This document shows positions 1-64,000 of a stretch of DNA of 64,000 nt, in pieces. The translations under genes were made by a program, and so were the position numbers. The notes beneath the pieces are model-generated. The model saw only the letters and a program-made list of their open reading frames with translations, searched no databases and was not told where the DNA came from. Origin of the DNA: Minisyncoccota bacterium (GTDB lineage: Bacteria; Patescibacteriota; Minisyncoccia; Phycocordibacterales; JAACPR01); the NCBI GenBank assembly GCA_041674225.1, contig JBAYWG010000003.1, forward strand, positions 2,582-66,581, read 5' to 3'. Each line of letters opens with the position of its first letter. Within the stretch, counting starts at the first letter, position 1.

Positions 1-614
1 ATTGCCACCTGTTGCCTGTGCGTTCTCTACTTCATCTTGGATGTGTTTGTCATATCTCGTACTTGCAAGACAAGTGCTAAATTTTGACTTATCTAATCCG
101 ACATATTCTGCAATCTTTGGAAGTTCAGCTAAATCCAGTCCGTTGTTTGCAGGAGTCACTTCATACAAACGGTCTGCATACTCCCAGAACTTGTCATTTC
201 CTCCTAACTCATTGGCGCACTCCATAGCAACAGCTTCTTTTCGTGCTTTTGAGTGAAGCTGGTCAATTGGAAAATGTCGATACACCCAAGCTACTTTCCC
301 TTCTTTACCATACGTATCCATTACCTCATTCATGGTTGTTTGGAATCTCTTACAGAACGGACATTCAGTATCAGAATATTCAACAACTTTCACAGGAGCA
401 TTTATGTCACCTCGGATATGGTCTTTAGATGAAACTGGCGTCATCTTTTCAAGATCACCTGTTTGCTTTTGTGCTACCTGTTGTTGTGGCTGACCAGCAG
501 TAGGTGTTTTGCCTCCACTATAGAGAACCGCACCAGCGATGAGTGCTCCAGCAATCACTACAGCAATCGGCATCGCAAGATTATTTTTTTGAGTTGTTTG
601 TGTTTTTTCTTCCA
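1..614 (-). CDS. DsbA-like thioredoxin-fold thiol:disulfide oxidoreductase; ATG at 612-614, C-terminus runs off the window edge
   Basis: Hand translation of the minus strand from the ATG at 612-614 gives MEEKTQTTQKNNLAMPIAVVIAG... with an N-terminal TM, a CPFC (CxxC) motif and DsbA-like spacing. The gene is absent from the ORF track because it runs off the window edge. The plus-strand track ORFs 2..256, 243..428, 463..678 lie antisense to it. Confidence 0.6.
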
Positions 615-620
615 TAATAT

Positions 621-992
621 TTATCTTCCGAACCATTGGTTAAGCCATCCCTTCATCGTATTTATCTCTGAAGTTTGAGCATTGATAATATCGTCTGCCA
701 TTTTCTGAAGTTCTGGACGCTTTGTGCCAGCCTTAAGCTCCTTTGCCATAGCAACCGCACCCTCATGATGTGTGATCATTCCCTCAAGAAAAGCTATCTC
801 AAGAGCTTCACCTGTTTTTCCATTAAGGCTTCCTGTCATCCCAGACATCGTGTGTTCCATTGTTGTAGGAGCTTTGGTGTCATGATAACTGCTCTTATCA
901 TGCGAGCCGTGTTTGACAGAGTTAATCATGTATCCAATACCTGTACCAAGTATCAGTGCGACGAGACCAACTATTATAATATTTTTGTTCAT
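621..992 (-). CDS. DUF305-family protein (metal/copper-associated periplasmic protein)
   Basis: N-terminal TM. MITHHEGAVAMA-type HH..A motif typical of DUF305. Sits with the DsbA-like gene and a CxxC-like membrane protein. Confidence 0.65.
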   Translation of the reverse strand: MNKNIIIVGLVALILGTGIGYMINSVKHGSHDKSSYHDTKAPTTMEHTMSGMTGSLNGKTGEALEIAFLEGMITHHEGAVAMAKELKAGTKRPELQKMADDIINAQTSEINTMKGWLNQWFGR

Positions 993-1065
993 GCGTGATG
1001 TTAAAAATTAGACTTAATAATGACAAACCAAACACGCAACAGGCGTGTTTTCAACAAAATAAAAC

Positions 1066-1482
1066 TTAAAAAAGTTTGGGATTTAGAATACCTCTTGAAA
1101 AAGCATCTTTAAGCGGGTCAAATATGCGAAAACGGTCTTTAAGTAAAAAGTAGGTGTGTGCATTTTTTATTTCAGGAAATGAGAAGGTCTTCCATGGAGT
1201 CAATTTTTGCAAAGCAACAAAAAGGAATAGTGCGAAAAGAATTGCGATGGCATCCTTTGATGGCAGCGTGGTGAACATTGCCTGCCATTCTTGAATATGC
1301 TCAGTGATATTCATATTGCAAATAGACATTGAATGACCAGAAAATGGACAGTTCACGGCTTGTCCATTTGCACCCATTCCGAACTGAGAAAATCCAAAAA
1401 GGATCACGTAAAGAGTAAACGTGATGACACTGAAAATTATTATTTTAGGAATCTTTATGGACATAAGAGGGTAGGATTTCAT
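1066..1482 (-). CDS. Hypothetical membrane protein with Cys-rich periplasmic segment (CPFSGHSMSIC)
   Basis: Track ORF of 138 aa with two predicted TM segments. No recognisable family. Confidence 0.35.
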   Translation of the reverse strand: MKSYPLMSIKIPKIIIFSVITFTLYVILFGFSQFGMGANGQAVNCPFSGHSMSICNMNITEHIQEWQAMFTTLPSKDAIAILFALFLFVALQKLTPWKTFSFPEIKNAHTYFLLKDRFRIFDPLKDAFSRGILNPKLF

Positions 1483-1647
1483 TTTAACAAAAAATCACCT
1501 CTTTGGTAAGATGATTTTTTGTTCTGGCTACTGCACTCAGCAGGTATGCAATTTTTGAATAGTATCTGTGATTTACCCAAAGTTCGAGACCATGACTGGT
1601 CTTCAAAACTTTATGACCTCGACGGCGATTTTAGCCGTCTCGGTCGG

Positions 1648-1683
1648 GCTCACATGATTGCTGCCGCAAAAGGATTCGAACCG
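1648..1683 (-). other. tRNA 3'-end fragment (~36 nt) nearly identical to the 3' end (T-arm plus acceptor) of tRNA-Gln at 3843..3913; does not fold as a complete tRNA
   Basis: ctcacatgattgctgccgcaaaaggattcgaacc (1648-1683) aligns with ctcacatgactgctgcccaacaaggactcgaacc (3832-3865). No matching 5' acceptor strand is found upstream. Confidence 0.55.
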
Positions 1684-1709
1684 TCTCGGTCGCCCTTGAC
1701 TGGTCAATT

Positions 1710-3572
1710 CTAATTATTGGCGAAAGACTGAGCTTTACTTCTAGATAATTCACCAAAAATACCTGTTCCTTTTGTCAGTCCGAGCGGAGCAAGTATGTCG
1801 ACGGAATATTCTTCTTGGAACTTAACGAGTGCGTTATATGTTCTAGTTGAAAATAATGACGTTTCACTTCCGACAGACCCGGCACCCGTCGAAGCAAGTA
1901 GGAAGCCTGCGCAATTAAGAAACTTCTGCAGAGATCGAACATCTTCTCCTTGTGAGCCAGCTCGAAGAGTCCTGTTAATAGTTCCAAGAGAACATGTACC
2001 ACCTACTAATTGAACAGCAGGCGAGATAATTACCTGATCCTGAAAAGCATTTGGATACTGATTAATCAGTTCTTGAGCACCTTTCGTATTACCCATCTCT
2101 AAGAGATTCTTTACCCGACTTGAAACGGAAGATCCGCTACGAGATCGATTCTGCGACCGTTCCTCATCTTCGACTCCTGGCTCAGGAACTGATGCTAGTG
2201 TGGTGAAACTCCATGTTGAGGAACTTGTGATTCCTGCAAAATGATTCCCCGCAATATCACTAACCGCATCATTATCAATAATTACATAATACTCTGTCTC
2301 TGATTCAAAATCTTGTGGAAACGCAATAGTGAGTACTTGTGTTCCACTTCCGCCGCCACCTGATTGTGCAAAGAAGACAGAATCATCGAGAGCTCGATAT
2401 ACCGTAACACTATCAGGTTCTGATTCCCAAACTACAGCCTCATTGAAGGTAATAGCTAGCCCACTATCTAGAGCTACGGCAGTAGCGTTATCGAGCGGTG
2501 AGAGTGTCGCTATCGTTGGATTAGCATTGGTTGTGGTAAAGGTCTTTTCAACTCCATAACTCGTACCTTCTGCATTTGTGGCATATGCCCTTACATAGTA
2601 CAAAACACCCTCATCCAGACCGGTGAGTGATCCGACAAATTCTCCCTCGCCCGTCCCATCATTCGCGCAAGTATCAGAGATGGTTGGAGCAGTTGAGGTA
2701 CTGACACATACACCTCTTTCAGTGACAGAAACTCCCTGATCATCAACCACCTCCCCACCCACTGCAGCAATAGTGCTTCCAACTCCAGCAATAGTACCTG
2801 TTACTACAACAGGAGCACCCTCCTCAACAAATGCAGCGCCTCCTTCGAGTTGAATAAGGAAGTCATCTATCTTGCCCATGCGAGAACCTGCGGCGGCAAA
2901 GAAACCATGGATAATACTTGAACCTCCGAGATCGGCGTTAACGACACCGTTCAATACTTTCTCTGTCTTCATGGTACCCAAGACGCCCGCAGCATCCGAA
3001 TTCCATATTTGGAAATTAAGGTCATAAGTATTACTGCCCTGCGCTGTAACTTTAAAAATCATTTTGTACCAATTGCCGACAACAAGGTCGGGTGGCCAAG
3101 AAACATCCGTATATGTTCTATTATTCACAAAAGATCCACCTCCACCATGAAATGACATACCGATACCCTTTAGCGGCTGCCCTGTGAAGTCCCCCGTATT
3201 AGTATCTGCATTTGAAAATCCCAATCCGCCATATCCGCCATTTGCTTGAATTTTAAAGTAAGCACTGAATGTATAGACATCTCCATCGCCAGCAACACTG
3301 TATCCTTGCTTGGTAGTCCAGTTATCTGTGGTACCCAGAGGTACATTTATCGCGCCCGTATCTCCGATACCGCCTGATGAGACATTTGTGAACTGAACTG
3401 AACCATCTGAATTAAAGTTGTCTGTTAGATCCGTAGTCGTATTGAAATCAACAAGATTGGTAACAAGGGCGTGTGCGCTTTGAACATTAAAGAAACTTAT
3501 TGCAACAAAAATTATCAGCAAACCTGACTTTAATGAAAAAATGTTTCTATTCTTAAATAAGTGTGGACTCAT
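1710..3572 (-). CDS. Large secreted/cell-surface protein with C-terminal peptidoglycan-binding (PG_binding_1-like) domain; likely start at internal Met (signal peptide MSPHLF...SAHA)
   Basis: The track ORF is 1710..3662. The signal peptide begins at aa 31. Internal repeats are Gly/Thr-rich and beta-rich. The C-terminus LQKFLNCAGF...TYNALVKFQEEY resembles a PG-binding domain. Confidence 0.5.
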   Translation of the reverse strand: MSPHLFKNRNIFSLKSGLLIIFVAISFFNVQSAHALVTNLVDFNTTTDLTDNFNSDGSVQFTNVSSGGIGDTGAINVPLGTTDNWTTKQGYSVAGDGDVYTFSAYFKIQANGGYGGLGFSNADTNTGDFTGQPLKGIGMSFHGGGGSFVNNRTYTDVSWPPDLVVGNWYKMIFKVTAQGSNTYDLNFQIWNSDAAGVLGTMKTEKVLNGVVNADLGGSSIIHGFFAAAGSRMGKIDDFLIQLEGGAAFVEEGAPVVVTGTIAGVGSTIAAVGGEVVDDQGVSVTERGVCVSTSTAPTISDTCANDGTGEGEFVGSLTGLDEGVLYYVRAYATNAEGTSYGVEKTFTTTNANPTIATLSPLDNATAVALDSGLAITFNEAVVWESEPDSVTVYRALDDSVFFAQSGGGGSGTQVLTIAFPQDFESETEYYVIIDNDAVSDIAGNHFAGITSSSTWSFTTLASVPEPGVEDEERSQNRSRSGSSVSSRVKNLLEMGNTKGAQELINQYPNAFQDQVIISPAVQLVGGTCSLGTINRTLRAGSQGEDVRSLQKFLNCAGFLLASTGAGSVGSETSLFSTRTYNALVKFQEEYSVDILAPLGLTKGTGIFGELSRSKAQSFANN

Positions 3573-3842
3573 AATAAAATTTATAATAACAATTATATCA
3601 AAAAGTAAACTTATCATAAAGCAAGTCCCACAGACACTGACTGTATCATTAGAAATTTCCAAAATACAAACAAGATTTGCAAAAAAAATCTGACGGGATC
3701 AGGACTCGAACTACAGAAACGGCTTAAAATAAGACTTCTGCAAATTCAGCGAAAATCACAAAAGTTCGAGCCCATGACTCGTTCTAAATATCCGTTGCAA
3801 AATATAGCGATTTCATGAGACACGATCTGTCTCACATGACTG

Positions 3843-3913
3843 CTGCCCAACAAGGACTCGAACCTTGATACCTGGTACCAAAAACCAGTGTCCTACCATT
3901 AGACGATCGGGCA
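3843..3913 (-). tRNA. tRNA-Gln (anticodon TTG)
   Basis: Folded by hand. Acceptor TGCCCGA/TTGGGCA. D-stem GTCT/GGAC. Anticodon stem CTGGT/ACCAG with loop TTTTGGT. T-arm CAAGG-TTCGAGT-CCTTG. Discriminator G. CCA not encoded. Confidence 0.85.
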
Positions 3914-3961
3914 AATTCGCGACAAGAGACATTTTGCACTAAAAATTTGGTTCTAGCAAGT

Positions 3962-3998
3962 ATAGAAAAAAGGCGGCACCGCAGGTGCCGCCTTTAAA
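3962..3998 (-). terminator. Rho-independent terminator downstream of 4012..4491
   Basis: GC hairpin aaaggcggcacc-gcag-gtgccgccttt. On the minus strand it is followed by TTTTTTCTATAC. Confidence 0.7.
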
Positions 3999-4011
3999 AC
4001 GCAAGTCGAAA

Positions 4012-4491
4012 TCAATCCAAAGGCTCCGAAAGAGTCCAAACCGTCTTAGGCTTTTCATCTGCTTGATCCACAAGTTTCCACACCGTCTCCGGTTTTTTGT
4101 CTTCCACTTCCCATGGCAATTTATCAACATTATGACGACCAGTCAGATCGCAGATGACGATTTTCCTTCTAGCGCCCCAAGCCTCAGCCAATTCCATAAC
4201 ATAGTCCTTGCGGACTCTTTTATTGAGAACAGAATGCACGATAAATGCATTCACACACAACAACAAGAGGCACACAGGATAAATCCAATGAAGCTCCACA
4301 AAAAAGAGACTAGCAACGGATAATGAAAAAATCCAAAGCAAGCCAACATAAAAAACTCCAAAGATTTTTTTCAACTTAAGGAGTTTATAACACTCCTCCG
4401 CATCAAGATCTGATTCGTATGAATCAACGCCACGGCTCTCAAGAAACTTTCGAGCGAAACGCTTACCCAAAATCGACATTATATATTTCAT
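4012..4491 (-). CDS. Hypothetical membrane protein
   Basis: 159 aa with two central TM helices. Ends in a TGA stop, which shows TGA is a stop in this genome. Confidence 0.4.
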   Translation of the reverse strand: MKYIMSILGKRFARKFLESRGVDSYESDLDAEECYKLLKLKKIFGVFYVGLLWIFSLSVASLFFVELHWIYPVCLLLLCVNAFIVHSVLNKRVRKDYVMELAEAWGARRKIVICDLTGRHNVDKLPWEVEDKKPETVWKLVDQADEKPKTVWTLSEPLD

Positions 4492-4542
4492 AGAACAATT
4501 TCCTTTCTTTGTTTAGGATTTGTTTAGAACAATATAACAGAT

Positions 4543-6180
4543 TTAAACCAACGGCAACTTAAACTCAAATGTAGAACCTTTATCTCGCCCAGCAGATGAT
4601 GCTTTCACGTGACCGTTGTGATCTTTAACAATTTTGTATGTAATGAAAAGACCATAACCAGTGCTGTTTACATTTCTTTTTTGAGCCTCCTCTCCTCGCC
4701 CACCTTGTTGGAACAAAACCTTTTTATCTTCATCACTCAATCCTAAACCAGTGTCAGAAACTTTAAACACAACATTTTTATCCTCCACACTCATAGAAAC
4801 ATTCACGGCTCCCGCGCCAGTATATTGAATTGCGTTCTCAATCAAATTTCTCACAGCTTGAGCTAAGTGTGTTAAGTCACCGTTCACCATCATTTCTTTT
4901 GATGAATCAATTTGAGAATTCAATGTCAGACCTTTTGCTTCAGCTGTAGGTTTTAGTTGAGAAATAATATCACTCACTAATGCACGGAAATCAAAATTCA
5001 CATGTTGATAATTTACAGTTCCGTCTTGCAAGTTGGACGCATCAAGAAGTGACTTCACCATTTGCACAGCTTGCGTGTTTGTATCAAAACCAACATTTAC
5101 CAACTTTCTCGCCTCATCTGTCAGCGCTCCATACTCATCATTTTTCAACGCATCAAAAATTAGTCGTGATCGTGTCAAAAATCCCTTCACTTGGTGGTTG
5201 ATGAACCGCATTAGTGATTGTTGTTGGTCGTTGGCTTTTTGAAGGTTTTGTCTTGCTAGAACTTCAGATTTAACACTTCTTATCAAGAAAAATCCTAAAA
5301 TAGAAGTTAGTGCCAAGTTTACAATAACAATAGTTCTTACCAAGCTTAGTGTTTGTAAAAAGAATAATGAGAATGTAAGCAACCATAGACTAAAAACCAA
5401 TATCTGAGTTGGTAATATTTTTGTATTGAACGCACCATGTTTTCCTACCAAATAAGACAAGATACCAATAAAAACAGGCATTCCAAATAGTCCATACTGA
5501 GCGACAGACCAATCTAAAGCAAAACTTCCAAAAATATTTCCAAAAGAAAACATTAATAAAAACATTAGGGCACCAAAACACATCAAAATATTTCTTGAAA
5601 TCTTTGTTTTATCTTCAATGTTTTTAATAGATTTAACACCAGCGGCAACGATTAGACCAACCATTAGTAATTCAACTAGATACGCATACAACCATAGAGG
5701 ACCTTCTATGGCTTCTCTATCGCAATTAGTAAAATCAAAACCAGTTAAATTTAAGGCTGTCGGAGCTAAAAATATTATTGGTAAAAATAAAATAAAAATA
5801 AAAACCGAATTAGATACTGGTAGTTCTTTTCTAAACAAATAATAAAACACAAATAGATAAGTAAAAATATAAATTAATACATCTAAATAGATCAAAGATG
5901 ACCAAGCAAACATAATATAATCTACCCTTTCTGTAGCCCACAACATTAAATCAACTAAAGACCACAGAACAAAAGTTATAGATAATAAAAACAAAAGTCT
6001 ATTCAAAGCACCTTTTGGATTACTCAAAAAAACAAAGAAAGCAAACAGTATAGATAAAATTGCAGGAAATAAATGCGAGTAGTAAATCAGAGGAGAGAAA
6101 ACATTGTCGGAGAAGAGAAGGAATTTCGCTGAATCCCATTCACATATTTCTAGACCAATTTTTTGAATGTTTTCTATCAT
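4543..6180 (-). CDS. Sensor histidine kinase (multi-TM N-terminus, HisKA plus HATPase_c)
   Basis: About 7 N-terminal TM segments. H-box region MRFINHQVKGFL. G-boxes DTGLGLS and GYGLFITYKIV. Confidence 0.8.
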   Translation of the reverse strand: MIENIQKIGLEICEWDSAKFLLFSDNVFSPLIYYSHLFPAILSILFAFFVFLSNPKGALNRLLFLLSITFVLWSLVDLMLWATERVDYIMFAWSSLIYLDVLIYIFTYLFVFYYLFRKELPVSNSVFIFILFLPIIFLAPTALNLTGFDFTNCDREAIEGPLWLYAYLVELLMVGLIVAAGVKSIKNIEDKTKISRNILMCFGALMFLLMFSFGNIFGSFALDWSVAQYGLFGMPVFIGILSYLVGKHGAFNTKILPTQILVFSLWLLTFSLFFLQTLSLVRTIVIVNLALTSILGFFLIRSVKSEVLARQNLQKANDQQQSLMRFINHQVKGFLTRSRLIFDALKNDEYGALTDEARKLVNVGFDTNTQAVQMVKSLLDASNLQDGTVNYQHVNFDFRALVSDIISQLKPTAEAKGLTLNSQIDSSKEMMVNGDLTHLAQAVRNLIENAIQYTGAGAVNVSMSVEDKNVVFKVSDTGLGLSDEDKKVLFQQGGRGEEAQKRNVNSTGYGLFITYKIVKDHNGHVKASSAGRDKGSTFEFKLPLV

Positions 6181-6450
6181 ATGATTTCTGAATTATTCTT
6201 CTAGGATGGGTATACCATCGTCAGAATAAAATACTTCAAAATTATCACGGAGAATATACTCTTCATAAATCCAAAAAATTGAGACGAGCATAAAAATAAC
6301 AAAGACTACTATTAGCAATTTATTATATTTATTCACTATAAACTAATATTAGATTATTAGATTTTAATTGCAAACTTTTTATAAACACTTTTATTTAAAC
6401 TGAAATAAAAAATCTCTTATTAAACTTTCGAATTATAAGAGATTGATTGG

Positions 6451-7077
6451 TTAAAGGTTTCGTAGCAATGTCACACCTTCAGAGATGTAATAAGCCACCC
6501 CTGACCAGTAAGCGATATGCCAACAAACCATTGGAAGTAGTTTGGTGACAGTTTTTTTTACTAAGTCGTTTTCATGTTCACATTTCTGCGTATACATAAA
6601 AACAGACTGGGGATCAAAGACGTGGAGTGTTCCTACCGAATAAAGCAGCCACTTATTGTGCAGTAGCCAAGATTGAGTTTTTGTCTGAATCTTGGCGTAC
6701 ATTCTTTTAATAATGTGTCCTGTAATACGGTATTGATTTTGCATCAAAGAAATTAAAAGAAATTTCATCTGGTGCAACGGGTACAAAATGATGTTTTTGC
6801 CAAACTTTGGTGACCGAGTGCTTTCCGCAATCTCTTGCATGGCATGCATACCAAAAAGATCTACGCCGCGCTCATACATTGCACGATAGTGAATCGTCAC
6901 AATAATAATTGAGAAAAGGAAATAACAAGGTACAGTTACAATAAAGCAAATAAACCATCCGTACTTGAACGCAAGCCAGAGAAGCATTGGGTAAAAAATC
7001 AAACGATCCAAATACCCAAAAAACTGATCCCATGCAAGCGCTTTAAACGTTGTAAGCACAATCTGTTTCGTACTCAT
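6451..7077 (-). CDS. Hypothetical integral membrane protein
   Basis: 208 aa with several TM segments. No family recognised. Confidence 0.35.
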   Translation of the reverse strand: MSTKQIVLTTFKALAWDQFFGYLDRLIFYPMLLWLAFKYGWFICFIVTVPCYFLFSIIIVTIHYRAMYERGVDLFGMHAMQEIAESTRSPKFGKNIILYPLHQMKFLLISLMQNQYRITGHIIKRMYAKIQTKTQSWLLHNKWLLYSVGTLHVFDPQSVFMYTQKCEHENDLVKKTVTKLLPMVCWHIAYWSGVAYYISEGVTLLRNL

Positions 7078-7227
7078 TTCAATAGAACATGTTTTCGGAT
7101 ACTAATTCTTACACAAAAAATAGAAAAAGTCAACTACTTCTTAGGTTGCTTTTTTTATTATTATGTTTACAATAAGAACATAGATTTATGTAATGTCAAA
7201 AGTTTTTATTTAGATTCAAAAATTAAT

Positions 7228-7665
7228 ATGTTAATGGTCAAAACGAAAGTTAAAAAAAGTACCATTCCAGATGCAGGTCTAGGGTTATTCGCTGACGAAT
7301 TTATTAAAAAAGGCACAATGACCTGGAGATTCTGTCCGGGCTTTGATCAAATACTTTATGAAGACGACATGTTGAGATTGTCAGAACCTGCTAGAAAAGA
7401 ATTCCTGAAACACAACTACAAAAGCCTGGAGGGCGATTATTATGTATCTTGTGGAGACGATGAGAGATTTATCAATCATTCAGAAAATCCTAATATAGTA
7501 GAAGATGACTCAACCAACAGTTCAGAACCATTTTCAATTGCATCTAGAGATATTAACCCTGGCGAAGAGTTGTTTTGCAATTACTACGACTTCGATGCTA
7601 ATGCAGATATGAAATTAAATAATGATTTTGATTATAAGCCAAATAAATTAATTAGATCTCGCTAA
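7228..7665 (+). CDS. SET-domain protein (putative protein-lysine N-methyltransferase)
   Basis: SET hallmarks are present: PDAGLGLFA (GxG), RFINHSENPN (the NHS.NPN pseudoknot motif) and GEELFCNYY (ELxxxY). Confidence 0.75.
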   Translation: MLMVKTKVKKSTIPDAGLGLFADEFIKKGTMTWRFCPGFDQILYEDDMLRLSEPARKEFLKHNYKSLEGDYYVSCGDDERFINHSENPNIVEDDSTNSSEPFSIASRDINPGEELFCNYYDFDANADMKLNNDFDYKPNKLIRSR

Positions 7666-7717
7666 AAATTCACTAATTTATTGAAATTTAATAAAACCTT
7701 TTTATTTAAACCCTGGA

Positions 7718-9046
7718 CTACTGAGACAACAAATTATCTATCCGATTAATATCTCGCGGGAACAAAGTAGCCTCCTTCACATTCTCTAGGCCAAGTAGTT
7801 TTGCAGTCAGACGTTCTAATCCTAAACCTAAACCTCCATGTGGTGGCATTCCTGATTTGAAAGACTGAAGATAAAATCTAAACTTTTCTGGATTAAGACC
7901 TTTCTTTTTCATAGACTCGATCAACATATCGTAATCATGAATTCGTTGAGCAAGAGTTGTGATCTCCACACCCCTAAACAACAAGTCTCCTCCTTTTGCA
8001 TATCCTAAATCATTTTCATCTTCGTATGTATAAAAAGGTCTTTTCTCAATTGGAAAATGTGTAACAAATATAAAATCTGAATTAAATTTTTTCTTAGAAT
8101 ATTCACAAAGCCATCTTTCGTGTTGAGGTTCCAAATCTAATTCACTTGAACAGTCTTCTCCAAACTCATCCTTGATTACATTTTGTGATTCTCTAAATTT
8201 AAGTGAAGGAATTGTTTCAGGAACTTCTGGAATTTCTGCATTAAATAATTTAAATTCATCTACACAATTTTCTTTCAAGCTTTTCATAACGTAACTCAAA
8301 AGCTGTGTTTCCATTTTCATAACATCAGTATGATCATCGATGAATCCCATTTCTAAATCACAACTCGTGTATTCATTAATGTGTCGGCTAGTGCTGTGCT
8401 TTTCTGCACGGTAAACGTTTCCGATTGCAAAAACTCTTTCGAAAATTCCAACCATGATTTGTTTATACAATTGAGGACTTTGTGCCAAGTGAGCTGTGTG
8501 TCCAAAATATTCTAGACTAAATGAGTTGGCTCCACCTTCAGCATCTTCACCAATTAATTTTGGCGCTTGAAATTCTGTGAATCCTTCTGAGTTCAAAAAC
8601 TCTCGCATCGCTTTCAAAATATTCGCTTGAACTTTAAAAACCGCAGTTGCTTTTTCACTTCGCAAAGTTAACGGCAAGTGATCAAGATAAGTATCAATAT
8701 TTACATCAGCGTCTTTTTCAAAAGGTAATTCTTTAGCTTTTCCTAAAATCTCAATTTCCAAAATTTCAAGCTCAATGTCTCCGTTCATTTTACCCTCAAC
8801 TTTATTTCTTTCTGGTCGTTCATTAACCTTTCCTGTTATTTTAAGAACCCACTCAGAGCGAATTTGATCAATCAATTCTTTATCAATCACGCCAGGAAGA
8901 ACAACACCCTGAACCTTTCCAGTCATATCTCTCAAGTCCATAAAAGCCATCTTTCCTTGATGTCGAATCACATCAACAAAACCGCCGATTACAACCTCGT
9001 CTCCTTTTTTTAAACTTAAATCTTTTATATAAATTCTTTTATTCAT
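7718..9046 (-). CDS. Class IIb aminoacyl-tRNA synthetase, aspartyl-/asparaginyl-tRNA synthetase (archaeal/eukaryotic-type, ~440 aa)
   Basis: N-terminal OB fold. Class II motif 2 region. Motif 3 GMPPHGGLGLGLERL. QSPQLYKQ motif. Asp versus Asn specificity cannot be settled from the sequence alone. Confidence 0.75.
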   Translation of the reverse strand: MNKRIYIKDLSLKKGDEVVIGGFVDVIRHQGKMAFMDLRDMTGKVQGVVLPGVIDKELIDQIRSEWVLKITGKVNERPERNKVEGKMNGDIELEILEIEILGKAKELPFEKDADVNIDTYLDHLPLTLRSEKATAVFKVQANILKAMREFLNSEGFTEFQAPKLIGEDAEGGANSFSLEYFGHTAHLAQSPQLYKQIMVGIFERVFAIGNVYRAEKHSTSRHINEYTSCDLEMGFIDDHTDVMKMETQLLSYVMKSLKENCVDEFKLFNAEIPEVPETIPSLKFRESQNVIKDEFGEDCSSELDLEPQHERWLCEYSKKKFNSDFIFVTHFPIEKRPFYTYEDENDLGYAKGGDLLFRGVEITTLAQRIHDYDMLIESMKKKGLNPEKFRFYLQSFKSGMPPHGGLGLGLERLTAKLLGLENVKEATLFPRDINRIDNLLSQ

Positions 9047-10103
9047 TGCTCTTTTTATACACTAAAACCAACTCCAAAGGAAGCTGTGGCACAGCACTTC
9101 GTCCGATCAAATCGTGAGCTTTTAGAAGTTGCAGGAGGATATCTGAATTTATTTTTATCTCTTTATCCTCAGCAATTTCAATCAAAAACTTCATGTCTTC
9201 TTCTGAGAAAATTTCTGTGAATTGCTTTTTTCGTGAATCAGAAATTTTCATCAAAATAATCGCACGCACTTTGCTCAAAACTAATTCCAAGAAAACTTTC
9301 ATATCGATATTTGATTCAGCTGCTTTTGCCAAAGAATTCAAACCAGCGTCGATATCATCTCCTGCCAAAGATTTTATATAATCATTTACCAACTCAGATT
9401 TTGGTGCGCCAGTCACTCTCTCCACTTCTTCAACTGAAATCTTTTTGTCTTTTGAAGAACTAATTACCTTTTGCAAAATTCCTTGTGCATCCCGGAAAGA
9501 TCCGTCAGCAAGAAGTCCTAACAAATCCGCAGCACTCACCTCCAAAGAAAAACCTTCTGCCTCTGCAGTTTTTTCAATCATGTCTCTCAAGATTTTTTGA
9601 TTAGGTTTTTTGAAAGTATAAGTCTGACAACGAGAAATAATTGTTTCCGGAATTTTTTCTGGTTCTGTAGTAGCTAAAATAAAAATTACATGTGAAGGCG
9701 GTTCCTCTAAAGTTTTTAGAAGCGCGTTGAAAGCGTGTTTTGAAAGCATGTGCACTTCGTCCAAAATATAAACTTTGTATTGTGAATCAAAAGGTTGAGT
9801 GTAAACAGATTCTGTTAGCAAACGCATTTCATCAACTCCGGTGTTTGAGGCGGCATCGATTTCATACAAGTCGTCGGCAGATGTTCCAATTTCTTTAGCA
9901 AAAATTCTTGCAATAGATGTCTTTCCGATTCCACGACTTCCAGAAAAAAGATACGCGTGCGAAATATTTCCAAGCTTAATCGATTCTGCCAAAACAGAAG
10001 TAACGTGCTCTTGTCCTAAAACATCTTTAAATTTTGCCGGTCGATATTTTGTGTACAGAGCAACTCGATCCGCTTGTGTTTTTTCGTCAGTTTTCTTAGC
10101 CAT
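9039..10103 (-). CDS. dnaX: DNA polymerase III subunit gamma/tau (short form)
   Basis: Walker A GSRGIGKT. DEVHML box. Clamp-loader AAA+ signature NALLKTLEEPP. Confidence 0.85.
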   Translation of the reverse strand: MAKKTDEKTQADRVALYTKYRPAKFKDVLGQEHVTSVLAESIKLGNISHAYLFSGSRGIGKTSIARIFAKEIGTSADDLYEIDAASNTGVDEMRLLTESVYTQPFDSQYKVYILDEVHMLSKHAFNALLKTLEEPPSHVIFILATTEPEKIPETIISRCQTYTFKKPNQKILRDMIEKTAEAEGFSLEVSAADLLGLLADGSFRDAQGILQKVISSSKDKKISVEEVERVTGAPKSELVNDYIKSLAGDDIDAGLNSLAKAAESNIDMKVFLELVLSKVRAIILMKISDSRKKQFTEIFSEEDMKFLIEIAEDKEIKINSDILLQLLKAHDLIGRSAVPQLPLELVLVYKKSNE

Positions 10104-10144
10104 ATGCTTGATAAAAAGATTATAGCATAAATGGTAATCTGGGC

Positions 10145-10196
10145 TTAAATAATTAAATAAAAAGAAATCAGCCCTTAGCGCGAACGCTAAGGGCTG
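10145..10196 (-). terminator. Strong intrinsic terminator (12-bp perfect stem, CGAA loop) on minus strand just upstream of dnaX
   Basis: cagcccttagcg-cgaa-cgctaagggctg. On the minus strand it is followed by ATTTCTTTTTATTT. Confidence 0.6.
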
Positions 10197-10965
10197 GGTT
10201 AAATTGGCGACAAATCTATATATCCGAAACGCTATTATCTTTTTTTAAAAAAAAGATAATTAAAACAGTAGCTACGGAGGCTTTTGTACCTCTTTCATGG
10301 CGATGCCTTTCTATCCGGCGGGATTGCCGGAAAATTTCCCGAATTCAATAAAATCTTGTAAATGCTGGCGGTTCCGACCGGCAGCGATTGCGACGATTAA
10401 GTCGCTATTCGTATAGAATTGGCCTGTAGTTCATGGGTAATATTAGTTTGTTTTGCTTTATCCTACTCGAATAAAGCTTCGTACTAGAGCATCTCGAGCT
10501 TTACACAAAGGTTAAGGTCGAAACTGTCCAAGGAACATCCTATCATGCATATAAAGTATTGTCAACTAGTTTGCAATGTATTTAAATCATACATCCAATC
10601 AACACTCTGAAATAAGGCTCAAATAAAAGAAAAAGACCTGTGCTTTCGTTGATTGTTGTTTCCTAGAAAAACAACTAAACGTAGCGACCAAGGTCAGATT
10701 TTGATGCTTTATGAGGCATGAAATAAGTTTCGAGAAAAAGTTTTCAGTTACTCTCGATGTACTTTGATTTGTTATTACTCTATGCGGCAAATGGGCCTCA
10801 GATCAACGGGTAATTAATCCATATAACTGTTTTCTTAACAATCCGAGTCGATGACTCAATTTCATACTTTCGTACATCCGAACCTATTAAGGTAAGGTTC
10901 TATTGTTCGGTTCTGTGTAAAAGGACCTCTGACTAAAAATATACTCCTGTCATATTTTTTGTCAA

Positions 10966-11970
10966 CTACTTTGTTCTCAAGAAATCCCCAATGATATTTT
11001 CGATCTCCCCCACGTCTTTAGCCTCCATCAATTTCATTCGGAGTTCTTTGGCACCATCAAAACCTTCAACGTACGCTTTGTAGTGTTTTTTCATCACTGC
11101 AAAATTTTTATGAAATAAAATCTCCGAGAATAATTTGGTATGCTCAATCAAAACCTTCAATCTTTCTTCTAAACTAATATCTCGATCACGAATAATTTCT
11201 TTATTAAAAAACCAAGGATTACCAAAAATTCCCCGACCAATCATCACTCCATCAATTCCAGTTTCCTCAATAATACTTTTCGATTTTTCTAAAGTATCAA
11301 TATCGCCGTTACCAAGCAGAATTGTTTCTGGAGAAATTTTATCTCGAAGTTCAATTGCCTTTTTTGCCAACTCCCAATGTGCAGGAACTTTTGACATTTC
11401 TTTTCTAGTTCGCCAATGAATTGTTAAAGCATCTGGTTTTGTTGAAAGAATTTCTGAAACTCAATCTTCCATTTCTGAGATGTTGTTGTATCCAATACGA
11501 GTTTTGACTGATATGGGTAGTAGCGGCGCGCCTTGGCGCGCCGCTTTTATAATCACCTTCGCCAACTCAGGATTTTTAATTAAGGATGCTCCACTTTTTT
11601 GTTTCTCCACAGATCTATCAGGACATCCCATATTTATATCCAAACCATCAAAACCCAAATCCTGAACAAGCTTCGCTGCCTTCTCCATCATCTCCGGCTT
11701 TCCAGAAAAAAGCTGAGCCACTATCGGACGCTCGGCTTCTGTATATTCCAAATCCTTCAATAATTTTTGTTTTGAAGAAAGTCCTGAATCATCCACATTA
11801 TCGTCAGGTGCCATCACCAACCCATCTGCCGAAACGAATTCTGTCCAAGTTACATCCGGCTTTCCATACTTTGCAAACAAACGACGAAAAGAAGCGTCAG
11901 TCACATCCGCCATTGGGGCCAAAACTATTATTGGTTTATTTAATTGCTTCCAAAAATTCCGAGAAGTCAT
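10966..11970 (-). pseudogene. dus: tRNA-dihydrouridine synthase (Dus) interrupted by a single in-frame TGA (track ORFs 11461..11970 and 10966..11397 are one continuous frame)
   Basis: The N-part carries LAPMADVTD and the catalytic DINMGCP. After the TGA at 11461-11463 the same frame continues VSEILSTKPDALTIHWRTRKEM-MSKVPAHWE... into the conserved Dus C-terminal half. There is no frameshift. Confidence 0.65.
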
Positions 11971-11981
11971 AAGTTCTCTAT

Positions 11982-12998
11982 TTATTCATATCGGACGTTC
12001 TTTTGCAAATAGTTCAGAATATTTTTTGTATCCTTTTCAATATCTTTTGTGTTCAAAATAATAATCGCAATCTTTCTTTTATTGTGTTCCTTTTCACCGT
12101 GATCTCCCTCAAACTCTATTTCAAACAAAGCAACGTTCGTTTTACCCGCAGCATCTATATATCCATTTTTTCCACCTGAATAACCGTCGTAATTTTTAAA
12201 CCTAGAATTTGAATACCAAACTTTATTTCCCAATCTAAAACTTTTATTTAACGTAACTTCAAAAATAAAATTTCGATATTTAGAAATATATTGTACTAAT
12301 TTAAATACATCGTTTGGGCTAGAGACATTTTTTGAAGACAACCCACTAGGATCTTCATAAAAAGTTTTAGTCATTTCCAAAAGTTTAGCTTTTGTATTCA
12401 TGTCTAAAATAAAAGTATATCTTTCATCAAACTCAGCAATAGACTCTGCCACATCATTTGAGGATTCTAAAAGCAAAGGATAGAAAAGAGTTTCTATAGA
12501 ATATTTTTCACCACGACGAACATTTCCCTGCTCACCATAAGTGCTCATAGCTCGGCTAGAAATAACTGTTTCTTTTTCTAAGCCAATATTTTCATCTGCA
12601 ATAACAGCTGTCATCAATTTTGAAAGCGAAGCAATTGGCACAGACTCGTCTTCTCCTTTACTAAAAATAATTTGACCGGTTTCAACATCTCCAACTAAAA
12701 AATATTTTGCTCCAATTGTTGGAAATTTTGCTCCTTCAGCAATTCTATACTTTCTCAAAAAACTTACTTGATCTGTTTCAAAATCATCAGCATAAGGACC
12801 ACCCAAACCATCTTGCACAACAATTCCTCTACCAAAACTTATCTTTCGATGAGCATATATTTCCTGATACTTTTGAGCGCCAAGTGCATACAACTCAACA
12901 GAAACTGTTTTGATTCCAATAAAAGCAAAGTACAGAACAAAAACAGAGACAATTGAAATCAAAATTATTTTTATTGTTTTGTAATTTCCTAAATTCAT
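11982..12998 (-). CDS. D-alanyl-D-alanine carboxypeptidase (peptidase S11, PBP5/6-like)
   Basis: N-terminal TM. SxxK (SLSKLMTA), SxN (SSND) and KNG motifs. Confidence 0.7.
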   Translation of the reverse strand: MNLGNYKTIKIILISIVSVFVLYFAFIGIKTVSVELYALGAQKYQEIYAHRKISFGRGIVVQDGLGGPYADDFETDQVSFLRKYRIAEGAKFPTIGAKYFLVGDVETGQIIFSKGEDESVPIASLSKLMTAVIADENIGLEKETVISSRAMSTYGEQGNVRRGEKYSIETLFYPLLLESSNDVAESIAEFDERYTFILDMNTKAKLLEMTKTFYEDPSGLSSKNVSSPNDVFKLVQYISKYRNFIFEVTLNKSFRLGNKVWYSNSRFKNYDGYSGGKNGYIDAAGKTNVALFEIEFEGDHGEKEHNKRKIAIIILNTKDIEKDTKNILNYLQKNVRYE

Positions 12999-15422
12999 TT
13001 AAGCAACAAATTTATCAATTGATAAAGTCCCGTCTGCTTGTGGTTCTAAAATTATCTTGTCTCCGTTCGCAACTTCACCTTTAATCATCGCGTCGGCAAT
13101 TTTCTTTTCAACCAAATCTTGAATTGTTCTTTTTACAGCTCTGGCTCCGAATTGTGGATCGGCCCCCACGTTCACCAAATAATCCACCAATTTTTCTGTT
13201 GCAATAATACTCAAATTTTTATCTTCCAATCTCTTATTAAGAGCAGCCAACATAAGTTTGATAACATTTTTCAAAGCAGTTTGATCCAAAGGATGGAATA
13301 CAATCACTCCATCAAAACGGTTCAAAAGCTCCGGACGGAAAAGTCCTTTTTTTACCACTTCATCAACTATTTTTTGTTGATCCAAAATAATATCTTCTTT
13401 GTTTCTAATTGATTCATAAATAGAATCACTACCAGCGTTGGAAGTAGCAATAATAATTAAATTCCTCGCATTCACTCTCTCACCTCTTCCGTCTGTGAAA
13501 AATCCTTCATCTAAAACTTGTAGAAATAAATCCTGAACGGTCTTTGCACTTTTTTCAAACTCATCCAAAAGCAAAACTCCGTATTGAGATTCTCGAAGTT
13601 TCGAAGAAAGAAATCCTGTCTCGCCAGTTTTCGCTGTTCCGATTAATTTTTCTAGAGCATTTTCTGATGAATACTCCGACATATCCACTCTAATAATTTT
13701 TTCTTCATTTCCAAAAAATACTTCTGCAAGAGCTTTTGTAGTTTCAGTTTTTCCTACACCTGTTGGACCAAGGAAAAGAAATGATCCTGTTGGTCTCTTT
13801 GAATCTGTAAGTCCTGCTCGAGAACGACGCATGGTAGAAGAAATAGCATTTATCGCAGCATCTTGCCCGACAATTCTCTGATGTAAAATCTGTTCTAAAC
13901 TATTCAATTTGGTTTGCTCCGCATCACCGATTTTTCCTTGTGGAATTCCAGTTCTGTTTTCAACAACCTTTTCAACTTTTTCTTGAGTAATTATTTGCAT
14001 CTTTCTTCCGACCGCAGAATCACTTGCGACTTCATTTAATAGATCAACAGCTTTGTCATACAAAGAATCATCAGCAAAAAATCTTTCAGAACTTTTTACC
14101 ACAGCAATCAAAGATTGATATGTAAAAAACACTGGCATTTTAGATTCAATAATATTTGCTTCGTTGTGAATCACCTGCACAATGGCATCATGTTCCAATT
14201 CTGGAATAATAATTTTTTCAAAAAATCTAGTTAGGTCGTGAGAAGTCTCTACGGTCTCGTGATATGCATGAGTATTTGCCACCGCAATAATTTGCAATCT
14301 TTCTGAAGTTAGAGAATTCGCCAATAGACTTTTCACATCCACATCCAAAGCACTCGCACTCGCAATAAAATGCGGTAAATCCTTAATCACAAGAATAACG
14401 TTTCCAGCATTTATTACTTGAGCCAAAACAGAATTCAACTCAGTTTCCAAATCTACTTTTTGTTTCATTGAATCAATGATTGAATCCGTATCTAAAACAT
14501 AAACCTTCTTTCCTTCTATCTCATGTCGCACCGTTCCATTTTCAATTTCTTTTCCAAGAGCAGAAACCCACTGCATCGCCAAAATAGTTTCATTTGCAAT
14601 CAAAAGAATATTTGCACCACTTTGTTTTGCCAAAATTCTTTCCAAATTGTTTACACTTTCTTCAAACAAACTAAGCTTTCCAGAAATACTGTGGAAAATT
14701 GAGTCGTTAGAAATCGGATAACCGTATTTTTCCAAATTATAAATCTGTCCATAAGCCCAATCTCTTCCAATCGAAGGAACACGAGAAAGACGATCTCTGT
14801 GCCACCAAGCTTCCCTTTCAATAACAGTTTTTTGATTTTGAGAAATCCAATCAAGAGTTCCCTTCCAAATATTTCCATCTACACCAAAAGTTCGCAGAAA
14901 TGCGGCGAACTCAATATCAAAATGCAAAATTGAACGAGCGTATTCCGCAACTGTTATAAAAGGATCTTTATCGTTTTCAATCACAAAATATTCATCTTTT
15001 GAAACAGTATGCTTTCTTTCGGATAAAAATCGATTAACTTCTTTTTGTGAAATCCCTACTCGCAACATCGCAAACTGCCCAATATCAGAGTTTAAGAAAC
15101 TTTTTGTAATGTCATCTGTTTTTGTATTTTCAATAATTTTTGCAACTTCAAAATCCATTGAATTTTTTGAAAAGTAATACGAAAAAAACATCGCGTCCAA
15201 AAGATAGAAAGCAATCCAAAGACTGAAAGTAATAAACAGCAATCCTCTGATGTTAAAAGTATAATCTGGAAAAAGACCAAACAAAGAAATTATGAAAGCT
15301 ACAGCAATAAAAAACATCAAAATCTTACGAACATTTTTTCTAAACTCTCGCGGAATAATTTTATCCAAAAGTATGGCTGGATAAACTTCAAAAACTTTTT
15401 GTGCTAATTGGTGAAATTTCAT
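12999..15422 (-). CDS. Membrane-anchored Clp/Hsp100-family ATPase (ClpB/ClpC-like) with degenerate first AAA module and intact D2
   Basis: N-terminal ~100 aa holds 2-3 TM helices. The D1-like region lacks Walker A (ANETILAM in place of GEPGVGKT). D2 has GPTGVGKT, LLLDEFEK, NRFDGVIVF and the ClpB D2-small domain. Confidence 0.7.
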   Translation of the reverse strand: MKFHQLAQKVFEVYPAILLDKIIPREFRKNVRKILMFFIAVAFIISLFGLFPDYTFNIRGLLFITFSLWIAFYLLDAMFFSYYFSKNSMDFEVAKIIENTKTDDITKSFLNSDIGQFAMLRVGISQKEVNRFLSERKHTVSKDEYFVIENDKDPFITVAEYARSILHFDIEFAAFLRTFGVDGNIWKGTLDWISQNQKTVIEREAWWHRDRLSRVPSIGRDWAYGQIYNLEKYGYPISNDSIFHSISGKLSLFEESVNNLERILAKQSGANILLIANETILAMQWVSALGKEIENGTVRHEIEGKKVYVLDTDSIIDSMKQKVDLETELNSVLAQVINAGNVILVIKDLPHFIASASALDVDVKSLLANSLTSERLQIIAVANTHAYHETVETSHDLTRFFEKIIIPELEHDAIVQVIHNEANIIESKMPVFFTYQSLIAVVKSSERFFADDSLYDKAVDLLNEVASDSAVGRKMQIITQEKVEKVVENRTGIPQGKIGDAEQTKLNSLEQILHQRIVGQDAAINAISSTMRRSRAGLTDSKRPTGSFLFLGPTGVGKTETTKALAEVFFGNEEKIIRVDMSEYSSENALEKLIGTAKTGETGFLSSKLRESQYGVLLLDEFEKSAKTVQDLFLQVLDEGFFTDGRGERVNARNLIIIATSNAGSDSIYESIRNKEDIILDQQKIVDEVVKKGLFRPELLNRFDGVIVFHPLDQTALKNVIKLMLAALNKRLEDKNLSIIATEKLVDYLVNVGADPQFGARAVKRTIQDLVEKKIADAMIKGEVANGDKIILEPQADGTLSIDKFVA

Positions 15423-15820
15423 AGATTTGGAATTTTAAGGGTTGAAATAATTCCGAGAACGAACATTCCCAACAAAACCAAAGGCAATATTAACCAAATT
15501 ATAAAAAATATAGATGAGAATATTATAAAGAAAGCCAAAGAAAATAATCCCAAAATAATAAAGAAACTTCGTATTCCAAAACCAACCAGCCTCATGAGCA
15601 AGTTGGTCACAAGAGCAGAGAAAAAATCTTGAATATCAAATCTTTTTGTAGATTTCACACTTAACTTTTGAAAAGGAACAAAAAGAGTTTGCAAGAGAAT
15701 CTTAATTGAAAACATATTCCAAATAAACCAAATAAAGTTTTTGAATATTCCAATTAAGTCAGAGATGGCTTTAGTGTAATGCCAAGAAATATAATGCGGA
15801 GCAATTAATAAAAAATTCAT
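15419..15820 (-). CDS. Hypothetical small membrane protein
   Basis: 133 aa with 3 TM segments. Confidence 0.35.
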   Translation of the reverse strand: MNFLLIAPHYISWHYTKAISDLIGIFKNFIWFIWNMFSIKILLQTLFVPFQKLSVKSTKRFDIQDFFSALVTNLLMRLVGFGIRSFFIILGLFSLAFFIIFSSIFFIIWLILPLVLLGMFVLGIISTLKIPNL

Positions 15821-15838
15821 ATCTATTATTATACAAGA

Positions 15839-16750
15839 TTATTTCAGCTTATAGAAAACTCTATTCCCAAATCTAAGGTCAATATAATCGATGTTTGCAA
15901 ACTGTGCCTGATTAATAGCGTCTCTTTTTATAACTGTTTCTAAATTATCAAAAATTTCCAAAATATCTCCCTCACCATCTATATAAATCTTAACTCTTTC
16001 TTTTGTGACAATCGCATAAACCTCCCCATCATTAGTCCAAATTTCATCCGCTGTAATATTCAATCTTCTCAAAAGCTTCACAAACTCAATAAGATTGTGA
16101 AAAGTTTTTTTATTAGCATAACTTTGTTTTAAAGGATCAACTTCTATAAAACCAAAAGTTTTAATCACCTCACTACTTTTATCATATTCAGTTTTTGCAA
16201 AAACCACTCCGTCTTCGTTTACAAAATAACAATTCGCATTATTAAAACTATTTAAAACTTGTGGAATCGCAGAGCTTTTTATAGACTGAGCTTCTTCTGA
16301 ATCAGCACTTTCTGAACCTTCATACAAAGAGACATTTGAAGGAGTTACGGGCACGTCACACCAAAGAGCTGTCGAAATATACTCTGTTAATTCAACATCG
16401 ATAGTACTCAAACCTTTCAAGTCCACATCCACTTTTTCGATTGAAGAATAATTATTTTTAATTGCTCGAGATATTTTTGATCTAGAAAAAATTAATGCAT
16501 TTGATTTTGCGAAAAGTCCTAAATATCTACCCTCTAACTGTGTCTTAATTAAATCCTCAACTTCCACTCTATTTGCATGTTCAGTTTCATTTACAACAAT
16601 CTGTTGAATTCTCAAAAAACTTGCGTTCGTAATATAAATTAAACCCAAAATCAAAACTGCAAAAATAAAAATTGCCAAGATTAATTTAATCTTTTTCTCC
16701 TTTCGTCTTTTGTCTCGCATTCGCGAAGATTGATAAGGATTTTCCTGCAT
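15839..16750 (-). CDS. FtsQ/DivIB-like cell-division protein (basic N-terminus, single TM, POTRA-like region)
   Basis: The topology and the segment IQQIVVNETEH...VEDLIKTQL resemble a POTRA domain. Confidence 0.45.
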   Translation of the reverse strand: MQENPYQSSRMRDKRRKEKKIKLILAIFIFAVLILGLIYITNASFLRIQQIVVNETEHANRVEVEDLIKTQLEGRYLGLFAKSNALIFSRSKISRAIKNNYSSIEKVDVDLKGLSTIDVELTEYISTALWCDVPVTPSNVSLYEGSESADSEEAQSIKSSAIPQVLNSFNNANCYFVNEDGVVFAKTEYDKSSEVIKTFGFIEVDPLKQSYANKKTFHNLIEFVKLLRRLNITADEIWTNDGEVYAIVTKERVKIYIDGEGDILEIFDNLETVIKRDAINQAQFANIDYIDLRFGNRVFYKLK

Positions 16751-16763
16751 CCTAGATAGTGTA

Positions 16764-18050
16764 CTACGATTTTATTATTTCTGTACCACCCATATACTTT
16801 TTCAAAACTTCTGGCACAGCTACAGTTCCATCTTCTAATTGATAGTTTTCGATTATTGCAATCAACATTCTTCCAATCGCAAAAAGAGTTGCATCATTCA
16901 TGTGAACAAATTCTAATTTTCCTTCTGCATTTTTATATCGAGTATTTAGACGTCGAGGTTGGAAACTTGTCATCAAATCTGCTGAGTGAGTTTCTCTATA
17001 TGTATTTTGTCCTGGCATCCAAGTGTTCACATCGATTTGTCGATAATCAGGAAGACCCATATCACCTGTACATACAAGCATCACTTCATGTGGAAGATTT
17101 AATTTTCTCAACATGTATTCTTGAATTGCTACCAAGAAATCTTGTTCTCTTAGAGAATCTTCTGGTTTTGTAAAAGATTCCATTTCCAATTTATCAAATT
17201 GATGTTGTCTCAAAATTCCTTTTGTATCTTTTCCATATGAACCAGCTTCTCTTCGGAAACATGTTGAGTATCCTAAATATCTGATTGGCAATTCTTCACC
17301 AGCAAAAGTTTCATCCATGTGCATTGGACCCACTGTGTGTTCTGCACTTCCTGCAAGATAAATATCGTCTGCTTCCAAATGATATTTATCTTCTCGAGGT
17401 TCTAGTCGCGCCATTCGATTGTAAACAGCAGGTTTTACAAAAGTTGGAGGAACAATTAAACGAAAAGGTTTTGTACTTACATTCAATCCAGCTTCTTCCG
17501 CGATAGTTTTTAAAATCTCTTCATCTGTCACAGTGTCGAAAGCCATTTGCACAAGAGCAAACTGCATTCGTGCTAAACCTCCTTTAATATATGCAAATCG
17601 TGAACCAGAAACATTTCCAGCTCTTTCACTATCAATGATGTCCAAATCTTTTCCAATATCCCAATGAGCTTTTGGTTCAAAAGAAAATTGTGGAACTTCA
17701 CCCCATTGTCGGATAACTTTATTTTCAGAATCATCTTTTCCAATTGGAGTATCCGCTGAAGGAATGTTTGGAATTTGTAGCATCAATGCGATAAATTTTT
17801 TATCTACTTCTGCAAGTTCAGTTTCCACCACAGCACCTTCTTCTTTTAATTGTTTACCTAAATCAATATTTTGAGTTTTCGCAGCTTCGTTTCTTTGAGC
17901 ATTGATTCCATCCAGCTTTTGTCCAAGCTCTTTCTTTTTGTCAGCAAGTGCTAAAAGATCGTCAAGGTTCACAACCTCCTTAACTTTCTTGTTTTGCATC
18001 GCCATTTCAACGATTTCCCTATTTTCCCTAATGAATTTTGTATCTAACAT
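16764..18050 (-). CDS. serS: Seryl-tRNA synthetase
   Basis: N-terminal coiled-coil arm. Class II motifs including FRREAGSYGKDTKGILRQHQFDKLE. Confidence 0.9.
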   Translation of the reverse strand: MLDTKFIRENREIVEMAMQNKKVKEVVNLDDLLALADKKKELGQKLDGINAQRNEAAKTQNIDLGKQLKEEGAVVETELAEVDKKFIALMLQIPNIPSADTPIGKDDSENKVIRQWGEVPQFSFEPKAHWDIGKDLDIIDSERAGNVSGSRFAYIKGGLARMQFALVQMAFDTVTDEEILKTIAEEAGLNVSTKPFRLIVPPTFVKPAVYNRMARLEPREDKYHLEADDIYLAGSAEHTVGPMHMDETFAGEELPIRYLGYSTCFRREAGSYGKDTKGILRQHQFDKLEMESFTKPEDSLREQDFLVAIQEYMLRKLNLPHEVMLVCTGDMGLPDYRQIDVNTWMPGQNTYRETHSADLMTSFQPRRLNTRYKNAEGKLEFVHMNDATLFAIGRMLIAIIENYQLEDGTVAVPEVLKKYMGGTEIIKS

Positions 18051-18101
18051 TTTAGTATTTTTTTATCGCTACATAATAACAAAAATGGCAAATTATAGCC
18101 A

Positions 18102-18965
18102 ATGTTAAAAAAATGCAAATTGTTGGGTAAGAATTATTGGCCAAAGAAGATATTTGAGACACCTTTCCCGCCTGATAAGCTCTGGTATATAGGAGAAGTG
18201 CCGGATTTCTCTCAAAAATTGCTTGCTGTAGTGGGTTCTAGAAAATTCAGTTCTTATGGCAAGCTGGCATGTGAACATATAATAGAAGGATTGCGTGGAT
18301 ACCCGATCACAATAGTTTCTGGGTTGGCGCTCGGCATAGACAGCATCGCTCACCAATCAGCAATTGAAAATGGCTTGAATTGCTTAGCAGTGCCAGGCTC
18401 CGGCCTCGCGCCCAACTCCCTCTATCCTCCCAAGAATCATCGTCTTGCAGAAAGAATTATCGAAAACGGCGGATGTCTAATCTCGGAGTTTGAACCCGAG
18501 ATGCCGTCTTTGCCTTGGATGTTTCCACAAAGAAATAGAATCATGGCAGGAATTACTGACGCCGTATTAATAATAGAGGCCGAAGAAAAATCTGGTACAC
18601 TCATCACAGCTCGACTAGCACTCGATTACAATCGCGAAGTCATGACAATTCCTCATTCTATTTTTTCTCAAAATGGAACTGGTTCAAACAAACTTTTAAA
18701 AGACGGTGCTCATTTGATAAACAGCGCAAAAGATATTTTGGAAATTTTAGGATTTGCTACAGAAGAAAATATTCAAAGAGAATTTGATTTCAAAGATTTT
18801 AGTGACGCAGAAATTTTAATTATTAAAAATTTAGATTCTCCGCAAAATATCGAAGAATTAATTTCAAAAATTGATCTACCAATAAATATACTCAACCAAA
18901 CAATTTCTCTTTTAGAAATCAAAGGAATCATTAAAAGAAATGAAAATATTATTCAATTAAAATAA
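18102..18965 (+). CDS. dprA: DNA-processing protein DprA/Smf
   Basis: The Rossmann-like DprA core GSRKFSSYG...IVSGLALGIDSIAHQ...PGSGL is present. Confidence 0.85.
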   Translation: MLKKCKLLGKNYWPKKIFETPFPPDKLWYIGEVPDFSQKLLAVVGSRKFSSYGKLACEHIIEGLRGYPITIVSGLALGIDSIAHQSAIENGLNCLAVPGSGLAPNSLYPPKNHRLAERIIENGGCLISEFEPEMPSLPWMFPQRNRIMAGITDAVLIIEAEEKSGTLITARLALDYNREVMTIPHSIFSQNGTGSNKLLKDGAHLINSAKDILEILGFATEENIQREFDFKDFSDAEILIIKNLDSPQNIEELISKIDLPINILNQTISLLEIKGIIKRNENIIQLK

Positions 18966-18968
18966 TTC

Positions 18969-19553
18969 TTACTTCGCAAAGTGTATATCAACCTCACCTT
19001 CTTTAACTGAAATAATAGGGTGAGTCACAATTAAAACATGAGCCGGTTTTTCTGTTTTATTTTCAAACTGATGAATTTGATTAGATGGGATGTCCATTTC
19101 TAAACCATCTTCACATTTATATTCTTTATCTAGAATTGCTTTCTTTTGCAAAAAATCAATATAACCAGTCCGATAAACTAAGTCCGCTGGTTTTATAAAT
19201 CCAGACTTATCACCCAAAACCACAAACGAAGAAGACCCTACCTCGTGTAGGTGTGCATCTGAAGTTTGCCCTGTCTCAACCTTTGCGACTACAACTTGAT
19301 ATTCTTCAGGTGATCCAACAAATTTTTCTAACATTTCGGGACGCATCCATATCAATTCCAAATCAGCATGTATAGTTTTTTCAAAATCAAATAATTCCTC
19401 TACTGAATATTCTCCATTCAGTATTAAATTGTGTATTTTGTTAAGGGCATCATGTCTTTCTTCTAACATTTTTGGAAACTTATCTAGAGCAATTTCTCTT
19501 TTTTCAAAATTAGAAATCCCTGGTTTTGTTTCTATAAAATCTTTTCTTTCCAT
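18969..19553 (-). CDS. Hypothetical protein, cupin-like beta-barrel suspected
   Basis: 194 aa and soluble. HLHEVGSSSFVVLGD resembles a cupin motif. Similarity is weak. Confidence 0.3.
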   Translation of the reverse strand: MERKDFIETKPGISNFEKREIALDKFPKMLEERHDALNKIHNLILNGEYSVEELFDFEKTIHADLELIWMRPEMLEKFVGSPEEYQVVVAKVETGQTSDAHLHEVGSSSFVVLGDKSGFIKPADLVYRTGYIDFLQKKAILDKEYKCEDGLEMDIPSNQIHQFENKTEKPAHVLIVTHPIISVKEGEVDIHFAK

Positions 19554-19668
19554 ATTCTATATTTATAACATGACACCATCTAAAAACCACATCCCCACAA
19601 AAAATTTGCCAAAACATACATTAGTGTAGTATTACTTGATGAGCGATTATCAATAACTTCGCGAAATT

Positions 19669-21837
19669 ATGTCTAAATTAGTAATAGTAGAGTCACCTGC
19701 AAAGGCAAAGACAATTGAAAAATATCTTTCAGAAATCGGAAAATACCGGGTGGTTGCTTCTGTTGGACATATTCGCGATCTTCCTAAAAATCAAAAGAAA
19801 GCTATCAATATCGAAAAAGGTTTCGTTCCAAATTATGAAGTTGTAAAAGGAAAAGAAAAAATTATTGATGATATAAAAAGTTTGGCAAAAAAAGCTGATG
19901 AAGTACTCCTAGCGACCGACCCCGACCGAGAAGGTGAAGCTATTGCGTGGCACTTAAAAGAAGCGATTGGACTAAAGGGTTCAAAGAGAATTGTTTTTAA
20001 TGAGATTACAAAAGAAGCAATTCAAGAAGCTATAAATCATCCTCGAGAAATTGATATCAATCTAAAAGAAGCACAAGAAGCTCGAAGGGTTTTGGATCGA
20101 CTTTTCGGTTATGGACTTTCTGGATTAATTTGGAAAAAAGTTCGTTATGGACTTTCTGCGGGAAGAGTTCAATCACCTGCTCTACGAATTCTTATGGAAA
20201 GAGAAAGAGAAATTCGTGCATTCAACGCTGAAACTTTTTGGGTCATCACAGCAGATGTTAAATCAAAGGAGAATATTTCTTTTGTTGTCACTTGTGTTGA
20301 AGAACCTGGGGACAAAAAAGAGGTTGAACGAATTTTAGCAGAAGGAGAAAAAGGAAAATGGTTTGTTAAAGATATAAAAGAAACTCAAGCAAAAAGAGCT
20401 CCGCGTCCCCCATTTATTACATCAACACTTCAACAAGCTGCATCAACTCGACTTGGTTATTCACCTTCTAGAACAATGCAACTCGCACAAAAACTTTATG
20501 AAGCTGGACACATTACATACATGCGTACAGACTCTACCAACCTGTCAGCACAAGCCATTGGTCAAATAAAAAGTACCGTTGAAAAAAGATTCGGTGCTGA
20601 TTACTTTTCTGCAAGACTTTATGGAAAAAAATCTAAAAGTGCGCAGGAGGCTCACGAAGCAATACGACCAACCAACTTTGCAAAAGATAATTCCGGACAA
20701 ACTGAAGAACAAAAACGTTTATACAATTTGATTTGGGCAAGAACTGTATCAAGTCAAATGATTGATGCACAGCTTTTACGAACAAAAATTACAGCTAATG
20801 TAGAAAAAGATTCTATTCCTGATTTTAATATCAACGGGCAAAGAACATTAGCTCCAGGTTGGATGAAAGCTGACCCTGCAGCAAAAAGTGAAGAAACGGA
20901 AGTTCCAAAAGTTAAAGTCGGAGATAAACTAGACTTAGTTAAAATCAATGATGAAGAAAAACAAACTCAACCACCTTCACGATATACAGAAGCTGGTTTA
21001 ATTAAAGAACTTGAAAAAAGAGGCATCGGACGACCTTCAACATATGCTGCAATTATTCGTACACTAAACGATCGTGGTTATGTAAATAAAGAGGGACGAA
21101 CTTTAATTCCAACAGACACAGGAGATGTCGTTTCTAGTTTTGTAGAGCAACATTTTGAAAAATATATTTCTGATGATTTCACTTCAGAAATGGAATCTGA
21201 ATTAGATGAAATTGCAACTGGTGACAGAACATACAAAAAAACTTTAAGTGATTTTTATACACCTTTCATGAAGGATGTTGATGCAAAAGATGAAATTGAA
21301 AAAATTACAAACTTAGGGGACGCCGATGAAAAGTTTAAATGTCCGAAATGCAAAAGTTTAATGCAAATCAAACTTGGTAAAGCTGGGAAGTTTTTATCTT
21401 GTGCAAAATTTCCAGACTGTGATGGAGCTCTAACAATCGAAGGTGAAGAATGGAAACAAGATGAACCTATTGGAACAGATCCAGAAAGTGGACTTCCTAT
21501 CACAGTATTGAATGGACGATTCGGACCATATCTACAAATTGGAGAAAAGACAAAAGAAAATCCAAAACCTCGTCGAGCAAGTATTCCAAAAGAAATCGAA
21601 CCGAGCATCATAACAATGGAGCAAGCATTGAAATTTTTATCATTGCCTAGAAATCTAGGAACACATCCAACAACAGGAAAAGACATTCTCGCCAACAACG
21701 GAAGATTTGGACCGTACGTAATGCACGATGGAGATTTTCGTTCCCTAAAAACAGATAGTGTTTATGAAGTAGATTTAAAAAGAGCTTTAGAAATTTTAGC
21801 TGAAGAAAAGAAGACTCGAAGAGGACGTCAAAAATAA
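19669..21837 (+). CDS. topA: DNA topoisomerase I
   Basis: TOPRIM start KLVIVESPAKAKTI. Topo IA core. C-terminal Zn-ribbon CPKCKS...C..C. Confidence 0.9.
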   Translation: MSKLVIVESPAKAKTIEKYLSEIGKYRVVASVGHIRDLPKNQKKAINIEKGFVPNYEVVKGKEKIIDDIKSLAKKADEVLLATDPDREGEAIAWHLKEAIGLKGSKRIVFNEITKEAIQEAINHPREIDINLKEAQEARRVLDRLFGYGLSGLIWKKVRYGLSAGRVQSPALRILMEREREIRAFNAETFWVITADVKSKENISFVVTCVEEPGDKKEVERILAEGEKGKWFVKDIKETQAKRAPRPPFITSTLQQAASTRLGYSPSRTMQLAQKLYEAGHITYMRTDSTNLSAQAIGQIKSTVEKRFGADYFSARLYGKKSKSAQEAHEAIRPTNFAKDNSGQTEEQKRLYNLIWARTVSSQMIDAQLLRTKITANVEKDSIPDFNINGQRTLAPGWMKADPAAKSEETEVPKVKVGDKLDLVKINDEEKQTQPPSRYTEAGLIKELEKRGIGRPSTYAAIIRTLNDRGYVNKEGRTLIPTDTGDVVSSFVEQHFEKYISDDFTSEMESELDEIATGDRTYKKTLSDFYTPFMKDVDAKDEIEKITNLGDADEKFKCPKCKSLMQIKLGKAGKFLSCAKFPDCDGALTIEGEEWKQDEPIGTDPESGLPITVLNGRFGPYLQIGEKTKENPKPRRASIPKEIEPSIITMEQALKFLSLPRNLGTHPTTGKDILANNGRFGPYVMHDGDFRSLKTDSVYEVDLKRALEILAEEKKTRRGRQK

Positions 21838-21845
21838 AAAATTTA

Positions 21846-21878
21846 GCCGGTATTGTGTTGATCTCACAATACCGGCTA
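21846..21878 (+). terminator. Hairpin (13-bp stem) immediately downstream of topA
   Basis: agccggtattgtg-ttgatct-cacaataccggct. The downstream sequence is not strongly T-rich, so termination efficiency is uncertain. Confidence 0.45.
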
Positions 21879-22169
21879 ATATCCGCTTAGAGGGTTTCCC
21901 TAATTTGTTGGCGTGCGCATGATGAAGCGAACCAATACGCAGGCAACAATGTGGCTCGTCAGAAAACTGATCTCCTTTTTCTGGTTAGATTTTCTGGGAA
22001 AAATCTATCGGAAAATACCATTCCACTAAACCGTTCTATGCTGCGCATTTCTAAGTCGAGCAACATGGTTGCAAAATTCAGAAACCCGCTGAATTTTGCA
22101 GCCCCAAAGAAACAAAGAACGAGTTACCGTGAGATATTTACATTTTTAAACAAAACAGTCAACAAAGGC

Positions 22170-23135
22170 TTAAACTGTAAAGTTATCAATCGAAAATACT
22201 TCTTCGTCATCTAGCTCTGAAGGAGAATTATCCACTTCTAAAATCTCGTCGTTTTGTGTGTCTGAGGGATTAGCAACAGATGCTTCTTTTTCTCTATTTT
22301 CGTTTATCAAAGCTAAAATATTTCGTAGATCTTCTTCATTGAAATAATCAATTCTAATTCTTCCTCCAACTTCTTTTGGTTCAATATGAACTCTAGTTCC
22401 CAGTGCATCACTCGCCTTTTTCTCCATTTCAAAAATATCCGGAGCGAATGTTCTCTCTGGTCGTCGAATTTTTTCTTGCGCAATACCTCGTGCAATTTTT
22501 TCTGCATCACGCACAGTCATTCTCTTCAAAACGATTTCTTTGAACAAAACATTCTGTTCTTCTGGCCGACTTGAAAGCATTAACAATGGTCTTGTATGTC
22601 CTTCTGAAATTTTTCCTTCACCAAGCGCAGCTAAAATTTCTTCCGGTAGTGCCAAAAGACGAATTGTATTTGAAACATACTCACGACTCTTCCCAACTTT
22701 TTTCGCAATATCAACATGCTTTAATTTAAACTCTTCAGCAAGTCTTTGAAATGATCGTGCTCGATCAACAGCATTCAAATCTTCTCGTTGTAAGTTTTCG
22801 ATAATTGCTAATTCAAGTTTTACCCTGTCATCATCTTCTTTGGCACGAATCAAAGCTGGCACCTCTCGAAGCCCAGCAAGCTTTGAAGCACGTAATCTTC
22901 TTTCTCCTGCAATCAATTCATATTCAACACCAATTCCTCCATCGTCCTTTTGATATTCTTTTCTTGTAACAACAAGTGGTTGAAGAATTCCGTACATACG
23001 AATAGAATCTGCAAGGTCGCGAAGCTTTGCTTCATCAAATTCTTGCCGAGGTTGAAATGGATTCGGTCTAATTTTTTCTACCTCAATAAAGAAAACGGCG
23101 TTGTTATGGAATACTGAATGTGGTGTTTCTGACAT
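22170..23135 (-). CDS. parB: Chromosome partitioning protein ParB/Spo0J with acidic C-terminal tail
   Basis: ParB box GERRLRASKLAGL. HTH. No adjacent parA in the window. Confidence 0.85.
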   Translation of the reverse strand: MSETPHSVFHNNAVFFIEVEKIRPNPFQPRQEFDEAKLRDLADSIRMYGILQPLVVTRKEYQKDDGGIGVEYELIAGERRLRASKLAGLREVPALIRAKEDDDRVKLELAIIENLQREDLNAVDRARSFQRLAEEFKLKHVDIAKKVGKSREYVSNTIRLLALPEEILAALGEGKISEGHTRPLLMLSSRPEEQNVLFKEIVLKRMTVRDAEKIARGIAQEKIRRPERTFAPDIFEMEKKASDALGTRVHIEPKEVGGRIRIDYFNEEDLRNILALINENREKEASVANPSDTQNDEILEVDNSPSELDDEEVFSIDNFTV

Positions 23136-23217
23136 ATTGAGGACATTTTAGCACAAAGTTTGAAACCTCAAAAAGATTGCAACTATGAGCTTTTTTTCGT
23201 AAGCTATTTGAACACTT

Positions 23218-23299
23218 GCCGAGGTGGCGGAATTGGTAGACGCGCACGACTCAAAATCGTGTTCCGTAAGGGGTGAGGGTTCGATTCCCTCTCTCGGCA
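23218..23299 (+). tRNA. tRNA-Leu (anticodon CAA), long variable arm
   Basis: Acceptor GCCGAGG/TCTCGGC. Anticodon stem-loop CACGA-CTCAAAA-TCGTG. T-arm GAGGG-TTCGATT-CCCTC. Discriminator A. Confidence 0.85.
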
Positions 23300-23303
23300 C
23301 AAA

Positions 23304-23340
23304 GAAAAAAAGCCGCACGACGAAGTCGTGCGGCTTTTAA
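23304..23340. terminator. Bidirectional intrinsic terminator between tRNA-Leu (+) and pheA (-)
   Basis: AAAAAAA-agccgcacgac-gaa-gtcgtgcggct-TTTT. Confidence 0.75.
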
Positions 23341-23348
23341 CCTATATC

Positions 23349-24221
23349 TCACCTTGAAAGAACTTCAAAAGGACCGAAGCACAAATGACTTGTAACATTT
23401 GATTCAAACCTTCCGACAGCACGTTCAAATGCATCCAACTGCTCTTCTGCGACTTCAATTTCGATTGCAAAATTATAAATCCTATTACCCACATGGACTG
23501 AGTGAATCTGAATCAAATTCAAACCCTCTTCCGCGAACGGCAAAAGTGATTGAACCAATGCTCCAGGTTCATGTGCAAGTTCGTAAACAATAAGCACTCG
23601 ATTATTTTTTCCAACTGACACCGCATGTGATTTGGGTGCAATCAAAAAGAATGTCGTGAATGCTTCTTTGTCTTCAAAACTTTCATCAATAATTTTTAAA
23701 CCGTATTTTTCTGATGCGGACTTTGGACCCAAAGCAGCAAACATTGAATACCCTTCATCTTCAGATACAAGTCGAGCAGCTTCACCATTACTGGAGACAG
23801 AAATTGTCGGCAAAGTCGTTTTTGCAATATTACCTTTGCATGCTCCCAGTGATTTGGGGTGTGCAACAATCTTCTCAATTGAAGATTCCGAAACACCACC
23901 TCTTGTCATCAAACAAAAGTGTAGATTCATTTTGATTGCTCCAACAATTCGAAACGGACAATCCTCCGTTCTCTTATACATTGAGACCAATTCAATGAAT
24001 GATTCCAGCGGCTCTGCAACTCTACCTTCCGCCAATGTCTCCATCGCGATTGTTCCGTACCCTTCATGACCGCGAATCAAACCCAAAATTTCTGAATTTG
24101 AATTTGCAGGAACACAATTTGTCTCATCTGTTTTGGGAGCATCATAAATTTCCGACAGGATGTTGTATGCATCGTGCGAAAATGTTGCTCCAACCGGACC
24201 GAGAAACGTTATATTTTTCAT
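23349..24221 (-). CDS. pheA: Prephenate dehydratase (PDT catalytic domain plus C-terminal ACT domain)
   Basis: N-terminal ITFLGPVGATFSH. C-terminal ACT-like ...LIVYELAHEPGALVQSL.... A strong RBS aaggagaag lies upstream. Confidence 0.7.
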   Translation of the reverse strand: MKNITFLGPVGATFSHDAYNILSEIYDAPKTDETNCVPANSNSEILGLIRGHEGYGTIAMETLAEGRVAEPLESFIELVSMYKRTEDCPFRIVGAIKMNLHFCLMTRGGVSESSIEKIVAHPKSLGACKGNIAKTTLPTISVSSNGEAARLVSEDEGYSMFAALGPKSASEKYGLKIIDESFEDKEAFTTFFLIAPKSHAVSVGKNNRVLIVYELAHEPGALVQSLLPFAEEGLNLIQIHSVHVGNRIYNFAIEIEVAEEQLDAFERAVGRFESNVTSHLCFGPFEVLSR

Positions 24222-24390
24222 TTATCTTCTCCTTTACTTTTATTTTATTGTTAATGTACTCCTTCTAAAAACAAAAAACCGCCATCCGAAGGGATAGCGG
24301 TTTGTCTTTAGAATATATACAACGCTAATTCACCCTTCGGATTTCCGAATTCTTAAACCAATTAAAGAATGAATTTGTGTGTATCACTCT
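24222..24390 (-). promoter_or_regulatory. Candidate pheA leader/attenuator: intrinsic terminator (cUUCGg loop plus U-run) ~45 nt upstream of pheA start, preceded by a complementary segment and a possible 20-codon F/W-rich leader ORF
   Basis: The minus-strand RNA reads ...AUCCGAAGGGUGAAUUAG...AACCGCUAUCCCUUCGGAUGGCGGUUUUUUGUUUUU...AAGGAGAAGAUAAAUG. AUCCGAAGGG is complementary to the hairpin apex CCCUUCGGAU. The ORF at 24325..24387 (-) encodes VIHTNSFFNWFKNSEIRRVN from a GTG start. Confidence 0.45.
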
Positions 24391-24448
24391 GTTATAGTAT
24401 CTAACCAAGTATTTTTACGCAAGATATAATTGACTTGATGATATATAT

Positions 24449-25321
24449 ATGTCAGTTTACTTTTATAAAATGAAAAACAAACTACCTAAAATTATTGTCA
24501 TTGTCGGACCCACAGCTTCTGGGAAAAGTGATCTGGCGGTAAAAGTTGCCAAAGAAAAAAATGGTGAGGTTATTTCTGCTGATTCAAGACAAGTTTATAA
24601 AGGTTTAGATATCGGAAGTGGAAAAATTACAAAACGTGAAATGCGCGGTGTTCCACATTTTCTTTTAGATGTCGCAAATCCAAAAAAAGTTTTTACCGTT
24701 GCTGATTTTAAAAGAATTGGACAAAAAGCAATCAGTGATATTTTGTCACGTGGAAAAACTCCGATAATTGTCGGTGGAACTGGTTTTTATATTGATGCAC
24801 TTGTATATGACATAGATATTCCAGAAGTTCCTCCAAATAAAATCCTTCGAGAAAAATTAGAGAAAAAATCTACTGAACAACTTTTCAAACAACTACAAAA
24901 ACTCGATCCCGAACGATCAGAGGAAATTGATTCAAAAAATAAAGTGCGATTAGTGCGTGCGATTGAGGTTGTGAAAGCTTTGGGAAAAGTACCGAAAACA
25001 AAAAAGAAAAATCAGTTTGATGTTGAGTGGATTGGAATTGATTGGCCTGATGAAATTTTAAAGGAAAGAATTCACACTCGCCTGTTGAAAAGAATCAAAT
25101 CCGGCATGATCAAAGAAGCAGAAAATTTACACGCGCAAGGATTGTCTTATAAGCGAATGGAATCTCTTGGCTTGGAATACAGATATATGGCACGATTTTT
25201 GAAAGGTGAAATTTCTCGCGAAGAAATGATTGCGGAACTTGAAATCAAAATTCGCCAATACACCAAACGCCAAAGAACTTGGTTTAAGAGAAATAAAGAT
25301 ATTAAGTGGATTAAAAACTAG
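24449..25321 (+). CDS. miaA: tRNA dimethylallyltransferase
   Basis: P-loop GPTASGKS. IPP transferase family conservation. The true start is probably MKNKLPK at 24470. Confidence 0.85.
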   Translation: MSVYFYKMKNKLPKIIVIVGPTASGKSDLAVKVAKEKNGEVISADSRQVYKGLDIGSGKITKREMRGVPHFLLDVANPKKVFTVADFKRIGQKAISDILSRGKTPIIVGGTGFYIDALVYDIDIPEVPPNKILREKLEKKSTEQLFKQLQKLDPERSEEIDSKNKVRLVRAIEVVKALGKVPKTKKKNQFDVEWIGIDWPDEILKERIHTRLLKRIKSGMIKEAENLHAQGLSYKRMESLGLEYRYMARFLKGEISREEMIAELEIKIRQYTKRQRTWFKRNKDIKWIKN

Positions 25322-25797
25322 GCCAACATCCTATCTACCAAACCCAACACATCGCTCGGAGTAGATTCTGCTTTAACGAGATATTTTGTGACTCCAAGAT
25401 TATTTCCTTTTTCAATTGCTTCTGATTGGTCGCCCATGTTAGATAGAACAATTTTAATCGCACCTTGATCAAGATTTTCTTCTTTCATTGTTTGCATAAA
25501 TTCAAAACCACTCATTCCAGGCATGATGATATCGATCAACATCAAATCAACTTTGTTTCCTGAACGCAAAACTTCTAGAGCCTCATCAGCTGAGCTACAA
25601 GTGATTGCTTCATAGCCTTCATTTTTTAGTCTCTTCGAATACATATCTAAAAGAAAAGTATCATCATCGACTAACAAAATTTTTCCTTTCGAAAGTTTTG
25701 CAACACTTTCCGTTGTGTTTTGTGTCTCTGAATTAGTTTGGTCTAAAGTAGATAATATTGATTGAAGTAATGTTGGTTTTTGCGTTATTGAAATCAT
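25318..25797 (-). CDS. Stand-alone response-regulator receiver (CheY-like) protein with ~35-aa N-terminal extension
   Basis: The receiver signature ILLVDDD...DLMLIDIIMPGMSGFEF is present. The phospho-acceptor Asp context is conserved. Confidence 0.7.
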   Translation of the reverse strand: MISITQKPTLLQSILSTLDQTNSETQNTTESVAKLSKGKILLVDDDTFLLDMYSKRLKNEGYEAITCSSADEALEVLRSGNKVDLMLIDIIMPGMSGFEFMQTMKEENLDQGAIKIVLSNMGDQSEAIEKGNNLGVTKYLVKAESTPSDVLGLVDRMLA

Positions 25798-25835
25798 GCC
25801 CTAATTTTACAACAAAATAAACGAAAAATCACACT

Positions 25836-25910
25836 TGGCGGGCCCACGAGGACTCGAACCTCGAACTGCGGTTTTGGAGACCGATGTTTTACCATTGAAA
25901 CTATAAGCCC
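25836..25910 (-). tRNA. tRNA-Trp (anticodon CCA), CCA encoded
   Basis: Acceptor GGGCTTA/TGGGCCC (two G-U pairs). Anticodon loop CTCCAAA. T-arm CGAGG-TTCGAGT-CCTCG. Discriminator G followed by CCA. Confidence 0.8.
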
Positions 25911-25943
25911 AGTGAAGATACTTTAACAAACAGAAGGCCATAA

Positions 25944-25980
25944 GAAAAGGAGCGGGCGCCTGCGGCGCCCGCTCCTTTTC
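25944..25980. terminator. GC-rich hairpin terminator between rpmG (-) and tRNA-Trp
   Basis: ggagcgggcgcc-tgc-ggcgcccgctcc flanked by A-run and T-run. On the minus strand it lies downstream of rpmG. Confidence 0.7.
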
Positions 25981-25999
25981 CCTCTCCAACCCTAAAAAA

Positions 26000-26155
26000 T
26001 TACTTCTTAATCTCTTTATAAACTGTAGGCTTTCGTAAAACCGGATTGTACTTTTTCAATTCAAGTTTTTTCTCAACAGTCTTCCGATTCTTTCGAGTAA
26101 ATCGAATATGCCCTGTTTCTTGGCATTTAATTTTAACTAATTTATCTTGTGACAT
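26000..26155 (-). CDS. rpmG: 50S ribosomal protein L33 (51 aa; below ORF-track length cutoff)
   Basis: Hand translation gives MSQDKLVKIKCQETGHIRFTRKNRKTVEKKLELKKYNPVLRKPTVYKEIKK. The L33 signature KLVKIKC...GH and LELKKY.P are present. Confidence 0.8.
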   Translation of the reverse strand: MSQDKLVKIKCQETGHIRFTRKNRKTVEKKLELKKYNPVLRKPTVYKEIKK

Positions 26156-26198
26156 AGTCCATAGAGATTACCACAACCTCAGATTTTAGGCAATAAAG

Positions 26199-29100
26199 CT
26201 ATATTTCCCTCACCTCTGGACTCAATAAGCAAACAACCTCTGATGCCAAAACTTGCCCACTGAATTGTTTACAAGAAATCTGATACCGTCCTGGATCTAA
26301 CTCTAGAGGGCCTGAAACATCCACACTGACTGCCTCCTGACCATCCTTAGTCAAAACACATGTTGTTGCATCATTTACAGAGCTTATGTCTAACATACAT
26401 CTTCTATTTGTAAGAATTTGCCGTATTCCACCATCAAACAACCTGCCTGGTGCTTGTTGTGTTGTAGAAGTTTCAATATCCACCTCAGTATCAAGAGGAT
26501 TCAAAATTTCACAGTCAGATTTGCTGGTAAAGACGAGTTTGGATGATGAACTACCTTCATTGTCTTGCACGCTCACATTAAAGGTCTTGCTACCCGAATC
26601 AGTCCACACACGAGTTGTGCTAACTGATGAAGCTGTTGTGTATCCACTTGCTGGTAGTATTTGATCAACAAAACCATCATTATTCCAATCTATTAAAAAT
26701 CGAATTCTTTTTCCTGCATTAACAGATTTAAAAGTATAAGGTATCTCATTTCCAACTGGATTGCTCACACAAGCATTTCTAGAAACAGATGGTGACTGCA
26801 AAAATAATCCTGGTATCAAAGCATCAGGAGTTACAGTAATAGGACAAGATATTTGTTGTGCAGAGATCATAAGATGACTCGATACCTTACTCCATTCTGA
26901 CATAAGTGTCTCATGTGCAGGTTTTAGTAATTGAAGAGTGTTTTTTAATCCTCCTGTAAAAGAATACTTTTGAAATTTAATTGGTAAATCTGTATTTCCC
27001 ATTAAATAATTTAGAATCTGCCAAGAACTTACGATATTACTATTGGAATAATTTGTAACTAAAGAAGGAGAAGCGTGTTTCAAACAACTATTAGCTGCAA
27101 GATTTCCATTTCCCCAACTTCCTCCTCCTGTATTACTGATACCATAATGAAACACACCATATGTACTACTAAATTGAAACAGCGCAGTGTAATTTCCCAA
27201 AACATCCATAACACAATCTTTATCACTACCAACACTAGCGCAACTTGTAGGCAATCCACTAATAGCTTTATTGGGTGGATTAACAGAAAGATCTGTATAA
27301 GTTTTAATTATTCCAGCAAAAGCACTATTCTCTTCTCTAATATAATTTTTTTCTACACACAAATTTGAAGGTGCAGCACCACCTGATTTCCAACTTCCAT
27401 AAGGAGAGTCATATGTACCTCCACTTCCAAACCAAGAAACATCTTCATTCTGATGAGGAATAAACTCAAATTTTAATCTTGTTCCAGCAGGTACAGATGA
27501 TCCACAAGCAACGACTTCACCTGTATTTAAATTTAAAACTCTGGTGCTATATCTGACAGTCGCGGTAACGTTTTTCAGAGCACCAGGAACTTTTCCTTTT
27601 GTTAGAGCTTCTATAGGAGTACCCTTAGTGATTCCATCTGGAGTAACTGTATTAGTGAAAACAAAAGAAGGATTAGGTGATGTCCAAACCACACTTTCAG
27701 CTTTAACTTGATTAATATCCCAGAAAAAAGCAGGTGAAAAAACTATTAGAAATATTAATAGTTTTTGAGAGTTTGATTTTGATTTCATTAAAAGTCCAAA
27801 TAAAATTAACACCACAAGTAAGACTCCAGCAGCAACACTAATAATGATGTTGTTTTTTAATAAATTCATCAAGTACGATCCTGAATTTTCAAAAGAACCA
27901 CAAGCATTGAATTGTTCACATCTGTAATAGACCGTATCCTCATCAACTAATTCATCGCCTTGATACAAAAACGCTTTAATTATAAATGTTGAATGATTAC
28001 TCTTTGGCACAAATTTATCCAGTGTTGCCATCATGTCTCCAGAAATATTTCCAGAAAATTCATGTTCGTGAATCAAGTTACTATTTTCATCTAACACTTG
28101 TATAACAAGTCTTCCTTGTACAACACTATCTGCTGTATTGTGAAAACACGCAAATAATTCAACTTCCTGATTTTTAATTAATGGATATTGCTTAACGGCA
28201 GGAAAGTTAATTCTAAGTCTGTCTGCCCCACTCAAAACAAATCTTGGATTTAAAATTGATTTTGTATCTTTGTATTTTAGTACAATCTCAGAAAGATATA
28301 CTGGATAATTTTTATCTGAAACATCAAAAGAAGCTTCCTTAGAACTTCGAGCGGGCACAGTAACCCACGATTCTTTTTCTTGAAGATTATTTTCTTGATG
28401 CATTGCATCCCAATAAAATGTCTTGAATGCAACAGGAACAGTGACCTCTTCATTCGTACTATTTACAACAGTCGCTTTAATTTTTGTAGGTTTTTGAGAA
28501 TCTACCCTTGGAGGATAAGCTGCAAAAAAATATGGGGCATCATTTATTGTGACGCTATTTTTATCAAAATAAACACCAATATTTTGACCATCAACCACAT
28601 TAAACTCAGCAGTATTACCAACAACATCATCAGTAAATGAAAGACCTAGTAGATTGTATTTATGGTTAGCTACAAAAAATGTGGCTACTTGATATTTACC
28701 ACTCTTCGCAAAAGCTGGGACCTTCCATTCAAATTCAATTGGTCTAGACTCGTTAGCTTTCAAATTTAAATCCCTCAACACAATAAATTGATCAACTACA
28801 TCTGGGCCATTATAATTTTGACCTTCATCATCATTCACTCGAAAAATTTTCACATACAAAGTTCCATTAACTATTGGATATTGATTCTCATTTTTAACAT
28901 CACCAAAAAAAGGAACTGTAACGCCTGGCACAGTTCCAGGAATGTTTGTTTTAATATTTGCTTGAACAGATCCAAATTTATAATGGTCAAAACAAGATAC
29001 TGTCTCACTTGCTTGTAGAGAATTTTTATCTTCTACTTGAGAATTTGTTTCCCAAATTTCTGTTGCTTGATTTACAACATTTTCGTCCACTTCAAAATTA

Positions 29101-29240
29101 GTATCAAAAAAGTCCGATAAATTATCTTTTGGAAATTCAACCGGAGCTGGAACTTCATTGCCTACAACCTGTGCAAAAGAAACTCCACTAAAAAATAAAG
29201 ATAGATTTATAAAAAAGAACACCCAAATGATTTTAGACAT
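26199..29240 (-). CDS. Giant (1013 aa) secreted/cell-surface protein with signal peptide and one internal TM segment
   Basis: N-terminal signal peptide. Beta-rich, Cys-containing repeats. A hydrophobic helix lies around aa 480. No enzymatic motif seen. Confidence 0.45.
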   Translation of the reverse strand: MSKIIWVFFFINLSLFFSGVSFAQVVGNEVPAPVEFPKDNLSDFFDTNFEVDENVVNQATEIWETNSQVEDKNSLQASETVSCFDHYKFGSVQANIKTNIPGTVPGVTVPFFGDVKNENQYPIVNGTLYVKIFRVNDDEGQNYNGPDVVDQFIVLRDLNLKANESRPIEFEWKVPAFAKSGKYQVATFFVANHKYNLLGLSFTDDVVGNTAEFNVVDGQNIGVYFDKNSVTINDAPYFFAAYPPRVDSQKPTKIKATVVNSTNEEVTVPVAFKTFYWDAMHQENNLQEKESWVTVPARSSKEASFDVSDKNYPVYLSEIVLKYKDTKSILNPRFVLSGADRLRINFPAVKQYPLIKNQEVELFACFHNTADSVVQGRLVIQVLDENSNLIHEHEFSGNISGDMMATLDKFVPKSNHSTFIIKAFLYQGDELVDEDTVYYRCEQFNACGSFENSGSYLMNLLKNNIIISVAAGVLLVVLILFGLLMKSKSNSQKLLIFLIVFSPAFFWDINQVKAESVVWTSPNPSFVFTNTVTPDGITKGTPIEALTKGKVPGALKNVTATVRYSTRVLNLNTGEVVACGSSVPAGTRLKFEFIPHQNEDVSWFGSGGTYDSPYGSWKSGGAAPSNLCVEKNYIREENSAFAGIIKTYTDLSVNPPNKAISGLPTSCASVGSDKDCVMDVLGNYTALFQFSSTYGVFHYGISNTGGGSWGNGNLAANSCLKHASPSLVTNYSNSNIVSSWQILNYLMGNTDLPIKFQKYSFTGGLKNTLQLLKPAHETLMSEWSKVSSHLMISAQQISCPITVTPDALIPGLFLQSPSVSRNACVSNPVGNEIPYTFKSVNAGKRIRFLIDWNNDGFVDQILPASGYTTASSVSTTRVWTDSGSKTFNVSVQDNEGSSSSKLVFTSKSDCEILNPLDTEVDIETSTTQQAPGRLFDGGIRQILTNRRCMLDISSVNDATTCVLTKDGQEAVSVDVSGPLELDPGRYQISCKQFSGQVLASEVVCLLSPEVREI

Positions 29241-29363
29241 GTATATATTATGTGTAAATTAAATGTAAATGTACATTATTCCTATCCCCACGAGACGTAA
29301 TAATTCTTAACAACTTAAATAAAAAGAGTTGGTCAGACTCTGTTTTTAATGACCTAAAATGAT

Positions 29364-30548
29364 TTACTTTCGAGAACGACTAATCCAAATTACCAATACA
29401 GTAAATGCAATTAGAAACGAACCAAAACTAAACCAAGTCCAGTGGATTCCTAACCTAACAGCCAAGAAGCCACTCACCAACAAACCAACTGCCCCACCGA
29501 AGTGATGAAACATTGAATCAAAGGATTCGATCGTCGCTCTTTCTTTCGAAGGAATCTGATCGTGTAAATATGCATCCTTCAAAGGATTAAACATCCCACG
29601 AAAGACTTCGTGTGCAAAGAACATTACAAGTGAAGCTGGAAATCCGATTAAAGATGTCACAACCACCATGAGCCCTATTCCAATTTGGGAAAAACTCAAC
29701 GCGAGTTTTTCATTTGGAATAAATTTAAGAAGTCTCGGTACAAAAAATGCACCAAGCATCAAACTTAAAGGTATTCCAACAAAAACAAAACCAAGTTCTG
29801 TTCTTCCACTAAGATTCTCTGCAAAAAATGGTTGCCAATACATGTTCAATGGTTGTACTGAAAATACCATTACCATCACCACAAGCAGTACGAACCGTAC
29901 ATTTTTATTTTTAACACCATAATTAATACTAGACTTAACTGTATTTTTCATGGCGTCAAAACCATCTCTGAATGAAAATTTTTGTGGAACAAAATAATCC
30001 TCTTTGAGAAATATTGCTACTACAAAAGAAATTCCAAACGTGATAATTGAACAAACGAAAGGCAGCTTTATCGAAATATCACTAATCCATGCTCCAAATA
30101 AACCAGCAGCAACAACTGCTAATTGACTAATCTGCGCAGACCTCGAAAAAATATTTCGAAGACTTTCGGTATATCCATGATGTTTCAATTTATCCACAAA
30201 CCAAGCTCGAAAAGCTCCACTCGCAAATGTACAACCCACCGCAATAACAAATTCTGCCGTGATAAATCCTGCAAAATTATTTGAGAAATAATAAACAAGA
30301 AAACCACAAAGCATAATAAGTCGTGACATCAAATAAGATTTCTTTCTACCGAACACATCAGCAAAAGCCCCTGTTGGAATCTCTGCGATAAACAAAGTTA
30401 GAAAGAATACAAAATTTACCAGGTTAACCTGAAAAAGATTGAGTCCATTTGATATAAGAAACATTGCATATGTTGAAGCAATGAACCCCATAGATGCACT
30501 GTTTAGAAATACCAATAAATAGTATTCCTTAATCGTTTTATTGATCAT
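29364..30548 (-). CDS. MFS transporter
   Basis: 12 TM helices. MFS-like loop motifs (GxLaDrxGrkk-like ADVFGRKK). Confidence 0.75.
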   Translation of the reverse strand: MINKTIKEYYLLVFLNSASMGFIASTYAMFLISNGLNLFQVNLVNFVFFLTLFIAEIPTGAFADVFGRKKSYLMSRLIMLCGFLVYYFSNNFAGFITAEFVIAVGCTFASGAFRAWFVDKLKHHGYTESLRNIFSRSAQISQLAVVAAGLFGAWISDISIKLPFVCSIITFGISFVVAIFLKEDYFVPQKFSFRDGFDAMKNTVKSSINYGVKNKNVRFVLLVVMVMVFSVQPLNMYWQPFFAENLSGRTELGFVFVGIPLSLMLGAFFVPRLLKFIPNEKLALSFSQIGIGLMVVVTSLIGFPASLVMFFAHEVFRGMFNPLKDAYLHDQIPSKERATIESFDSMFHHFGGAVGLLVSGFLAVRLGIHWTWFSFGSFLIAFTVLVIWISRSRK

Positions 30549-30683
30549 TTTTTAGTTTTTGTTTGTTTTTTAAAGAACTGAATACTAAATGAAAACCCGA
30601 CTTTCATTCAGCCGGGACAATTTCAGAACAATTAGGAGGGCTTTTAAGCAATCAAATTGTCTCGGCTAAATAAAACATTTACA

Positions 30684-30726
30684 GGGTAAATACCCGCGAA
30701 AACGTTAAGAATGTGGGTATTTACCC
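30684..30726. promoter_or_regulatory. Perfect 12-bp inverted repeat GGGTAAATACCC-N19-GGGTATTTACCC in divergent promoter region (MFS transporter / CARDB surface protein)
   Basis: The repeat is seen directly in the sequence. The geometry is operator-like. Confidence 0.4.
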
Positions 30727-30852
30727 AGGAATTCATTGATTTATTTGGCTTTTGACAACTTTTTGTCATGTTCAAAAATTACCATTTAAAGCATTTTTAG
30801 TCAATATGAAATAATTGACAGATAAACAAAAACCTGATATATTAATGAGGTT

Positions 30853-32211
30853 ATGTCAGATACAACATCAAAAAGTTTTATAGGAAAAATATTATTCGTT
30901 TTGGGAGTTATTATAATTCTAATTATTCTTGCTTCCCTAATTATCAAATTTGTACCAAGAATCTTCAGTGGTTTAGCCAATGTTGGTTCTTCAATCCAAA
31001 ACGTAGTCAGCAAAGATGAGATTTCAGTTACAGCAAGTGACGTTAGTCTAACTAACGGAGAAAGATTTGTTGTGAGCTGGGATTCTAATATAGATGAAGC
31101 TGGTGCTTATAGCATTAGTTACTCATGTGTTGATAATGTGGAGGTTGATATCGAAACAGCTAGCGGCGTACGTCGTCTAATTTGTGATAATCCATTTACA
31201 CTAGGAGCAAATCCTGGATCTGTAACTCTTGTATCTACTCTAAATAAAGCAAATGCTTTTGTTGATGTGCCAATTAATGTAAGTTTCTCTCAAGGAAACA
31301 CAGCTCCCCTAGCTTCAAACAGCGTAGTGGTGACAATCCAAAATGGAGACATCAATGCTGGAACTTTTGGTGAAAACGGAACTACAATTTCAGCAGAACC
31401 TGTTGAACAAATCGAAACACCAAGACCAACAACTACAACGTCTCAACCGAGATCAGTAGTTTACACTCCAGTTGTAACAGGACCAGCTGATTTATCTATC
31501 TCAAGTATTGCTCCAATTGGAAACAATAGAATTGCTTTTACTGTTTCAAACAACGGAGGAAGAAGTACTGGTAACTGGACTTTCAATTACAACACTCCAA
31601 CTAGCCCAAAGGAAACACTGTCTTCTCCACTACAACCATCTCTTGGACCAAATCAATCTATTTTGTACACACTAACATTTAATGCAAAAGCTAGCGGAAA
31701 CCAAAACGTAGTAGTACAACTTGATCCAACAAATATAATTTCAGAAGCTTCTGAAACAAATAACATCGGAACAATCACTCTTACAGGTGCTGCTTATGGT
31801 GGAGGTTCTTCAAATAATTCAGACAACTCATACAACTCTAGAGATGATGCAGACTTTGTAATAAGTAATCTAGAAGTAGGACGACTTTCTGGAAACAACT
31901 TTATCGAAGATGATGAAGCTGAAGACGGTGATGACGTTGCTATACGATTTATCGTTAAAAACAAAGGTGGAGATGAAACCGAAGACTGGAGATTTGAAGT
32001 TAGAAATCTACCTTACGACAATGGAAACACTTTCCGATCAAAAGAATATAATTCTCTAGAACCTGGTGAATCAATTGAAATCACTGTTGAATTTGAAAAT
32101 ATTGACGAAGGTGATTATGACATTCGAGTTGAAGTAGACTCTGATGACGACACTGACGAAGAAAGCGAATCAAACAACGATGACTCTGTGGATTTAGAAG
32201 TTGAAAGATAA
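30853..32211 (+). CDS. Secreted/anchored surface protein with CARDB-like repeats and strongly acidic C-terminus
   Basis: N-terminal TM/signal anchor. DPTNIISEASETNN-type CARDB motifs. D/E-rich tail. Confidence 0.45.
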   Translation: MSDTTSKSFIGKILFVLGVIIILIILASLIIKFVPRIFSGLANVGSSIQNVVSKDEISVTASDVSLTNGERFVVSWDSNIDEAGAYSISYSCVDNVEVDIETASGVRRLICDNPFTLGANPGSVTLVSTLNKANAFVDVPINVSFSQGNTAPLASNSVVVTIQNGDINAGTFGENGTTISAEPVEQIETPRPTTTTSQPRSVVYTPVVTGPADLSISSIAPIGNNRIAFTVSNNGGRSTGNWTFNYNTPTSPKETLSSPLQPSLGPNQSILYTLTFNAKASGNQNVVVQLDPTNIISEASETNNIGTITLTGAAYGGGSSNNSDNSYNSRDDADFVISNLEVGRLSGNNFIEDDEAEDGDDVAIRFIVKNKGGDETEDWRFEVRNLPYDNGNTFRSKEYNSLEPGESIEITVEFENIDEGDYDIRVEVDSDDDTDEESESNNDDSVDLEVER

Positions 32212-32238
32212 TTTATCTGGTAAAGTATATATAGAAAA

Positions 32239-32296
32239 AACGCCCGATTGGGATTTGTATCTGCTGATACAAATCCCAATCGGGCGTTTTTGTTTT
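32239..32296. terminator. Bidirectional terminator with 23-bp perfect stem between convergent genes
   Basis: aacgcccgattgggatttgtatc-tgct-gatacaaatcccaatcgggcgtt followed by TTTTTGTTTTT. Confidence 0.75.
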
Positions 32297-32299
32297 TCT

Positions 32300-34345
32300 C
32301 TATAAGTCGATCTCCGCTTCTTTCGCGTTTGTAGTAATAAAAGATTTTCGAGCTGGCACATCTGTTCCCATCAACATATCAAACACAGCATCGGCTTCTT
32401 GTGCATCATTAATTGAAACTTGTTTCAAAATACGATTTGTTTTATCCATCGTAGTTTCTTTCAACTCGTCGGCGTTCATTTCTCCAAGTCCTTTATATCG
32501 TTGTACTCGCATTTTTGGAGTTCGTTTTGCCTTTCCTTCTGCCTCTTCTTCTACGACTTCTCCATCTTCATTTAATTCTTCTTCTTGTGGCATATCCTCA
32601 TCACCTAAGTGAGCAATTTTTTCTTCTTCAGAATACAAATAAATAACTTCTTTTCCTCTTGTGATTTTATAAAGTGGAGATTGAGCAATATACAAATATC
32701 CTCCTTCGATAATCGGTTTGAAATATCTATAGAATAAAGTCAAAAGCAAAGTAGCGATGTGAGCACCATCGACGTCGGCATCGGTAGCGATAATAATTTT
32801 GTGATATCGAAGTTTTGAAATATCAAAAGTATCTCCAATTGCAGTTCCTAGAGCCACAACTAGATTTTTAATTTGTTCTGAACCAAGCATTCGATCTAGT
32901 CGAGCTCTTTCCACATTCAAGATTTTTCCTCTCAATGGCAACACAGCTTGTGTTCGACGATCTCGTCCAACTTTTGCAGTACCACCCGCAGAATCTCCCT
33001 CTACAATAAACAACTCACCTTCTTCTGCACTTCTAGTCTGACAGTCAGCCAATTTTCCGGGCAGTGTCATTCCTTCCAAAGCACCTTTTCTCAAAATAGA
33101 ATCCTTCGCAGCTTTTGCAGCTTTTCGAGCTTTCACAGCAAGAATCGCCTTTTGAATCATTGCTTTTGCATCATCTGGGTTTTCTTCAAGGAAATATGTA
33201 AAAGCTTCACCAAAGGCGCTTTCTACAGCTCCACGAGCCTCCACAGAGCCCAATTTTGCTTTAGTTTGACCTTCGAATTGAATCTCTGGCATTTTCACAG
33301 AAATCACAGCAGTTAGACCTTCAAGCACATCTTCTCCTGTAAAACTTTCTTGATCTTTTGAATTTGTCTTTTGCTTCTTTAAATAATTATTCAAACTTCT
33401 TGTAAGAGCAGTTTTGAAACCTGTCACGTGTGTTCCTCCTTCTGGGTTGCTGATAGTGTTTGCAAAAGCATTTATTCTAGAAGAAATATCATCTACATAT
33501 TGCAAAGCTACTTCAACATTCACATCACCAACATCTTGTTTGATATGAAAAATATTTTTATGAACTGGAGACTGACTTTTGTTTTGGTATGCAACAAGTG
33601 AACGAAGACCTCCTTCGAAATAAAAACTTTTTGAAGGTGATTCAATTTCAGTATCAGATAAATATTGAACTCCTTCTGGAACATCTTTTATTGAAATACT
33701 TCTCGCATCCACTACAGAAATTTTTAAACCATTCACAAGATACGCTTGTTGTCGCATGTGGTTTACAGTTCTTTTGTAATCAAAAATAACTGTTTCAAAA
33801 ATTGTTGGATCTGGTTGGAAAGTTATAATTGTTCCATTGTATTTTGTTGAACCAACTTTTTTAACAGATGCTTTTGGTTTTCCAATATTATATTCTTGAA
33901 CATATCTTGAACCTTCTTTGTGAACCTCAGCTCGTGTATAAACAGAAAGAGCGTTCACAACAGAAGCTCCCACTCCGTGCAAACCTCCTGATACTTTGTA
34001 TCCTGATTCGTCTCCACCGAATTTTCCTCCGGCATGTAGAGTTGTCATAATTGTTTCAAGCGCAGAAACTTTTGTAGTTTTGTGAACGTCAACTGGAATA
34101 CCTCGTCCGTTATCTGCTACACGAATTATATTGTCTGCAAGAAATGCAACTTCAATATTGTTTGCATGACCTGCCATCGCTTCGTCACGAGAGTTGTCGA
34201 AGATTTCAGTAATCAAATGGTTTAGACCATCTGGACCTGTTGTACCGATATACATTCCCGGTCGTTTTCGTACAGGTTCTAGACCTTCAAGAATTTGAAT
34301 TTGATCCGCACCGTAACTGCTTTTAGATGGTTTTTTATCTGCCAT
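32300..34345 (-). CDS. gyrB: DNA gyrase subunit B
   Basis: GHKL ATPase (LHGVGASVVNALS). QTKAKLGS. TOPRIM EGDSAGG. C-terminal tail. Confidence 0.8.
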   Translation of the reverse strand: MADKKPSKSSYGADQIQILEGLEPVRKRPGMYIGTTGPDGLNHLITEIFDNSRDEAMAGHANNIEVAFLADNIIRVADNGRGIPVDVHKTTKVSALETIMTTLHAGGKFGGDESGYKVSGGLHGVGASVVNALSVYTRAEVHKEGSRYVQEYNIGKPKASVKKVGSTKYNGTIITFQPDPTIFETVIFDYKRTVNHMRQQAYLVNGLKISVVDARSISIKDVPEGVQYLSDTEIESPSKSFYFEGGLRSLVAYQNKSQSPVHKNIFHIKQDVGDVNVEVALQYVDDISSRINAFANTISNPEGGTHVTGFKTALTRSLNNYLKKQKTNSKDQESFTGEDVLEGLTAVISVKMPEIQFEGQTKAKLGSVEARGAVESAFGEAFTYFLEENPDDAKAMIQKAILAVKARKAAKAAKDSILRKGALEGMTLPGKLADCQTRSAEEGELFIVEGDSAGGTAKVGRDRRTQAVLPLRGKILNVERARLDRMLGSEQIKNLVVALGTAIGDTFDISKLRYHKIIIATDADVDGAHIATLLLTLFYRYFKPIIEGGYLYIAQSPLYKITRGKEVIYLYSEEEKIAHLGDEDMPQEEELNEDGEVVEEEAEGKAKRTPKMRVQRYKGLGEMNADELKETTMDKTNRILKQVSINDAQEADAVFDMLMGTDVPARKSFITTNAKEAEIDL

Positions 34346-34429
34346 AAATGTCCGTTAATTTTACCAAACTACACCTTATTTACAAGGTATTTTTGTGGTG
34401 TAAAAACATTAATTTTAGTAAAATTTAGT

Positions 34430-34458
34430 TTGACAAAAGTTAAATATAATACATAATA
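34430..34458 (+). promoter_or_regulatory. Sigma70-like promoter (TTGACA-17-ATAATA) for 34505..34957
   Basis: Consensus -35 and near-consensus -10 hexamers. The RBS aaaggaaca precedes the ATG. Confidence 0.5.
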
Positions 34459-34504
34459 TAAATGTAAGATCTTAAACAATATACCAACGAAAGGAACACT
34501 TCAA

Positions 34505-34957
34505 ATGAGCAAGGATGGGATAGTGCCCGAAATTAAAGAAAAGATGATTCATAAAGTTGTCAGAGTAGATCGCACCCGAACTCCTCAAGAAACCTTGAAA
34601 GCCACTGGTCGAAGCTTATATGCTGACAACGAATCAATTATCAACACCATGCCCCGAGGCGAAAGCGATGAGGTGGAGGTGATCTTCTTTCAGGTCGGTC
34701 GTGTACTGACACATGAAGACCTAGCTCAGGAGTTCAACCTACGAGGTCTCAAACCCGCTGATTCTTACTCTCAAGCCAAAGCAAATGAAGATGATCCCAT
34801 ATTCGCCGAAGAACATCCCAATGGAACTCACTGGGAACACAATGGGAAATGGTGTTTCTCAACATTCGACGTTTGGGATGGTGAACAGGTCGTGGATGTT
34901 TCTTGCAGTGGCAGAGGGTGGCTTGAAAGCTGGTGGTTTGCCGGTATTCGCAAGTAA
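34505..34957 (+). CDS. Hypothetical protein (ORFan A) in GC-rich island
   Basis: 150 aa and soluble. W-rich C-terminus (GRGWLESWWFAGIRK). Local GC is roughly 45-47% against ~33% background. It has its own terminator at ~34995-35040. Confidence 0.45.
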   Translation: MSKDGIVPEIKEKMIHKVVRVDRTRTPQETLKATGRSLYADNESIINTMPRGESDEVEVIFFQVGRVLTHEDLAQEFNLRGLKPADSYSQAKANEDDPIFAEEHPNGTHWEHNGKWCFSTFDVWDGEQVVDVSCSGRGWLESWWFAGIRK

Positions 34958-35093
34958 GAAATACTTTGAGCTCAGTCCATAAAAATTTCAACCTCCTGTA
35001 TCAGACTACTTCGGTAGTACTGGTACAGGATTTTTCTTTTTAAATTTATATACTACCCCTCTAAAATAAAAATCTAGCCCGAAAGCTAGAGTA

Positions 35094-35606
35094 TCAGCCC
35101 GCTGGCTGAAAGAAAGCAAAAGCAGTTTCTGATGTCAGAACATACTGCTTTTGATCGATGTAAGCTTTCAGATTCAACTGCTTGGCTTGTTTTTTCATGC
35201 CAAGATGAATCTTCTGACCCTCCGAATCCAAAACCGGTTCGTGCATCATAATAATCCGTCGAAACTTCATATTTTCAATGCCAAGACTTTGCATCTCCAA
35301 ACTCAAGAGAAGAGCTACCTCAGGAGAAGTCTTGTGACTCGAAAATCCCAAAGCACTCGTCTCCTCAGAAATCTGCTTATACGTCGTCTTCACCGGATCG
35401 AATTCACTTCTGGAAATCAAGACAATGTTTCCTTTAGGAACTCCCACACCGGAGAAATCCAATTTTTGAATGATGTCTTTTGCATCACTAAAGACATTGA
35501 TACCAACAGGATTGAAACCGCGATTCCAATTATCCAAAGTACACAGCCAGTCTTCGCCAACCATGCCGGCCGCACCGCAAGTATAAATAGTATTAAGATC
35601 TTTCAT
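35094..35606 (-). CDS. Hypothetical protein (ORFan B) in GC-rich island
   Basis: 170 aa and soluble. It has its own terminator tctagc-tttcgg-gctaga plus T-run downstream on the minus strand. Confidence 0.45.
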   Translation of the reverse strand: MKDLNTIYTCGAAGMVGEDWLCTLDNWNRGFNPVGINVFSDAKDIIQKLDFSGVGVPKGNIVLISRSEFDPVKTTYKQISEETSALGFSSHKTSPEVALLLSLEMQSLGIENMKFRRIIMMHEPVLDSEGQKIHLGMKKQAKQLNLKAYIDQKQYVLTSETAFAFFQPAG

Positions 35607-35645
35607 TTAAACCTAATACAACCAAAATTGCGGTTTTCTGTATAC

Positions 35646-35674
35646 TTGACTATACTGCTTAAATATGTTAAAAT
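35646..35674 (+). promoter_or_regulatory. Sigma70-like promoter TTGACT-17-TAAAAT for 35778..36188
   Basis: The hexamers and 17-nt spacer are seen directly in the sequence. Confidence 0.5.
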
Positions 35675-35777
35675 ACAAGAGTAAAATAAGTTCTTTGAAA
35701 CGTAGTTGAGTTTGGAAGAAAGGTCGCAACATTCCGTTGTTATCTTTCAAATCAAACTTAAACTACAAAATACCACT

Positions 35778-36188
35778 ATGAAAACCACACTATCCAGCAT
35801 TTCATTCTATCCTGTCAAAGGCCTCACACTCAAAAACGACCTCGTTACGAAGGTTTTAGGTTCAGCAGACTGGAGATTTCAGAATGAGGGCTCATTTTGG
35901 AAGGGGGAATTCTACGTCCCTGGATATCCTCTCTTGATACCCAACAATGATATCGAGATCGAAGTCTTGGACAACGAAGTGTTTGTTATCCGTGATTCCA
36001 CGGGGAAAGTCACACTGAGAGGAGTCCTCTCCCATGTCGACAAACCAGAAATGGGCACAGCTTACATGTTCCAGAGTGCACAAGCTGTCGTATTTTGGCC
36101 CAACGAACAGAACCCCATTGGGGAAGGAGTCCAGAGTGATCACTCCCTCACAGGTTGCGTCACAGTGGTCTGGAAATTCAAAGAATAG
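35778..36188 (+). CDS. Hypothetical protein (ORFan C) in GC-rich island; start at internal Met MKTTLSS
   Basis: The track ORF is 35706..36188. Two terminator hairpins lie downstream, including 36370-36400 aaaaaggagacatttatgtctccttttt. Confidence 0.4.
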   Translation: MKTTLSSISFYPVKGLTLKNDLVTKVLGSADWRFQNEGSFWKGEFYVPGYPLLIPNNDIEIEVLDNEVFVIRDSTGKVTLRGVLSHVDKPEMGTAYMFQSAQAVVFWPNEQNPIGEGVQSDHSLTGCVTVVWKFKE

Positions 36189-36431
36189 TGGTAAACCCAC
36201 TCGGTGAAGTAACCGCAGAGTTCAAACCTCTTAAAACTTCAAACCTCCCGTACCAGCAATACTATGTAATGCTGTGCGGGATTTTTCTTTTTAGCTGCAT
36301 AAATTAATTAATATTACTTGTGAGTACATTGCGGAGCCGTCCCAAACGGCGAGCGAAACGAAAAACAAAAAGGAGACATTTATGTCTCCTTTTTGTTTTA
36401 TCGTGGGTACGAATAAGTAATATTAATTTAT

Positions 36432-37022
36432 TTACGCAACAAAAATACACAACCTCCTCCAAAACTCCTCAAACTTCCCCCTCTCCACAAACAAATTTTT
36501 CTTTATCCCCTTCTTTGTATCCGGATCGTTATACATAAACCCAGCAATATCCCCATCGTCATCTTTTTCAAAACCTGTAATCACAATCAAATGCGAAGAT
36601 TTATTTTGATCAAATCCCGCAGACACAGACACAACAACAGGTCTTCCTGCTTTCAACATTTGTGCAATTTTTTTAATCCCAGCTTTCGCCATCTTTGCAT
36701 CATAAATACTCGGCGTTCCAGAATTTTTTCCAAGACTCACCAACTGACTTTTAAATTCTTCTCTGTATGCAAAAATTCCACGGTTTCTAAAAATACGCAC
36801 AAGCGCTTCATGATCCCAACCATTTTCACCATACCCTCCGATTTTTACACCTTCATCAATTAACGCATCGATACTTTCATCATTGTCAGGATAAAAATAT
36901 TTGATAATCATCTTTGCACAAGTCACTCCGCAAGCACGAGAATGCCACTTCGGTTCTAACACATTTTGATATTGAGAATAATAAGGCACATCCAAAAAAT
37001 ACATGAGCTTATTATACGACAA
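36432..37022 (-). CDS. Papain-like cysteine peptidase, C39-like (Peptidase_C39_2/BtrH-like) family
   Basis: VPYYSQ...ACGVTCAKMI (Cys). Downstream His in SSHLIVITGF. About 190 aa, a typical domain size. Confidence 0.6.
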   Translation of the reverse strand: MSYNKLMYFLDVPYYSQYQNVLEPKWHSRACGVTCAKMIIKYFYPDNDESIDALIDEGVKIGGYGENGWDHEALVRIFRNRGIFAYREEFKSQLVSLGKNSGTPSIYDAKMAKAGIKKIAQMLKAGRPVVVSVSAGFDQNKSSHLIVITGFEKDDDGDIAGFMYNDPDTKKGIKKNLFVERGKFEEFWRRLCIFVA

Positions 37023-39404
37023 CTATCTCACCATCCAATCTTTTTGACTGTTTAAAACCTCTGAAACTTTTTCCATAATTTTATTTATCTCTTCATCAGT
37101 TAAAGTTTTTTCGTGCGACTGAAAAACAATTCTAAACGCGTATGAAACTTTTTCATCTTTCACGAATTTATCAAACAGGCGACTTTGCACCACAAGCTCT
37201 CCAGCATTTTCTTTAATCAAATTGAAAACAAAATCTTCTGAAATTTCTTTTGGCACCCATACAGCAACATCGCGCACAATAAAAGGATACACAGAAAATG
37301 CTTTATATTGTTTTGGATAAAAATCTTTTTGAAGTTTATAAAAACTTGTTGGTGAAACTTCTGGTAGTTTTTTAATTACTTTATCTAAATTAATTTCTGC
37401 TACTTTATCTGCAATTTGAAAATCTCCATCAGACAAACTGAATTTTGTTTTTAATTCTTCGATTGTTAGTTTTAAAGATTTTGCGTTTGAACTAGCAATT
37501 CCAAGAGTCCAAGCTTCGTCTGCAACGCAAAATACTTTTCCAATTTCGAAAATCTTAATTTCACTCAAACCAAGTAGATCAACATTTCTTGTATTGAAAT
37601 CCAAACTTTCTTTCAGTCCATCAGAAATATTCTTTCTCATGAAGCCTTTGTCTTTTGTTAATGGATTTGAAATCTCCACTTCACCCGCACTTCGGAGTGT
37701 ATATGTCATTGTATCTGTATATCCAAGATTCAAAAGAAAATCTGCAAACTCTAGCAAATAATAATGAGTTTTATCTACAACTACAGGACTTTCTCTTTTC
37801 ACTTCTTTACTTTGAATATTTTTATATCCATACACTCTCGCAATTTCTTCAATCAAATCCACAGTTCTACGAATATCAATTCGCTCGTCAGGAACTGCCA
37901 CTACGAATCTTTTTTCATTTTCATCAAAAATTCTTCCATAATAAACAACGTCTTTAAATTCAGGTGAATTATCTACATCTTCGATCACAACACCTTTATC
38001 ATCTGAACTAGTACAATGAATTATTTTTTCATCTCCTAAATAAACACCTAAATGATCAATTGGTATTTCTACTTTTGTACCGTCCATAAATTGTTTAGAT
38101 ACAGAATGTTCCGGTTCAACCATTGATTGAATCTCTGGATTATCTTTGAATTTATTTTGATTAGATTCACTTACCACGTGTTCATTAGAAAAAATAATAT
38201 CCCCTGGTTCCAAATCTTCTTTACTAATTTTTTCTGACCAAACTAATTGATCAATAGAAATTCTTGGAATTGATTGTCCTGACTGCAAAGCTGCATAGCA
38301 AGTCAAAGAAGAACAATCAAAAAACTCTGGGCAATCATAAAGAACTCTAGATCCAAACTTATAAGGCTTTCCTTCTAAACTTTTTAGAGTTTCAATAAAA
38401 TTATCTTTTGCTTTTACAATTTTATATTCAAAATTCAACTTACCGAAAATATCTTCGATTTCTTTTTCAGAAATATTTGTTCCTAAATATTTATTTACTT
38501 CTTCAACTGAAACACCAGTTTTATATTGCCCAGCTTTTCTAGGATAAATATCTACAATACTTCCAACTTTTGTATTGTCATCCGAAGCATACTTCAAAAG
38601 CATTTCTGTAAGTCGATTCATCGCAATTTCTGACCAAAGAGGTGTGATATCTCTCTCAAATCTTTTTGAAGATTCAGTATCAATTCCCAGAGCTCGACGA
38701 GTCTTACGCACAGTCACCGCATCAAAGTTTGCTGACTCAAGCAAAAGATTCACAGTTCCTTCTGCCACTTCAGCTTTCTTTCCACCTTTAATTCCTGCAA
38801 TTGCCAAAACATCACTTTCATCTGCAATCACCATTTCATTTCCTGCAAATTTAACTTCTTTATTATCAAGAGTTGTAAAATTAGTTTCTGCATCGGCACC
38901 TCGAACTAAAATTTTCTTTCCACTCAATTTATCAGAATCAAAAGCATGCATTGGTTGTCCCAAATCAAACATCACAATATTTGTACAATCCACAATATTA
39001 TTAATTGATCTTTGTCCGATTGCTTCCAACTTTTTTTTCAACACATCTGGAGACGGCCCAAACTTAACTCCACGAATTTCTCGTGCCACGTATCTCTTAC
39101 AATTTTTATCACTCACTTCCACAGAAAATTCTGTTTCAAAATCTACTCGACTCAATTCGTTTGGATATTTTTTCAAAGGAATACCAGCCAAAACATTTAC
39201 CTCTCTAGCGATTCCATAATGTGCAAAAGAATCATGTGCTCTGTTTGGTTGCACATCTATTTCATAAAGAAAATCATCACCATCTTGTTTTATAGATTCC
39301 ACTTCGTACGCACCAGCAGTCAAAATATCAGCCAGCTCTTTAGCTTCTGGAAGTTTTCCATCTAAATGTTCTTGAAGCCAATTGTGTGAAACTCGCATGC
39401 TCAT
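37023..39404 (-). CDS. pheT: Phenylalanyl-tRNA synthetase beta subunit lacking the N-terminal OB/tRNA-binding domain and carrying an inserted NlpC/P60 peptidase-like domain (aa ~335-495) between B5 and the B6/B7 catalytic-like module
   Basis: B3/B4, B5, the B6-7 block (VAVPDERIDIRRTVDLIEEIARVYGY) and C-terminal FDX-ACB are recognisable. The insert carries YDCPEFFDCSSL...GQSIPRIS.DQ...LEPGDIIF...HLGVYLGDEKIIHCTS, matching the NlpC/P60 Cys-His-His core. Confidence 0.85.
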   Translation of the reverse strand: MSMRVSHNWLQEHLDGKLPEAKELADILTAGAYEVESIKQDGDDFLYEIDVQPNRAHDSFAHYGIAREVNVLAGIPLKKYPNELSRVDFETEFSVEVSDKNCKRYVAREIRGVKFGPSPDVLKKKLEAIGQRSINNIVDCTNIVMFDLGQPMHAFDSDKLSGKKILVRGADAETNFTTLDNKEVKFAGNEMVIADESDVLAIAGIKGGKKAEVAEGTVNLLLESANFDAVTVRKTRRALGIDTESSKRFERDITPLWSEIAMNRLTEMLLKYASDDNTKVGSIVDIYPRKAGQYKTGVSVEEVNKYLGTNISEKEIEDIFGKLNFEYKIVKAKDNFIETLKSLEGKPYKFGSRVLYDCPEFFDCSSLTCYAALQSGQSIPRISIDQLVWSEKISKEDLEPGDIIFSNEHVVSESNQNKFKDNPEIQSMVEPEHSVSKQFMDGTKVEIPIDHLGVYLGDEKIIHCTSSDDKGVVIEDVDNSPEFKDVVYYGRIFDENEKRFVVAVPDERIDIRRTVDLIEEIARVYGYKNIQSKEVKRESPVVVDKTHYYLLEFADFLLNLGYTDTMTYTLRSAGEVEISNPLTKDKGFMRKNISDGLKESLDFNTRNVDLLGLSEIKIFEIGKVFCVADEAWTLGIASSNAKSLKLTIEELKTKFSLSDGDFQIADKVAEINLDKVIKKLPEVSPTSFYKLQKDFYPKQYKAFSVYPFIVRDVAVWVPKEISEDFVFNLIKENAGELVVQSRLFDKFVKDEKVSYAFRIVFQSHEKTLTDEEINKIMEKVSEVLNSQKDWMVR

Positions 39405-39405
39405 A

Positions 39406-40134
39406 TTAAAATTGATTATTAAATCTTAAGTCACCAGATTGCAACAAACGAATATCATCAATTCCGTGAAGCATCATTGCGATTCGATCCCATCCGAAAG
39501 CAAAAGCGTACCCTTGATACTCTCGCGGATTAACCCCACCTCTTTCCAAAACTTTTGGATGCAACATTCCCGCTCCCAAAACTTCAATCCATCCAGAATT
39601 TTTGCAAACAGAACAACCTTTTCCATCACACTTAAAACATGACATATCAACTTCCACTCCTGGCTCTACGAACGGAAAATATCCAGGGCGCAAACGCGTT
39701 GTAGTATTTTCTCCGAAAAGTTTTTTGAAAATACTTTCAATTGTATATTTCATATGACCAAGATTTAAATCTTTTCCAATCGCAGTACATTCAAACTGAT
39801 GAAAAACTGCTTCGTGAGTCGCGTCTGTAGTTTCGTTTCTATAAACTTTTCCAAAATAAAGAATCTTCAATGGCACTCCACGCTCTCTAGGACCTTTCAC
39901 TTGTCCAGCCGAAGTTTGAGTTCGAGCCAATTTTCCTGGAACATTTTTCAACCAAAAAGTATCTTGCTCATCTCGTGCAGGATGAGAGTCTGGCACATTC
40001 AGCGCGTCGAAGTTAAAAAACTCAGTTTCAATTTCTGGAATTTGAAATACATCAAAACCCATCTCATCAAAAGCTTCTAAAACTTGATGCATTATTTGGT
40101 TTAGTGGATGAATATGACCCTTTGGTTCGTTCAT
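39406..40134 (-). CDS. pheS: Phenylalanyl-tRNA synthetase alpha subunit, minimal form (catalytic core only, 242 aa)
   Basis: Class II motifs are present: FWL...GKVYRNETTDATHEAVFHQFE...FAFGWDRIAMMLHGIDDIR. Confidence 0.9.
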   Translation of the reverse strand: MNEPKGHIHPLNQIMHQVLEAFDEMGFDVFQIPEIETEFFNFDALNVPDSHPARDEQDTFWLKNVPGKLARTQTSAGQVKGPRERGVPLKILYFGKVYRNETTDATHEAVFHQFECTAIGKDLNLGHMKYTIESIFKKLFGENTTTRLRPGYFPFVEPGVEVDMSCFKCDGKGCSVCKNSGWIEVLGAGMLHPKVLERGGVNPREYQGYAFAFGWDRIAMMLHGIDDIRLLQSGDLRFNNQF

Positions 40135-40148
40135 GATTTAGAAGTTTA

Positions 40149-41123
40149 TCAAATTTCAGCTCGATATAAGTCTTGACCGTCTTTTACAAAGATTGTATTA
40201 CCATCTAGTTTAAAATCAGGTTTTACACCTTTAAAAATAGTTTGAACATTCGGTTTTGATCTATCATCGGCTTCTACAGCAAAAACATGTTTTCCTGTAG
40301 CCACAACAAACACATCGTTTCTATTTGGGAAAAAATCAAAACTTCGAATATCACTGTCTAAAGATATTATTATTTGATCTCGACAACCGCGAATATCACA
40401 GAAGAAAAATGGGGTCGACTGGTAATCCCCTGTCCATACCATATGAATATCTCCAGCCTCAAGCCACGCTATCATTTTACTATCTTCTCTCAAACCTTTT
40501 TTAGTTTCCAAATCTTTAATATTTAATTTCTCTAAGTATTCAGGGATTTTTATTTGAGTTGTCGAAGTAGCTTTTGTAGATGTTGATTTAATAATTTCTT
40601 TTTCAAAAACTAAAAGATTTTTATCTGGTGTTGTAGTAGATGTAAAAATATCTAAAGTTTCATCATATTCTTCATTTGCAACTTTTGTTGATGTAGCTTT
40701 TATCTTTGGATCTGTATTTGCCACAATACTAAACTTATCTATTTTTTCAAAAGGAATGTCTGTTGGCAACATCAAAACACGCGCTTCAGTAACAAGATTT
40801 GGATGTACAAACAATTCTTTATACCAAGTTGCATAACCTTCTTTCTCTACCCTTATTTTATAAGTCTCATTTGATTTTAGATTTTGTACTAAAATATTTT
40901 TTAATAAAACTCCACCAGACTCACTAAACTCATCATCGATAAACACATTTGCTCCAGATAAATCTGAGTGTACAAAAATACCTCCAGTCTTAACAAAAGA
41001 AAAATTATCCCAATCAACTCTATATCCAGAAGAATATGTTAGGAGAATTGGCACACCTGCTAAAAAAATAACTAGAAGCAAAATTAAAGAAGAAGATCTT
41101 TGTTTTTTTGATAAAGGTTTCAT
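40149..41123 (-). CDS. Membrane-anchored PEGA-domain protein
   Basis: N-terminal TM. SGANVFIDDE...YKIRVEKEGYATWYKE is PEGA-like. Confidence 0.45.
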   Translation of the reverse strand: MKPLSKKQRSSSLILLLVIFLAGVPILLTYSSGYRVDWDNFSFVKTGGIFVHSDLSGANVFIDDEFSESGGVLLKNILVQNLKSNETYKIRVEKEGYATWYKELFVHPNLVTEARVLMLPTDIPFEKIDKFSIVANTDPKIKATSTKVANEEYDETLDIFTSTTTPDKNLLVFEKEIIKSTSTKATSTTQIKIPEYLEKLNIKDLETKKGLREDSKMIAWLEAGDIHMVWTGDYQSTPFFFCDIRGCRDQIIISLDSDIRSFDFFPNRNDVFVVATGKHVFAVEADDRSKPNVQTIFKGVKPDFKLDGNTIFVKDGQDLYRAEI

Positions 41124-41131
41124 TATTGAAT

Positions 41132-42697
41132 CTATTTTAACTCACTTCTGTGTTTTGGTGTAACCCAAAATCCCATATACTTTCCAAACATCAATCTTGT
41201 TTGTGAATCCAATCCTGGAATCGCTCCAAAAATAATAATTGTAAAAGGAATAAACAACCATTGTGCACCCATGATAAACCATTTTGTTTTTCGCCACTTA
41301 ATGTATTCCGGCATTTTTGGAATCAATGTGAAAGCAATCACAGCAGAAAGCACAAGACCTCCCATGGCTAAAATCATTAAGTTTCTTGTGATAATCGGAA
41401 GGTTGTATGAAAGTACAGTTGTTCTAAACTCTGAACCTCCTAAAATCAGTGGCAGCCATCCTAGAAGCAGAATCACAAGCGGGTTTGTAGCCAAAGACCA
41501 AAAACCTTCAATCTGAATTAGACTGTATTTAATTTTGTCCTTTAGAGCAATCTTCTTGTGTTTAATAAAATTGAAAAGCATGTAAGGCACATTTTCTACT
41601 CCCCAACTCCATCGTCGGTGTTGTTTGTAAATGTTTACCATTGTCTGCCAAAATGTAGGAGCTAAGTTTGCGTCCATAGAAACAGGATATGAAATTGGGA
41701 TTACTTTATAATTTCCATCATGCGCAAAAAATAGATTCCAGAAAATTCTTGAATCTTCAGATACCATATTTTTTTGCCAATAACCGATCTTGTGAAGAAC
41801 AGCGAAAGGAACTGAGTGAGAAGAAAAAGTTGTAAGTTTTTCTGGACGCTCTTGTTGAATCATTTGCCAGAAAGTTGAAGACATCGCAGCAACACGAGAA
41901 ACTGCAGGAGCTTCCCAAATATTGTTGTTGTAAAGTGGAACTGGTTGATACGAAGCATGAAAACGATCCTCTGTTGTAAGGAAATGCCATGTTAGACAAA
42001 GTAGATATTGTTCCCAAGCGATGGTGTCGACATCAAAAGCAGATACCAAAACATCTTCGTAAGCCAAATTATTTGGATCAAGAACTTCTATTCTTGCTCT
42101 CTCTGCAGCATAAGAAATATTTGAACCCTTTCCGGCCATTTCTCCTACAGTGTCAGCAGGATGTCTTGTTGTAAGAAAATGAGCAAATTCATTTTCATAT
42201 TTAGATTTCATTTCTTGCGCGAGAGCCCAAGGTTCTTCACCCGCTCTTTCTTCAGCGGCTAGTACAACAATAATTTTCTTTTTGTCGTATTTTGTTTTTA
42301 AAAGAGATTCAATACCACCTTCAACCACACCTCTATCTTCTTTATAGAAAGGCAAAATAATCATGTGATAAATATGATCGTATTTGTGACCTTCCAATTC
42401 TTTTGACCAATCAACTTTTATATTATGCAAAAGACGCTTCCAGTTGTGTCTATGGTGATATGAAAGATGCATTGTTTTCAAAAGCCAGTACAAATCGAAA
42501 GCAATAATGAAAAACGCTGCCCAAACAGGTTTGAATATAGAAAAAATAACAATGATTAGAATTGTTCCCCAAGAAAGTGCTCCTGGTAAAATCTCTAGTA
42601 ACCGAAAAAGTTTTCTGTCTTTTCCCTCTAAATGAAATGCGTGTCCTGCACTAAATCCTGGTGTTTTTATATACTCCTCATTTATATCGGAATTCAT
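41132..42697 (-). CDS. Processive family-2 glycosyltransferase (cellulose/chitin-synthase-like) integral membrane protein
   Basis: Multiple N- and C-terminal TM helices. DVD (DxD). QHRRW (QxxRW) motif. Confidence 0.55.
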   Translation of the reverse strand: MNSDINEEYIKTPGFSAGHAFHLEGKDRKLFRLLEILPGALSWGTILIIVIFSIFKPVWAAFFIIAFDLYWLLKTMHLSYHHRHNWKRLLHNIKVDWSKELEGHKYDHIYHMIILPFYKEDRGVVEGGIESLLKTKYDKKKIIVVLAAEERAGEEPWALAQEMKSKYENEFAHFLTTRHPADTVGEMAGKGSNISYAAERARIEVLDPNNLAYEDVLVSAFDVDTIAWEQYLLCLTWHFLTTEDRFHASYQPVPLYNNNIWEAPAVSRVAAMSSTFWQMIQQERPEKLTTFSSHSVPFAVLHKIGYWQKNMVSEDSRIFWNLFFAHDGNYKVIPISYPVSMDANLAPTFWQTMVNIYKQHRRWSWGVENVPYMLFNFIKHKKIALKDKIKYSLIQIEGFWSLATNPLVILLLGWLPLILGGSEFRTTVLSYNLPIITRNLMILAMGGLVLSAVIAFTLIPKMPEYIKWRKTKWFIMGAQWLFIPFTIIIFGAIPGLDSQTRLMFGKYMGFWVTPKHRSELK

Positions 42698-42699
42698 AT

Positions 42700-42775
42700 T
42701 GGAGCCACTTGTCAGGCTCGAACTGACGACCTATTGTTTACAAAACAATTGCTCTACCAACTGAGCTAAAGTGGC
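42700..42775 (-). tRNA. tRNA-Thr (anticodon TGT), CCA encoded
   Basis: Acceptor GCCACTT/AAGTGGC. D-arm GCTC-AGTTGGTA-GAGC. Anticodon loop TTTGTAA. T-arm GTCAG-TTCGAGC-CTGAC. Confidence 0.85.
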
Positions 42776-42785
42776 GGTCTCTAAT

Positions 42786-43163
42786 TTATTTATTTTGATT
42801 CAACTGAGCGTCGTATCTCTCTACAGCACGTAAGTGCTCAGAGACATATCCTTTTGCTGAACCATCTGTTCTTCCTTGCACTAAACTAACTGCTTTCAGA
42901 GTTTTACGCAAGGCAAATCCCCAAAAACCAATCAATAGATGCAAAACAAATATCGGTATCTTTTTCAATTCGTGAAAAATCTTTTTTCGCTTATTTTGAA
43001 TCCACGCAACACTTATCTTCCAAATATCAATGATCAATTCGTCCAACGCTTCTCGAAATTTATTAGAAATAATATCACGACCAATTTTTATTTCCAGCAT
43101 TTTAAACAATACCATCACAAGCATTATGATTGCTGAAAAAGCAAAAATATTTATTAAAGTCAT
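42786..43163 (-). CDS. Hypothetical small membrane protein
   Basis: 125 aa with 2 TM segments. Confidence 0.3.
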   Translation of the reverse strand: MTLINIFAFSAIIMLVMVLFKMLEIKIGRDIISNKFREALDELIIDIWKISVAWIQNKRKKIFHELKKIPIFVLHLLIGFWGFALRKTLKAVSLVQGRTDGSAKGYVSEHLRAVERYDAQLNQNK

Positions 43164-43169
43164 GTTGAA

Positions 43170-43790
43170 CTATTCTACCACTGAGAAACGAGCGATGCGA
43201 CCAACTTCAATTCTCTCTCCAAGTTTTTGAACTGCTTCTTCAATCAGTTGAGCAACTGTTTTTGAAGAATCTTTAATATAGTCTTGGTTTAAAAGAGTTT
43301 GTTCTTTGAAATATGCAGCCAATTTTCCTTCTAGAATTTTTTCTTGCATTTCAGCAGGTTTGTCTTGAATATCTTTTTCAAATACTTCTATGGCTTTTTG
43401 TTTTGCAACTTCGTCGATTTCAGAAACTCTCACGTATTGAGGGTTTGTTGCTGCTACTTGCATAGCTAGATCTCTTGCTAGAGCTTGGAAGTGTTCGTTC
43501 TTTGAAACGAAATCTGTCTCACACAAAAGTTCTACAATAACTCCAACATTTCCACCTCCGTGAACATAAGAAGAAACTGTTCCAGCACCCAAATCTCTGT
43601 CAGCTTTTTTTGAAGCTGCTTTTGAAGAAAGTTTTTGCAAGATGATTCTCGCTTTATCCATATCTCCTCCAGCTTCTTCTAATGCACCTTTACATTGCAT
43701 CATAGAAACACCTGTAGCTTCTCTCAACTCTTTGATTTGCGCTGTTGTCACAGTCATAAAAATTTGAAAATTATTTTTTAAAAAACCCAA
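43170..43790 (-). CDS. tsf: Elongation factor Ts
   Basis: N-terminal UBA-like AQIKELREATGVSMMQCKGALEEAGGDMDKA. Operon partner of rpsB. Confidence 0.9.
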   Translation of the reverse strand: MGFLKNNFQIFMTVTTAQIKELREATGVSMMQCKGALEEAGGDMDKARIILQKLSSKAASKKADRDLGAGTVSSYVHGGGNVGVIVELLCETDFVSKNEHFQALARDLAMQVAATNPQYVRVSEIDEVAKQKAIEVFEKDIQDKPAEMQEKILEGKLAAYFKEQTLLNQDYIKDSSKTVAQLIEEAVQKLGERIEVGRIARFSVVE

Positions 43791-43802
43791 TAAAACCGAT
43801 AA

Positions 43803-44534
43803 CTATCTTGTGTTTGCAGCAGGAGCTGTTTTCTTTTTCTTTACCCCTGCTTGGTATGAAGAAGTTAATTCTGCAAGGATGTAATTCATTGTAGCAACTG
43901 AGCTGTCGTTTCCAAGTATTGGGAAACGAATTCCGTCGATATCACAGTCTGAATTTGAAAGTGTAATAACTGGAATTTTTTCTAGCTTAGCTTCTGCCGC
44001 TGCGTTGTATTCTCTTTTAACGTCGATGATAAATACAGCTCCTGGTCTTGATTTCATGTTTACGATTCCACCAAAACGATTTTCTAGTTTATCAATTTCT
44101 CTGTCGATAAGTAGTCTTTCCTTTTTTGTGTATTTTGCCAAAAGACCTTTTGTCTTTTCCATTGTTAGTTTTTCAAAACGAGAAACTCTTTTTTGAATTT
44201 CTTCAAAGTTTGTAAGTGTACCTCCGATCCAACGACCAGCAACATATGGTTGGTCAACTTTCTCAGCTGCATCTTTGATTGGTCGAATAGATTCTCTCTT
44301 TCCTCCAACAAAAAGAATTTGTTTTCCATTAGCTCCCAATTCTTCAACAAATTCTTTTACTACTTCCAGTTGAGCTGAAGTTTTTTCTAAGTCAAAAATT
44401 TCAATTTTATTTTTAATACCAAAAATAAAAGAAGCTGTTGAAGGGTGTCGTCGAGATTTTGAATAACCAAAATGAGCACCTACTTTAAATAGGGCTTCTA
44501 CGATATCTTTATTAACTGTTTTTCCATTAGTCAT
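43803..44534 (-). CDS. rpsB: 30S ribosomal protein S2
   Basis: LFKVGAHFGYSKSRRHP and overall S2 conservation. Confidence 0.9.
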   Translation of the reverse strand: MTNGKTVNKDIVEALFKVGAHFGYSKSRRHPSTASFIFGIKNKIEIFDLEKTSAQLEVVKEFVEELGANGKQILFVGGKRESIRPIKDAAEKVDQPYVAGRWIGGTLTNFEEIQKRVSRFEKLTMEKTKGLLAKYTKKERLLIDREIDKLENRFGGIVNMKSRPGAVFIIDVKREYNAAAEAKLEKIPVITLSNSDCDIDGIRFPILGNDSSVATMNYILAELTSSYQAGVKKKKTAPAANTR

Positions 44535-44585
44535 GTAGGCACGAGTTTATCAGAAAGTCCTTTATATCGCAAGAGTTTTAAGCAA

Positions 44586-45545
44586 TTATGAGTTTTGGGC
44601 AAATTCTGTGATTTTGTCGAAGATGTCCTGAATGTCTCCCATCATGATACCGTCCAGATTGTGCCAGTTTTCTTTGATTCTGTGATCTGTGACACGGTTT
44701 TGAGGGAAATTATAAGTACGAATCTTCTCAGATCTATCCCCTGTTCCCACTTGTTCTTTTCGTTCGGCTGAATATTTTTTAGCCTCTTCTTCTTCTTTAA
44801 GTGCCTCAATTTTGGCAACTAGAATAGTCATAGCTCGCTCACGGTTGGCTTGCTGGCTTCTTTCGGCAGTAGAGCGCACATCAAGACCTGTAGGAATGTG
44901 AATTATTCTCACAGCAGTTTCCACTTTGTTTACGTTTTGTCCTCCAGCGCCACCAGCTCTTGAGAATTCCATTTCAAATTCTTCTGGTTTTATTTCCATT
45001 TTAGATTTCTTTCGAATCGGTAGGACAGCGACAGATGCAGTTGATGTATGAATTCTTCCTTGCTTTTCTGTGGCAGGAATTCTTTGTACACGATGAACCC
45101 CTGTTTCGTATCGTAGAGTTTTATAAACATCCTTTCCGCGAATTTCAAAAGCAACTTCTTTATAACCACCAACAGAAGATTGTGAGTCATGAATTTTTTT
45201 CACATTCCAACCTTGCTTGTCTGCATATCGTTGATACATTTCTGCCAAGTTGTGAGCAAAGATAGAAGCCTCATCTCCACCAGCACCAGCTCTCACTTCG
45301 AGCACGATTTCATTTGGAAATTCTTCTTCAAGCGCTTCTTCTTTCAAAATTTCATCCATTTGGACAATAAGAGCTTTTTGTTGAGATTCTATTTGAGATC
45401 TTTCTTCTGCAGCCATTTCACGCATTGATTCATCATCAGAGATTGCATCTAGTTCTGTTTTTTGTTTTTCCAGACGCTCAAATTCAGACGCCAAAAATTG
45501 GGTCTTCTGACTTTCTTTATATTTTGTTAAATCAATTTCTTCCAT
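44586..45545 (-). CDS. prfA: Peptide chain release factor 1 (short form)
   Basis: GGQ motif. RF1-type tripeptide PAT (RIPATEKQGRIHTS) rather than the RF2 SPF. Confidence 0.85.
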   Translation of the reverse strand: MEEIDLTKYKESQKTQFLASEFERLEKQKTELDAISDDESMREMAAEERSQIESQQKALIVQMDEILKEEALEEEFPNEIVLEVRAGAGGDEASIFAHNLAEMYQRYADKQGWNVKKIHDSQSSVGGYKEVAFEIRGKDVYKTLRYETGVHRVQRIPATEKQGRIHTSTASVAVLPIRKKSKMEIKPEEFEMEFSRAGGAGGQNVNKVETAVRIIHIPTGLDVRSTAERSQQANRERAMTILVAKIEALKEEEEAKKYSAERKEQVGTGDRSEKIRTYNFPQNRVTDHRIKENWHNLDGIMMGDIQDIFDKITEFAQNS

Positions 45546-45696
45546 ATGCCTATATTAGCAGAGTTGAAAAATTTATTATATGAACTGCTTTTGTTTACAG
45601 ATAAATTTAAAAAACGTTGCTGAGTGTGCATCCGCAGGATTATATAACGAAGTTATATAGTCCGAGGACCGCACACAATGCAACGTATTTTTAAAT

Positions 45697-45909
45697 TTAT
45701 TTTTTAGTAGAAGCAGCTCGTTTTTTGTTGAATTTTTCAACTCGTCCAGCAGTATCTAATACTTTCGCCTCCCCTGTATAAAAAGGATGACAAGAACTAC
45801 AGATTTCAACATCAAGACTTGCCTTTGTAGAAGGAACAACAAATGTAGCTCCACAAGCGCATTTAACTTCTGATTGGTCGAAATTTTTTGGGTGAATATC
45901 TTTTTTCAT
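45697..45909 (-). CDS. rpmE: 50S ribosomal protein L31
   Basis: [10 protein letters not shown]...C.C...............C..CHPFYTG. Confidence 0.85.
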
Positions 45910-45939
45910 AGTCGCTAAAATATAGCTAATTTATTGATT

Positions 45940-47385
45940 TTAGTCAACATCGGCTAGGAATTCAATTTGGGTTTGGAATCCTGTGGCATGAGAAAGCACT
46001 GATGTTCCATAACTTTGGCCAGGTCCACCAGCATAATTACTTCCTGCATAATACTTAGCCGCAGCAGTATGTTCTGCTGTATAACCACCATTTGCAGCAC
46101 CTAAATCTCGTAAATAAAGCGCTGTAGCAGTGAAAGCATGTTCTGGATTCCATGGGTTTGGAGTAGAAATTCCTAGAGCTGCTGCGATTTTTGGTTCATA
46201 AGACTTCCATGTAGCTGGAATAAACTGCGAAGGTCCCATGGCTCCTCCCCAACCACCAACAGAAGCAATCGGACAAGAAAGCGGTGTAGTCTCATAATCT
46301 AATCCTAATTTTGCAGTTATTTCCTTGAAAGTAGTTTGATCATCTCTCCACGAACATGGTGAAGCTGCACCAGTACATGACTTTCCATTTGCTACGTAAT
46401 TCGCATAGTGAAGTGGTCCAGGCATAATAGCTGTGTACTTTTTAGTATCAGGATCACCCGCTCTGTTACATGTTCCTACGTTGTTTCCCAGATCAGATTC
46501 TTGTTTTAAAATCGCAAGAATTAAAGCCGGTCTCACACCTGTAGCCTTTCCAGCAACGTTCGCATATTTCACAGCGTCTCCAAAAGAAATACCAGCAGTG
46601 TCACGCAATCGGAAAAGCGCAGAACGAATTTGCGCAGCTCTCGATCTTTTTTCCGCTAGATAAGATTCCAATGTAGCTTCTGCTTGTTTTGAATATGAAA
46701 GTAAACTCGATTGATCTTTTTCCTTTGCTTGAACATTTTTCTTTTGAGCCTCAATCTCTGCTTTTACATCTTGCTCTTCAGCTTTTCTTCTTTCTAGTTT
46801 TGCTTTTTCTTCTTCTGTTAATCCACGAATATCTCTTATTTCAGCAAATAATTCTTCTAGTGAAGATTGCAAAAGATTATAAGAATCGATTGTTACAAAA
46901 AAATCAGAAAAATCTTCTTGCGACAAAATAATTTCAACTAAAGATGTATCGTCTAATTCATTTTTTCTTTTAATCAATTGTCCTAGATTGTCTTTACCTC
47001 TTTCTAGTTTTTCATTTAATTGATTTACAGTCTGGTCTCTCAAAGCAATATCTCCACTCAATGTTTTAATCTCAATATTTTTTTTATCAATAGAAAGTTG
47101 AGTTTGCTTTATTTGAGTTGTTAGTTTTGAAAGCTCAGTTTGAATTGTGGCAGATTGAGCTTTTTGTTGTTGAACAGAACCCTCTAGTGCTTTTTCTTCT
47201 TCACTAATTCTTTGATATTCATCACAAAGAGCTTTTGTATCACTATCTTCAGGATTTTTACAAACCTCTTCTACAGATTGTGCAAAAAGTAATTTGGCGG
47301 CGAAAAATAGGAAAAATAAAACTAAAATAAAAAATACGGTATAGCCGACAACAAACTTTACTAATCTAACAGACTGCTTACTCAT
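45940..47385 (-). CDS. Membrane-anchored coiled-coil protein with C-terminal lytic transglycosylase (SLT/GH23-like) domain
   Basis: N-terminal TM. Long E/K/Q-rich coiled coil. C-terminus contains AILKQESDLG (catalytic Glu context) and GPSQFIPATW. Confidence 0.55.
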   Translation of the reverse strand: MSKQSVRLVKFVVGYTVFFILVLFFLFFAAKLLFAQSVEEVCKNPEDSDTKALCDEYQRISEEEKALEGSVQQQKAQSATIQTELSKLTTQIKQTQLSIDKKNIEIKTLSGDIALRDQTVNQLNEKLERGKDNLGQLIKRKNELDDTSLVEIILSQEDFSDFFVTIDSYNLLQSSLEELFAEIRDIRGLTEEEKAKLERRKAEEQDVKAEIEAQKKNVQAKEKDQSSLLSYSKQAEATLESYLAEKRSRAAQIRSALFRLRDTAGISFGDAVKYANVAGKATGVRPALILAILKQESDLGNNVGTCNRAGDPDTKKYTAIMPGPLHYANYVANGKSCTGAASPCSWRDDQTTFKEITAKLGLDYETTPLSCPIASVGGWGGAMGPSQFIPATWKSYEPKIAAALGISTPNPWNPEHAFTATALYLRDLGAANGGYTAEHTAAAKYYAGSNYAGGPGQSYGTSVLSHATGFQTQIEFLADVD

Positions 47386-47414
47386 AGGTAAACATTATAC
47401 CTAAAAAATTTGAT

Positions 47415-48047
47415 TTAGGCTTCTTCTTTTTCAGACTCAGCTTTCTTTAGTTCGCTTTCTGTTTTTACTGCAGATGGATCGAATTCAACAACTGGTTCTT
47501 CCTCTTCCTCTCTTTGAGCTTGGATTAGAACAACAACTTCTTCAGGGTTTGTTAGAAGTGTAACTCCAGATGGCATTACAAGGTCGCTAACGTGAATTTG
47601 TGAGTCCATATCAACAAGGGCATCAATTGAAACTTCGATTTCATGAGGAAGATCTTTTGGCATAGCCTCGATTTCAATTTCGTGAAGTACCTTAACAACA
47701 ACTCCGCCTAGTTTTTCGGCAGCTGATTCTCCAACGAATTCCAAAGGAACATGAACAGAAACTTTCTTTCCTTTTTCAATAGCATAAAAGTCTGCGTGAA
47801 TCATATCTCCACGAACAGCGTCTTTTACAACGTCTTGGATCAAAACTTCATGAGAGTCACCATCCACAGAAAGATTTACAACTGTTGATTCTCCAGCTTC
47901 TTTCAATGTTTTTAGGAAAGCAATTGTGTTGATTTTAATAGAAATAGCTTCTTGTTTTGGACCATATACAACAGCAGGAAAAGAACCGCTTTTTCTAAGA
48001 GCTTTCAAATCTTCTTTAATATCTCGCTTTTGTGCTTCTAAAATCAT
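47415..48047 (-). CDS. rplY: 50S ribosomal protein L25 / general stress protein Ctc
   Basis: L25 N-terminal domain (RKSGSFPAVVYG) plus acidic C-terminal extension. Confidence 0.8.
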   Translation of the reverse strand: MILEAQKRDIKEDLKALRKSGSFPAVVYGPKQEAISIKINTIAFLKTLKEAGESTVVNLSVDGDSHEVLIQDVVKDAVRGDMIHADFYAIEKGKKVSVHVPLEFVGESAAEKLGGVVVKVLHEIEIEAMPKDLPHEIEVSIDALVDMDSQIHVSDLVMPSGVTLLTNPEEVVVLIQAQREEEEEPVVEFDPSAVKTESELKKAESEKEEA

Positions 48048-48118
48048 GCTATTTATATATTTATTAGTGGGCTTGATTATACACAGAGATTAAAAATTGG
48101 CAATATTTATTCAATTAT

Positions 48119-49774
48119 CTATTTGCCCACAATATGACTTTTCATATATTCCAAAGTACCCCCAACCTTCTTTCCTGGGTTGAAGATGTTGTTTGGATCA
48201 AAGATGTTTTTGACTTGTTGGAAGAGTTTATATATATCATCGCCAAACATTTGTCGCACATAAGGAGTACGAATAATACCGTCGTTGTGCTCTGCGGTAA
48301 TTGTTCCACCAAATTCATGGACTAGCTTGTAGACCTCATCAGAAACTATTGGGATTTTAGCTCTTTCACTTTCTTTCTTTAAATTCATCAGGGGAATAAT
48401 ATGCAGATTCCCTTCTCCTGCATGACCGACGATATTAACTGCGATTTTATTTTTATTAAGTATTTTAAGAAGTTTAGGGAGAAATTGAGGTAATTTTTCT
48501 GGTAAAACACACACATCATCTATAAAAGGAGCGGTTTGTTTATCTTTTACTTTTTCTCGAAGGAGATTAAAACTCTCTCGACGCATAGTCCAATATTTTT
48601 CAGCTTCTTCTATATCGGCAATAACTCGATAATGAAGAGCGTCGCCTTTTAGCGCTTCTACAACTTGTTCTACTTTTCTGTCAGCTTCTTTGTCTGTGCT
48701 TTCGGCAATTTCTACCAACACAATCAATTTTGGTAATCCACCCAATTTCAGACTAATAATAAACTCCGGCCAAAATTTAAATAAAAATTTAATAAAATTT
48801 GTTCCAGTCTTTTTTGCAATCTCTGGCATAAAACGAATACCCAGTTTCAAAGTCACATCATCAAAAGTCTCCATACTTTGCGCACCGATTGGTAAAAGTT
48901 TATTTACAGTTTTTGGTAGGTCGTCCCAATTTTTAAAGAAAAGTGTCACAAGTCTTTTGTGTTCTTTCATTTCTATCACTCGTATTTCTGCAGAAGTCAT
49001 CAACCCAAGAGTACCTTGAGATCCTGTGAAGAGTTGAGTTAGATCGAATGTTCCAGCTTCTTTGTCGTACACATCCCATAGAGCATACCCCGAACTGTTT
49101 TTTGTAGTTTTTGGTTTTGCAGATTTAATCAAATCGTAATTTTTATCAATCAAATCAAAGGTTCTTCGATAAATTTCACCTTCAAAATCTTGTCGACGCA
49201 TTTTATCTTCCAGCTCAAGCATAGAAAGTTTTTGGAAATTATATTCATGACCGTTTGCTAAAATCATATTTAGTTTTTCGACAAAATTTCTCATTTGTCC
49301 GTATCTCAAACTGTTCTCACTTCCACAGTTGTTCATAATCATTCCTCCAAGTGCGGCGATTCCTTTTGAAGCTGGATAAACTGGCATTGAAACATGCTCA
49401 GGTAGAGTAATTTTTTCAAAGTCTCGATAATAAACTCCGGGTTCCACAACTGCACGCAAAGTTTCTAAATCAACTTCTTGATGATTGAAATATTTTGTGA
49501 AATCTAAAATAATTCCCTCACCTATTGCTCCTCCTGACATATCTGTACCTGCAGATCTAGCTGTAATTGAAAGGTTTGGAAAATCATTTTTACTTTGCAA
49601 AGTAAAATTTACAATTTTCTCTAAATCTTTTTCATTTTTTGGAAAAACTACAACTTGCGGTCGAACTTGAAAAAGACTCGCGTCACGACTATATTTTTCT
49701 AAAGTTTGAGAATCAACAAGAACATCACCTTGAATAATTTCTTTCAACCTATCAGCTAAAATTTTTGATGACAT
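48119..49774 (-). CDS. FAD-linked oxidoreductase (FAD_binding_4; GlcD / D-lactate dehydrogenase family)
   Basis: PCMH-type FAD-binding region (RPQVVVFPKNEKDLEKIV...ITARSAGTDMSGGAI). C-terminal FAD-oxidase domain. Confidence 0.7.
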   Translation of the reverse strand: MSSKILADRLKEIIQGDVLVDSQTLEKYSRDASLFQVRPQVVVFPKNEKDLEKIVNFTLQSKNDFPNLSITARSAGTDMSGGAIGEGIILDFTKYFNHQEVDLETLRAVVEPGVYYRDFEKITLPEHVSMPVYPASKGIAALGGMIMNNCGSENSLRYGQMRNFVEKLNMILANGHEYNFQKLSMLELEDKMRRQDFEGEIYRRTFDLIDKNYDLIKSAKPKTTKNSSGYALWDVYDKEAGTFDLTQLFTGSQGTLGLMTSAEIRVIEMKEHKRLVTLFFKNWDDLPKTVNKLLPIGAQSMETFDDVTLKLGIRFMPEIAKKTGTNFIKFLFKFWPEFIISLKLGGLPKLIVLVEIAESTDKEADRKVEQVVEALKGDALHYRVIADIEEAEKYWTMRRESFNLLREKVKDKQTAPFIDDVCVLPEKLPQFLPKLLKILNKNKIAVNIVGHAGEGNLHIIPLMNLKKESERAKIPIVSDEVYKLVHEFGGTITAEHNDGIIRTPYVRQMFGDDIYKLFQQVKNIFDPNNIFNPGKKVGGTLEYMKSHIVGK

Positions 49775-49776
49775 TT

Positions 49777-50646
49777 TTATTTTATAAAATTAAACAACTC
49801 TAACCGATCTCTTACAGATTCTTTTATTGCATCAACTGTTGGTTGCAAAAATTTATACGGAGCGATTTCTTTCTTTTGTTCTTTTAGTGCTTTTTTCAGA
49901 GCTTCTTTGAAAGCTATTCTGATTTCAGTATTGATATGTATAGTCGAAATACCAGCTTTAATTGCATCTTGAAAATCTGCGTCCGAAGTACCAGAACCTC
50001 CATGAAGTACCAAAGGAACTCCGCAAGCTTGTCGGATTTCAGAAATTCTTTCGATGTTTAATTTAGGATTTTTTCCTTTACTCAACATTCCGTGCATATT
50101 TCCAACAGCTGGTGCTAAGAGATCTACACCTGTTTCTTTTACAAATCTTTTTGCTTCTTCTGGGGTTGTAAGAAACTTTTCATCTGTTGCTACACCATCT
50201 GGAACTTTATCTAAAATTTTTGAAGATTGTCCGATGTTTCCAAGCTCAGCTTCGACCAAAACATCACGTCCAGAAGCTCGCGCATAACGAACACATTCTC
50301 TTGTGGCGATAATATTGTCTTCATATGAAAGTTTTACTCCATCAAAAATTACCGCATCGAATCCTGCATCAATCGCTTTTTTAACACCTTCAACACTGTA
50401 CGTGTGATCAGCATTTAGAAATACCGGTTGGTTGTATTTTTCTCGATAGACTTGCACTAGCGCCGCCGCTTCGTGAATTCCGACGAACTCCCTTTCTCCT
50501 TCTGAAACCCCGATAATCACTGGCAGCTTAAGCTCACGCGCGGCGGCGCACACTCCATGCAAAGCCTCCAAGTTTGAAATATTAAAATGTCCCACAGCAA
50601 TTCCCTTTCTTTCAGCATCAGCAACATAATCTCGCAATTTATTCAT
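49777..50646 (-). CDS. fba: Fructose-bisphosphate aldolase, class II
   Basis: Class II aldolase TIM-barrel motifs are present: GHFNISNLE, LHGGSGTSD. Confidence 0.8.
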   Translation of the reverse strand: MNKLRDYVADAERKGIAVGHFNISNLEALHGVCAAARELKLPVIIGVSEGEREFVGIHEAAALVQVYREKYNQPVFLNADHTYSVEGVKKAIDAGFDAVIFDGVKLSYEDNIIATRECVRYARASGRDVLVEAELGNIGQSSKILDKVPDGVATDEKFLTTPEEAKRFVKETGVDLLAPAVGNMHGMLSKGKNPKLNIERISEIRQACGVPLVLHGGSGTSDADFQDAIKAGISTIHINTEIRIAFKEALKKALKEQKKEIAPYKFLQPTVDAIKESVRDRLELFNFIK

Positions 50647-50705
50647 AAAAAATATTTTATCACATTAAATAAAATAAAAGTTAAAAAGTTTGTTATAATT
50701 TTTTT

Positions 50706-51707
50706 ATGAATAATGAAAACCGAATTGATTTTTTAGCGATTGGAGATATTGTCACCGACGCTTTTATAGAATTACAAGACGCCTGGATTGAAAATGATAA
50801 TCCAGAAAAAAACAAAGAACTCTGCATGAAATTTGGAGATAAACTACCATACAAAAATGTTGACGTTATTGCAGCTGTTGGAAATAGTCCAAACGCAGCG
50901 GTTTCTGCTCATAGACTTGGTTTAAAAACTGCACTACTAACAGATGTAGGAGATGACTTTTTTGGAAATGAACAAATTCAAACTTTGAAATCAAATGGAA
51001 TCGACACGCAATTTGTAACTCAACACAAAGGTTTAGCTTCAAACTATCATTATGTTTTAAGATTTGGACCAGAGCGAACAATTCTCGTAAAGCACACAGA
51101 ATTTCCTTATAAATTTCCTAAAATTGAACCTGCTCCAAGATTTATTTATCTTTCTTCGCTCGGAGAAAACTCTCTTCCCTATCATGGAGAAATTGCGAGG
51201 TATCTAAAAGAACATCCGGAAACAAAACTAGCCTTCCAACCTGGAACTTTTCAAATGAAATTAGGAAAAGATACTTTGAAAGATCTTTATGAACTTTCTT
51301 ATCTTTTTTTCTGCAACAAAGAAGAAGCTCAAAAGATTCTAGATACAAAAGAATCTGATATAAAAAATCTTTTGAAAATGATGCGCGATATCGGTCCAAA
51401 AATTGTCATTATTACAGACGGTCCAAATGGTTCTTATGTTTATGATGGTCAGGAATACTGGTTTATCCCAATGTATCCAGATCCATCTCCGCCAGTAGAC
51501 AGAACAGGTGCGGGAGATTCATTTTCTTCAACTTTTACATCGGCAATTGCATTAGGAAAAAAGATTCCAGAAGCATTATCTTGGGGTCCAATTAATTCAA
51601 TGTCGGTTGTACAACACGTTGGAGCACAAAAAGGTTTATTACATAAAGATAAACTAGACTTATTTTTACGTGATGCACCAAAAAGTTTTACACCTCAGAA
51701 AATTTAA
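50706..51707 (+). CDS. PfkB-family carbohydrate kinase (ribokinase-like)
   Basis: N-terminal GG-like motif. C-terminal anion hole DRTGAGDSF. Confidence 0.75.
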   Translation: MNNENRIDFLAIGDIVTDAFIELQDAWIENDNPEKNKELCMKFGDKLPYKNVDVIAAVGNSPNAAVSAHRLGLKTALLTDVGDDFFGNEQIQTLKSNGIDTQFVTQHKGLASNYHYVLRFGPERTILVKHTEFPYKFPKIEPAPRFIYLSSLGENSLPYHGEIARYLKEHPETKLAFQPGTFQMKLGKDTLKDLYELSYLFFCNKEEAQKILDTKESDIKNLLKMMRDIGPKIVIITDGPNGSYVYDGQEYWFIPMYPDPSPPVDRTGAGDSFSSTFTSAIALGKKIPEALSWGPINSMSVVQHVGAQKGLLHKDKLDLFLRDAPKSFTPQKI

Positions 51708-51736
51708 AAACTCTAAAAAAGATATATACTAAAGTC

Positions 51737-52054
51737 ATGCCGGACGAAGATATTCAATTTGAAGAAGAATATGGAGATTCTAAATTTCATATTCGATCAA
51801 GAAAACTATTAGGAGAACCAACAACTCCTGCAATGGTTAATTTTTTGATTAGCAAAAGAGTTGCTAAAGACGAAAAGCAGGCTTTAATTATTTTAATTTC
51901 AGCTATTGTAGTTTTTTTGGGTTTAAGTATTTTTATCATCGATAAATCAATAAATAACGATGAGGAATTAATTATTGTAAACAAATACGGACAACAAATT
52001 CCATTTAATGAATATGTAGAAATGTTAAACCAAGGTGGTGAACCAATCAGATAA
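51737..52054 (+). CDS. Hypothetical small membrane protein
   Basis: 105 aa with one TM. Upstream of the pilin gene. Confidence 0.3.
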   Translation: MPDEDIQFEEEYGDSKFHIRSRKLLGEPTTPAMVNFLISKRVAKDEKQALIILISAIVVFLGLSIFIIDKSINNDEELIIVNKYGQQIPFNEYVEMLNQGGEPIR

Positions 52055-52055
52055 T

Positions 52056-52613
52056 ATGAAAAAAAATAACTTACAAAAAGGATTTACATTAATTGAACTA
52101 CTAATGGTAGTTTCGATTATTGCTTTGTTATCTTCAGTTGTTGTGGCTGGACTTACAGATGCGCGAGGCGGTGCAAAAAACAATAAAAGAAACGAACTAG
52201 CACGACAATACGTAACAGCGTTTGGTTTATATCACGGCGAATATGGTTATTACCCTAAACAATACACAGACGATACTGCAGACAATATGGATCTAATTTG
52301 TTTGGGTTCTGGTTATCCAACTTTGCCAGGTGGAGGAAATTGTTACGTAGAAGGGCCTCATAGTCAAAACACAAACGTGAATACTGCAATAAGTGAATTT
52401 GCACCTGGGACTCCACCGAGTTTAGAGAAAACAGTTGTCGCCGGGCAAGAATATTTTGGAATTTCTTACAGATGTTTAGATGACGCGTGTACACAATATG
52501 AATTGAATTGGATCGTTGAAGGTAGTGGAAGTTCTGCAAATTGTTTTGGTGGAGCCACAAAAATAGAACTTGGGAATATAGGACTATGTACCTACGACAC
52601 AACAGGAAGTTAA
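52056..52613 (+). CDS. Type IV pilin / pseudopilin (class III signal peptide)
   Basis: MKKNNLQKGFTLIELLMVVSIIALL shows the prepilin peptidase site G|FTLIEL and a hydrophobic alpha1 helix. Confidence 0.7.
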   Translation: MKKNNLQKGFTLIELLMVVSIIALLSSVVVAGLTDARGGAKNNKRNELARQYVTAFGLYHGEYGYYPKQYTDDTADNMDLICLGSGYPTLPGGGNCYVEGPHSQNTNVNTAISEFAPGTPPSLEKTVVAGQEYFGISYRCLDDACTQYELNWIVEGSGSSANCFGGATKIELGNIGLCTYDTTGS

Positions 52614-53239
52614 GCAGAAGTAATTAATCTAATTGAAATAGTTTGAATATTTTCTTTCTTTGAAGAAGTAATTTTATTTTTTGATTTTTTCAAAAATAAT
52701 TCAGCCAATTGATATCCCGGCGTGTCAGAAATTTTATTTTGATTCTTTTGATCAAACACAACCTTAAAAGTAATCACAATATCGCCACCTTCTTTTTTAA
52801 TTAGAGCATCTATATTCCCTTTTTCCAATCCCAGTAAAATTTCTTGAGATAAAATTGAAAGAGCTTGCACAAAAAACTTTTTATTTGTGATTACATTACT
52901 AGTGTTTTGCCCAGTTAAAGAAAAGTCTATCTTTCGAGTTTTGGCTAAACGAATAAATTTACCCAACGCTTCGTATGTAGTAGTCATCACAGGCACAGAC
53001 TCTAATTTTATTTTTTGATTTTTACTTTCAATTTCGTATGCAAGCAGAAGTGATTGTGTCGTAACTAATATTCTCTCAGATGATCTTTCAATTTTATTAA
53101 TATTTTGAATTGCCTCTTTTGATAATTCACCAGAATTTTTTAATATTGCAGAATATCCTTGAATAAAAGTAACAGGGGTCAGAATATCTTTTTCCAACCT
53201 ATTTAAAAGATCTATTTCTTTTTTATTTTTTCTAATCAT
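52610..53239 (-). CDS. Hypothetical protein with degenerate HisKA-like segment (no phospho-acceptor His)
   Basis: LTPVTFIQGYSAIL resembles an H-box but lacks the His. No N/G boxes. Confidence 0.3.
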   Translation of the reverse strand: MIRKNKKEIDLLNRLEKDILTPVTFIQGYSAILKNSGELSKEAIQNINKIERSSERILVTTQSLLLAYEIESKNQKIKLESVPVMTTTYEALGKFIRLAKTRKIDFSLTGQNTSNVITNKKFFVQALSILSQEILLGLEKGNIDALIKKEGGDIVITFKVVFDQKNQNKISDTPGYQLAELFLKKSKNKITSSKKENIQTISIRLITSA

Positions 53240-54233
53240 GTTTTCTTCTCAGTACGTTATTTACTGCATTATAAATAGAATCTTCACCCATTCCGTAATG
53301 TTCAATTAGCTGTTGAGGTTTTCCAGATTGACCAAACACATCATTCACGCCAACAAAATCCATCGGTACAGGAAATGTTTGTGCTAAAAATTCTGCCACA
53401 GCGCTTCCCATTCCCCCAGCAATTTGGTGTTCTTCCACTGTCACTGCTGCTTTTGTTTCTTTGACCGCTTCTAAAATTGTTTTTTTATCTAGTGGTTTTA
53501 TTGTAGAAAGATTTATAACTATCACACCAACTCCTTCTGCTTCAAATTTCTGAGCAACTCTCAAAGCATTAAAAACCAATGCACCGGTTGCAATTATTGT
53601 TACTGAATTTTTTGTTTTTGAAGATTCAAAAAGTCTTGATGCTTTACCAATTTCAAAAGGAGTTTCTTCTGTTGTGATTAGAGGTGTCGCTTCACGTGCC
53701 AATCGAATGTAAACAGGTTTATCATTTCCCGCAGCAGCCAGTGTAGCTTTTTTTGCTTCCACAGAATCACAAGGAGAAATTACAATCATATTCGGAATAA
53801 CACGCATCAGCGCAATATCTTCAACAGCTTGATGAGTTCCTCCATCTGGTCCAACCGAAATTCCAGCGTGTGATCCTGCAATTTTTACAGGAACATCGTT
53901 GTAACAAATAGTTGTGCGAATTTGTTCCCAATTTCTTCCCGGACTAAACATTGCGTAGCTAGAGATAAAAGGAATCTTTCCCATCGCCGCCATTCCAGAT
54001 GCAACTGATGCAAGATTTTGTTCTGCTACTCCAACTTCGAAAAATCTTTTTGGAAATTCTTTTGCAAAATCCTCCATCTTTGTTGATTCAACTAAGTCCG
54101 CACACAAACCAACAACTCTTTCATCTTTCTTTGCAGCTTCAAGTAATCCCAAACCAAAGCCGACACGAATTGCCACACTTTCGTTTTTTTCATCAAAGAT
54201 ATCTTTTCTTAATTTTTGCTCAGTGATTAACAT
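53232..54233 (-). CDS. Transketolase, C-terminal subunit (Pyr-binding plus C-terminal domains)
   Basis: Conserved Pyr-domain residues (FEVGVAEQN...) and TK C-terminal domain. Adjacent to the N-terminal subunit gene. Confidence 0.85.
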   Translation of the reverse strand: MLITEQKLRKDIFDEKNESVAIRVGFGLGLLEAAKKDERVVGLCADLVESTKMEDFAKEFPKRFFEVGVAEQNLASVASGMAAMGKIPFISSYAMFSPGRNWEQIRTTICYNDVPVKIAGSHAGISVGPDGGTHQAVEDIALMRVIPNMIVISPCDSVEAKKATLAAAGNDKPVYIRLAREATPLITTEETPFEIGKASRLFESSKTKNSVTIIATGALVFNALRVAQKFEAEGVGVIVINLSTIKPLDKKTILEAVKETKAAVTVEEHQIAGGMGSAVAEFLAQTFPVPMDFVGVNDVFGQSGKPQQLIEHYGMGEDSIYNAVNNVLRRKHD

Positions 54234-54235
54234 AA

Positions 54236-55132
54236 TTATTTATCTCCACATTTTATTTTTCCTCCCAAACTTCTCAATTCATCTATAGCTTTTGCATTCT
54301 GTTCATCTTTTTTATAAAAATCTTCCGGACCCTTTCCAGGAGGAACTCCGTGCCAACGATAATCTCGCTCCATAAATGGCACACCTTTTCCAGGAATTGT
54401 GTGAGCAATGATTACAGACGGCATATCATAAACAGCTTTCGCTTGATTAATAGAATCAGAAATTGCTTCAAAATTGTGACCATCGATTTCTTGCACATGA
54501 AAATTAAATGCTTCAAACTTTTTTCTCAAAGAGTTCAGTGGCATTATGTCTTCTGTAAAACCATCAATCTGAATATTATTTCTATCTACGATTACAATTA
54601 GGTTATGAACTTTTTCTTTCGATGCCATCATTATTGCTTCCCAATTTTGTCCCTCATTTAATTCTCCATCACCAGTCAAACAAAAGAAAAACTTTCTAGA
54701 TTGTTTTCCATAATCAATTCTATCGGCCAGCGCCATTCCAAGAGCTTGTGAAAGCCCAGAACCAAGTGGACCTGAACTATTTTCCAGCATCGGGAGAAAT
54801 TCTCGGTGAGGATGTCCTTGTAAGCGAGAACCGAATTGTCGGAGTGTCTCTAACTCTTCTAAAGGAAAGTACCCTGCATGCGCCATCGTAGCGTAAAGCA
54901 CAGGACAAATGTGACCATTCGAAAGAATTAGACGATCTCTATCAGTCCACTTTGGATTTTTAGGATCATGAGACATTCCGCCAAAGTATAAATATGTAAA
55001 AATATCTGCCATTCCAAGTGGTCCTGCAGTGTGGCCAGACCCCGCAGACACAAGCATTGCTATGATTGATTGCCGAATTCGATTAGCTGTTTGTTCTAGT
55101 TCGCAAATTTTATCATCAGAAAGATTACTCAT
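54236..55132 (-). CDS. Transketolase, N-terminal subunit (TPP-binding)
   Basis: GHTAGPLG and TGDGELNEGQNWEA TPP/Mg binding. Confidence 0.85.
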   Translation of the reverse strand: MSNLSDDKICELEQTANRIRQSIIAMLVSAGSGHTAGPLGMADIFTYLYFGGMSHDPKNPKWTDRDRLILSNGHICPVLYATMAHAGYFPLEELETLRQFGSRLQGHPHREFLPMLENSSGPLGSGLSQALGMALADRIDYGKQSRKFFFCLTGDGELNEGQNWEAIMMASKEKVHNLIVIVDRNNIQIDGFTEDIMPLNSLRKKFEAFNFHVQEIDGHNFEAISDSINQAKAVYDMPSVIIAHTIPGKGVPFMERDYRWHGVPPGKGPEDFYKKDEQNAKAIDELRSLGGKIKCGDK

Positions 55133-55136
55133 GTAT

Positions 55137-56897
55137 TTATTTTACCAAATATAATGACAATCCCTCAGAACTTGTTCCCAATATTTCAAAGTTCTCACAT
55201 TTAGATTTTGGTATGTATAAATACTTAATTTTTAATTTATCGATAATTTTATTTTTTCCTGCGCAATCCAATCTCAAAAATTGATCATAGTTTACAAGAT
55301 TCATTGTGAGAGTCGAAGGCTTTGATACTACAGGTAAATTTTTTGTTGCGACAGCTAAAACCAAACCTTTCCATGGTGGCGCTAAAAATTTCTCATTTGT
55401 TATGTTTGAAAATAATTTTATGTCGTCTTCAATTAAGTAATGATTCGCAGGTGGCGCTGGTTCATAGTTTAAAGTTTTGAAATTTTTCCAAGGCTCTCTT
55501 TGAGTAAATGAAAAACTTAAAGAAAAAAATATGATTGCCAACAAAATCAATGAGTAATTTTTTAAAGTTTTTGATGCCAAACTCGGGAATTTCTTTTCTA
55601 AGATAATTTTCAAATCTTCCAAAGCAAAAGCAGAAATAATCAACATTAGAATTGCAGTCATTGCAACAGTTCTGTGATAATCCATTAAAAATGTCTGGAG
55701 ATTAATAGAGTAAAGAAACCACATTATCAAACCAATAAATACTGGTACTGAGATATATTTAATTTTTCTTCTAATTTTCCAAAGCCCCCAGAAAGCAAAG
55801 GGTGTAATAAACCAAGGTAGAACTTGCCAAATAATAAACAATGGCGGAGCGCCCAAAAAACTGTTCAAAGGTCTGAAAATATAATTGTAAACAGTTAAAG
55901 CAACTTTTGAGAAAGAATATTCGTTGCTAAAAGAAATAAATGTTATTGCAGAAATAAGTCCAACTAAAATTATTCCTATATAAACACTCAAAAAACGAAT
56001 TCTCTTTTTAATACCCTCTAATTCAAAAGATGCAAAAATAAAACTAGGTAAAGCAAGTAATACTAAAGGAGGATAGAAAATCATCGTCGCAAAATTCAAA
56101 GCAAAAGCAGTTTTAAGATAATGTTTTTGCATTGCGATAAAATACCCAATGAAAAATATAAATCCAATATTCCATGGTAGTAGATACCAAAGAAGTGGAA
56201 GGTTCGAGGCGTTTGGTAAATATGAAATGAAAAATATTGATAACGCAGAAACTAAAACCGATATTCCAAAAGATCGAAGTAATACATATATAAAAGTTAT
56301 TAAAATAAGAGCAAATGTAATCGAAATAATCGAATAATCGTTCAATAAATCCAAATCAAACAACAAGTCTATTTCTGCTATTAAAGAATGGAAAACAAAT
56401 AGAAAATTTTGGAAAGTCTTTTCGTTTAAAAAGTTAGTAAATGGCAAGCTCTTTGTCTCAATCACTTTTTCAGACATTCCAACAGCAATCCATTCATCTG
56501 AAAAATATGGTTGATTTGGATTAAAATTTTCCACATTTACCACAGAGGTGTATGTATTTATTTTTCCAGTATAACCAGAATGAACTAAATAAAATTGAAA
56601 TCCAATTATTAAAATAGTCACAATAAACACCCAAGGTATTTTTTTGAAACAATTTTCAGGAGATTTTTCTTTGAAAAAATTTAAAATGATCTTTGAGTTA
56701 TAAACCAAACTCAAGATGGCAATCAAAGAGTGCACCGTCAGTAGAAATTTGAAACTAAATATTCCAAAAAACTGAGAGAACAATGCAATAGTTGTATGTG
56801 CCACAATCATTGCCGAGATTGTTGAAACTGCGCCAAATCTATAGTCTTTAAAACGCGAAATCCAAACCAATGGCACTAAAATTAATAAAATAAGCAT
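55137..56897 (-). CDS. Polytopic membrane protein, GT-C-type glycosyltransferase suspected (ArnT/PMT-like)
   Basis: About 13 TM helices. Sits divergent to a DPM1-like GT2. No firm motif. Confidence 0.35.
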   Translation of the reverse strand: MLILLILVPLVWISRFKDYRFGAVSTISAMIVAHTTIALFSQFFGIFSFKFLLTVHSLIAILSLVYNSKIILNFFKEKSPENCFKKIPWVFIVTILIIGFQFYLVHSGYTGKINTYTSVVNVENFNPNQPYFSDEWIAVGMSEKVIETKSLPFTNFLNEKTFQNFLFVFHSLIAEIDLLFDLDLLNDYSIISITFALILITFIYVLLRSFGISVLVSALSIFFISYLPNASNLPLLWYLLPWNIGFIFFIGYFIAMQKHYLKTAFALNFATMIFYPPLVLLALPSFIFASFELEGIKKRIRFLSVYIGIILVGLISAITFISFSNEYSFSKVALTVYNYIFRPLNSFLGAPPLFIIWQVLPWFITPFAFWGLWKIRRKIKYISVPVFIGLIMWFLYSINLQTFLMDYHRTVAMTAILMLIISAFALEDLKIILEKKFPSLASKTLKNYSLILLAIIFFSLSFSFTQREPWKNFKTLNYEPAPPANHYLIEDDIKLFSNITNEKFLAPPWKGLVLAVATKNLPVVSKPSTLTMNLVNYDQFLRLDCAGKNKIIDKLKIKYLYIPKSKCENFEILGTSSEGLSLYLVK

Positions 56898-56923
56898 ATT
56901 TATGTATACTTATAATACTTCCA

Positions 56924-58078
56924 ATGGAAAACAAAAACCAGCCAAAACTGAGTATAATTCTCCCCTGTCACAATGAAGAGCAATCGATTCAGAAGTGTAT
57001 TTCTGATATTCAAAATGAATTGAATGGAAAACTTAACTTTGAAATAGTTGTTGTAAATAATAACTCCGATGATTTTTCTGGTGAGATTTTAAAAAAGATG
57101 AAGGAAACAAATCCAAATCTAAAAGTATTTTTTGAAAAGAAAATAGGATACGGAAGTGCGTGCAATCGAGGATTTAAAGAGGCCTTGGGAAAATATCTAC
57201 TATTAATGGATATAGATCAAACTTATCCAGTAGAAAAAATTATGGATTTTGTTTCTGAATTAGATAAAAGTAGTGAATTTGTCATTGGAAATAGATTTAC
57301 TGGCGAGATTAAAAAAGGCGCAATGCCAGCATTACATCAATTCATTGGTAATCCCCTTTTATCTTTTATATTAAGACTGTTTTTCAAAACAAAAGTTAGA
57401 GATTCTCATTGCGGAATGCGCGCTATTAGAAAAAAATGTTATGAAAAATTAAATCTACGAACCACAGGAATGGAGTTCGCCAGCGAAATGGTTATAAAAG
57501 TTTTGAGAGAAAAATTGAGAATATCGGAAATTGCCATTAGCTATCACCCACGAATTGGTGAGTCAAAACTAAAATCTTTCAGAGATGGATGGAGACACTT
57601 ACGTTTTATGCTTCTTTATTCTCCAAACTATTTATTTTTTGTTCCTGGAATTATTTGTTTTAGCGTAGGAATAATTTCCATGATTGTTTTGTATTTTACA
57701 AACTTAAAAGTAGTTGGACTAACGCTCATCGATCACCCAATTTTTGTTTTCTCTTTACTGGTAATAATCGGCTATCAATTGATAATATTTGCCGGTTTTG
57801 CAAAAGCTTACGCAATTAATCACCTTGAAGAAAAAAATGAATTATTGGATAAAATTTTTAAATATATTTCAATTGAAAAAGCGAGCACTATTGGATTACT
57901 AGGAATAATTTTTGGTTTGATAATTTATTTCTTAATTCTCCGAAAATGGATTAATTCTGATTTTGGTGCTCTTAATGAAATAAAAAGTGCAGTAATCGGT
58001 TTCACTTTTATAGTAATCGGTGTTCAAACAATTTCATCTGCTTTTATGTTAAGTATTTTGAGTATTAAAGAGCGCTAA
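56924..58078 (+). CDS. Family-2 glycosyltransferase, polyprenyl-phosphate sugar transferase type (DPM1/GtrB/ArnC-like) with C-terminal TM anchors
   Basis: LSIILPCHNEE. DID (DxD). 2-4 C-terminal TM helices. Confidence 0.7.
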   Translation: MENKNQPKLSIILPCHNEEQSIQKCISDIQNELNGKLNFEIVVVNNNSDDFSGEILKKMKETNPNLKVFFEKKIGYGSACNRGFKEALGKYLLLMDIDQTYPVEKIMDFVSELDKSSEFVIGNRFTGEIKKGAMPALHQFIGNPLLSFILRLFFKTKVRDSHCGMRAIRKKCYEKLNLRTTGMEFASEMVIKVLREKLRISEIAISYHPRIGESKLKSFRDGWRHLRFMLLYSPNYLFFVPGIICFSVGIISMIVLYFTNLKVVGLTLIDHPIFVFSLLVIIGYQLIIFAGFAKAYAINHLEEKNELLDKIFKYISIEKASTIGLLGIIFGLIIYFLILRKWINSDFGALNEIKSAVIGFTFIVIGVQTISSAFMLSILSIKER

Positions 58079-58878
58079 CCTTTATAATAATTCTCATCCA
58101 AAGACCAACCAAATTCATCATTGACAGGAGCACACTTATCAATGAAATATTTCTTTTGTTCATCAGTCCAATTAGTTTCTTCTAAAGATCTTATTTTACT
58201 TTCATCACCTCCAGTGTGTTCAGGTCTACTATTCTTAAAAACATTAGCAATTTTCTTTATTTGATCAAAATTTAAATTTAAAAAAAGACCAACTTTTTCT
58301 GCCACTTCTTCTGGTTTAGTAGAAATATCGTATTGATCGACTATGATATATCTATCATTAGGAACATTTTTTTTAATATCAGAAATTTTATTCATTATTT
58401 CAGCCCAAAGTTCACAATGAACATTAAAAGATATCCCCTTAAATTTTTTAAGTCTTGAATTAATATTTTCAATAGAACGTCTCTTCATGATAATAAATTT
58501 TGCATCAGGTAAAAATTTATACAATAGTGGAATTGAATACAAAACTTCGATTGCCGGAGTTTTGTCAATCCAAACACCCTCATATTTAGAATATTTTTTA
58601 TATTCACTCAAAAACCATTCTATAAAAGATTCCTGAAAAGAATCTTTTGGAACATCCTTAAGCATTATGTTCACAAATTTCATTTGAGTTCCTCTATCTT
58701 TATATCTTTTATCAAAAACCTTCAGAAATAATCCCATCATATCTATAAAACAACCCTCAGTATAACCATCAAAACCAGCCCCCTTCTTCATCAAGGACTC
58801 ACTCATAACACTTGTACCTGATCTAACTGAGCCAGTTATTATTATTGGAGATATTTTTTTATCTTTTACAGATATCAT
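58075..58878 (-). CDS. Sulfotransferase-family protein
   Basis: 5'-PSB-like loop ITGSVRSGTS near the N-terminus. The size fits Sulfotransfer_3. Confidence 0.5.
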   Translation of the reverse strand: MISVKDKKISPIIITGSVRSGTSVMSESLMKKGAGFDGYTEGCFIDMMGLFLKVFDKRYKDRGTQMKFVNIMLKDVPKDSFQESFIEWFLSEYKKYSKYEGVWIDKTPAIEVLYSIPLLYKFLPDAKFIIMKRRSIENINSRLKKFKGISFNVHCELWAEIMNKISDIKKNVPNDRYIIVDQYDISTKPEEVAEKVGLFLNLNFDQIKKIANVFKNSRPEHTGGDESKIRSLEETNWTDEQKKYFIDKCAPVNDEFGWSLDENYYKG

Positions 58879-61259
58879 TAGGTTAATAAATTTTCTATCA
58901 AGTTTTTTATTTTCGGCAGGATTAAATCACTGTTATATTTTTTTTGATAATCAATCGCTTTTTCACCCATTTCCACTCTTTTGTGTTCATTTAAAATCAA
59001 ATCTTCTATTGATTTTTCAAATTTTTCAATATCAAAGTTATCAATAATAAATCCAGAATCATTTACTGCTTCGTAAATACCACCAGCATCTTTAAAAATT
59101 ACAGTTGGCTTTCCAAGTGACATCGCTTCCAGAACAACAAGTGGAAAAGGATCTTCACGAGACGGTAAAACAAAGATGTCAGCTGCTTTCATATAAGGAA
59201 AGGGATTAATTTTTTCCTGAATTAAAGTAAAGTAAGAAGAGTAGAGCCCAAAATCAGACATAAAAGGCTCTTTAAAAGGTTTGCTTCCAATCCAAACAAA
59301 TTTACACTTTAAACCCTTGTCTTTTAAATTTTTAGATATTTTCATAAAAATATCAGCTCCTTTTCTATAAATAAACATACCCAAACAAAAAATTAAAATT
59401 TCATCGTCATTTTTATTAATTTCCATTAAAACATTTTTTTGTGAAATCAATTCGCTTTTTTCTATTACTTTATCTTTATCAATAAAAGCAGTAATCAATC
59501 TTACTTTATCTATTGGACACTTTAATTTTTCAACTAAAACATTGTAAACGGGAGCAGATACTGCAATAAAAATATCTGCCATATTCATAAACTCATCTCT
59601 AATTTTACCTCTAAACATCATATTTATTGCAATATCAAGCTCATGAATATGAAAAATTACAGGTATTTTCATCTCTTTAGCTACAATTGCAAAAGGATGT
59701 GATCCAATTGAATTTGCATAAACAATTTTTGGTTTTATTTTTTCAATAATTTTTCTTGCTGAATCCATTTTTGATAAGTTTTGATAAAGCTCATCAGGGT
59801 AAATAATTGGGCCAAAAGCATTATTAAAATCTACACCCATTGAACCGCGAGCCAAAGAGACTACTGATATTTTATATTTATCCTTAACGCTTTCTGCAAC
59901 ATCAAAAACAATACGAGGGGCTCCTGTTCTGCTTTCATCATGATTGATGAATAATATATCAGTTTCTGGTTTAATATTTTCATATTGTTTCCAAAAAGAT
60001 TCATCATTGTTTTGTGAATTGTTTTGTGATTTTTTTAAAAGTTTTACAGCACGATGAGGTATAAAGTCATTCAGAATATTCTGAAAAAATTTTATTAAAT
60101 TTTCATATCCATTACGAACCATAGAACCTCTTGGGAAAAACAATGACAGCAAAAAATCCCAACTCTTAACCACTTTCCACACAGTACTTCTTTCAATATT
60201 AGTCAATTTAATATTCAAATCTAAAATATGAGCATCCCTATCCTTTAGCAATGAATCTAAATAATTTATATGCGTATATTGATTATGAGTTGCACCTTTT
60301 AAATCTGAGATCTCTAAATTAAGATCTTCATTAACTTTTTTTAGATTTAAAATTTCTAAATTAAGATCTTCAACAACACTATCTGAATCAATTTTAAAGT
60401 TTCTATTTTTCTGCTCCAATTCAGATATTATTTTATTTTTTTCTGCAATTAAATTATGGTTTTCTGTCAAAATAGCAAAATCTTGTTTTCTGATATCTTT
60501 AATCGTCCGATTTTCTGATTCTAAATCTTTTATTACATTTGATAATGTTAAAATAAAATCATCTCCAGAAACCTTATTATGTCTTAAGGTTGGTTCAATG
60601 AATCTACCTATCTCTTCTTCAAAATTTTCATACGAAGAAAATTTAGGATGATTAATAAAATTATAAATTTTATCTACTACATTTTTAGGATTTAAAAATA
60701 AATCATCATACGAAACATGAATATGATAAACACTCTCGCAATATGCTTTTATAATCCTATAATAATATTTATAAGCCATCACTGAATCAAAGAAAGACAA
60801 ACCATTTCTTTTATTCAAAGAATTTGCAACATCTTGAACACTTCGATTAGAAATAATCAAACGTAAATCTATTTCTAACTCTTTGAATAACTCGATATAC
60901 ACAGGTAACAAAATAGAAATTCTTGGATCTTTTAAACCAAAAAGTTCTGTTCCACTAAAATCATTTTTAATAATAATTTTTATTTTTTCTTTAAAATTTT
61001 TAACTTTTTCATCATAAAGCCAATCTGTTGGCAATTCGCCCAAAATTCCATCATCATCTAATCCGTAGGAATTTAAAAACTCTCTATTTAAAGTAGTGAT
61101 GTCCGAATGCTCAAAATACCCTTTTGGATTATCATTCGAAGGTAAAAGTAGTCGTTTACCTAAATCAACACCCAAAATATTCAAAATTCCAGCCAAAGTA
61201 GATGTGCCAGTTCTATGCATTCCAACAATTAATACACATGTTTGTTTATTACTATCCAT
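58878..61259 (-). CDS. Multidomain protein: N-terminal sulfotransferase-like domain, central coiled coil, C-terminal GT4 (GT-B) glycosyltransferase
   Basis: N-terminal VGMHRTGTS. Heptad-rich middle. C-terminal FVLPSREDPFPLVVLEAMSLGKPTV (E-x7-E). Confidence 0.6.
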   Translation of the reverse strand: MDSNKQTCVLIVGMHRTGTSTLAGILNILGVDLGKRLLLPSNDNPKGYFEHSDITTLNREFLNSYGLDDDGILGELPTDWLYDEKVKNFKEKIKIIIKNDFSGTELFGLKDPRISILLPVYIELFKELEIDLRLIISNRSVQDVANSLNKRNGLSFFDSVMAYKYYYRIIKAYCESVYHIHVSYDDLFLNPKNVVDKIYNFINHPKFSSYENFEEEIGRFIEPTLRHNKVSGDDFILTLSNVIKDLESENRTIKDIRKQDFAILTENHNLIAEKNKIISELEQKNRNFKIDSDSVVEDLNLEILNLKKVNEDLNLEISDLKGATHNQYTHINYLDSLLKDRDAHILDLNIKLTNIERSTVWKVVKSWDFLLSLFFPRGSMVRNGYENLIKFFQNILNDFIPHRAVKLLKKSQNNSQNNDESFWKQYENIKPETDILFINHDESRTGAPRIVFDVAESVKDKYKISVVSLARGSMGVDFNNAFGPIIYPDELYQNLSKMDSARKIIEKIKPKIVYANSIGSHPFAIVAKEMKIPVIFHIHELDIAINMMFRGKIRDEFMNMADIFIAVSAPVYNVLVEKLKCPIDKVRLITAFIDKDKVIEKSELISQKNVLMEINKNDDEILIFCLGMFIYRKGADIFMKISKNLKDKGLKCKFVWIGSKPFKEPFMSDFGLYSSYFTLIQEKINPFPYMKAADIFVLPSREDPFPLVVLEAMSLGKPTVIFKDAGGIYEAVNDSGFIIDNFDIEKFEKSIEDLILNEHKRVEMGEKAIDYQKKYNSDLILPKIKNLIENLLT

Positions 61260-61301
61260 TATCTCAATATTACTAATTTTCCTGACTCCTGCAATTAAAA
61301 T

Positions 61302-62033
61302 CTATTGTATAAATTTTTGATATTCATCTATGATTTCTTTAGTATTCCCTATATTTTTTACCTGTCCATTATCCATCCATAATGTTTTCGAACAGTTATT
61401 CAAAATATATTTATAATTATGACTAGCTATTATTACAATTTTTGCAGAATCAATATATTCTTTAATCTTTTTTATGGTTTTTTCCTTGAAAGAATTATCG
61501 AGCCCTCCTCCAAGTGCTTCATCAATCAATAAAACATCAGGTGATTGTGGTAAAGTAAAAAGCGTTGTTGCAAAAGAAAATCTCGCCATCATTCCTGTGG
61601 AAAATTTATATAAAGGCACATCCACAAAATCTGAAAGTTCACTAAAATCAATAATGCTATGCATGCGATTAGAAATTTCTTTTTTATTTAAACCATTCAA
61701 CGTGCCAATAATATATATATTATCTTTCATTGAAAGATTTTTATTCATACCATGATAAAAACCGCTTAAATAAACGACACTCCCTTCAACATTAACTTGG
61801 CCTTCATTTGGTTTTAGAATTCCAGCAATAATCTTTAGCAAAGTTGATTTTCCAGAACCATTTTTTCCAATCAAACCAAATACCTCACCATCCTTTAATT
61901 CAAATGATATGTTTTTTAAAGCAATATAATTTTCTTTTTTATCTTTAGAAAATAAATTTTTTATAAAATAAAAAACACTAGACTTCCCATTCTCTAAATA
62001 ATAAAATTTTGAAATTGAATCTAATTTAATCAT
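61302..62033 (-). CDS. ABC transporter ATP-binding protein, polysaccharide/teichoic-acid exporter type (Wzt/TagH-like)
   Basis: Walker A GKNGSGKST. Signature and Walker B LLIDEALGGGLD. Probable start MIKLD (the track ORF extends to 62117). Confidence 0.8.
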   Translation of the reverse strand: MIKLDSISKFYYLENGKSSVFYFIKNLFSKDKKENYIALKNISFELKDGEVFGLIGKNGSGKSTLLKIIAGILKPNEGQVNVEGSVVYLSGFYHGMNKNLSMKDNIYIIGTLNGLNKKEISNRMHSIIDFSELSDFVDVPLYKFSTGMMARFSFATTLFTLPQSPDVLLIDEALGGGLDNSFKEKTIKKIKEYIDSAKIVIIASHNYKYILNNCSKTLWMDNGQVKNIGNTKEIIDEYQKFIQ

Positions 62034-62824
62034 TTTATTCTTTCTGAAATTATTTCTCTTTGACTTACAAAAACTAAACGTCCTATAACAAAAAATACCA
62101 AACTTATCACAAAACAAAGCAATACAATATCATAGGAAATATTTTTTAAATCAAAGGTAAAGGCTCTAGCCAATTCCAAGTAGTATGAAATTGGATTATA
62201 TTTAATTATAAAAATCATTTCATTCGCCACATAGTAAATAGGTAAAACGAACCAAAGAAGCTGACATAAATAACTCCAAATATACGTTAAATCAAAAACT
62301 TTTGTAGACACCACACACAAAAAATATCCTATTCCTAAAATAAAAATTGCATAAAATGGAACTATTAAAAAGTACATAAAACTATGTAAAAAGCCCAAAA
62401 AACTAAGTATTAAAACAACTATACAGGTCTCAAAAATATGATTCCATAGTGACATAAAAAATTTAGACAGAATGAAAATCTCGGGTTCAATTTTTCGAGA
62501 ATTAAGTAGTTCATAATTACTCGTAATCGCTTTCATCATCAGATTTGTACTAGAAATAAAAAAATGTACCATTATCACCCCAATAAAAAGATATGGAACA
62601 AAATCAACAATCTCGTGATCCACAACTTTGTGTTTTACGTAAAACAAAACAACAAACATTAACAAAGGTTGCAAAAAATACCACAAAAAACCCAAGTAGG
62701 TATTATGATTTTTCACTTTCAATTCATAGAAAGAAAGCACTAAACTTTTTTTCAAAATTTCTTTCATTTTATAAAGATTCTTGTAGATCTTTGATATTTT
62801 CTTCAGGACTTCCCTCGAAAACAA
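62030..62824 (-). CDS. ABC-2 type exporter permease (Wzm/TagG-like)
   Basis: 6 TM helices. ATGA overlap with the ATPase gene. Alternative start MKEILKK. Confidence 0.6.
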   Translation of the reverse strand: MFSREVLKKISKIYKNLYKMKEILKKSLVLSFYELKVKNHNTYLGFLWYFLQPLLMFVVLFYVKHKVVDHEIVDFVPYLFIGVIMVHFFISSTNLMMKAITSNYELLNSRKIEPEIFILSKFFMSLWNHIFETCIVVLILSFLGFLHSFMYFLIVPFYAIFILGIGYFLCVVSTKVFDLTYIWSYLCQLLWFVLPIYYVANEMIFIIKYNPISYYLELARAFTFDLKNISYDIVLLCFVISLVFFVIGRLVFVSQREIISERIK

Positions 62825-63479
62825 AAGATCCGGACACCAAACGATTTACACCAGCATCAACTAATTTTCGTGCTGTAGATAAATCCACACCACCATCAAC
62901 AGAAATTATTTTTTCTGGATATTTGTCTCGAAAACTTTTTATATTATCCAAAACTCCTTCTACAAATGGCTCATTTTGAAATCCAACTTTTTTAATTCCC
63001 ATAAATTGCACAAAATCTATTTTTTCTAAAATTGATTCAATTTCTGTGTAACTTTCAATTGGCAATAGAGCTATCCCAACTTCTATTCCAACTGATTTCA
63101 ATTCATCAATCAATGCTTCATAATTCCCTGCTGAAATTGTTTTCCAGTGCAAAATTATTCTACCAACTCCAGCCTTTGCCCATTTAATAGCTTCCACATA
63201 AGGCTCTGAGACCATCAAATCCAATTCGTAATCGATTTCTTTCCAATAAGGCAATCCTTCATCCTCATTTATAATTTCTGCAAAATGCTTCCAACGCACA
63301 CCGTAAGGCCAAGAATATGATCCTGTATATTTCCCATCCATCACATCAATTTGCACCCACTCTACTTTATTACGCACTAAATTTGCTTTAGAAGTTAGAT
63401 CTTCATAATCATTTGGCATTATCGCCGGAATAATTTTAACTGTGGTATCCATCGTCAATTTTTTCAATTCTTCTAACAT
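62769..63479 (-). CDS. rpe: Ribulose-phosphate 3-epimerase
   Basis: IIPAIMPNDYEDL and QIDVMDGKYTG match the RPE metal-site motifs. TIM barrel. Confidence 0.75.
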   Translation of the reverse strand: MLEELKKLTMDTTVKIIPAIMPNDYEDLTSKANLVRNKVEWVQIDVMDGKYTGSYSWPYGVRWKHFAEIINEDEGLPYWKEIDYELDLMVSEPYVEAIKWAKAGVGRIILHWKTISAGNYEALIDELKSVGIEVGIALLPIESYTEIESILEKIDFVQFMGIKKVGFQNEPFVEGVLDNIKSFRDKYPEKIISVDGGVDLSTARKLVDAGVNRLVSGSFVFEGSPEENIKDLQESL

Positions 63480-63942
63480 GTCTTTCGTCTCCAGAAAATT
63501 CTGTATCTAAAAATAATTCAACAGCTTCAATAGCTTCTCGCACACTCAAAAATCTTGCACCAAGAGAAATTATATTTGCGTCATTATGATGTCGAGCAGT
63601 GATAATTTCTTCAGGAACTTCTCTTCCATCAGCTGGCATATATTGTCCATTAAAAACCACAGCTCTCACTCCTGGAAATCTATTTGCAACAATAGCTTCA
63701 CCTTGCCCAGAACCACCGATTATAATTCCTCGTTCTTGTGGGTCTGCGGCCACAGCATTAGCAGCAGGAGCTACAAAATCAGGAAAATCATCCTCTCCTT
63801 CAAATTCATAAGCGCCATGATCCACAACCTCATAACCCTCACTATCAAGCCATTCTTTTATAGCTTCTTTGTGTTCAAAACCCGCATGATCAGCAGCGAT
63901 GTGAATAATATTGTTATTTCTCATTGTATCTGGATTTGTCAT
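63436..63942 (-). CDS. rpiB: Ribose-5-phosphate isomerase B
   Basis: RpiB/LacAB fold (IAADHAGFEHKEAI...GIIIGGSGQGEAIVANR). Confidence 0.85.
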   Translation of the reverse strand: MTNPDTMRNNNIIHIAADHAGFEHKEAIKEWLDSEGYEVVDHGAYEFEGEDDFPDFVAPAANAVAADPQERGIIIGGSGQGEAIVANRFPGVRAVVFNGQYMPADGREVPEEIITARHHNDANIISLGARFLSVREAIEAVELFLDTEFSGDERHVRRIEKIDDGYHS

Positions 63943-64000
63943 ATCAATAAGCCTATGTTATCACAGCTCTAAAATCAATCATCTCTTTTTCCATAAACCA

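Follow-up and report, generated by a model that had tools for sequence, protein, structure and literature searches.

Three GC3-rich gene cassettes, including a probable orphan DGR target, in a lineage-specific insertion beside gyrB of a Patescibacteria genome

The window analysed here is a 64-kb stretch of one contig of an incomplete MAG, and the segment under study covers its positions 34346-36431. The segment carries three intact ORFs at 34505-34957 (+), 35094-35606 (-) and 35778-36188 (+), hereafter genes 1, 2 and 3, all of them at the coordinates proposed by the first-pass annotation. Public-assembly calls in ENA/JGI agree on products of 150, 170 and 136 aa, and the NCBI call of gene 1 uses a later ATG start that yields 102 aa. 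The NCBI entries are proteins MFA7193941-43 with locus tags WC087_03435-45, and the source metagenome is ERZ27247358. The segment is flanked on one side by gyrB and on the other by a gene for a C39-like peptidase (36432-37022, minus strand), which follows pheST; gyrB, the C39-like gene and pheST are all on the minus strand. The island had been placed between gyrB and pheST, which is right for the gyrB side, but the C39-like gene separates it from pheST. The features of the segment are as follows:

34346..34404, minus strand: upstream region and promoter of gyrB, the conserved left boundary of the insertion (identity to L088 and L079)
34430..34459, plus strand: candidate promoter-like site of gene 1, TTGACA, 16-18 nt, CATAAT/TAATAT (consensus matches of 11/12 and 10/12)
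34505..34957, plus strand: gene 1, 150 aa, a short form of a Patescibacteria DGR variable-protein family (by homology, alignment and AF2)
34856..34954, plus strand: putative VR equivalent of gene 1, codons 118-150 (codon-for-codon alignment with 32 family TRs)
34868-34930, plus strand: putative formerly diversified codons of gene 1, about 122-142 (TR alignment)
34931-34954, plus strand: invariant 3' end WWFAGIRK of gene 1, where TR homology ends, called IMH-like (TR alignment)
34994..35042, plus strand: predicted gene 1 terminator, a TTCG-loop hairpin of 16 bp, then ATTTTTCTTTTT (fold)
35063..35090, minus strand: predicted gene 2 terminator, TCTAGCTTTCGGGCTAGA then TTTTTATTTT (terminator scan; hairpin 35090-35073)
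35094..35606, minus strand: gene 2, 170 aa, a sparse family with the motifs G-x-x-G...W, MHEP..DSDG and GFAF (homology)
35646..35674, plus strand: promoter-like site in the gene 3 slot, TTGACT-17-TAAAAT extended by TG (scan; kept in the alignment with L001)
35705..35762, plus strand: predicted leader hairpin of 58 nt and 22 bp between the promoter and the start of gene 3, TTGAGTTTGGAAGAAAGGTNGCAACANTCCGTTG (conservation, covariance model)
35778..36188, plus strand: gene 3, 136 aa, with the highest GC3 of the window, 0.54 (homology, composition)
36246..36293, plus strand: predicted terminator of the gene 3 slot, a hairpin then ATTTTTCTTTTT (fold; conserved with L088)
36289..36445, no strand: right-boundary inverted-repeat element, 39-nt AT-rich arms around two hairpins (repeat search)

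The nucleotide composition of the segment is distinctive mostly at the level of its coding sequences. Its GC content is 40.7% against 35.1% for the window, which corresponds to the 94th percentile among windows of equal length, and a richer zone exists at positions 1-5000. The contrast first estimated by eye (mid-40s against 33%) was thus overstated, although a real contrast exists in GC3 and codon usage. The ORFs of genes 1, 2 and 3 have GC contents of 47.0, 42.3 and 47.0% and GC3 values of 0.45, 0.44 and 0.54, relative to a background of 0.255±0.063 with a maximum of 0.425. When windowed GC and codon-usage deviation were computed, the three genes occupied ranks 1-3 of the 56 genes of the window for GC3 and also showed the three largest synonymous-codon distances.

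Sequence prediction alone defines the promoters, terminators and leader described here. The region contains 17 promoter-like sites, compared to 7.0±2.7 in shuffled versions of it. Each gene had been credited with its own near-consensus promoter; such sites were found for genes 1 and 3, but gene 2 has only a weak candidate seen by eye (TTGTAT-18-TATAGT), which the promoter scan did not report. The companion claim of individual terminators held for all three genes, with a hairpin and a T-run found 3' of each. The gene 1 hairpin (34994-35030) has a folding energy of -24.7 kcal/mol, computed on a folded 100-nt stretch, and that of gene 3 (36246-36281) reaches -28.0 kcal/mol in its folded stretch. 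A repeat search showed the gene 1 terminator to be paralogous to that of gene 3 and to the terminator of gX, a different gene in L088, where positions 1586-1636 are 83% identical to it. This motif occurs just twice in the 64-kb window, and the stem changes between the two copies, as read from the sequence, are compensatory (CCTGTA/TACAGG in gene 3, CCCGTA/TGCGGG in gene 1). Genes 1-3 are thus predicted to form three separate transcription units of alternating orientation. Across the window, Rfam returned only four tRNAs at gathering thresholds; permissive E-values added just sub-threshold hairpin look-alikes on the C39 terminator.

We compared the neighborhood of gyrB across relatives. The gene order GT-p324-pheS-pheT-(C39)-gyrB-CARDB is kept in 80 gyrB relatives, and where C39 is present its spacer to gyrB measures 65-454 nt, with 795 nt in the closest relative (L088) and 2086 nt here. 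No homologue of genes 1, 2 or 3 was found at this conserved junction in any of the 80 relatives, including some whose gyrB is 80-88% identical. The segment is a lineage-specific insertion of ~1.9-2.1 kb in an otherwise short C39-gyrB spacer. On the left, host sequence is recognizable from its identity to L088 2169-2326 (86.8%, together with the gyrB start) and to L079 7952-8025 (86.5%), and it contains a minus-strand TTGTAA-16-TAAAAT site with TG, the predicted gyrB promoter. On the right, one hairpin of the inverted-repeat element is a predicted bidirectional C39 terminator (36362-36399), and the right arm of the element overlaps the C39 stop codon. The same inverted-repeat architecture is found at L088 1439-1572 with a different arm sequence.

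The whole insert is bracketed by an inverted repeat (34387-34417 and 36418-36448) in which 26 of 31 positions are complementary, a level reached by none of 200 block shuffles. We considered this 31-nt repeat as a pair of transposon ends. Although non-random, it consists partly of host sequence (3' codons of C39 and the gyrB upstream region) that L079, which lacks the island, also has, so we infer no mobile element from it. The Pfam tables, which cover ~70 of the ~74 kb inspected on the contig, contained no integrase, transposase or RVT.

None of the three genes matched any model above threshold in Pfam, NCBIfam, PHROGs or PADLOC. The first-pass annotation had recognized no family for them, which is accurate for these four collections but not for gene 1, which has 51 homologues in the protein database (37-63% identity, E-values from 2e-52 to 4e-20) and whose family is represented by 73 loci in GTDB genomes. 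Judged by homology, gene 1 is a member of a Patescibacteria-type family of DGR variable (target) proteins, and given the size of this family the label of ORFan does not apply to it. The family alignment shows homology from about residue 9 to residue 150 and 15 invariant residues, all of which are kept in gene 1. Gene 1 lacks the N-terminal helical segment of ~55 aa that is typical of most members; P0016, P0021 and P0050 are other short forms. Its AF2 model (pLDDT 91.2) gave C-type lectin domains as the best-shaped, weak matches. Gene 1 showed no significant sequence or Foldseek match to solved DGR variable proteins, and a PDB sequence search with the family alignment returned nothing. The GC content of the gene 1 family exceeded that of the host flanks in 65 of 65 loci, by 14 points on average.

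Many relatives of gene 1 are associated with DGRs. The homologues in L003 and L004 are followed by bAvd and RVT_1 genes, and an RT is present in 33 of the 75 gene 1 family loci examined. VR/TR pairs of 92-112 nt were found in 32 of these 75 loci, the VR being the last ~100 nt of the gene and the TR, Avd and RT its neighbors, and 526 of the 546 pooled mismatches between VR and TR fall at TR adenines, with 20 elsewhere. A further 37 of the 75 loci have no local RT or TR, and 22 of these are flanked by at least 3 kb on both sides.

The last codons of gene 1 retain the imprint of this architecture. The family 3' end WWFAG(I/V)RK, where TR homology terminates, is preserved. Relative to the best TR, 15 of 26 A sites (58%) and 19-20 of 69-71 non-A sites (27.5-28%) are changed in the gene 1 VR equivalent. 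The TR consensus is rich in AAC, and the positions templated by AAC now encode D, D, V, D, S, S, R, L and S; apart from one AGA codon, AAC-type (NNC) or AAT-type (NNT) codons can give rise to these residues. The bias toward adenine sites is nonetheless weaker than in cognate VR/TR pairs, whose non-A mismatch is ~0%. When the 32 DGR-linked VRs were compared to their best non-cognate TR, non-A mismatch had a median of 11.6% and a maximum of 25%, such that gene 1, at 27.5%, lies above all of them. The high non-A divergence of gene 1 could, however, stem from an unsampled, AT-rich cognate TR and not from decay.

We then searched for the parts of a complete DGR near gene 1 and found no RT, TR or Avd within ~74 kb. 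With two family RTs as queries, tblastn gave no hit at E<1 in the window and none at E<0.1 in the other pieces of the contig (L078, L162, L164 and L165); with two family Avds the best E-value was 0.14, and no bAvd appeared in the Pfam tables (~70 of ~74 kb). A blastn search (word size 7) of the window and contig pieces with the gene 1 3' end and the TR consensus recovered only the VR itself. Since RT, Avd and TR are all missing from this stretch of the contig, we read gene 1 as an orphan DGR target, which is probably frozen. We also evaluated the hairpin that follows the VR as a DGR target-recognition element. It is related to the local slot terminators, and relatives carry ordinary, non-homologous terminators at similar distances; it was therefore treated as a terminator.

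Alternatively, gene 1 might be a live hypervariable locus whose positions 34856-34954 are diversified in trans by a complete DGR located beyond these ~74 kb. The family offers a precedent for remote targeting: the VR of L018 and the TR of L037, ~207 kb apart, differ at 15 of 26 A sites and at 0 of 69 non-A sites. The 22 well-flanked solitary copies are compatible with such an arrangement, as are the intact ORF of gene 1, its family-invariant residues and its preserved 3' end. This explanation must however accommodate the lack of TR, RT and Avd in ~74 kb, a non-A divergence from the best known TR beyond the range of DGR-linked VRs, and the 5' shortening of a gene whose surrounding insertion is recent and missing from the closest relatives. 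Moreover, only one sequence variant of the gene 1 protein exists among 15 billion proteins. We regard active remote targeting as unlikely, and a frozen orphan target as the better reading of gene 1.

Gene 2 belongs to a much sparser family. Its one close homologue, P0053 in L001, has an amino-acid identity of 86%, and ten weak relatives with E-values of ~1e-4 emerged when 1.84 billion proteins were scanned exhaustively with HMMER. An antisense ORF of 177 aa (35151-35684, +) overlaps gene 2. Conservation falls on the minus-strand frame, as the 86% identical homologue yields a dN/dS of 0.18 and the antisense ORF is interrupted in L001. A fold search with the AF2 model (pLDDT 80) gave no significant match. 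Matches of the gene 2 family profile to PDB entries 9ncf and 9c2d proved to be a spurious sum of the short Ig-repeat motif 'atGatGyqW' and not homology. We also considered that genes 1 and 2 might be distant paralogues, both having weak C-type-lectin-shaped matches and aromatic C-terminal strands, but hhalign assigned this a probability of 0.3% and the idea was rejected. A DGR linkage of gene 2 relatives was likewise rejected: P0057 and P0061 lie in housekeeping contexts with no RT. The remote relatives of gene 2 are solitary genes in housekeeping contexts, and their GC content is 0.58-0.61 versus 0.40-0.44 in the host flanks.

The only homologue of gene 3 is P0055 (67% identity), found in L002 beside a G6PD-like gene; the pair gives a dN/dS of 0.19, and gene 3 has no PDB, phage or viral match. 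As far as their sequences indicate, genes 2 and 3 are real, rare genes under purifying selection. DNA of the window matches L001 at 86.9% identity over 35063-35761, the gene 2 terminator included, and homology to L001 ends 17 nt before the ATG of gene 3. The leader is conserved in L001 and L088 (85-87% identity) ahead of gX, and a covariance model scored it at 101-115 bits in the three loci; its structure is a prediction for which these three loci offer no covariation. In 1.0 Mb of relatives the model detected no additional copy, and the leader is unique in the window. Both L088 and L001 share the leader and terminator with the window and have gX in place of gene 3. The GC3 of gX is 0.44-0.53, compared to 0.22 for gyrB. 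The relatives carry a one-gene (L088) and a two-gene (L001) version of the locus with different contents.

The presence of a different gene between the same promoter, leader and terminator flanks in two relatives suggests that the gene 3 slot is a cassette-replacement hotspot, where the ORF would be swapped between conserved flanks, presumably by recombination. This reading is based on three genomes, and the Pfam tables (~70 of ~74 kb) showed no recombinase. One could instead propose that the GC-rich ORFs are native genes of an ordinary variable intergenic region, with a composition shaped by selection, such as codon bias linked to expression, or selection on amino-acid content. Members of these small-gene families are all GC-richer than their host flanks (65/65 for the gene 1 family), and such a universal excess could stem from an intrinsic constraint instead of recurrent recent transfer. 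Native genes are nevertheless difficult to reconcile with their absence from the same junction in 80 of 80 relatives, some with 80-88% identical gyrB, with a distribution so patchy that genes 2 and 3 each occur in just one other metagenome, and with an ORF replaced between conserved flanks. We consider a native origin highly improbable.

The first-pass annotation had viewed the island as a horizontally acquired three-gene module for toxin/immunity, anti-phage defense or host interaction. Foreign composition and lineage-specific insertion bear out part of this view, but the genes do not behave as one functional module. In favor of a module, the genes lie side by side at a single insertion site with a foreign composition in common, the terminators of genes 1 and 3 are paralogous, and gene 2 has a weak Pfam match to Tox-MPTase4 (E 0.058, 13.8 bits) that is below the cut-off of 25. 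Yet homologues of genes 1, 2 and 3 were never adjacent in the other genomes examined: gene 2 or gene 3 accompanies none of the 75 gene 1 family loci, the gene 2 homologue in L001 adjoins gX and the gene 3 homologue in L002 adjoins the G6PD-like gene. Three transcription units of alternating orientation and the differing one-gene and two-gene locus versions are also unexpected for a module, as is the lack of matches in PADLOC, PHROGs, NCBIfam and Pfam. The defense check with PADLOC gave 0 matches for genes 1-3 and the C39 gene, and no toxin/antitoxin or anti-phage model was matched. A phage origin was examined and rejected, as IMG/VR and INPHARED, as far as they could be searched, gave no relatives of genes 1, 2, 3 or the leader. 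That the three genes were acquired as one such module is extremely improbable, and the description as a host-interaction factor may be fair for gene 1 only, by analogy with other ligand-binding proteins of DGRs.

We consider it likely that the locus is a lineage-specific insertion of three independent, foreign, GC3-rich monocistronic cassettes, with an orphan DGR target as gene 1 and replacement at the slot of gene 3. Under this model, a Candidatus Paceibacterota (CPR/Patescibacteria) genome would have received ~1.9-2.1 kb in its C39-gyrB spacer. Cassette 1 would encode a domain-complete short form of the Patescibacteria-type DGR variable protein. In relatives, the adjacent RT and Avd copy a TR of ~100 nt into the last ~33 codons, randomizing the adenine-templated positions and thereby diversifying a ligand-binding surface; by analogy, gene 1 itself may bind a ligand. 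With no RT, Avd or TR at hand, gene 1 would most likely persist as one frozen variant under its own promoter and, less likely, be a trans target of a DGR at another place in the genome. The products of cassettes 2 and 3 would be rare, small proteins of cytoplasmic type that evolve under purifying selection, cassette 3 being the current occupant of a slot (promoter, 58-nt hairpin leader and terminator) that holds another ORF in the closest relatives. The locus would then be a hotspot in which ORFs are replaced between conserved flanks, presumably via recombination.

Several known systems resemble parts of this locus. Patescibacteria/CPR DGRs correspond to the DGR clade 2 defined by Roux et al. 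2021 (PMC8144416); in Wu et al. 2018 (PMC5758913) they form the 'CPR set', whose VR classes are unclassified. Gene 1 is homologous to CPR DGR variable proteins and, like them, GC-richer than its host; its C-terminal ~33 codons align with their VRs and TRs and it keeps the WWFAG-x-RK end. Unlike them, it lacks RT, Avd and TR in ~74 kb as well as the ~55-aa N-terminal helical segment, the divergence of its VR at non-adenine positions exceeds that of every DGR-linked VR, and it lies within a recent insertion, where its terminator is of local origin. Gene 1 resembles remote DGR targets, such as those of Treponema denticola (PMC5758913), in its distance from any DGR core. The remote targets reported by Wu et al. 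all fell outside their CPR set (PMC5758913), and gene 1 differs from them in having no known cognate TR, its diversification in trans being putative. As in the solved variable proteins with a C-type-lectin fold, namely Mtd, TvpA and the archaeal AvpA (PMC8144416, refs 5, 20, 21), the VR of gene 1 is located at the extreme C-terminus, where it occupies the final beta-strands of the compact alpha/beta domain seen in the AF2 model. Gene 1 departs from these proteins in having no significant sequence or Foldseek match, its likeness to lectins consisting of weak matches of the AF2 model. Finally, small unrelated foreign ORFs stacked at one site, with an ORF content that varies among close relatives between conserved non-coding elements, are reminiscent of integron and cassette hotspots. 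Unlike in integrons, the Pfam tables for most of the ~74 kb list no integrase or recombinase, every cassette carries a predicted promoter and terminator of its own, orientations alternate and no attC-like repeat recurs; the only repeats between cassettes are the paralogous terminators.

CPR retroelement hypervariable proteins have been proposed to mediate the attachment of episymbionts to their hosts. With our results, an apparent ORFan island becomes interpretable, its first gene being a solitary, N-terminally shortened copy of a hypervariable family. About half of the gene 1 family loci (37/75) lack a local RT and TR, which implies that DGR surveys that look for an RT next to a VR would miss a large share of (formerly) diversified genes. 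The current understanding of DGRs themselves is unchanged by gene 1. A more ambitious possibility, which we consider improbable, is that the C39-gyrB spacer acts as a recombinase-independent gene-capture site, whose slots, each with a promoter, the 58-nt leader and a terminator with a TTCG or similar loop, are repeatedly reloaded with small GC-rich ORFs from a CPR-wide pool, including stand-alone binding domains pre-diversified by DGRs, and where the slots and the bracketing inverted repeats serve as recombination substrates. If true, such gene-capture slots would give ultra-small symbionts a new means of sampling surface or ligand-binding repertoires without a retroelement. Cassette replacement at a housekeeping junction and the GC excess of cassette genes offer leads on how accessory genes may be acquired and exchanged in reduced CPR genomes.

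The island (34346-36431) holds three ORFs at the positions reported in the first-pass annotation, and public gene calls for the same organism concur (locus tags WC087_03435/40/45 in a Candidatus Paceibacterota MAG; the identical ENA contig measures 106 kb). The main features are as follows.

34505-34957, plus strand: gene 1, 150 aa
35094-35606, minus strand: gene 2, 170 aa
35778-36188, plus strand: gene 3, 136 aa
TTGACA at 34430, plus strand: promoter-like site of gene 1, a sequence match
35646-35674, plus strand: promoter-like site of gene 3, TTGACT-17-TAAAAT with TG

For gene 1, NCBI chose a later ATG, which yields 102 aa. Gene 2 overlaps a slightly longer antisense ORF (35151-35684, plus strand); conservation favours the minus-strand frame, whose dN/dS is 0.18 relative to the gene 2 homologue, in which the antisense frame is broken. 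Each gene had been credited with its own promoter: we found predicted sites for genes 1 and 3, and only a weak candidate for gene 2. A predicted hairpin and T-run lies downstream of all three genes, in agreement with the proposed terminators. Those of genes 1 and 3 are paralogous to each other, their stems show compensatory changes, and no other copy occurs in the window.

The GC content had been judged by eye as mid-40s against 33%. The island is indeed richer, but by less than that (40.7% vs 35.1% for the window; 94th percentile among equal-sized windows). The codon-usage comparison revealed a strong deviation at synonymous sites: GC3 reaches 0.45, 0.44 and 0.54 in genes 1, 2 and 3 against 0.255±0.063 (maximum 0.425) in the 53 other genes of the window, and the three genes rank highest for both GC3 and codon-usage distance. 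This synonymous-site signal confirms the compositional observation. A second GC-rich zone (39-46%) spans window positions 1-5000, and three small ORFs without a Pfam family (1066-1482, 4012-4491 and 6451-7077) show raised GC3 (0.36-0.43); these may be further acquired cassettes.

Using gyrB, we retrieved 80 related metagenomic loci (67-88% identity), in which gene order is kept: glycosyltransferase, 324-aa gene, pheS, pheT, in some loci a C39-like peptidase gene, gyrB and a CARDB protein gene. Every one of these genes is encoded on the window's minus strand, which places the island between gyrB and the following gene.

36432-37022, minus strand: C39-like peptidase gene (Peptidase_C39_2, E 3.5e-15)

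The spacer between this gene and gyrB is 2086 nt long in the window vs 65-454 nt in relatives with the peptidase gene; it measures 93 nt in the island-free L079 (gyrB 80% identical) and 795 nt in the closest relative, L088 (88%). The neighbourhood comparison found the island missing from the conserved junction in all 80 relatives, none of whose loci encodes a homologue of gene 1, 2 or 3. Host sequence conservation resumes at ~34404 on the gyrB side and, on the peptidase side, within an inverted-repeat element beyond 36296. Together with GC3 and codon usage, this absence bears out the proposal of a foreign, inserted segment.

Several neighbouring genes present features of their own. The C39/C70-like cysteine peptidase gene comes after pheT, and the order pheT-C39-gyrB recurs in about a dozen relatives; pheT itself (37023-39404), which encodes the beta subunit of phenylalanyl-tRNA synthetase, contains an internal NlpC/P60-like segment with a weak Pfam match. 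Downstream of gyrB, convergent with it on the opposite strand, 30853-32211 encodes a protein of 452 aa that has a membrane anchor at its N-terminus, contains two CARDB domains and is acidic at its C-terminus; its position is kept in most relatives. Dihydrouridine synthase (Dus) is represented by two adjacent ORFs, 10966-11397 (143 aa) and 11461-11970 (169 aa), both matching PF01207, which may reflect a frameshifted gene, a split gene or an assembly error.

A 31-nt inverted repeat (34387-34417 and 36418-36448; 26/31 complementary) exactly brackets the 2-kb insert, a match level attained by none of 200 local block shuffles. We do not take it for a pair of transposon ends because part of it is host sequence, made up of the final C39 codons and the region upstream of gyrB, that is also found in L079. 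A weaker version (12/16) brackets the cassette of L088. The peptidase-side boundary includes the following element.

36289-36445: element of ~157 nt, flanked by the gene 3 terminator and the stop codon of C39
36337-36351: inner hairpin 1, GCCGTCCCAAACGGC
36362-36399: inner hairpin 2, a predicted bidirectional terminator, perfect 18-bp

Its 39-nt AT-rich inverted arms (82% complementary) surround the two hairpins. L088 keeps this architecture (1439-1572); its arms are perfect over 26 nt and differ in sequence from those of the window, a hint that the structure is conserved at the RNA or DNA level. Rfam returned only sub-threshold sRNA look-alikes for the element (STnc250, 31.9 bits vs 42).

The relatives suggest how the site varies. 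The spacer of L088 contains one cassette, gX, a 122-aa gene that occupies the gene 3 slot and shows no detectable resemblance to gene 3. Its flanks are nonetheless shared with the window: a 58-nt hairpin leader 85% identical to 35688-35761, a terminator related to those of genes 3 and 1, and the inverted-repeat element adjoining the peptidase gene. On the short contig L001, gene 2 is followed by the same promoter and leader and then by gX, and the DNA match to the window (86.9%) ends 17 nt short of the gene 3 ATG. In L002, which carries the gene 3 homologue, only the ORF is common with the window, not the leader or terminator. From these three comparisons, the ORF between conserved expression signals has been exchanged, and cassette number varies from one (L088) to at least two (L001) and three (window), making the site a hotspot of cassette replacement. 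The leader, a predicted 22-bp hairpin known from three near-identical sequences, is unique in the window and has no further copies in 1.0 Mb of related loci. The three genes thus do not form one ORFan module, as had been proposed, but independent cassettes whose content and number differ between relatives.

Nor is gene 1 an ORFan. A search of 5.8 billion clustered proteins returned 51 homologues (37-63% identity), and GTDB species representatives contain 73 loci; nearly all homologues come from Patescibacteria MAGs. Family members usually measure ~200 aa. The window copy lacks a ~55-residue N-terminal helical segment, as a short form of which the family has three more, and retains the complete conserved domain with 15/15 invariant residues. 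In both of the contexts examined first, bAvd and RVT_1 genes come after the homologue, whose last ~100 nt recur ~290 nt downstream at 82-84% identity. Such pairs of variable region (VR) and template repeat (TR), 92-112 nt long, were found in 32/75 family loci, and a reverse transcriptase (RT) in 33/75. Pooled across the 32 loci, 526 mismatches fall at adenines of the downstream copy vs 20 elsewhere. Mismatches concentrated at template adenines are the hallmark of mutagenic retrohoming by diversity-generating retroelements (DGRs). Conservation of the TRs is striking, and AAC codons abound in them. These DGRs agree with a cellular, Patescibacteria-restricted clade (Roux et al., PMC8144416) and with the 'CPR set' (Wu et al., PMC5758913). 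A confident AF2 model from the family alignment (pLDDT 91.2) gave no significant Foldseek match; the best-shaped weak matches were C-type lectin domains (TM 0.35-0.42), so that the expected C-type lectin fold is no more than plausible.

The VR-equivalent of the window copy (34856-34954) aligns codon for codon to the family TR consensus: AAC-templated positions now encode D, D, V, D, S, S, R, L and S, and the invariant WWFAG-x-RK end is retained. Across ~74 kb (the 64-kb window plus contig pieces), we detected no RT or Avd (tblastn with two family sequences of each) and no TR (blastn with VR and TR consensus), and Pfam tables for about 70 kb of this show neither a reverse transcriptase nor an integrase or transposase. 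Solitary copies are common: 37/75 loci have neither TR nor RT, 22 of them flanked on each side by 3 kb or more. One solitary paralogue (L018, 6001-6429) lies ~207 kb from a complete DGR (TR at L037 6869-6965) on a single Moranbacteria contig, CAVURJ010000001.1; its VR differs from that TR at 15/26 adenine sites and 0/69 others. L018 is thus a genuine remote target of a DGR within a CPR genome; in the survey of Wu et al. 2018 (PMC5758913), remote targets were described solely beyond the CPR set. Because at least one solitary copy is a true remote target, window gene 1 might likewise be served by a DGR elsewhere in the incomplete MAG, which we consider rather unlikely. Mismatch between its VR and the best TR reaches 27.5% at non-adenine sites, which exceeds the value of every one of the 32 DGR-linked VRs when set against the closest non-cognate TR (median 11.6%, maximum 25%). 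Moreover, many of these differences are third-position C-to-T changes, and the gene is shortened and lies inside a recent insertion. On these grounds, window gene 1 is probably a frozen orphan copy.

Genes 2 and 3 are real, rare and independently distributed small proteins under purifying selection (dN/dS 0.18 and 0.19). Gene 2 has one close homologue (86%) and ten weak relatives (E about 1e-4; exhaustive HMMER, 1.84 billion representatives) that align over the full length with common motifs, carry no Pfam domain and, in the contexts inspected, are solitary among housekeeping genes. Neither PDB nor BFVD yielded a significant structural match for its model (pLDDT 80), and profile comparison rejected a relationship to gene 1. 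The single homologue of gene 3 (67%) has a G6PD-like gene as its neighbour and lies on a contig with 47% GC. No signal peptides or membrane segments were seen by eye in either protein. The toxin/immunity or defence role once suggested gains no backing from database searches, which returned no defence, toxin, phage or plasmid signal for these two genes.

All the small cassette-type genes that we examined (L003-L077, L159, L160, L001, L088, L002) are GC-richer than their host flanks. This applies to gene 1 homologues in 65/65 loci (mean +14 points; window copy +12), to remote gene 2 relatives (0.58-0.61 vs 0.40-0.44, +17 points), to gX (GC3 0.44-0.53 vs 0.22 for gyrB) and to the gene 3 homologue (0.50 vs 0.47). 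This richness might stem from frequent transfers out of donors with a higher GC content, or from a constraint intrinsic to the genes.

Overall, the first-pass observation and its reading as foreign, inserted DNA stand, and its ORFan module and defence interpretation do not. That the site is a recombinase-free gene-capture slot sampling pre-diversified binding domains is the most unusual reading and has a low probability on present evidence. The island is best described as three independent accessory cassettes assembled into a mosaic at a variable site of a CPR genome, one of them encoding an orphan member of the known DGR variable proteins.

Follow-up and report, generated by a model that had tools for sequence, protein, structure and literature searches.

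A cell-wall-type NlpC/P60 peptidase domain nested in the phenylalanyl-tRNA synthetase beta subunit of Paceibacteria

The pheS-pheT locus and its synthetase

The window, by which we mean the whole 64-kb stretch of DNA that was analysed, carries on its minus strand the genes of a phenylalanyl-tRNA synthetase (PheRS), followed by a peptidase gene. The analysis drew on these 64 kb and, for related genomes, on 20 kb. The features are as follows.

39406..40134, minus: pheS, PheRS alpha subunit, class II catalytic core alone, 242 aa
37023..39404, minus: pheT, PheRS beta subunit, ORF of 793 aa with a continuous reading frame
38586..39101, minus: B3/4 editing domain, aa 102-273 (Pfam B3_4, 2.3e-59)
38421..38540, minus: N-terminal half of the B5 winged-helix, about aa 289-328 (aligned with 2rhs_B up to residue 445)
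37911..38420, minus: nested NlpC/P60 (C40) cysteine peptidase domain, aa 329-498 (Pfam, profile-versus-PDB search, AF2, Foldseek)
38313..38315, minus: codon for Cys364, predicted to be catalytic (FDCSS), Cys in 214 of 216 family members
38052..38054, minus: codon for His451, predicted to be catalytic (DHLG), His in 214 of 216
38016..38018, minus: codon for His463, third member of the triad (IIH), His in 208 of 216, the others being N, Y, D or G
37824..37910, minus: C-terminal half of B5, aa 499-527, 'RFVVAVPDERIDIRRTVDLIEEIARVYGY' (2rhs_B residues 451 onward)
37488..37721, minus: B6/7 catalytic-like module, Pfam-matched part aa 562-639 (PF17759, tRNA_synthFbeta, E 3.2e-07)
37035..37295, minus: B8 FDX-ACB anticodon-binding domain, aa 704-790 (PF03147, E 2.6e-21)
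36432..37004, minus: Peptidase_C39_2-type papain-fold cysteine peptidase, 190 aa from ATG (PF13529)

The pheS gene ends 1 nt upstream of pheT, and the two genes form an operon. Its product is indeed minimal, as the original prediction had it: tRNA-synt_2d is matched over aa 4-242 (Pfam, 1.6e-82; profile positions 12-246 of 246) and TIGR00468 over aa 5-242 (positions 68-322 of 324), and the N-terminal coiled coil is absent. At gathering thresholds, Rfam reports neither a leader nor a T-box upstream of pheS; its matches in the 64-kb window are four tRNAs only.

The ORF proposed for pheT has the coordinates first given to it, and Pfam matches each of the modules said to be kept, B3/B4, B5, B6-7 and FDX-ACB. 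The domains are ordered B1, B3/4, N-terminal half of B5, P60, C-terminal half of B5, B6/7 and B8; leaving the peptidase aside, this is the order of the beta subunit of bacterial (alpha-beta)2 PheRS (1PYS/2IY5, 2RHS, 3PCO; domain scheme from PMC3275996). The protein shares with that subunit an operon with pheS and a score above the equivalog cut-off of TIGR00472, pheT_bact (411.5 bits for 402.65). It differs from the enzymes of Thermus thermophilus, Staphylococcus haemolyticus and Escherichia coli in having no B2 OB domain, while its alpha partner has no coiled coil. That the OB domain would be absent had been foreseen: Pfam finds no tRNA_bind (PF01588, B2) match in the 793 aa, and B2 must be missing because aa 44 already pairs with residue 161 of the S. 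haemolyticus protein (2rhs_B) in the alignment. B2 is found in a few members of the family (P0080, P0085).

The editing-site residues appear intact. H153, E223 and T243 align with H265, E334 and T354 of the E. coli beta subunit, which we take to be those performing editing, and they are invariant in 40 homologs. The AF2 model of the whole protein has a mean pLDDT of 90.0, and in Foldseek it comes closest to the beta chains of bacterial PheRS (E 1e-47 to 1e-38). Judged from its sequence, PheT is probably the housekeeping beta subunit of PheRS in a member of the Paceibacteria (Parcubacteria, CPR); its synthetase parts look functional, because pheS and pheT form one operon, no editing residue has been lost and the anticodon-binding domain is present.

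A P60 domain in the B5 hairpin

The insert was originally placed between B5 and a block reading VAVPDERIDI. This block is in fact the second half of B5, so that the insert lies inside the domain: Pfam reports B5 as two stretches, the second (aa 494-527) corresponding to profile positions 34-67 of 67. In the alignment with 2rhs_B, PheT residue 328 pairs with residue 445 and residue 500 with residue 451, and therefore some 170 aa replace the 5-residue loop that closes the B5 beta-hairpin in other bacterial beta subunits. The borders first suggested, about 160 aa at 37920..38400, were near the mark and are now moved slightly outward.

The identity of the insert was correctly recognized. NLPC_P60 (PF00877) is matched at aa 345-410 (E 4.8e-11), with 43 bits for a gathering score of 23, and the full signature that had been quoted is there, in the form FDC364SS, GQSIPRIS, PGDIIF, DH451LGVYLG and IIH463. 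The profile of the insert family matches PDB 7cfl_A over its full length (E 3e-25). Modelled alone with AF2, the insert forms a confident P60 domain (pLDDT 92.2, pTM 0.88), with Cys364 at the start of a helix spanning residues 36-46 of the model. Foldseek returned 65 PDB matches at E <= 0.001, and all 50 listed are NlpC/P60-type domains, in the order 7cfl (TMt 0.88), then 4hpe, MepS, CwlO, LytE and 3h41; among the matches listed, the closest solved fold is the DL-endopeptidase domain of a Clostridioides difficile autolysin. Identity to the solved P60 enzymes is 16-26%. When the insert alone was run against an index of 5.8 billion proteins nothing was returned, which looks like a limitation of the word index, an exhaustive profile search giving thousands of matches.

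With the P60 DL-endopeptidases (Acd24020 of C. difficile, 7CFL; CwlT-like 4HPE; MepS of E. coli; CwlO and LytE of Bacillus subtilis; the NlpC/P60 family protein 3H41 of Bacillus cereus) the insert shares a papain-like fold (TMt up to 0.88-0.89), the Cys-His-His triad and the motifs 'PY.xG', 'FDCS(S/G)', 'IPRxxxDQ', 'GDLxF', 'HVGxY' and 'xIH'. It departs from them in being nested within another domain of a cytoplasmic enzyme, in having no signal peptide, SH3b, LysM or other wall-binding domain, and in adding a conserved beta-hairpin of at least 16 residues between 'GDLxF' and 'DHxG'. This family-specific hairpin, which lies here between 'GDIIF' and 'DHLG', carries the motif 'ExxEFxxGT' beside the active site and could alter specificity. 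The insert is also acidic, with a median net charge of -5 (negative in 91% of sequences) that reaches -15 in the window.

The catalytic Cys and His are conserved across the family, as had been expected, each triad position being retained in 96-99% of 216 insert sequences whose identity has fallen to about 35-40%; many active-site motifs outside the triad are invariant as well. The peptidase domain keeps the canonical fold and the triad.

Distribution, the downstream gene and the remnants in sister lineages

All of the best 120 PheT homologs (41-94% identity) contain PF00877, and when sequences are clustered at 50% identity, the insert profile picks out 164 cluster representatives at E <= 1e-30. 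Where the profile matches in a single stretch, the protein is almost always 770-820 aa long and its insert lies near aa 330-490. The insert is present in 208 full-length PheT sequences; in the survey of homologs, suggested at the outset, it occupies the same position in over 200 clusters of Paceibacteria PheT sequences. Scanning genomes gave 121 loci; the 80 retained represent Paceibacterota, Campbell-, Nomura-, Terry-, Vogel- and Lloydbacteria, with the complete genome CP011215.1 among them. The PheT::P60 architecture is a class-wide trait of the Paceibacteria/Parcubacteria, and the insertion took place long ago. That it would be undescribed holds in so far as nothing in the searchable full-text literature describes PheT with a peptidase; it is nevertheless present in hundreds of public sequences, which databases label 'PheT-related protein' or 'C40 family peptidase'. 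We know of no other bacterial aminoacyl-tRNA synthetase with an unrelated, apparently active enzyme domain. The sole Patescibacteria paper naming PheRS in the literature searched uses pheS as a counter-selection marker only.

The order of the neighbourhood is conserved too: glycosyltransferase, PEGA protein, pheS, pheT, C39_2, gyrB. For the C39_2 gene, the family first assigned stands (PF13529, E 3.5e-15, 57.3 bits for a gathering score of 24). The start does not: the maximal ORF reaches TTG 37022, and the sequence makes ATG 37004, 18 nt past the pheT stop codon, the most likely start. Numbered from this ATG, Cys25, His65, Ser126, His138, Gly144 and Trp182 are invariant in 23 orthologs, and Asp160 is at least 90% conserved. 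Besides the above-threshold Pfam match, the protein thus shares a conserved Cys, His and Asp with Peptidase_C39_2 proteins such as the putative C39-like peptidase 3ERV of Bacillus anthracis, its closest solved structure (3erv_A, a weak and partial match, E 2e-06). Within this family, which also supplies a catalytic domain type of phage endolysins, it is set apart by being small, standing alone and having no signal peptide: none was found, and the motif 'VPYYSQ', starting at about residue 4-10, leaves no room for one in 23 of 23 orthologs. It was also considered as a bacteriocin-processing C39 peptidase and rejected; the window protein has no match to PF03412 (one ortholog has a sub-threshold one), and it is a stand-alone protein rather than a domain of an ABC exporter. 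PADLOC models of defence systems match neither PheT nor C39_2 nor a mini-protein of the kind described below. The gene lies downstream of pheT on the same strand in 48 of the 69 loci with at least 600 nt after pheT (about 70%) and is missing from the other 30% or so; where other genes intervene, it adjoins gyrB, not pheT.

In sister lineages among the Paceibacteria the synthetase itself is different. PheRS is there a single chain of 382-389 aa made of the alpha core and FDX-ACB (tRNA-synt_2d followed by the anticodon-binding domain), scoring 221-247 bits with TIGR00469 and 235-257 bits with NF051887, both below the curated cut-offs. The enzyme is single-chain like human FARS2 (3CMQ), of the mitochondrial type, and like the NCBIfam 'PheS-related' SrmL; it differs from FARS2 in being bacterial and in being encoded beside a remnant of pheT. 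Neither SrmL nor a single-chain PheRS of these bacteria is described in the searchable full-text literature. The remnant, at the same position in the locus, is a mini-protein of 200-240 aa consisting of B5 split by P60 (for example P0134, P0152, P0205, P0222, P0224, P0249, P0188 and the proteins of loci L003 and L088). The mini-proteins start straight at the B5 strand, their ORFs are all intact, Pfam finds no wall-binding domain in them, and the 10 that were examined all keep both halves of B5 and the catalytic Cys and His. The C39_2 gene often still comes next, and the gene orders are these:

L087, L003: single-chain PheRS, mini-protein, C39_2, gyrB
L083, L084, L088: single-chain PheRS, mini-protein, gyrB
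L081: mini-protein, C39_2, gyrB
L082: mini-protein overlapping C39_2, after ruvB at an unrelated position, no PheRS gene within 10 kb

Two further single-chain loci (L090, L092) have neither the mini-protein nor C39_2 at this position, so the P60 module is dispensable in some lineages. Between L087 and L083 the single-chain enzymes are 61% identical, and the mini-proteins are only 35% identical with the triad kept, which argues for long retention under selection. As to whether the mini-proteins arose once or several times, each of them has a full-length insert as its nearest relative, not a fellow mini-protein, and they lie scattered in a crude NJ tree, whereas the linked single-chain enzymes look like one clade. 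There is a precedent for an independent PheT domain in CtdA, described in PMC12268091 as a free-standing relative of B3/B4. The source of CtdA is the editing domain and its substrate is mischarged tRNA; the mini-proteins, by contrast, come from B5 and carry a peptidase.

What the peptidase may be for

Relatives have lost the rest of the beta subunit and kept the P60 piece; the peptidase therefore probably has a job of its own, and selection seems to act on the module irrespective of aminoacylation. From this comparison of genomes, the B5::P60 unit would be a self-contained enzyme with a function separate from that of the synthetase, the sole piece of pheT left where a single-chain enzyme replaces the (alpha-beta)2 one. 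As neither peptidase has an export signal, both should be cytoplasmic, and with lower confidence we would place their action there. The likeness of P60 to gamma-D-glutamyl-diamino-acid (DL) endopeptidases, and of its neighbour to the C39_2 endolysin type, makes cytoplasmic cleavage of cell-wall-type peptides the most likely role as far as sequences can tell. The pair might, again with lower confidence, cleave imported or recycled muropeptides or wall precursors. Salvage or turnover of this kind would suit organisms whose biosynthetic capacity is very small. Nesting in PheT would then be a tolerated fusion securing co-expression, not a new synthetase mechanism. Taken jointly, an old insert, a self-contained B5::P60, cytoplasmic cleavage of this kind and a tolerated fusion have in our estimate a probability of about 0.45.

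Of the roles first imagined, a moonlighting cell-wall amidase fits as regards cell-wall hydrolysis, with the correction that the type would be a DL-endopeptidase, a predicted one; nothing supports a regulatory protease. The view that two peptidases are coupled to an essential synthetase is right as to adjacency and overstated as to function, because P60 survives without PheT and C39_2 is absent from about 30% of loci. Since the order of the whole neighbourhood is conserved, the P60-C39_2 linkage may be partly inherited synteny. Against the cytoplasmic reading, specificity is taken from family resemblance at the low identity given above. Those P60 relatives that were matched and have been characterised bear annotations of cell-wall hydrolase or autolysin; such relatives are mostly secreted, and a cytoplasmic location makes the intact wall an unlikely substrate. 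Furthermore, several mini-proteins adjoin a single-chain PheRS without an editing domain, which a PheRS-related role would predict too.

Such a role is the first alternative. P60 might be a thiol hydrolase or acyltransferase acting on aminoacyl-tRNA or aminoacyl-adenylate, for extra proofreading or aminoacyl transfer, with B5 helping to hold the tRNA. The NlpC/P60 superfamily does include acyltransferases, and one mini-protein has a weak, sub-threshold LRAT match (E 0.0014); the module stays at the PheRS locus through deep divergence, next to a single-chain enzyme that lost B3/4, and the B5 halves kept in every mini-protein may be functional. We nevertheless hold this to be unlikely, for sequence and fold, with 'IPR..DQ' and 'DCSS', are those of a canonical peptidoglycan DL-endopeptidase, the acidic insert is ill-suited to RNA binding, full-length PheT has its ordinary editing site, the ruvB locus has mini-protein and C39_2 with no PheRS gene within 10 kb, and some single-chain loci do without the module. 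A bolder version, quite unlikely in our view, would make B5::P60 a novel catalytic partner of PheRS, kept as a free subunit when the beta chain was otherwise discarded, for a second proofreading activity or for aminoacyl transfer to a cell-wall precursor; if true, no catalytic module with a peptidase fold would have been drawn into the chemistry of aminoacyl-tRNA synthetases before it.

Work outside the cell is also conceivable, both peptidases being autolysins, or weapons against the host wall, released by lysis or non-classical export. Among solved structures, autolysins and cell-wall hydrolases stand closest; C39_2 counts among the catalytic domains of phage endolysins, and multicatalytic endolysins combine it with NLPC_P60; and Patescibacteria, according to PMC13622651, dwell on the surface of host bacteria. 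A domain buried in the sequence of an essential, multi-subunit cytoplasmic enzyme is hard to reconcile with this, as are 0 of 23 C39_2 orthologs with room for a signal peptide, mini-proteins beginning at the B5 strand, and the failure of Pfam to find LysM or SH3b, so that we deem it unlikely as well. Very improbable, in turn, is a structural or docking domain without catalysis, like the inactive P60 RipD, or a decaying remnant: a few family members are substituted at triad positions and some lineages have lost the module, yet the triad and the other active-site motifs persist despite wide divergence and no mini-protein ORF is broken. Finally, the chance of an assembly chimera, of which the original prediction had warned, or of a mobile selfish element such as an intein, for which no evidence turned up, is negligible, given an insertion point common to over 200 independent sequences that many studies contributed, a continuous reading frame with no composition or GC break at the borders in the window, a fold that is P60 and not Hint or homing endonuclease, and a fixed site spread class-wide.

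To return to the peptidase as a cytoplasmic module of its own, the finding places a cell-wall-type peptidase within an essential synthetase across a large class of ultra-small bacteria that are uncultivated and have reduced genomes. The states observed, PheT::P60, then single-chain PheRS with a B5::P60 mini-protein, then single-chain PheRS alone, look like the stepwise dismantling of a synthetase, and the series points to a mitochondrial-type single-chain PheRS widespread in bacteria. The leftover halves of B5 are a molecular fossil that could mark a rare genomic change in Paceibacteria phylogeny. If the pair of peptidases salvages cell-wall peptides in the cytoplasm, this would bear on how such symbionts feed on their hosts.

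The B5 module of PheT and its insert

The genes of the phenylalanyl-tRNA synthetase (PheRS) alpha and beta subunits, pheS and pheT, and a third open reading frame were all found where the original prediction had placed them:

39406..40134, minus strand: pheS, 242 aa
37023..39404, minus strand: pheT, 793 aa
36432..37022, minus strand: downstream maximal ORF, 196 aa

PheS is indeed minimal, reduced to the class II core as judged by Pfam and NCBIfam profile matches. PheT scores 411.5 as a bacterial pheT equivalog in NCBIfam, above the cut-off of 402.65, and has the following Pfam matches:

residues 102-273: B3_4, E 2e-59
two separate stretches: B5, E 1.1e-15
residues 345-410: NLPC_P60, E 4.8e-11, 43 bits (gathering score 23)
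residues 562-639: tRNA_synthFbeta, the catalytic-like module, E 3.2e-07
residues 704-790: FDX-ACB, E 2.6e-21

The OB-fold domain B2 is missing, as anticipated: PF01588 is not matched, and residue 44 pairs with residue 161 of S. haemolyticus PheT. The NlpC/P60 cysteine peptidase domain, a significant match above its gathering score, was correctly predicted but not correctly located, since it lies within B5 rather than after it. The second B5 stretch, residues 494-527, corresponds to Pfam profile positions 34-67. In the alignment with 2rhs_B, the S. haemolyticus PheT structure, residues 445 and 451 pair with residues 328 and 500 of the window protein, so that residues 329-498 (nt 37911..38420) substitute for the five-residue loop of the B5 beta-hairpin.

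Modelled alone with AF2, the insert gives a confident prediction (pLDDT 92.2, pTM 0.88), as does the whole PheT (90.0 and 0.66). Among the Foldseek matches listed, the best are without exception P60 peptidoglycan endopeptidase domains, headed by the C. difficile autolysin Acd24020 (7cfl, TMt 0.88-0.89) and followed by 4hpe, MepS, CwlO, LytE and the 3h41 protein; the insert's sequence profile also matches 7cfl_A over its full length (E 3e-25). Unlike the solved P60 endopeptidases, the insert has a conserved additional hairpin ('ExxEFxxGT') between 'GDLxF' and 'DHxG', where the sub-clade of the window adds another variable segment. Of the predicted triad, C364 and H451 never vary among 40 full-length homologs, and conservation of H463, like that of many further P60 motif residues, is 90% or more; across 216 sequences the counts are 214 for Cys, 214 for His and 208 for the third His.

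Breadth of the insertion and its gene neighbourhood

The insert is not a misassembly: GC content is flat across its borders, and the same insert recurs in many homologs. PF00877 is present in 120/120 of the best PheT homologs (41-94% identity), which come from sources named Patescibacteria, Parcubacteria, Pacebacteria or Yonathbacteria and are annotated 'PheT-related protein' or 'C40 family peptidase'. Exhaustively searching 1.84 billion cluster representatives with the insert profile gave 164 matches at E <= 1e-30; the single-domain matches are nearly all 770-820 aa long, with the domain at about residues 330-490. Full-length PheT with the insert numbers 208 among the sequences retrieved. Scanning GTDB with a single genome for each species yielded 121 loci, 80 of them retained; these belong to Paceibacterota and to the Campbell-, Nomura-, Terry-, Vogel- and Lloydbacteria groups, and the complete genome CP011215.1 is among them. 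PheS is 93-95% identical in the closest loci, L001 and L013, which places the window in Paceibacterota. The nested architecture, its age and its breadth are established.

Many 'TPA_asm' MAG records among loci L001-L080, with a Paceibacteria-type locus, bear the title 'uncultured Candidatus Saccharibacteria bacterium'. The label is probably just generic, and the titles therefore offer no basis for ascribing the insert to Saccharibacteria. Within three contigs (L027:1745-3826, L071:8996-10924, L073:3372-5417) the P60-containing frame has just 640-700 aa; they could be pheT genes cut short by truncation or a frameshift, or steps on the way to reduction.

Across the 80 loci, tblastn revealed a conserved gene order: glycosyltransferase, PEGA protein, pheS, pheT, C39_2, gyrB. 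The gene downstream of pheT does encode the expected Peptidase_C39_2-type protein (Pfam E 3.5e-15), but its orthologs point to the ATG at 37004, 18 nt past the pheT stop codon, as the most likely start. A same-strand homolog lies downstream of pheT in 49/80 loci (48/69 where at least 600 nt follow pheT), directly adjacent in 32 of these 49 (overlap or gap of at most ~110 nt). In ~30% of loci gyrB directly follows pheT, and where other genes intervene C39_2 remains next to gyrB (e.g. L029, L072, L057). The ortholog alignment shows invariant Cys and His, 90% conserved Asp, and N-termini too short to accommodate a signal peptide. Both peptidases have intact catalytic residues. The best solved relative of C39_2, 3erv_A, is a weak match; Peptidase_C39_2 is listed among phage endolysin catalytic domains, and co-occurs with NLPC_P60 in multicatalytic endolysins.

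Just upstream of pheS, window 40149..42697 encodes a 521-aa membrane glycosyltransferase (Glyco_trans_2_3) and a 324-aa PEGA-domain protein. Their synteny with pheS-pheT in 30/80 and 23/80 loci, respectively, makes them a conserved cell-envelope gene pair beside the PheRS operon. Between gyrB and C39_2, the 2.1 kb at 34350..36430 hold three ORFs (34505..34957(+), 35094..35606(-), 35706..36188(+)) with no match in a Pfam search, one of which shares 43% identity with a homolog that lies near gyrB in L043. GC is 0.43-0.50 there against about 0.30-0.38 around, and the closest relative, L001, has just ~880 nt at this position; the stretch may be a lineage-specific insertion. The sole Rfam matches in the window are four tRNA genes (Thr-TGT, Gln-TTG, Leu-CAA and Trp-CCA), at 42700..42775, 3842..3913, 23218..23300 and 25836..25910; upstream of pheS, no Rfam leader or T-box was detected at gathering thresholds.

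Free-standing mini-proteins and single-chain synthetases

Some profile matches are complete proteins of 200-240 aa, in which P60 stands between the two halves of B5 and a short, diverged tail follows. Such mini-proteins, and single-chain PheRS genes, were located as follows:

L081:846-1505: mini-protein
L082:10001-10600: mini-protein
L083:9519-10187: mini-protein
L087:8803-9504: mini-protein
L088:6146-6826: mini-protein
L003:1253-1978: mini-protein
L087:7655-8803: single-chain PheRS
L083:8312-9481, minus strand: single-chain PheRS
L003:108-1256: single-chain PheRS
L088:5001-6149: single-chain PheRS

Catalytic Cys and His are present in 10/10 mini-proteins examined, the third His in 9/10 (Gln in 1/10). 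Automatic annotation mostly reports NLPC_P60 alone, with a faint B5 match in one. The gene orders are:

L087, L003: single-chain PheRS (tRNA-synt_2d + FDX-ACB, 382 aa), mini-protein, C39_2, gyrB
L083/L084, L088/L089: single-chain PheRS, mini-protein, gyrB
L081: mini-protein, C39_2, gyrB
L082: after ruvB, mini-protein overlapping C39_2, away from PheRS genes (none within 10 kb)
L090, L092: single-chain PheRS, gyrB; neither peptidase present

The single-chain PheRS of sister Paceibacteria (380-390 aa) fuses the alpha catalytic core to the FDX-ACB anticodon-binding domain. It resembles mitochondrial PheRS in its build, scoring just below the TIGR00469 (pheS_mito) cut-off, and also NCBIfam SrmL, just below that of NF051887. 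It occurs widely in Parcubacteria, where sequence clusters at >=67% identity number at least 120, mostly under the source names 'alpha subunit' or 'hypothetical'.

In L087 and L003 the mini-protein start overlaps the single-chain PheRS stop, and C39_2 is kept alongside the mini-protein in several cases. Between L087 and L083 the synthetases are 61% and the mini-proteins 35% identical. Together with the locus layouts, these identities indicate that the B5::P60 gene was retained for long, with an intact active site, while the beta subunit was dismantled. B5::P60 outlives the loss of PheT, and where the PheRS is single-chain the mini-proteins seem to be all that is left of pheT. The component domains belong to known families, and the sequences are plentiful in public databases under generic names; full-text literature searches found no description of the nested architecture, its class-wide conservation or the vestigial mini-protein series.

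Possible roles of the nested peptidase

B5 has been termed just 'DNA binding-like', with no aminoacylation role stated (PMC3275996). Its hairpin is plausibly a permissive insertion site.

The main rival explanation is that B5::P60 takes part in PheRS chemistry. Its linkage to PheRS persists, even with single-chain enzymes that have no editing, and B5 is universally retained; yet the P60 features are canonical, the insert is acidic (median charge -5, window -15), and in L082 the pair stands apart from PheRS. Furthermore, H265, E334 and T354, the editing-site residues of E. coli beta, correspond to H153, E223 and T243 of the window PheT, all invariant in 40 homologs. The synthetase's own editing site thus looks intact, so that the insert is no replacement for editing. 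Less likely are a non-catalytic insert, given the conserved triad, and extracellular action of the peptidases, neither of which has an export signal.

We infer, rather, that the function of B5::P60 is independent of aminoacylation. Because an export signal is absent from each, both peptidases would act in the cytoplasm where, to go by family resemblance, they would cleave cell-wall-type peptides, for example muropeptides that are imported or recycled, or precursors of the wall.
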